Below are positions 1-13,271 of a stretch of 13,271 nucleotides of DNA, piece after piece; positions within the stretch are counted from its first letter, which is position 1, and every line of letters starts with the position of its first letter. Origin of the DNA: Candidatus Heimdallarchaeota archaeon (GTDB taxonomy: Archaea; Asgardarchaeota; Heimdallarchaeia; Heimdallarchaeales; Heimdallarchaeaceae); assembly GCA_030668825.1 (NCBI GenBank), contig DAOVET010000073.1, positions 1-13,271 of the forward strand, given 5' to 3'. Under the pieces are notes generated by a model. It was not told the origin of the DNA, made no database searches, and saw only the letters and a program-made list of their open reading frames with translations. The position numbers and the translations under genes are program-made.

Positions 1-140
1 GTTAAGGAAGTGCCTAAAGCTGAGGTTAAGGAAGTGCCTAAAGCTGAAGTCAAGGAAGTGCCTAAAGCTGAGGTTAAGGAAGTGCCTAAAGCTGAAGTCA
101 AGGAAGTGCCTAAAGCTGAGGTTAAGGAAGTGCCTAAAGC
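1..140 (+). repeat. Coding 24-bp tandem repeat, about 5.8 copies (GTYAAGGAAGTGCCTAAAGCTGAR), with a 48-bp higher-order period
   Basis: Units start at 1, 25, 49, 73, 97 and 121. From base 25, GTT..GAA and GTC..GAG variants alternate. Confidence 0.95.
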
Positions 141-414
141 AGCACCCGAAGCTGTGCCAAAGGAAAAACTTCCTATTAAGAAACCTGCAGAGAAAAAGCC
201 TGTTGCACCAAAAGTTGATATTTCATCGATTAAGGGTATTGGTGCTAAAACAGCAATGCTTCTCAAAGAAAATGGTTTCAACACAGTCGATAAAATTGCT
301 AAAGCTACAGTTGAAGATCTTTCCAAGGTCCCAGGTATTGGTCCTGCCACTGCTGAAGCTATGAACAAAGAGGCTAAGAATTTGTTAGCCAAAAGTAAGG
401 AGGAAGCTAAGTAG
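1..414 (+). CDS. Partial gene (5' end outside window): PEVK-like repeat linker plus C-terminal double helix-hairpin-helix domain; by position possibly an extended ribosomal protein uS4
   Basis: Frame is open from base 1. (VKEVPKAE)n is followed by HhH motifs IKGIGAKTA and VPGIGPATA. It ends 8 nt before rps11, the slot uS4 occupies in the archaeal S13-S4-S11 order. No S4 core is visible in the window. Confidence 0.75.
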
Positions 415-418
415 GTGA
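413..418 (+). promoter_or_regulatory. Ribosome-binding site AGGTGA for rps11
   Basis: AGGTGA overlaps the upstream TAG and lies 4 nt before ATG 423. The same motif precedes queD and queC. Confidence 0.8.
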
Positions 419-422
419 TTTT

Positions 423-1172
423 ATGAGTGAAGATAAAAAAGAAAAGAAAGAACAGGCTAAGAAAACTAAGGAAGACGTTGAAACTCCTAAAGTAGAAGCG
501 AAAGTTGAAACTCCTAAGAAGGAGAAGAAAACTTCCACTACTAAGAAGCAAGAAAAAACCGAAGCTCCTAAAAAAGAAAAGAAAGCCGAACCAAAGAAAC
601 CTAAAGAGACTAAAGATAAAGAAGCCAAGGATGAAGCTAAACCCAAGAAAGAAAAAACTGAAGCTCCTATAAAAGAAAAATCTAAAACCAAAGAAGAAGC
701 TAAACCCGAAGAAAAGGCTAAATCTGAAGAGAAATCTAAACCCGATGCTAAACCTGAATCTGAAGCCAGAGCTAGAACCAGAAGAAGAGATTCTAAATTC
801 GGTATCGCTCATATCTTTTCCAGTTACAATGATACTATCGTTCATATCACCGACATTTCAGGTGCTGAAACATTCAGCCGTAAAAGTGGAGGGATGTTTG
901 TTAAAGCAGACAGAAATGAATCAAGTCCATATGCAGCGATGAAAGCAGCAAACTCAGCAGCACAAGAAGCGCAAAGTAAAGGAATATACCAGCTGTATGT
1001 ACGTTATAGGGCACCAGGAGGACATAAGAACAGGACACCTGGACCGGGAACACAAGCAGCATTAAGGGCGTTGAAAAGGTCAGGAATGAGGATATTAAGA
1101 CTAGAAGATGTAACTCCTTTAACTCATGATGTATGTAGACGCAAATGTGGCATTAGAGGCCGTAGAATGTAA
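423..1172 (+). CDS. rps11: 30S ribosomal protein uS11 (archaeal S11) with a Lys/Glu/Pro-rich N-terminal extension of about 115 aa
   Basis: [64 protein letters not shown] and RGRRM are archaeal/eukaryotic uS11 signatures. Confidence 0.97.
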
Positions 1173-1210
1173 GTTTTTCTACAGTTTTACTCTTTTTTTA
1201 TTTTGTTTTT
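1155..1210 (+). repeat. Copy 1 of the rps11 3'-end plus T-rich terminator repeat
   Basis: AGAGGCCGTAGAATGTAA (1155-1172) is followed by CAGTTTTACTCTTTTTT (1182-1198). Related copies start at 4154 and 4717. Confidence 0.85.
1174..1210 (+). terminator. Oligo-T archaeal terminator after rps11
   Basis: Several T5-T7 runs directly follow the stop codon. Confidence 0.65.
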
Positions 1211-1266
1211 AGTTTGACATTATTGGCCTTTTTATTCCATTTTCTAGATAATTATATAGGATTTAA

Positions 1267-1977
1267 ATGGTAATAGATGAAAAGAAGAATTTCTCTTGTG
1301 AAATTTGTGGTCGTAGCTTTTCAAGAAAAGATAGTTTGTATAGACATGTTCGATCAGTTCATTCCGAAACTAAGAAATACAAATGCAAGGATTGCAAGCT
1401 CTCTTTTTCTCGTAAAGATACCTTAGATCGTCATGTTAGTGATGTTCATAAACAAATACGAAAGCATGTTTGTAATGAATGTGGAGAGAAATTCAAACAA
1501 CCTGGTGCTCTAAAAAGACATATTCAAACAATGCATGAAAAAGATGTATTTTATGAGTGTCCACATTGTGATGCAGAGTTTTCTCGAACTGATTCTTTAA
1601 ACCGTCATATCAATGCAGTTCATCTAAACCTTCGTCCCCATATTTGTAAAGAATGCGGCGCTTCTTTTAAGTTGTCAGGTCATCTTAAGGAGCACATAAT
1701 ATCTGTACATACAAACAAACGAATTCATGTGTGTGAGGAATGTGGTTTTGCATTTAAGCTTCGTAGTCAGCTCAAAGATCATATTAGAGTTGTTCATCAA
1801 GACTTGCGTCCTCATGTATGTGAAGAATGTGAAAAAGAGTTTCATCATGCAGGAAGTTTGAGGAAACATATAGTATCTGTGCATACTGATAATCTTCCAT
1901 ATGTTTGCGAAACCTGTAAGAGGGGTTTTGCCGACCCAAGCAATCTATATAACCACAAAAAAGCTAATGCTTGCTGA
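1267..1977 (+). CDS. Tandem C2H2 zinc-finger protein, 8 fingers (last one C2HC); probable N-terminal part of a zinc-finger nuclease
   Basis: Seven C-x2-C-x12-H-x4-H units at a 29-aa period with conserved F and L, plus CETC..H-x5-C. It ends in a TGA in frame with the next ORF. Confidence 0.95.
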   Translation: MVIDEKKNFSCEICGRSFSRKDSLYRHVRSVHSETKKYKCKDCKLSFSRKDTLDRHVSDVHKQIRKHVCNECGEKFKQPGALKRHIQTMHEKDVFYECPHCDAEFSRTDSLNRHINAVHLNLRPHICKECGASFKLSGHLKEHIISVHTNKRIHVCEECGFAFKLRSQLKDHIRVVHQDLRPHVCEECEKEFHHAGSLRKHIVSVHTDNLPYVCETCKRGFADPSNLYNHKKANAC

Positions 1978-2010
1978 TATACTTCTACTACAGCTTATAA
2001 ATGGGAGGAG

Positions 2011-2430
2011 TTGTGTAAAGAAATAGCAGAGGTTTTGTTAGCTGGTTTAGATTGGAAGTGGAAACCTAAGATAGATACTCCTGAGATTGAAGAGCAGAGT
2101 TGGATTCAACCTGAGATAGTTGTATACTACGAAAATAATACGAAAAGAATCATTGATGCTAAGAGGTCTACTCAAGCGATATTCAAGGAGAAGGATTTGA
2201 AAGTATATCCGAGAGTGGCTGAGAAGGTGGAGTTCTGGTGCCTCTACGGTAAAACTGCAGGAATGTTTGAAGAAAAAGAAAGCATAATTGCTAAGTCTAG
2301 TGAGGAAATCATTACTGAGCTTGAGGAAAGGAAAACTAAATCTAGTGAAGATGAAATAGGAGAAGTAATTAGAAAGATAATTTTTCTTAGACGAGGTCTA
2401 GATTTTAAAACTCAAAAATCACTAGTATAA
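2011..2430 (+). CDS. PD-(D/E)xK restriction-endonuclease-like domain; open from 1978, in frame with the zinc-finger ORF
   Basis: WEELCKEIA helix (begins before the TTG), IQPEIVV and IIDAKRS match the E...PD...(D/E)xK layout. No stop lies between 1978 and 2427. Confidence 0.65.
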   Translation: MCKEIAEVLLAGLDWKWKPKIDTPEIEEQSWIQPEIVVYYENNTKRIIDAKRSTQAIFKEKDLKVYPRVAEKVEFWCLYGKTAGMFEEKESIIAKSSEEIITELEERKTKSSEDEIGEVIRKIIFLRRGLDFKTQKSLV

Positions 2431-2434
2431 ATTA

Positions 2435-3259
2435 CTAAATATCTGAGCCCCACTTATAGGGAAGAGTATTTTTATATCCAAATTTTTTCAGAAGCTCATG
2501 AACAAGTTGTGGAATGTGGTTTCCTCTAAATTCACGAATTTCATTAATAATATCGTCTTCCTTCCCTACTATAATCTTCTGCCATAAATCAGGTTTGTAG
2601 CGTACCAAATTAGATAGCATCCATGATCCAGTAAACGTCTCCAAGTACCTAAATCCTTCGATAACCTCACTAAGAACTGGCTTATATTTTCCTGGTAAGT
2701 AATCATCTATCCTAGGATATCCTTTCAATTCTATATTACAGAAGATTACTATTAGTCCATAAAAAACCCCTCTATTAGATACCTCAGCAGATATATAAGG
2801 AGGTTTATTCTGATATTTTTTCTCAATATTTAAGCCATGATGAGTAAAGAAGAAAACCTCATTTTTTACATTATAATGAAGCATTAATGCACCTTTTACA
2901 CATTGTAACAAAGCATAATACTCTACTAAAGGACTAGAATTTTCATTCATGGTCAGAGATGTTTTAAACATTTCATAGCCCTGTTGGAAGTAAATACTAG
3001 CTCTAGTGGCAATATCTGCAAAATCATCGTTTGAATCTCTAGCCTGTAATAGATTCTTTTTGTTTATTTTGTCTTCAAGATAGTTTATCTTAGTTATACT
3101 TCTTTTCTTCTCTTTCAACAACTCCGATTTCGCTTCTTGAGTTCTCTCTAGTCTACTGTAGTGAGGATTGTAAACGTTCTCTAACTGTGTTTTCACAAAA
3201 AATGGTACTGTAAATTTTTGCAAGTTATACAGAACAACGTGGTAATACTTGTCTAACAT
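2435..3259 (-). CDS. YaaC-like family protein
   Basis: SSPLVEYYALLQCVKG, THHGL and MLSNLVRYKPDLW resemble YaaC motifs. ATG 3259 is preceded by GGGAG, so it is preferred over TTG 3280. Confidence 0.65.
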   Translation of the reverse strand: MLDKYYHVVLYNLQKFTVPFFVKTQLENVYNPHYSRLERTQEAKSELLKEKKRSITKINYLEDKINKKNLLQARDSNDDFADIATRASIYFQQGYEMFKTSLTMNENSSPLVEYYALLQCVKGALMLHYNVKNEVFFFTHHGLNIEKKYQNKPPYISAEVSNRGVFYGLIVIFCNIELKGYPRIDDYLPGKYKPVLSEVIEGFRYLETFTGSWMLSNLVRYKPDLWQKIIVGKEDDIINEIREFRGNHIPQLVHELLKKFGYKNTLPYKWGSDI

Positions 3260-3366
3260 ATTAACTCCCAACTTCTTCAAATGTAATTATTGCATATCTA
3301 TTTGAGTTTTTTTCACATACTATGCATAAATTTTTTTAATCTTCTATTTATTGTTAGAAATTGGTA

Positions 3367-3924
3367 ATGAGGATGCGTGAGCTTGACAAGAGAAGAATTT
3401 TACAGCTGAAAAAGGATTTTGTTGATTTAATAAGACACGAAACAAAAACATGGCAATCAGTTGAGGAAGAAGTAATTTTTGAACTTAATGGTGGAGTAGA
3501 AAGACTGGATGTGGTTGCAAAAGGAAGCGATGGTTTAAAATATGGTTTTGATCTGCGATTTCTGAAAGGGTCTCCTTCCACTAGAATAATTCAATTCGAG
3601 TGGGACATAGGTATCAGGGCTTTAGTGAAAAGGAGAATAATGATTGGGGATTCTGGCATAGATAAATGGGTTGTAGTTCTTTTAGGAATAGATAGAAAAC
3701 TAATGCGTCATAACATATACAATCGAGATACAGATATTTCTCTTTGGCAATTCTCTCAAGCGGATATTTGGGAATTCATTAATTTGTATGACCCTAAGAA
3801 GCTCTCAGTAGCTCGAAAAGAACCTCTAGAGGAATATTTCTCTTTACTTCTAGGATCAATGGAAGCCAAAGAAATTGTAAGGAAAGTAAAGGGGGGGGTT
3901 GATAACATCTCAAGATCTTGTTGA
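3367..3924 (+). CDS. Hypothetical protein, possible restriction-endonuclease-like fold with atypical catalytic motif
   Basis: VEEEVIF..ERLDVVAK..YGFDLRF resembles E..RxD..(D/E)xK with Lys replaced by Arg. The first ATG is at 3367. Confidence 0.5.
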   Translation: MRMRELDKRRILQLKKDFVDLIRHETKTWQSVEEEVIFELNGGVERLDVVAKGSDGLKYGFDLRFLKGSPSTRIIQFEWDIGIRALVKRRIMIGDSGIDKWVVVLLGIDRKLMRHNIYNRDTDISLWQFSQADIWEFINLYDPKKLSVARKEPLEEYFSLLLGSMEAKEIVRKVKGGVDNISRSC

Positions 3925-4171
3925 TACTACAAACAAAGTATATGAAAGGGCTTTAAAAGAAGCTGATCCACTAGTAAAAGAGCTTGTAACTGCAATATTT
4001 GGTGATTTTATTATGGGGGGGTTGGTTGCTGGAGGTATTTTTGTGCTTATTGATACAACTGTAGACTATAATGTACTTAAACTCAGTTTGGGTCTTGTCT
4101 GTGTATCTGTAGGCATTATAGCTTGGCTAATAAGATTTTTTGTGAAAAAAAGAAGAAGCCGTATAATGTAA
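3899..4171 (+). CDS. Small membrane protein with two predicted transmembrane helices
   Basis: Two hydrophobic stretches (FIMGGLVAGGIFVLI; LSLGLVCVSVGIIAWLIRFFV) and a basic tail. It overlaps the upstream gene by 26 nt and ends in repeat copy 2. Confidence 0.6.
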   Translation: MITSQDLVDTTNKVYERALKEADPLVKELVTAIFGDFIMGGLVAGGIFVLIDTTVDYNVLKLSLGLVCVSVGIIAWLIRFFVKKRRSRIM

Positions 4172-4206
4172 TTTTATCCTTTTTTCATTTTTATTTTTCT
4201 TATACT
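4154..4206 (+). repeat. Copy 2 of the rps11 3'-end plus terminator repeat
   Basis: AGAAGCCGTATAATGTAA is 16/18 identical to 1155-1172. The T-rich tail ending TATACT resembles that of copy 3. Confidence 0.8.
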
Positions 4207-4249
4207 TTTGTGCTTATTCTTATATATTGAAATAATAAACCATTTCTTA

Positions 4250-4699
4250 ATGAATCTTGAAATCGATCTTTCTAAACTCAATTACAAATTCCATTGCAAA
4301 CCATTACTTATTGGAGGAAAAGCTATGGAGTATTATGAACTTCGTAAAGTTGGTAATGATGTTGATTTTGTTTTAGCTCTTGAAGACTATGAAGGATTAA
4401 AAGAGATCTACTCAGAACCAGAGTATCATAGAGATTTATTTGGTGATCTTGGAGTTATAGTTCATGAATTCGAGCTTTGGAAATGTATATGTCTATTCAA
4501 TTATGATTTTTTATCCGAGAAAGCAATAGAGATGGAAGAATATTTGATCGTTTCACTGGAGAAACTACTCTTTTTGAAAGCTTTAGCAATGAAAGAAGAA
4601 AAATATCATAAGGATTTAGAACTTTTAGTACAGAAAATCTTGAAAATTCAATATGATACGAAACTTGATGAGAAGTATAAGAAAGATTTGAAAATGTGA
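4250..4699 (+). CDS. Nucleotidyltransferase-like protein (Pol-beta superfamily)
   Basis: LLIGGKAM..GNDVDFVL matches hGG..DxD. TTATATAT at 4220-4227 suggests a leaderless start at ATG 4250. Confidence 0.7.
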   Translation: MNLEIDLSKLNYKFHCKPLLIGGKAMEYYELRKVGNDVDFVLALEDYEGLKEIYSEPEYHRDLFGDLGVIVHEFELWKCICLFNYDFLSEKAIEMEEYLIVSLEKLLFLKALAMKEEKYHKDLELLVQKILKIQYDTKLDEKYKKDLKM

Positions 4700-4716
4700 T
4701 ATTTGAAAAGCAATAT

Positions 4717-4780
4717 AGAAGCCGTATAATGCAAAAATTCTCCAGTTTTACTCTTTTTTCTTATTTATTTTACATATACT
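4717..4780 (+). repeat. Copy 3 of the rps11 3'-end plus terminator repeat
   Basis: AGAAGCCGTATAATG is an exact 15-nt match to copy 2. CAGTTTTACTCTTTTTT (4743-4759) is an exact 17-nt match to copy 1. Confidence 0.85.
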
Positions 4781-4868
4781 ATTAATTTACTCTTGTTTCC
4801 TATTTGTTGTAGTTGATTTTTTATAGGAAAATATCTTTCCCTTCTTAAAGATGGTTTAGGTTACTGAA

Positions 4869-5489
4869 ATGGCAGATATTATTAAGGAAATTTCAAAAAA
4901 CAAGAAACCTATTCAAAGTAGAGAACAGCTAGAAGAAGTACTAATCACAATTTTTGATGAAATAGGAGAAGTAATTGGAAAACATGAATATCGAATTGTT
5001 GGTACAGCTGCAGCTTTATTGCAAAATGTAGAAATCTCCACAAATGACGTAGATATTTTGTTTAAAGAAAGAGAAGGAATAGATGAAGTACATCAAATCT
5101 TGTCTAAATTTAATTGTCTTAAGAAGCCAGAATTTCTTGGTAATGAAGAAGTGGGAGGACAATATTTAGCTATTTATGAGATAGGAGAAATAACTGTAGA
5201 ACTTAGCACTGTGGAGTACGAAGCTGAAACAGATGGGATGGAATGTTTTGGAAAAGGACCATGGAAACATTATGAGACAATAAAAATAGAAAATTATGAG
5301 ATTCCAGTGATTAGACTAGAGTTAAGATTAATTTCGGAAGTGTATAGAAAACGGGAAGAAAGAGTAGACCAACTCATAAAGCATTTACGAGATAAAAAAT
5401 GTAACTTGAGTCTAATAAGAAGAGGATTGTCTGAGCGAAAAATATCAGAAGAAACTCAAAAGAATATAATTGCCAAAATAAAAGGATAA
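4869..5489 (+). CDS. Nucleotidyltransferase-like protein (Pol-beta superfamily)
   Basis: YRIVGTAAALLQNV..TNDVDILF matches hG[ST]..DxD. Confidence 0.7.
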   Translation: MADIIKEISKNKKPIQSREQLEEVLITIFDEIGEVIGKHEYRIVGTAAALLQNVEISTNDVDILFKEREGIDEVHQILSKFNCLKKPEFLGNEEVGGQYLAIYEIGEITVELSTVEYEAETDGMECFGKGPWKHYETIKIENYEIPVIRLELRLISEVYRKREERVDQLIKHLRDKKCNLSLIRRGLSERKISEETQKNIIAKIKG

Positions 5490-5525
5490 AAATGTGGAGT
5501 ATTGTTTCAATCAGTTAATTCTGAA

Positions 5526-6410
5526 TCAATGCTCAAAGTCCTTAAACATAACTACAATCACAGAACCTGGTCCTGTAAAACAATATGTGATGCCACTCAT
5601 TGGAATAACTCCATAGAAATTTACTTCAGGAAATCGAGTGGTAAGAATCTGTTTTGCAAGAGTTGATCCTTCTTCTGCATTCCCAGAAACGATATAACAT
5701 CCCAAATTCTCGAAGTTTTTCATCGAGATATATGCTTGAGTTACAATAGCTTCTACTGCTTCTTCATATGACTTTGCTTGATTAAAAGAATTAATCACAC
5801 CATCTTGTGTTCCTTCCAAACAAGGATAAATACTCAGAAGAGACCCCATAACGAATTTGACAAGTCCTATTCTACCACTTCTTTGTAAGTATTTTAAGCT
5901 CTCAAATGTAAATGTTGTTTTTAGTTCGTTACTCTTGAAATCATTCAGAAGAGAAGTTATCGCCTTGAAATTCTTACCTTCTTTAAGAAATTCTGCTGCT
6001 TTAATAACCAAGATTCCTACCCCAAAAGATCCTTCTTTAGAGTCATACTGATGGAATTTGCTCTTCCCTCCTTGTTTTTGATATTGGATGATGCTTGCTC
6101 TAACTGTATTAACGATTCCAGTCCCCCTTGATGTCATATTAATTATGAAGATAATCTCATATCCTTCCTCTTCCAAGTGTTTGAAAGTGTTTACAAAATA
6201 ATTTATGCTTGGTTGAATGGGTTTTGGAACCTTTTTACTGGTATGGATTCTTTTCAAAAATTCATCATAAGTGATTTCACTTGGATATATTAGTTCTTCA
6301 TTAGTGTCTGGAAACTCTACGGGTACTTGTATTGTAAAAATGTTGTATTTTTCTATTAAATTTGAAGGAATATCGGCAGCTATATTTGCAAGGATGATTG
6401 CACCAGTCAT
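5526..6410 (-). CDS. DegV/FakB family lipid-binding protein (divergent)
   Basis: ADIP, QPS, YDSK..SFGVG, LKYLQRSGRIG, LLSIYPCL..DGVI and TGPG. The domain begins at ATG 6410, not 6473. Confidence 0.85.
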   Translation of the reverse strand: MTGAIILANIAADIPSNLIEKYNIFTIQVPVEFPDTNEELIYPSEITYDEFLKRIHTSKKVPKPIQPSINYFVNTFKHLEEEGYEIIFIINMTSRGTGIVNTVRASIIQYQKQGGKSKFHQYDSKEGSFGVGILVIKAAEFLKEGKNFKAITSLLNDFKSNELKTTFTFESLKYLQRSGRIGLVKFVMGSLLSIYPCLEGTQDGVINSFNQAKSYEEAVEAIVTQAYISMKNFENLGCYIVSGNAEEGSTLAKQILTTRFPEVNFYGVIPMSGITYCFTGPGSVIVVMFKDFEH

Positions 6411-6703
6411 AATGAAATATTGTTCAAAGTTGGATAAAAACCCATTGTCAAGAAAGTTTCTAATGATTGACAAAGCTTATCATAGTTTCTATTAGCATAC
6501 TTTTATCCTGAAGTTTTGAATATCCATTAGGAATGGTGGAAAATTCAATGATATTGATGAAGTAATAGAAAAACATTGTTTTTTGAAGTAAATTTTGGTT
6601 GGCAATTAAATAACAGCTAAATTAATCTGAGTTTTTATTATTTTTCAGTTTCAACTAAGTCCCCAAAGTGTTTTTTAAGCAGTTAATATTTCATTGATTT
6701 AGA

Positions 6704-7510
6704 ATGACAAAATCATTAGATGAAATTCTCGAATCAGTAGCCAATATCTGTGATAGGGAAACAAAACATTCAAAAGACTTTGGTATTGAATTTGGTACTT
6801 TTTCCCCACATAAATTAAAAGCTACTAATGTGAAATGCATCGCTGTTTCACCTTTGATGAATCTGAAGCTCGTACATTTTATGAATGATAACAAAGCAAA
6901 TGTTGCTGTAACTTTATTGCCTCTATCCATCATAGAGAATAAATTTCCTCTTTCAGAAATAGACTTTGAATTATTAAGATCTTTAATTACAAATAACATC
7001 AAAACAATTAGATTACCCCACAAATGGCTTCATTCAATAAAAGGGAGCTTTCCCTACTTCCTTCAAACTCTAGGATTAAGTAAAATGGAGGATTCAAGCC
7101 TTGTTACAGAAACTGACAAGAAATTAATATTGTGGAATTTACCTGAAATGAGTTTTCAAGATTTTCTTGCATCTTTGAGTCATTTAAACAAAAAATGGAT
7201 TGCTCATACATTCGGAAGACCAGAGGATAAATTATCATTTGTATTAGAAAATGAAAAATTCTCAAGTTCAGATTTTCAAGATTTGAAAGATGCAGGAATT
7301 AATACTATTATAAGTTTCAATTTGGATTCAAGTTCCATTCCAATATATCAAAAGAACAGAATGAACTTTCTGTTTATTCCGTTTATTGATTATTCTAATA
7401 TAGCTTTACGTAAGTTTGCTCAAGTACTCCAACTTGAAACAAATGAAAAAGTTCTTTTCCATCCTTTTACAGCAAAAGAGTGGATAGGATATCAAGATTT
7501 GCAAAAATGA
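6704..7510 (+). CDS. Degenerate NIF3 (DUF34)-like protein
   Basis: GIEFG..VKCIAVS..KANVAVTLLPL and LITNNIK follow the NIF3 layout and length, but the metal-ligand residues are replaced. Confidence 0.55.
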   Translation: MTKSLDEILESVANICDRETKHSKDFGIEFGTFSPHKLKATNVKCIAVSPLMNLKLVHFMNDNKANVAVTLLPLSIIENKFPLSEIDFELLRSLITNNIKTIRLPHKWLHSIKGSFPYFLQTLGLSKMEDSSLVTETDKKLILWNLPEMSFQDFLASLSHLNKKWIAHTFGRPEDKLSFVLENEKFSSSDFQDLKDAGINTIISFNLDSSSIPIYQKNRMNFLFIPFIDYSNIALRKFAQVLQLETNEKVLFHPFTAKEWIGYQDLQK

Positions 7511-7559
7511 TGATAAACTTAAGTAGTATAAGAAACCATCATAAAATTAGGGGGAGAAC

Positions 7560-8885
7560 ATGGATACATTAATTCCGTTAATTCTAACTTCACTTGAGCA
7601 AGTAGATGAAGGTCGTTCAATAAGAACTATTCTCAGATATCACATTCAAGATAATGATTTAACAAGTTATGATGAATCCGTGATATATTATCATGTTTTT
7701 GAAATATATAGAAAGCTAAATCTGATTGATTTGTATATCAAAACAAGCTCCTCCTACTTCTCTTTGAGAAAAATTAGTTTCAGAATGAGAGCTCTCCTCA
7801 GATTGGCTACTCAACTTCTCAAAGTAGAAAAAGAACCTATAAATCATGTAATTGATTTACTCAAATCCCATTATAAGAAGATTAACGATTTAGAACTAGA
7901 GGATATTCTTCATTCTATAAACAATTTGCAAGAGAAGGCTCTTTATGAAAATAGGCATGATTTTGCATCCAAAGCAGCTCTGAGATATTTTACTCCCACA
8001 TGGATAATAAGGAAGTTTATCAGACAATGGGGAGAGGATTTTGCAGAAAAAATCCTTTCAACTTTTCTGACAACTATTCCTATGTACGTTCGGGTTAATG
8101 ATTTAAAATCAAACATGGAGGAAATAACTCTTGGATTTGAAGAACAAGAAATTGCTTTTACAAGAGATAATGAAATTCCAAATCTGCTAAGAATTGAAAA
8201 AACCCCCATTCCAATCCCTCGCACAGGAGAGTTTCAAAATGGTAAGGTTGTGATTCAACAAAAAGCTTCAGCTTTGGTTTCACTTGTTCTGAATCCTAAA
8301 TCAAATGAACTCATTCTTGATATGTGTGCCTCTCCAGGAAGTAAAACTTCGCACATTGCAGCTTTGTTAGATAATAAATCAAGGATTACTGCCGTAGATA
8401 TAAATGATGAGCGCATCAAAATTTTGAGAAACAGAATGAAGATGCTTGGTGTTCAACCAATAGAAATTATTCAAGGTGATGCTAAGCAATTCAGTAAAAT
8501 AACTACTGATACTTTTGATAAAATATTACTTGATCCCCCATGTTCTAGTTCAGGGACATATTCCTCACGACCAGAAAACAAATGGAAAATGAAGCAAAGA
8601 GACTTACGTTGGTATGTTGACTTGCAAACTGATTTGCTAAAAGAAGCCGCACACTTAGTTAAACCTGATGGTGCAATAGTATATTCCACTTGTTCATTGT
8701 TTCATGATGAGAATCACACCATAATTTCCTCCTTTCTACAGGAAAATGAAGATTTTTATTTAGAAACACCTCTACCTATCATTGGAACTTTAAGAACTAC
8801 ACCATATGGAGAAGTACAAGAACTATATCCCCATTTGCATGAAACTGAAGGCTTCTTTATTGCGAAAATTAGAAAAAGGAAGTAA
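7560..8885 (+). CDS. rsmB: RsmB/NOP2/Sun family RNA m5C methyltransferase with helical N-terminal domain
   Basis: YVRVN, LDMCASPGSKT, LLDPPCSSSG, VYSTCS and EGFFIAK motifs; GGGGAG ribosome-binding site. Confidence 0.92.
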   Translation: MDTLIPLILTSLEQVDEGRSIRTILRYHIQDNDLTSYDESVIYYHVFEIYRKLNLIDLYIKTSSSYFSLRKISFRMRALLRLATQLLKVEKEPINHVIDLLKSHYKKINDLELEDILHSINNLQEKALYENRHDFASKAALRYFTPTWIIRKFIRQWGEDFAEKILSTFLTTIPMYVRVNDLKSNMEEITLGFEEQEIAFTRDNEIPNLLRIEKTPIPIPRTGEFQNGKVVIQQKASALVSLVLNPKSNELILDMCASPGSKTSHIAALLDNKSRITAVDINDERIKILRNRMKMLGVQPIEIIQGDAKQFSKITTDTFDKILLDPPCSSSGTYSSRPENKWKMKQRDLRWYVDLQTDLLKEAAHLVKPDGAIVYSTCSLFHDENHTIISSFLQENEDFYLETPLPIIGTLRTTPYGEVQELYPHLHETEGFFIAKIRKRK

Positions 8886-8905
8886 TTTAAAGAGATTTCA
8901 GATTT

Positions 8906-9532
8906 CTAGTACATCTTATCTAATAAACCATCGATTTTTTTAATTAATTCTTTTCTAAGCTTATTTCGTGGTGGTTTTTCAACTTTTTTCATGTGTTCGA
9001 TATTTGAATCAAACAGAATTTTGGATGCTAGGGTTTTAGCTACTTCCTCAAAGTCATATGTTTCTGAACCTCGCATCATTTGATTAGATTCTTGTTTTGG
9101 TTTTGTTTCTGGTAATCCCTTTTCATACTTGATTTCACTCGTTGTTTTGCTAATGGTTTGAGTAGCTGGAACTATTTTTTCACCATAAACATAAGCACTT
9201 CCTCCTAAATCTGTCTTTGTGGTTGTAAAGGGTTCTGAATAAGCAGCTTCTTCTAGTTTTTCTATCAATTCAGGTAATATTCTATCTCTTTCTTCTTGTT
9301 CTATGTTGATGACTTTGTATTTTGATCCTTTTCTTGTATTAAGATTCGTTGCCGCTCTTCCTGCCCAATAAGCTAACGAGGAAGGAATCCCATCTTTTCT
9401 ATAAACATAGATTCTTCTTTCTACTCTGTCTATAATCAAATATGCTCCATTATCTTCAAAAAAACTCTCTTTTCTTGCAGGTACTTCACTATAGCTACCA
9501 TCTCTTTTAACTGAAAAAACCCGAAGGCCCAT
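8906..9532 (-). CDS. Single gelsolin-like domain protein with linker and C-terminal helical extension
   Basis: SEVP..ESF..GAYLIID..RIYVY..AGRAATNL..KVINIEQ follows the gelsolin repeat pattern; GGGGTG ribosome-binding site. Confidence 0.65.
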   Translation of the reverse strand: MGLRVFSVKRDGSYSEVPARKESFFEDNGAYLIIDRVERRIYVYRKDGIPSSLAYWAGRAATNLNTRKGSKYKVINIEQEERDRILPELIEKLEEAAYSEPFTTTKTDLGGSAYVYGEKIVPATQTISKTTSEIKYEKGLPETKPKQESNQMMRGSETYDFEEVAKTLASKILFDSNIEHMKKVEKPPRNKLRKELIKKIDGLLDKMY

Positions 9533-9590
9533 GATAACACCCCAGTGTCAACACTAAGTATGTTCACACATAAAAACATTTTTTCCAAAG

Positions 9591-10307
9591 TTATTTGTAT
9601 ACTGTTGGATCATCAATACCTGCTTGATGAAAAGCTCTTTTTCTTCTTTGGCATGATTCACAGGTGCCACAATGTACTGGTTTCTCTTCATTTGTCCATT
9701 CCTCTATTTGGTAGCAAGATGATGAAAAAGCTATTTTGGCTTTGTTTTCAGTAAGAAATACAACTATATCCTTCTTATCTGAATCATGAAATGGAGCTTG
9801 AATTGTAACTTGATTTAAACACCCTAATTCAATTGATTTATTCATCCTATCAACAAAATCCAAGGTATTATCTGGAAATGTGGTTCCTTCTTCCTTATTA
9901 GCTCCAAAGATTATATCTGTTGGTATTTTTGAACTATCAGCTAAAGAAGCTGCTATTGAAAGAAAGAGAATGTTTCTACCTGGGATCCAAACTTCTTTAG
10001 CAGTCTGTAAGGCTAAATCTTCCCTATCTAATTGTTCAAAGGAGCTAATTTCTGGAGGTTTCTTTTCAGATTTTGTAAGACTAGAACCAGCTTCTTGCGA
10101 AAATTCTTCTAGAAAAGGCAAATTGATAATCTTAGTTTCAACAGAAAGCAAGGAGGAAAACTTTTTGTTGGCCTTGATAATAGATTGATCTTCTTTACTA
10201 CCATAAAGAAAACTTAGCAGAGTTATTTCATCATATTTCTGCATTGTCCAATATAAACATGCGGTGGAATCCATTCCCCCTGAAAACAAAACAATCGCTT
10301 TTCGCAT
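9591..10307 (-). CDS. queC: 7-cyano-7-deazaguanine synthase QueC
   Basis: FSGGMDS PP-loop, IPGRN, FPDN and SCY..HCGTCESC. AGGTGA precedes ATG 10307. Confidence 0.95.
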   Translation of the reverse strand: MRKAIVLFSGGMDSTACLYWTMQKYDEITLLSFLYGSKEDQSIIKANKKFSSLLSVETKIINLPFLEEFSQEAGSSLTKSEKKPPEISSFEQLDREDLALQTAKEVWIPGRNILFLSIAASLADSSKIPTDIIFGANKEEGTTFPDNTLDFVDRMNKSIELGCLNQVTIQAPFHDSDKKDIVVFLTENKAKIAFSSSCYQIEEWTNEEKPVHCGTCESCQRRKRAFHQAGIDDPTVYK

Positions 10308-10371
10308 ATTTTTCACCTGTTATCTACTGATATTTTCGTATTATTCACGTATTATTTTCTCTTTAAACATC

Positions 10372-10824
10372 TCATTCTGTATATGTCACAACACTTGTAG
10401 GTGTCTCTGCCATTGTAATAGTTATTTTGAATTGAGGATATTGTTTTTTTATTAGGCTGTGAAAATATTTAGCCAATAGCTCTACAGTGGTTGCTTCTAA
10501 AGGGAGCAAAATTACATCCTCTCTTGGGAAGCGATAATATCTTCCTTCACATGTGTCAACTGTGACTTGTTTGTCTGTGGTTGTTATGTTTAGGTCCTCG
10601 TTTAAATTGGGAATAAGAATTCTGTGATCAAATTTTTTTACTATCTTTCCAACAGCTGTTTTGAAGATCCCAAAATCAATTAACATATTATTTTCATCTA
10701 TTTTTCCTTCAACTTCAACTTCAATATCATAATTATGACCATGGAGGCGCGCACATTTATCATGTCTTGTTAACATATGTGCTGAAGCGAAAGTTAATTT
10801 GTCACCAGAGATTTTTAATTTCAA
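10372..10824 (-). CDS. queD: 6-carboxytetrahydropterin synthase QueD
   Basis: FASAH, CARLHGHNY, IDFG, DH, TVELLA and ETP motifs; AGGTGA before a TTG start. Confidence 0.93.
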   Translation of the reverse strand: MKLKISGDKLTFASAHMLTRHDKCARLHGHNYDIEVEVEGKIDENNMLIDFGIFKTAVGKIVKKFDHRILIPNLNEDLNITTTDKQVTVDTCEGRYYRFPREDVILLPLEATTVELLAKYFHSLIKKQYPQFKITITMAETPTSVVTYTE

Positions 10825-10832
10825 TTTATCAC

Positions 10833-11465
10833 CTATATTGTTCTAGTTTTTGCAATATCCTCTTTAATTCTGGATATTTCACTTACATATTTCTCAGCTA
10901 TTTGAATTGCCAAGCTTTGTATTTCTTCTGTTTTTACTCCGAGGTCTGCTAAACCAATAGCTTGAACATGTTCTGGAACTCCTGTGCTAAGGATATTTAT
11001 TCCAAAGTGGATTTTACTACTTGAAATTCCTACTGTAGCGATTCCCACGTTTAGTTTTTTTCCATCAACGAAAATATCTGTTCCTTTTCTTTCAATTTCT
11101 ATATTTTTTCCCTTCAAAATATCGATGACTGTTTGAGCTAATATTCGGAGTCTGTAATATTCTAGTTCCATATTTGGTGGTTGTATGTCAAATTCCTCAA
11201 TTATGAAATGCAGGGAATCTTCAGAGCTAATTAAAATATTACTCAAGTGCGATTCTCTGAGAATATCTTTAATATCAACCATTTCCTTTGGAGAAAGCTT
11301 CATTCCCCCTCTGAAAACAAGAATACTATCACCTATTATACCATATTTTTCAGCAGTGAAATGACTTGAAAGTTGAGATCCATCGTAAATAATTTGATTA
11401 GCGAAATCTTCTACAATGATATGATATGGCGGTTTATTGATTGTTTTCATTTCTTTCCAATCCAT
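10833..11465 (-). CDS. DUF366 family protein (biotin/lipoate-ligase-like fold)
   Basis: YDGSQL, GDSILVFRG, MVDIKD, LHFIIE, RKGTDIFVDGKKLNVGIAT and KIHFGINI. An alternative start is ATG 11450. Confidence 0.85.
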   Translation of the reverse strand: MDWKEMKTINKPPYHIIVEDFANQIIYDGSQLSSHFTAEKYGIIGDSILVFRGGMKLSPKEMVDIKDILRESHLSNILISSEDSLHFIIEEFDIQPPNMELEYYRLRILAQTVIDILKGKNIEIERKGTDIFVDGKKLNVGIATVGISSSKIHFGINILSTGVPEHVQAIGLADLGVKTEEIQSLAIQIAEKYVSEISRIKEDIAKTRTI

Positions 11466-12405
11466 TAAGTTGTTCCATCAATTTCTTTAGAGATATTTTA
11501 ACTTCTGCAACTGCATTGTGTTGATGAATGCTTTCATAGTTAATTTGTTTGACACAAATTATTGTTTCTGGGGGCTGATTAAAGTATTTTTTGGAAACTT
11601 TCTGTAAAATCGATCTTACAACATCCTCTACAAAGGCTGGATGTTGATGTGCATAGAGAACAACAGCTTGTTCATCTTTTCGTTTTAGCACTTCATGAGT
11701 AGGAGAGCTCATCGATGTTTCAAGTATCCCAATTATATCTTCAAGTTCTATTCTTTCTGCATCTCTTGGTTGCTCAAGTACTAAAATTGATTTTGATCTT
11801 TGATTATGCGAAGCTAAAGGAATAGTTTCAAGTACGTAATCTACTTGTTCCTCTGTGAACCCCTTCTCTATGAGTTTTTCCTTTGTAAAATCCTTGGATA
11901 GTTCTTGAGAACAGGGGCAGACTGTTGTCCCTTCAACCTCTGCACCAATTATTTTAGTAATCGTAATATTTTCTCCATTTTTATGCGCAATAGCTCCAGC
12001 TCTTAATTTGTGAACACTGGATTTCTTCCTTCCGATGGCTTCTGAATAAGTTTCCATTTCATAATTTGCAATTAATATTACTTCGGCATTAGTTGCTCCT
12101 GGTTGAATAGAAAGAACTTTTTCTGCAATCTGAGCACATAATTCTTCACAATCAGAAATAACTTCTCCCGTAAGTGTAGATATAACTTCATTAATTGCTT
12201 CTAGATTTCGGGACATGTGAATTCCTCTTTTTGAAGGTAATAAATCGACATAAACATCTATTTTTGCTGATAATTCATTATATTCACCAAAACGTTTCCT
12301 ACGAATAATTTTTGGAATATCACTTACACCTACTCTCCTAATACCTATCTGAATCTTTGATTCATCCGCTTGAACATCTGATAGTTTTTTGCTATTTAGT
12401 TTCAT
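11434..12405 (-). CDS. mptA: GTP cyclohydrolase MptA / FolE2 family
   Basis: DVQ, RVGV, RGIHMSR, TVCPCS, SHNQRS, LKRKDE, FVEDVVR and ESIHQHNA motifs. Confidence 0.93.
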   Translation of the reverse strand: MKLNSKKLSDVQADESKIQIGIRRVGVSDIPKIIRRKRFGEYNELSAKIDVYVDLLPSKRGIHMSRNLEAINEVISTLTGEVISDCEELCAQIAEKVLSIQPGATNAEVILIANYEMETYSEAIGRKKSSVHKLRAGAIAHKNGENITITKIIGAEVEGTTVCPCSQELSKDFTKEKLIEKGFTEEQVDYVLETIPLASHNQRSKSILVLEQPRDAERIELEDIIGILETSMSSPTHEVLKRKDEQAVVLYAHQHPAFVEDVVRSILQKVSKKYFNQPPETIICVKQINYESIHQHNAVAEVKISLKKLMEQLNGLERNENNQ

Positions 12406-12414
12406 CTTTATACC

Positions 12415-13224
12415 CTACAAGATTTCTATGGCTTTGTGCATTTGTATTGATATGCCAATTTTATCTGGTGATAGATATTTTCCAGCAATTTGAGAAAAAT
12501 TATCTACTTGGTCCCATGTTGGTTGCTCAATCTTCGAGTTTGATGTTGGCGTAACAAATTGGATAACAATGGGAAGTTCTATTAAACCACACTTTTTTGC
12601 TATAAAATCAAAATCTTCTTTTTTAGAGGTTTTGGTTATTACAGTTTTTGCAAACACTTTAGATCCAGCTTTTTTCAAAATTCTGCTCATTTCTACTTCC
12701 CTATCTACAAGTTTTTTCCATTCCAAAGCAGCATTTGCTGTTCTATCCTTTATATCTACGCACGCATAGTCGATTTTTTCTGCAATATTCTCTAGAAAAG
12801 AAAGGTTATCAGTGTAAGCTGTTTCAAGATATGTATTAAATCCTGTATCTTTAAGAGAAGTAATTATGTCTTTTACAAACATTTCTTGATACAAAGGCTC
12901 TCCTCCAGTCAAGCTTACTGAATGTAGATCTTTAGTTGAAAGTTCCTTCACAATATTCAATACATCTTCTGATGTCAAAGGATTAGTAGTTTCTGTAAAA
13001 GATTGAGTGCCTGCTTTAGTCTCAATGAAGCATTTTGCTGGGGTTGTACTCCATGATTTAGGAGAATCACACCAAATACAACCTTTTGTTCCATGAGCTC
13101 CTAATGCAAGAGGACAACCTGAAAATCTAATGAAAATCTGCCTTAATCCATAGCAACTTCCCTCAACTGCTGCTCCTTCGCCTTGGAAACTTGAGAAAAT
13201 TTCTTGTATGTAACCTTGTGACAT
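12415..13224 (-). CDS. queE: 7-carboxy-7-deazaguanine synthase QueE (radical SAM)
   Basis: EIFSSFQGEG, FIRFSGC..CIWCDS, SLTGGEPL, YLET, VDIK and QMHK motifs. Confidence 0.95.
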   Translation of the reverse strand: MSQGYIQEIFSSFQGEGAAVEGSCYGLRQIFIRFSGCPLALGAHGTKGCIWCDSPKSWSTTPAKCFIETKAGTQSFTETTNPLTSEDVLNIVKELSTKDLHSVSLTGGEPLYQEMFVKDIITSLKDTGFNTYLETAYTDNLSFLENIAEKIDYACVDIKDRTANAALEWKKLVDREVEMSRILKKAGSKVFAKTVITKTSKKEDFDFIAKKCGLIELPIVIQFVTPTSNSKIEQPTWDQVDNFSQIAGKYLSPDKIGISIQMHKAIEIL

Positions 13225-13271
13225 CGAAATGTAATTTTCTTAACTCTAAATAAAAATTCCTTATGTTAATA

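Follow-up and report, generated by a model that had tools for sequence, protein, structure and literature searches.

Directly downstream of the ribosomal protein gene rps11 of a Candidatus Heimdallarchaeota archaeon lies a gene that joins an eight-finger C2H2 array to a PD-(D/E)xK nuclease domain, followed by cargo genes and two remnants of the rps11 3′ end. On balance, this arrangement is probably a selfish element that homes in the manner of WHO elements, with a natural zinc-finger nuclease as its driver. Comparative sequence evidence favours this WHO-like reading, and comes from the anatomy, distribution and boundaries of the element, from the discordant histories of its parts, and from the fold and motifs of the nuclease. 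An earlier note on this DNA had proposed a nuclease element that exchanges the 3′ end of rps11 and displaces former ends, along with cargo, in the downstream direction. A pair of occupied and unoccupied alleles, the junction in sister genera, the remnants and the discordant finger array argue for this proposal, whereas the extent of the replacement shrinks to ~65 nt.

Architecture of the rps11 locus

The window, i.e., the whole 13,271-nt stretch of DNA analysed, begins within rps4 (Table 1); a full-length rps4 relative combines the S4 domain with HHH_5, and gene order read in relatives gives the upstream operon as rps13-rps4-rps11. The rps11 product carries a ~120-aa N-terminal Lys/Glu-rich extension ahead of the S11 domain (residues 127-242), and the gene is single copy in G000. 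The region 1173..1266 is near-identical to that of G009, unalignable to other close species, and copied in the remnants. As the earlier note had claimed, the zinc-finger/nuclease gene follows directly 3′ of rps11. ORF 1267-1977 encodes eight C2H2 fingers (Pfam PF00096, E 4e-45) and ORF 2011-2430 continues in the same frame, with TGA 1975-1977 as the only stop between them. Two cargo ORFs (3361-3924 and 3899-4171) had no Pfam family that passed the curated cut-off and matched nothing in PADLOC or NCBIfam; the latter terminates within remnant 1, ending in ...RRSRIM* compared with ...RGRRM* in S11. The proposed lack of an integrase at the locus also holds, with none found among the window ORFs scanned.

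Table 1. Features of the rps11 locus, in window coordinates.
Feature	Position	Strand	Remarks
rps4 3′ end	1..414	+	Lys/Glu/Pro-rich repeat and helix-hairpin-helix extension; Pfam HHH_5
rps11, host gene	423..1172	+	Pfam Ribosomal_S11, E 7e-40
Hypervariable, phylogenetically discordant rps11 3′ end ("swapped" zone)	1110..1169	+	
Predicted 24-bp site of the eight-finger array	1114..1137	-	codons T-P-L-P-H-D-G-C; finger 8 at the 1137 end
Six letters private to this assembly	1122, 1132, 1133, 1146, 1152, 1153	+	4 amino-acid changes in the S11 tail
Inferred break/recombination zone	1138..1145	.	earliest remnant homology start in relatives
T-rich rps11 terminator and upstream region of the nuclease gene	1173..1266	+	travels with the element
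Eight-finger C2H2 array of the nuclease gene	1267..1974	+	Pfam zf-C2H2, 8 stretches
In-frame TGA splitting the nuclease gene in this assembly	1975..1977	+	
PD-(D/E)xK nuclease domain	1978..2430	+	conserved E (helix 1), P-E, D-x-K
Cargo: YaaC-like protein	2435..3280	-	Pfam PF14175, E 2e-13
Cargo: two ORFs of no known family	3361..4171	+	
rps11 3′-end remnant 1	4154..4229	+	last 18 nt of CDS and downstream T-rich region
Older cassette, small protein of no known family	4208..4699	+	
rps11 3′-end remnant 2	4716..4828	+	last 18 nt of CDS and ~90 nt downstream
Further island gene	4869..5489	+	weak nucleotidyltransferase-like match, Pfam DUF6036, E 0.008, below cut-off
Distal flank gene	6704..7510	+	directly after rps11 in sister genera

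Public data from 4 runs in 4 studies yield contigs that cover 700-5600, and single contigs span 700-4506 and 1978-5600; the assembly of the arrangement is sound, remnants included. Individual letters differ. Where the public runs cover positions 1122, 1132, 1133, 1146, 1152 and 1153, they read C, G, C, G, C and G. The canonical S11 tail is PLPHDGCRRKGGRRGRRM (4 runs), conserved in 29/29 other sequences of the order, and the 18-residue tail of the window differs from it. Position 1977 is G in three of the four runs, the fourth holding both letters, and codon 1975-1977 is TGG in 17/17 relatives read there, which gives a single protein of ~385 aa. The window copy is probably either disabled by the nonsense codon or mis-assembled at that letter. 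Since the odd S11 tail is absent from all four runs and the TGA is private, neither counts as evidence of recoding.

A C2H2 array fused to a PD-(D/E)xK nuclease

The model of the C-terminal domain (pLDDT 88) matches almost exclusively PD-(D/E)xK nucleases, among them 1y88 (Z 8.4), Can1/Can2 (Z ~8), the small subunit of R.BspD6I (Z 7.3) and FokI (Z 6.3). The motifs E, P-[DE] and [DE]-x-K are retained across 30 family members. This domain family is small and separate (63 clusters among 1.84 billion representatives), and elsewhere the domain is joined to other modular DNA binders, namely DUF4379 arrays, HTH arrays and HNH_repeat. The finger array is 2% diverged from that of G009 and 27-45% from all others. 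Non-contact helix positions (5 and -2) are as variable as position 3, so the variability of the array need not be adaptive.

Distribution and insertion boundaries

The nuclease gene is found in 20 of 24 genus relatives in addition to G000, in 0/6 genomes of the family's other genera and in 0/16 genomes of the rest of the order. The variable presence among Asgard relatives that the earlier note had anticipated is thus seen, restricted to one genus. In all 20 carriers, the gene is the first after rps11, 784-1274 nt 3′ of its stop codon and on the same strand; it is intact in 19 of them. At 8/20 loci, a further, truncated finger gene stands between rps11 and the full gene; it comprises fingers 1-5 and shares ~50% identity with any array. 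The postulated association with 3′ ends of conserved genes accordingly holds at the rps11 loci (20/20) but not for two nuclease paralogues located elsewhere, neither of which shows remnants of its upstream gene; other paralogues face diverging genes.

The sister genera carry the uninterrupted order: in 5/5 genomes from four of them, rps11 is followed by the 6704 homologue and then by RsmB and the QueC cluster. Within the genus, G018 has no element, and its rps11 end aligns, together with the spacer and the thioesterase gene, to the remnant and downstream DNA of G013 (264/280 identities) and G012 (255/287). Judged by these alignments, G018 is an unoccupied allele of one species and yields exact boundaries against the occupied alleles. 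As its rps11 end shares all but 1 of 75 positions with G013, secondary loss by recombination between repeats is likelier than a naive allele.

Remnants of the rps11 3′ end and island content

Two downstream remnants of the rps11 3′ end had been described from the sequence, and both are confirmed on the same strand as rps11 (4154-4208, E 5e-4; 4716-4828, E 2e-10). The 18-mer 1155-1172 recurs at 4154 and 4717 with 2 and 3 mismatches; the window holds 3 such matches where 0.01 are expected, a number reached in 0/200 shuffles, and the whole 2.76-Mb assembly holds only 4. The remnants predicted for related genomes were found as well: same-strand matches at E<=1e-3 occur at 12/18 genus loci, as compared with 0/3 loci of other families and 14/300 random gene ends in a G000 control. 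Across 17 remnants from 13 genomes, the earliest homology starts are at the equivalents of 1142 (G009, G006), 1143 (G010) and 1144 (G012), with none before 1142, so that at most ~30 nt of rps11 are included. At the distal border of the island, the signal of a remnant is marginal (p 0.003 at 1/8 loci).

Homologues of the 4208..4699 cassette were detected by tblastn at 10/17 genus loci, and the cassette in relatives always adjoins a remnant: the remnant is directly upstream of the homologue in eight cases, directly downstream in G004, and in G006 stops 10 nt before the homologue. Stretch 4171-4759 shares 89% DNA identity with the distant species G001. Cargo found among the genomes includes YaaC, a PLD nuclease resembling DrmC, NERD, AAA and Imm5-like proteins, and one IS-type rve transposase occurs in G008.

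Discordant histories of the rps11 end and the finger array

Four-fold sites of rps11 hold 6 A+G versus 49 C+T upstream and 33 versus 10 in the last 285 nt. The recoded 3′ half that the earlier note placed from 888 onward therefore has a real basis in a codon shift (Fisher p 2e-11). This shift is shared by all 22 genus sequences, and hinted at in one sister genus without the element; being so general in the genus, it is no mark of a recent swap in this genome. Nor does everything from 888 (285 nt) behave as swapped, but only the last ~65 nt. Among the six closest species, the 30-nt bins that make up 1110..1169 have mean pairwise divergences of 0.27 and 0.20, as opposed to 0.01-0.04 in 8/11 bins upstream; two others (1020-1079) reach 0.11. 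The last ~60 nt differ by 20-27% and the upstream 315 nt by 2-5%, while the protein encoded by 1110..1169 is invariant in relatives. Differing histories of the rps11 5′ and 3′ parts, likewise suggested before, are thus seen for the final ~65 nt and not for a whole half.

The finger array has a history of its own. Species groups A and B, which were named after the distance matrices had been seen, are supported by both the rps11 5′ part and the nuclease domain and are rejected by the array (AU p 4.9e-5 and 6e-4). Between G011 and G002, the rps11 end differs by 0% and the array by 1%, yet their nuclease domains are 22% apart; G007 and G015 have rps11 end and array in common despite 17% divergence of the 5′ part. 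Given the 5′ part, rps11 end and array co-vary (partial Mantel r 0.22, p 0.009).

A predicted target site within rps11

We scanned with a zinc-finger recognition code that was fixed before any result; it is approximate and may not hold for archaeal fingers. Under this code, the top match lies at 1114-1137 on the minus strand for 8/8 arrays, and for 7/8 its score is at least that of the best of 5.5 million genome positions. In the predicted register, the invariant contact residues (-1 and 6) face codon positions 1 and 2, while helix position 3 faces the wobble bases. Finger 8 would point toward the remnant boundary, 5-7 nt away, and the nuclease would therefore face the same boundary. Finger-order shuffles reached the observed score in 0, 0, 3, 1, 10 and 9 of 200 trials, a specificity that is only moderate, and a 10-base pattern was chosen post hoc, after the register analysis. 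The predicted site is ~130-150 nt upstream of the start codon of the nuclease gene. Linked alleles match the specified positions about as well as others (self 0.61, non-self 0.64), so this code lends no support to self-resistance.

Possible mechanism and alternative explanations

We infer that the array binds at the predicted site, that the nuclease cuts, that the linked allele resists and that DNA passes from cell to cell. The element would consist of the last ~30-65 nt of rps11, the terminator/spacer, the finger-nuclease gene and variable cargo. Its array would bind the minus strand of rps11 at 1114-1137, reading mainly bases that the encoded amino acids fix, and the nuclease domain behind finger 8 would cut at ~1138-1145 in alleles with accepted wobble bases. 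The break would be repaired from an element-bearing genome, with rps11 as left homology and the old rps11 end plus DNA distal to the element as right homology. The recipient would therefore acquire another 3′ end together with nuclease gene and cargo, and its own 3′ end would become a downstream remnant. Repeated rounds, together with escape at synonymous sites, may have produced the hypervariable array and rps11 end as well as stacked remnants and a growing island.

Possible, but clearly less probable, is a hot spot of integration at which a recombinase from another locus acts, with the rps11 3′ end as att site; att-bearing cassettes would integrate by site-specific recombination, leaving direct repeats. 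The nuclease would then be cargo or a resident defence-type enzyme at the island edge, its fingers racing against viruses. Cassettes bordered by direct repeats of a host-gene 3′ end are a classic sign of integrases, the cargo resembles that of defence islands, the G001 match indicates cassettes that move between species, linked alleles give no sign of self-resistance, and at other loci paralogues of the family have no tie to gene ends. Against this, neither a tyrosine nor a serine recombinase was found among 31 island ORFs scanned in 9 genomes, the repeats have diverged (66-93%) and have no identical core in common, and the nuclease has no PADLOC family match. Unlike cargo, the nuclease gene comes first after rps11 in 20/20 carriers; its array co-varies with the rps11 end, and the predicted finger site lies in rps11 right beside the repeat boundary.

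A gene that is near-fixed in the genus and whose nuclease domain tracks the species tree also fits a resident DNA-binding protein. Such a protein would act upstream of its own gene or where the ribosomal operon ends, in autoregulation, repair or termination; the region would undergo homologous exchange often, with remnants as by-products of illegitimate recombination. The position of the predicted site upstream of the gene's own start, its equally good match in linked alleles and the 19/20 intact copies agree with such a role, which we nevertheless hold to be improbable: the catalytic motif is conserved, sister genera and two species of the genus lack the gene, which does not suit a regulator of an essential operon, and both the remnant limit shared by 13 genomes and the array's rejection of flank-supported species groups are left unexplained. 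Least credible by far is an assembly artefact or chance resemblance. The window does hold seven letters without public-run support, bar one run's A at 1977 beside G, but independent contigs from four studies reproduce the whole arrangement with its remnants and contradict the misassembly that the earlier note had considered; moreover, the architecture is common to 20 genomes and the 18-mer recurs far above chance.

Relation to known systems

For the homing element proposed here, parallels exist in several systems. Free-standing homing endonucleases of T4-like phages (Seg, Mob) perform "intronless homing": in genomes without them, they probably cut a conserved gene next to their own position, and they spread with flanking markers by repair. 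They share with the present case a nuclease gene placed between conserved genes and a divergence gradient beside it that resembles co-conversion, but are GIY-YIG or HNH enzymes, duplicate no host-gene end and act in the setting of phage co-infection. Engineered zinc-finger nucleases are C2H2 arrays fused to the FokI cleavage domain, itself among our fold matches. The order of array and PD-(D/E)xK-fold domain is the same, as is the putative cut a few bases past the last finger; the protein described here is natural, has eight fingers and uses a nuclease domain of a separate small family. I-Ssp6803I, a homing endonuclease of the PD-(D/E)xK class, offers a precedent for the homing role proposed here for this fold, but is intron-encoded and has no zinc-finger array. 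This class of homing endonucleases is named in PMC6083498.

WHO elements of Torulaspora yeasts target FBA1 (bioRxiv 10.64898/2026.08.13.744650). They likewise place an endonuclease gene immediately downstream of an essential host gene, supply an alternative 3′ part of that gene and leave its 3′ fragments downstream; diversity in the 3′ part greatly exceeds that in the 5′ part, the two parts differ in history, and the nuclease is diverse, with extra pseudogenes or fragments stacked at the locus. The WHO nuclease is LAGLIDADG/HO-like rather than a C2H2 array with PD-(D/E)xK domain, half the gene is replaced rather than ~30-65 nt, and clusters reach nine genes, as against at most one extra copy here, truncated and proximal. 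Cleavage has been shown for WHO, whereas the present element is known from sequence and models; it also carries unrelated cargo genes, in an archaeon without a known diploid phase. In Asgard Tn7-like transposons, the target selector TniQ bears C2H2 fingers (bioRxiv 10.1101/2025.07.27.667033); there too, C2H2 arrays direct an Asgard mobile element to a specific site within or next to a host gene. TnsA, TnsB, TnsC and TniQ were not found among the ORFs scanned here, and in contrast to those transposons the present cassettes can be as small as ~2.3 kb, with the fingers fused to the nuclease itself.

An island headed by a nuclease gene of variable presence lies behind rps11

The 13.3-kb contig, which makes up the entire window and belongs to an assembly of 2.76 Mb with 33% G+C, carries ribosomal protein genes, a nuclease gene, and a series of smaller genes ahead of a conserved block. 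In 5/5 genomes of sister genera, rps11 directly precedes a gene homologous to that at 6704 in the window, with the same conserved block behind it. Because of this direct junction, 1173–6703 is, as judged from gene order, an island inserted behind rps11 in the genus of the window's assembly (G000).

Features of the window, with coordinates where assigned
Feature	Position	Remarks
rps4 3′ end	1–414	helix-hairpin-helix extension in the genus of G000
rps11	423–1172	host gene, after rps4
C2H2 ORF	1267–1977	eight fingers
ORF of 139 aa	2011–2430	after the C2H2 ORF, same frame
YaaC-like gene		opposite strand, after the 139-aa ORF
Three small ORFs of no known family and one ORF with a weak nucleotidyltransferase-like match		after the YaaC-like gene
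rps11 remnant 1	4154–4229	local alignment, covers T-rich DNA after rps11
rps11 remnant 2	4716–4828	local alignment, covers T-rich DNA after rps11
DegV gene		between the small ORFs and the conserved block
Conserved block		268-aa gene without name, RsmB, QueC, PTPS, DUF366, FolE2, radical-SAM gene

When 83 genomes of the class were searched, the nuclease domain turned up in G000 and in 20/24 relatives of its genus, in none of six genomes from four other genera of the family, in none of 16 from the rest of the order, and in two of 36 from other families. All 20 carriers have the domain 784–1274 nt 3′ of the rps11 stop and on the same strand. The contiguous loci of two genus members, G018 and G004, contain no nuclease gene, while three further genus genomes were not scorable for absence owing to contig ends or a missing rps11. 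Presence of the zinc-finger gene is variable, a point raised by the earlier note, which had proposed an archaeal analogue of the yeast WHO homing elements acting at rps11.

In the G018 locus, a 92-nt spacer separates rps11 from the acyl-ACP thioesterase gene that follows it. Spacer and thioesterase gene match the DNA that follows the remnant (a copy of the rps11 3′ end) in the relatives G013 (264/280 identity) and G012 (255/287), and this match begins 20–29 nt before the rps11 stop. Between rps11 and the remnant, G013 and G012 contain ~2.3 kb that comprises a new end for rps11 together with the nuclease gene and a single cargo gene. Since the rps11 ends of G018 and G013 are common to both, with 1/75 differences, the G018 allele appears more likely to be a secondary loss via recombination between repeats than a naive allele.

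Misassembly of the rps11, nuclease, and remnant arrangement is excluded, because independent contigs from four public runs, belonging to four studies, reproduce 700–5600, with one single contig across 700–4506 and another across 1978–5600. In two of the four runs, 4477–4603 in a small ORF exists in two alternative contig versions (a bubble), which resembles strain polymorphism. A 1.1-kb contig of one run (X2) joins window 2470–2493 to 1249–1267, the reverse of their order in the window, with 26 further letters separating them; its 19- and 24-nt fits lie in AT-rich DNA and may be chance or a relative's arrangement.

The nuclease gene is predicted to fuse C2H2 fingers to a PD-(D/E)xK domain

Directly downstream of rps11, the finger ORF and the 139-aa ORF form one frame with a TGA at 1975–1977 as the sole interruption, which bears out the zinc-finger/nuclease gene reported by the earlier note. 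The array scores 150 bits against PF00096 (gathering cut-off 25.2) over eight stretches, and eight C-x2-C-x12-H-x3-5-H units are found by pattern in 18/18 arrays. The domain behind it corresponds to no family in Pfam, NCBIfam, or PADLOC. A search of its profile against PDB sequences returned eIF3g alone (E 0.1), which was taken as chance.

A structure model built with 30 family members (pLDDT 88, pTM 0.82) was used for fold comparison, and a model from 11 close sequences (pLDDT 51) was set aside. In VIA-align, the best matches are 1y88 (AF1548; Z 8.4, rmsd 3.3, 108 aligned), Can1 (8.1), and Can2 (7.9), followed by the R.BspD6I small subunit (7.3), NucS (7.2), McrC (7.0), and FokI (6.3). Almost all of the top 17 Foldseek matches are nucleases of the PD-(D/E)xK fold, and the model contains the α-β-β-β-α-β core, with Z values that are middling but consistent. 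Moreover, helix 1 contains a W-E in the 30 sequences, an invariant P precedes E or D, and D/E-x-K is nearly invariant; none of these residues varies across 11 genus sequences. The fold matches together with the kept motifs (acidic helix 1, P-D/E, D/E-x-K) argue that the gene naturally joins a zinc-finger array to a PD-(D/E)xK nuclease.

Among 1.84 billion representatives searched by profile, the domain occurs in 63 clusters only, where it is C-terminal to arrays of C2H2, DUF4379 treble-clef, helix-turn-helix, or homing-endonuclease-associated repeat units. In the metagenome proteins P0029, P0036, P0039, and P0052–P0062, it follows long repeated helix-turn-helix or homing-endonuclease-associated repeat arrays of up to ~770 aa. 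Such long modular arrays suggest a family of modular sequence-specific nucleases. Paralogues of the domain are found at five other loci, L101 and L104 in G012, L102 in G013, L103 in G001, and L105 in G009, one with C2H2 fingers and several with DUF4379 zinc-ribbon arrays. Two paralogues at a syntenic site are decayed, one being cut down to the nuclease domain and the other carrying a stop. No host-gene remnant was detected below E 0.01 beside two of the paralogous nuclease genes.

Seven letters are private to the window's assembly

In comparison with the four public runs, seven letters of the window (1122, 1132, 1133, 1146, 1152, 1153, and 1977) are private to the G000 assembly, and one 4.4-kb public contig mismatches the window at these places alone. 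The six letters at 1122–1153 are clustered, are all G-to-T or C-to-A relative to the public runs, and place four odd residues at otherwise invariant positions of the S11 tail. Three of them fall within the predicted finger-binding site and three just beyond the presumed break. They could stem from an assembly error or from a rare (damaged) haplotype. Letter 1977 makes the TGA, by which the nuclease gene acquires a nonsense codon; both letters occur at this place in one public run. The codon is TGG in 17/17 relatives read there, which yields one protein of ~385 aa; the copy in the window may be inactive.

Being private to G000, the odd tail letters and the TGA are no evidence of recoding, whether they are errors or rare variants. 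A recoded or resistant S11 tail is not accepted, as this tail is absent from every contig of the four runs, and gene conversion from the two remnants does not account for it, since their letters differ. Likewise, selenocysteine insertion or programmed read-through at the TGA is rejected given the TGG of the relatives and the G of the public runs.

The rps11 3′ end and the finger array depart from the species history

The earlier note described the 3′ half of rps11, from 888 onward, as looking recoded. Indeed, four-fold sites in the last 285 nt (888–1172) switch from T/C-ending to A-ending codons (Fisher p 2e-11). This shift is rejected as the mark of a recent swap, because it is common to 22/22 genus sequences; 0/8 sequences of other families have it, and in one sister genus without the element, rps11 also looks A-rich from 888.

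The zone that behaves as swapped is short instead. Among the six closest species, most 30-nt bins of rps11 diverge by 1–4%, whereas the last two (1110–1169) diverge by 27% and 20%, so that a 3′ end with 20–27% divergence stands against a 5′ part with 2–5%. Despite this DNA divergence, the S11 protein is invariant in the relatives over 1110–1169. Distances and trees cover 18/20 carriers, G005 (without most of rps11) and G024 (without part of the nuclease) being left out due to contig ends. As its 75 nt do not suffice for a separate tree, the 3′ part was compared by distance matrices, which are discordant between the 5′ and 3′ parts.

Finger arrays differ by 26–46% even where the 5′ parts of rps11 differ by 2–4%, and nuclease domains track the species more closely than the arrays do. 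G011 and G002 have identical rps11 ends (0%) and nearly identical arrays (1%) but nuclease domains that are 22% different, while G007 and G015 have end and array in common at a 5′-part divergence of 17%. G000 and G009 differ by 2% in the array, with divergence setting in within the nuclease gene at ~2280. Trees of the 5′ part and of the nuclease domain support two species groups, both rejected by the finger array (AU p 4.9e-5 and 6e-4) in a test whose groups were chosen after the distance matrices were known. Additionally, rps11 end and array correlate given the 5′ part (partial Mantel r 0.22, p 0.009).

Cassettes are marked by rps11 remnants

Two decayed copies of the rps11 3′ end had been noted further along the island. 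The last 18 nt of rps11 recur at 4154 (two mismatches) and 4717 (three mismatches), giving three matches in the window against 0.01 expected and four in the whole assembly. Because of this recurrence above expectation, and because the alignments extend into the T-rich DNA that follows rps11, both remnants are real. Same-strand remnants with rps11 coding sequence (E<=1e-3) occur at 12/18 genus loci and at 0/3 loci of other families; in a control, 14/300 gene ends drawn at random from G000 matched likewise. Across 17 remnants from 13 genomes, homology never begins before window-equivalent 1142, with the limit at 1142–1144.

Direct repeats of the target are present at both cassette ends and are diverged (66–93%). 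The nuclease gene always heads the first cassette, followed by varying cargo (YaaC, a DrmC-like PLD nuclease, NERD, TPR, and one IS element). A remnant is not claimed for the distal border of the island: of eight loci examined there, G009 (p 0.003) and G012 (p 0.04) gave marginal matches and six gave none. In 8/20 loci, a finger-only ORF or frame, one per locus at most, lies between rps11 and the full gene; these are collinear with fingers 1–5, ~50% identical to any array, and are, judging by their sequence, pieces of other alleles that have piled up there.

A Pfam scan of 31 island ORFs from G000 and eight relatives detected no tyrosine or serine recombinase and a single rve (IS) transposase, in G008. 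As the earlier note had stated, no integrase family is found in the window ORFs. No TnsA, TnsB, TnsC, or TniQ family was found in the scanned ORFs of window and relatives, and TnsA is not among the fold-search matches listed for the nuclease domain.

The cassette at 4171–4759, composed of remnant, small ORF, and remnant, is 89% identical in DNA to that of a distant species of the genus (G001), whereas the neighbouring rps11 and nuclease DNA is 71–75% identical, which implies cassette exchange between species. A 26-nt stretch at 2350–2375 in the 3′ part of the nuclease gene recurs with 25/26 identity at 4956–4981 in an unrelated ORF (4869–5489), both copies encoding DEIGEVI, and may be a recombination scar.

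A finger-binding site is predicted beside the repeat boundary

Eight of the 18 arrays were scanned against 18 rps11 3′ alleles (230 nt each, both strands) with a simple table assigning bases to helix positions −1, 3, and 6, which was fixed before any result and is crude. All eight arrays have their best match at one place, window-equivalent 1114–1137 on the minus strand, which covers the codons T-P-L-P-H-D-G-C. For seven of them, the score there equals or exceeds the best of 5.5 million positions in the G000 assembly. For six arrays, shuffling the finger order reached the real score in 0, 0, 3, 1, 10, and 9 of 200 cases.

In the predicted register, the first two positions of each codon, which the amino acids fix, lie opposite the invariant contacts at −1 and 6 (Arg, Gln, Leu, or Asp), and helix position 3 faces the wobble bases. 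A 10-base pattern of these invariant contacts, chosen after the fact, has no exact match in the assembly, and the rps11 site scores 9/10 only because of private letter 1122. By the usual geometry of zinc fingers, finger 8 and hence the nuclease would sit at the 1137 end, which is 5–7 nt before the earliest remnant start. Code scores do not separate linked from unlinked alleles (0.61 versus 0.64), the code being too crude to decide, and where helix position 3 goes along with the wobble base of the linked allele, this shows linkage only, not a rule.

Discussion

We lean slightly towards homing in the manner of WHO elements, with a natural zinc-finger nuclease as the driver, as the best explanation of this locus. 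A preprint on WHO elements describes an essential gene with the nuclease gene right after it, an element-borne alternative host 3′ end, residual 3′ fragments, a 3′ part that is much more variable and has a separate history, and stacking (bioRxiv 10.64898/2026.08.13.744650). The anatomy here corresponds to that organisation: the endonuclease gene lies immediately downstream of an intact host gene (20/20 carriers), and the rps11 3′ part is more diverse than the 5′ part, with discordant distances. WHO fragments begin at the cleavage site; the remnants of 12/18 loci share a limit at 1142–1144, next to the presumed cut. WHO clusters contain several diverged endonuclease genes and pseudogenes; 8/20 loci here have one extra truncated finger gene each, and no locus has more. 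Further, the replaced part of the host gene is short in our case, and the WHO enzyme is of LAGLIDADG/HO lineage with a C-terminal zinc-finger domain, whereas ours carries its fingers N-terminally to a PD-(D/E)xK domain. Because the enzymes are unrelated, the element is WHO-like by organisation and not a member by descent. The observation of the earlier note is largely confirmed, with corrections to the swapped zone, the 888 shift, and the private letters, while its interpretation is partly supported.

The main rival is an integration hot spot served by an unseen recombinase, in which the nuclease would be a defence-type resident. Direct repeats at both ends are indeed a likeness to integrase-type elements, but the scanned island ORFs contain no recombinase. 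The rival, less likely but still plausible, is weakened further because the nuclease gene always comes first, because the predicted finger site adjoins the repeat boundary, and because finger array and rps11 end co-vary. C2H2 arrays have been described in target selectors by a study on Asgard Tn7-like elements (10.1101/2025.07.27.667033), which makes finger-guided mobile DNA plausible in this group, although Tn7 genes are missing from the ORFs scanned here.

A fuller version of the WHO-like reading, in our judgement somewhat short of probable, would make this element the first prokaryotic WHO counterpart and the first natural C2H2 zinc-finger nuclease, homing by rps11-end replacement. Within the codons of the conserved S11 motif TPLPHDGC, the eight-finger array would read those bases that the amino acids dictate, and the fused nuclease domain would cut ~6 bp from the predicted finger site. 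The element would home by replacing the last ~30–65 nt of rps11. Finger helices and the wobble positions of this essential ribosomal gene would then be caught in an arms race, and each round of homing would ratchet defence-type cargo into a growing island. The nuclease family, fused to four kinds of modular DNA binders, could be a reservoir of naturally programmable nucleases.

To our knowledge, 3′-end-replacement homing is so far known from a few yeasts only. If the proposal is true, it arose independently in archaea with a different enzyme, natural zinc-finger nucleases predate engineered ones, and the eukaryote-like C2H2 arrays of Asgard archaea gain a concrete role. It would also expose a readable protein–DNA co-evolution between finger helices and ribosomal-gene wobble bases, and a way in which accessory and defence genes accumulate beside a core gene without an integrase. 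A nuclease family with interchangeable DNA-binding arrays may interest enzyme engineers. The full-text literature searched, with subscription journals and supplementary files outside its scope, contains no description of the finger/nuclease fusion or of an rps11-fragment island; irrespective of the homing reading, neither the fusion protein nor the cassette island with its rps11 fragments appears to have been described.

Genes flanking the island

In the genus, S4 carries a long Lys/Glu/Pro-rich repeat and a helix-hairpin-helix domain at its C-terminus (window 1–414; 440–1492 in locus L032), and S11 a Lys/Glu-rich N-terminal extension of ~120 aa (window 423–790). Sister genera have plain S4 (205–235 aa) and plain S11 (131–133 aa). 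The S4 repeat breaks many assemblies directly upstream of rps11. On the other side of the island, a 7-deazaguanine (queuosine/archaeosine precursor) cluster at 9591–13224, which is also found in sister genera, comprises QueC, a PTPS/QueD-like protein, DUF366, a FolE2-type GTP cyclohydrolase, and a radical-SAM protein.
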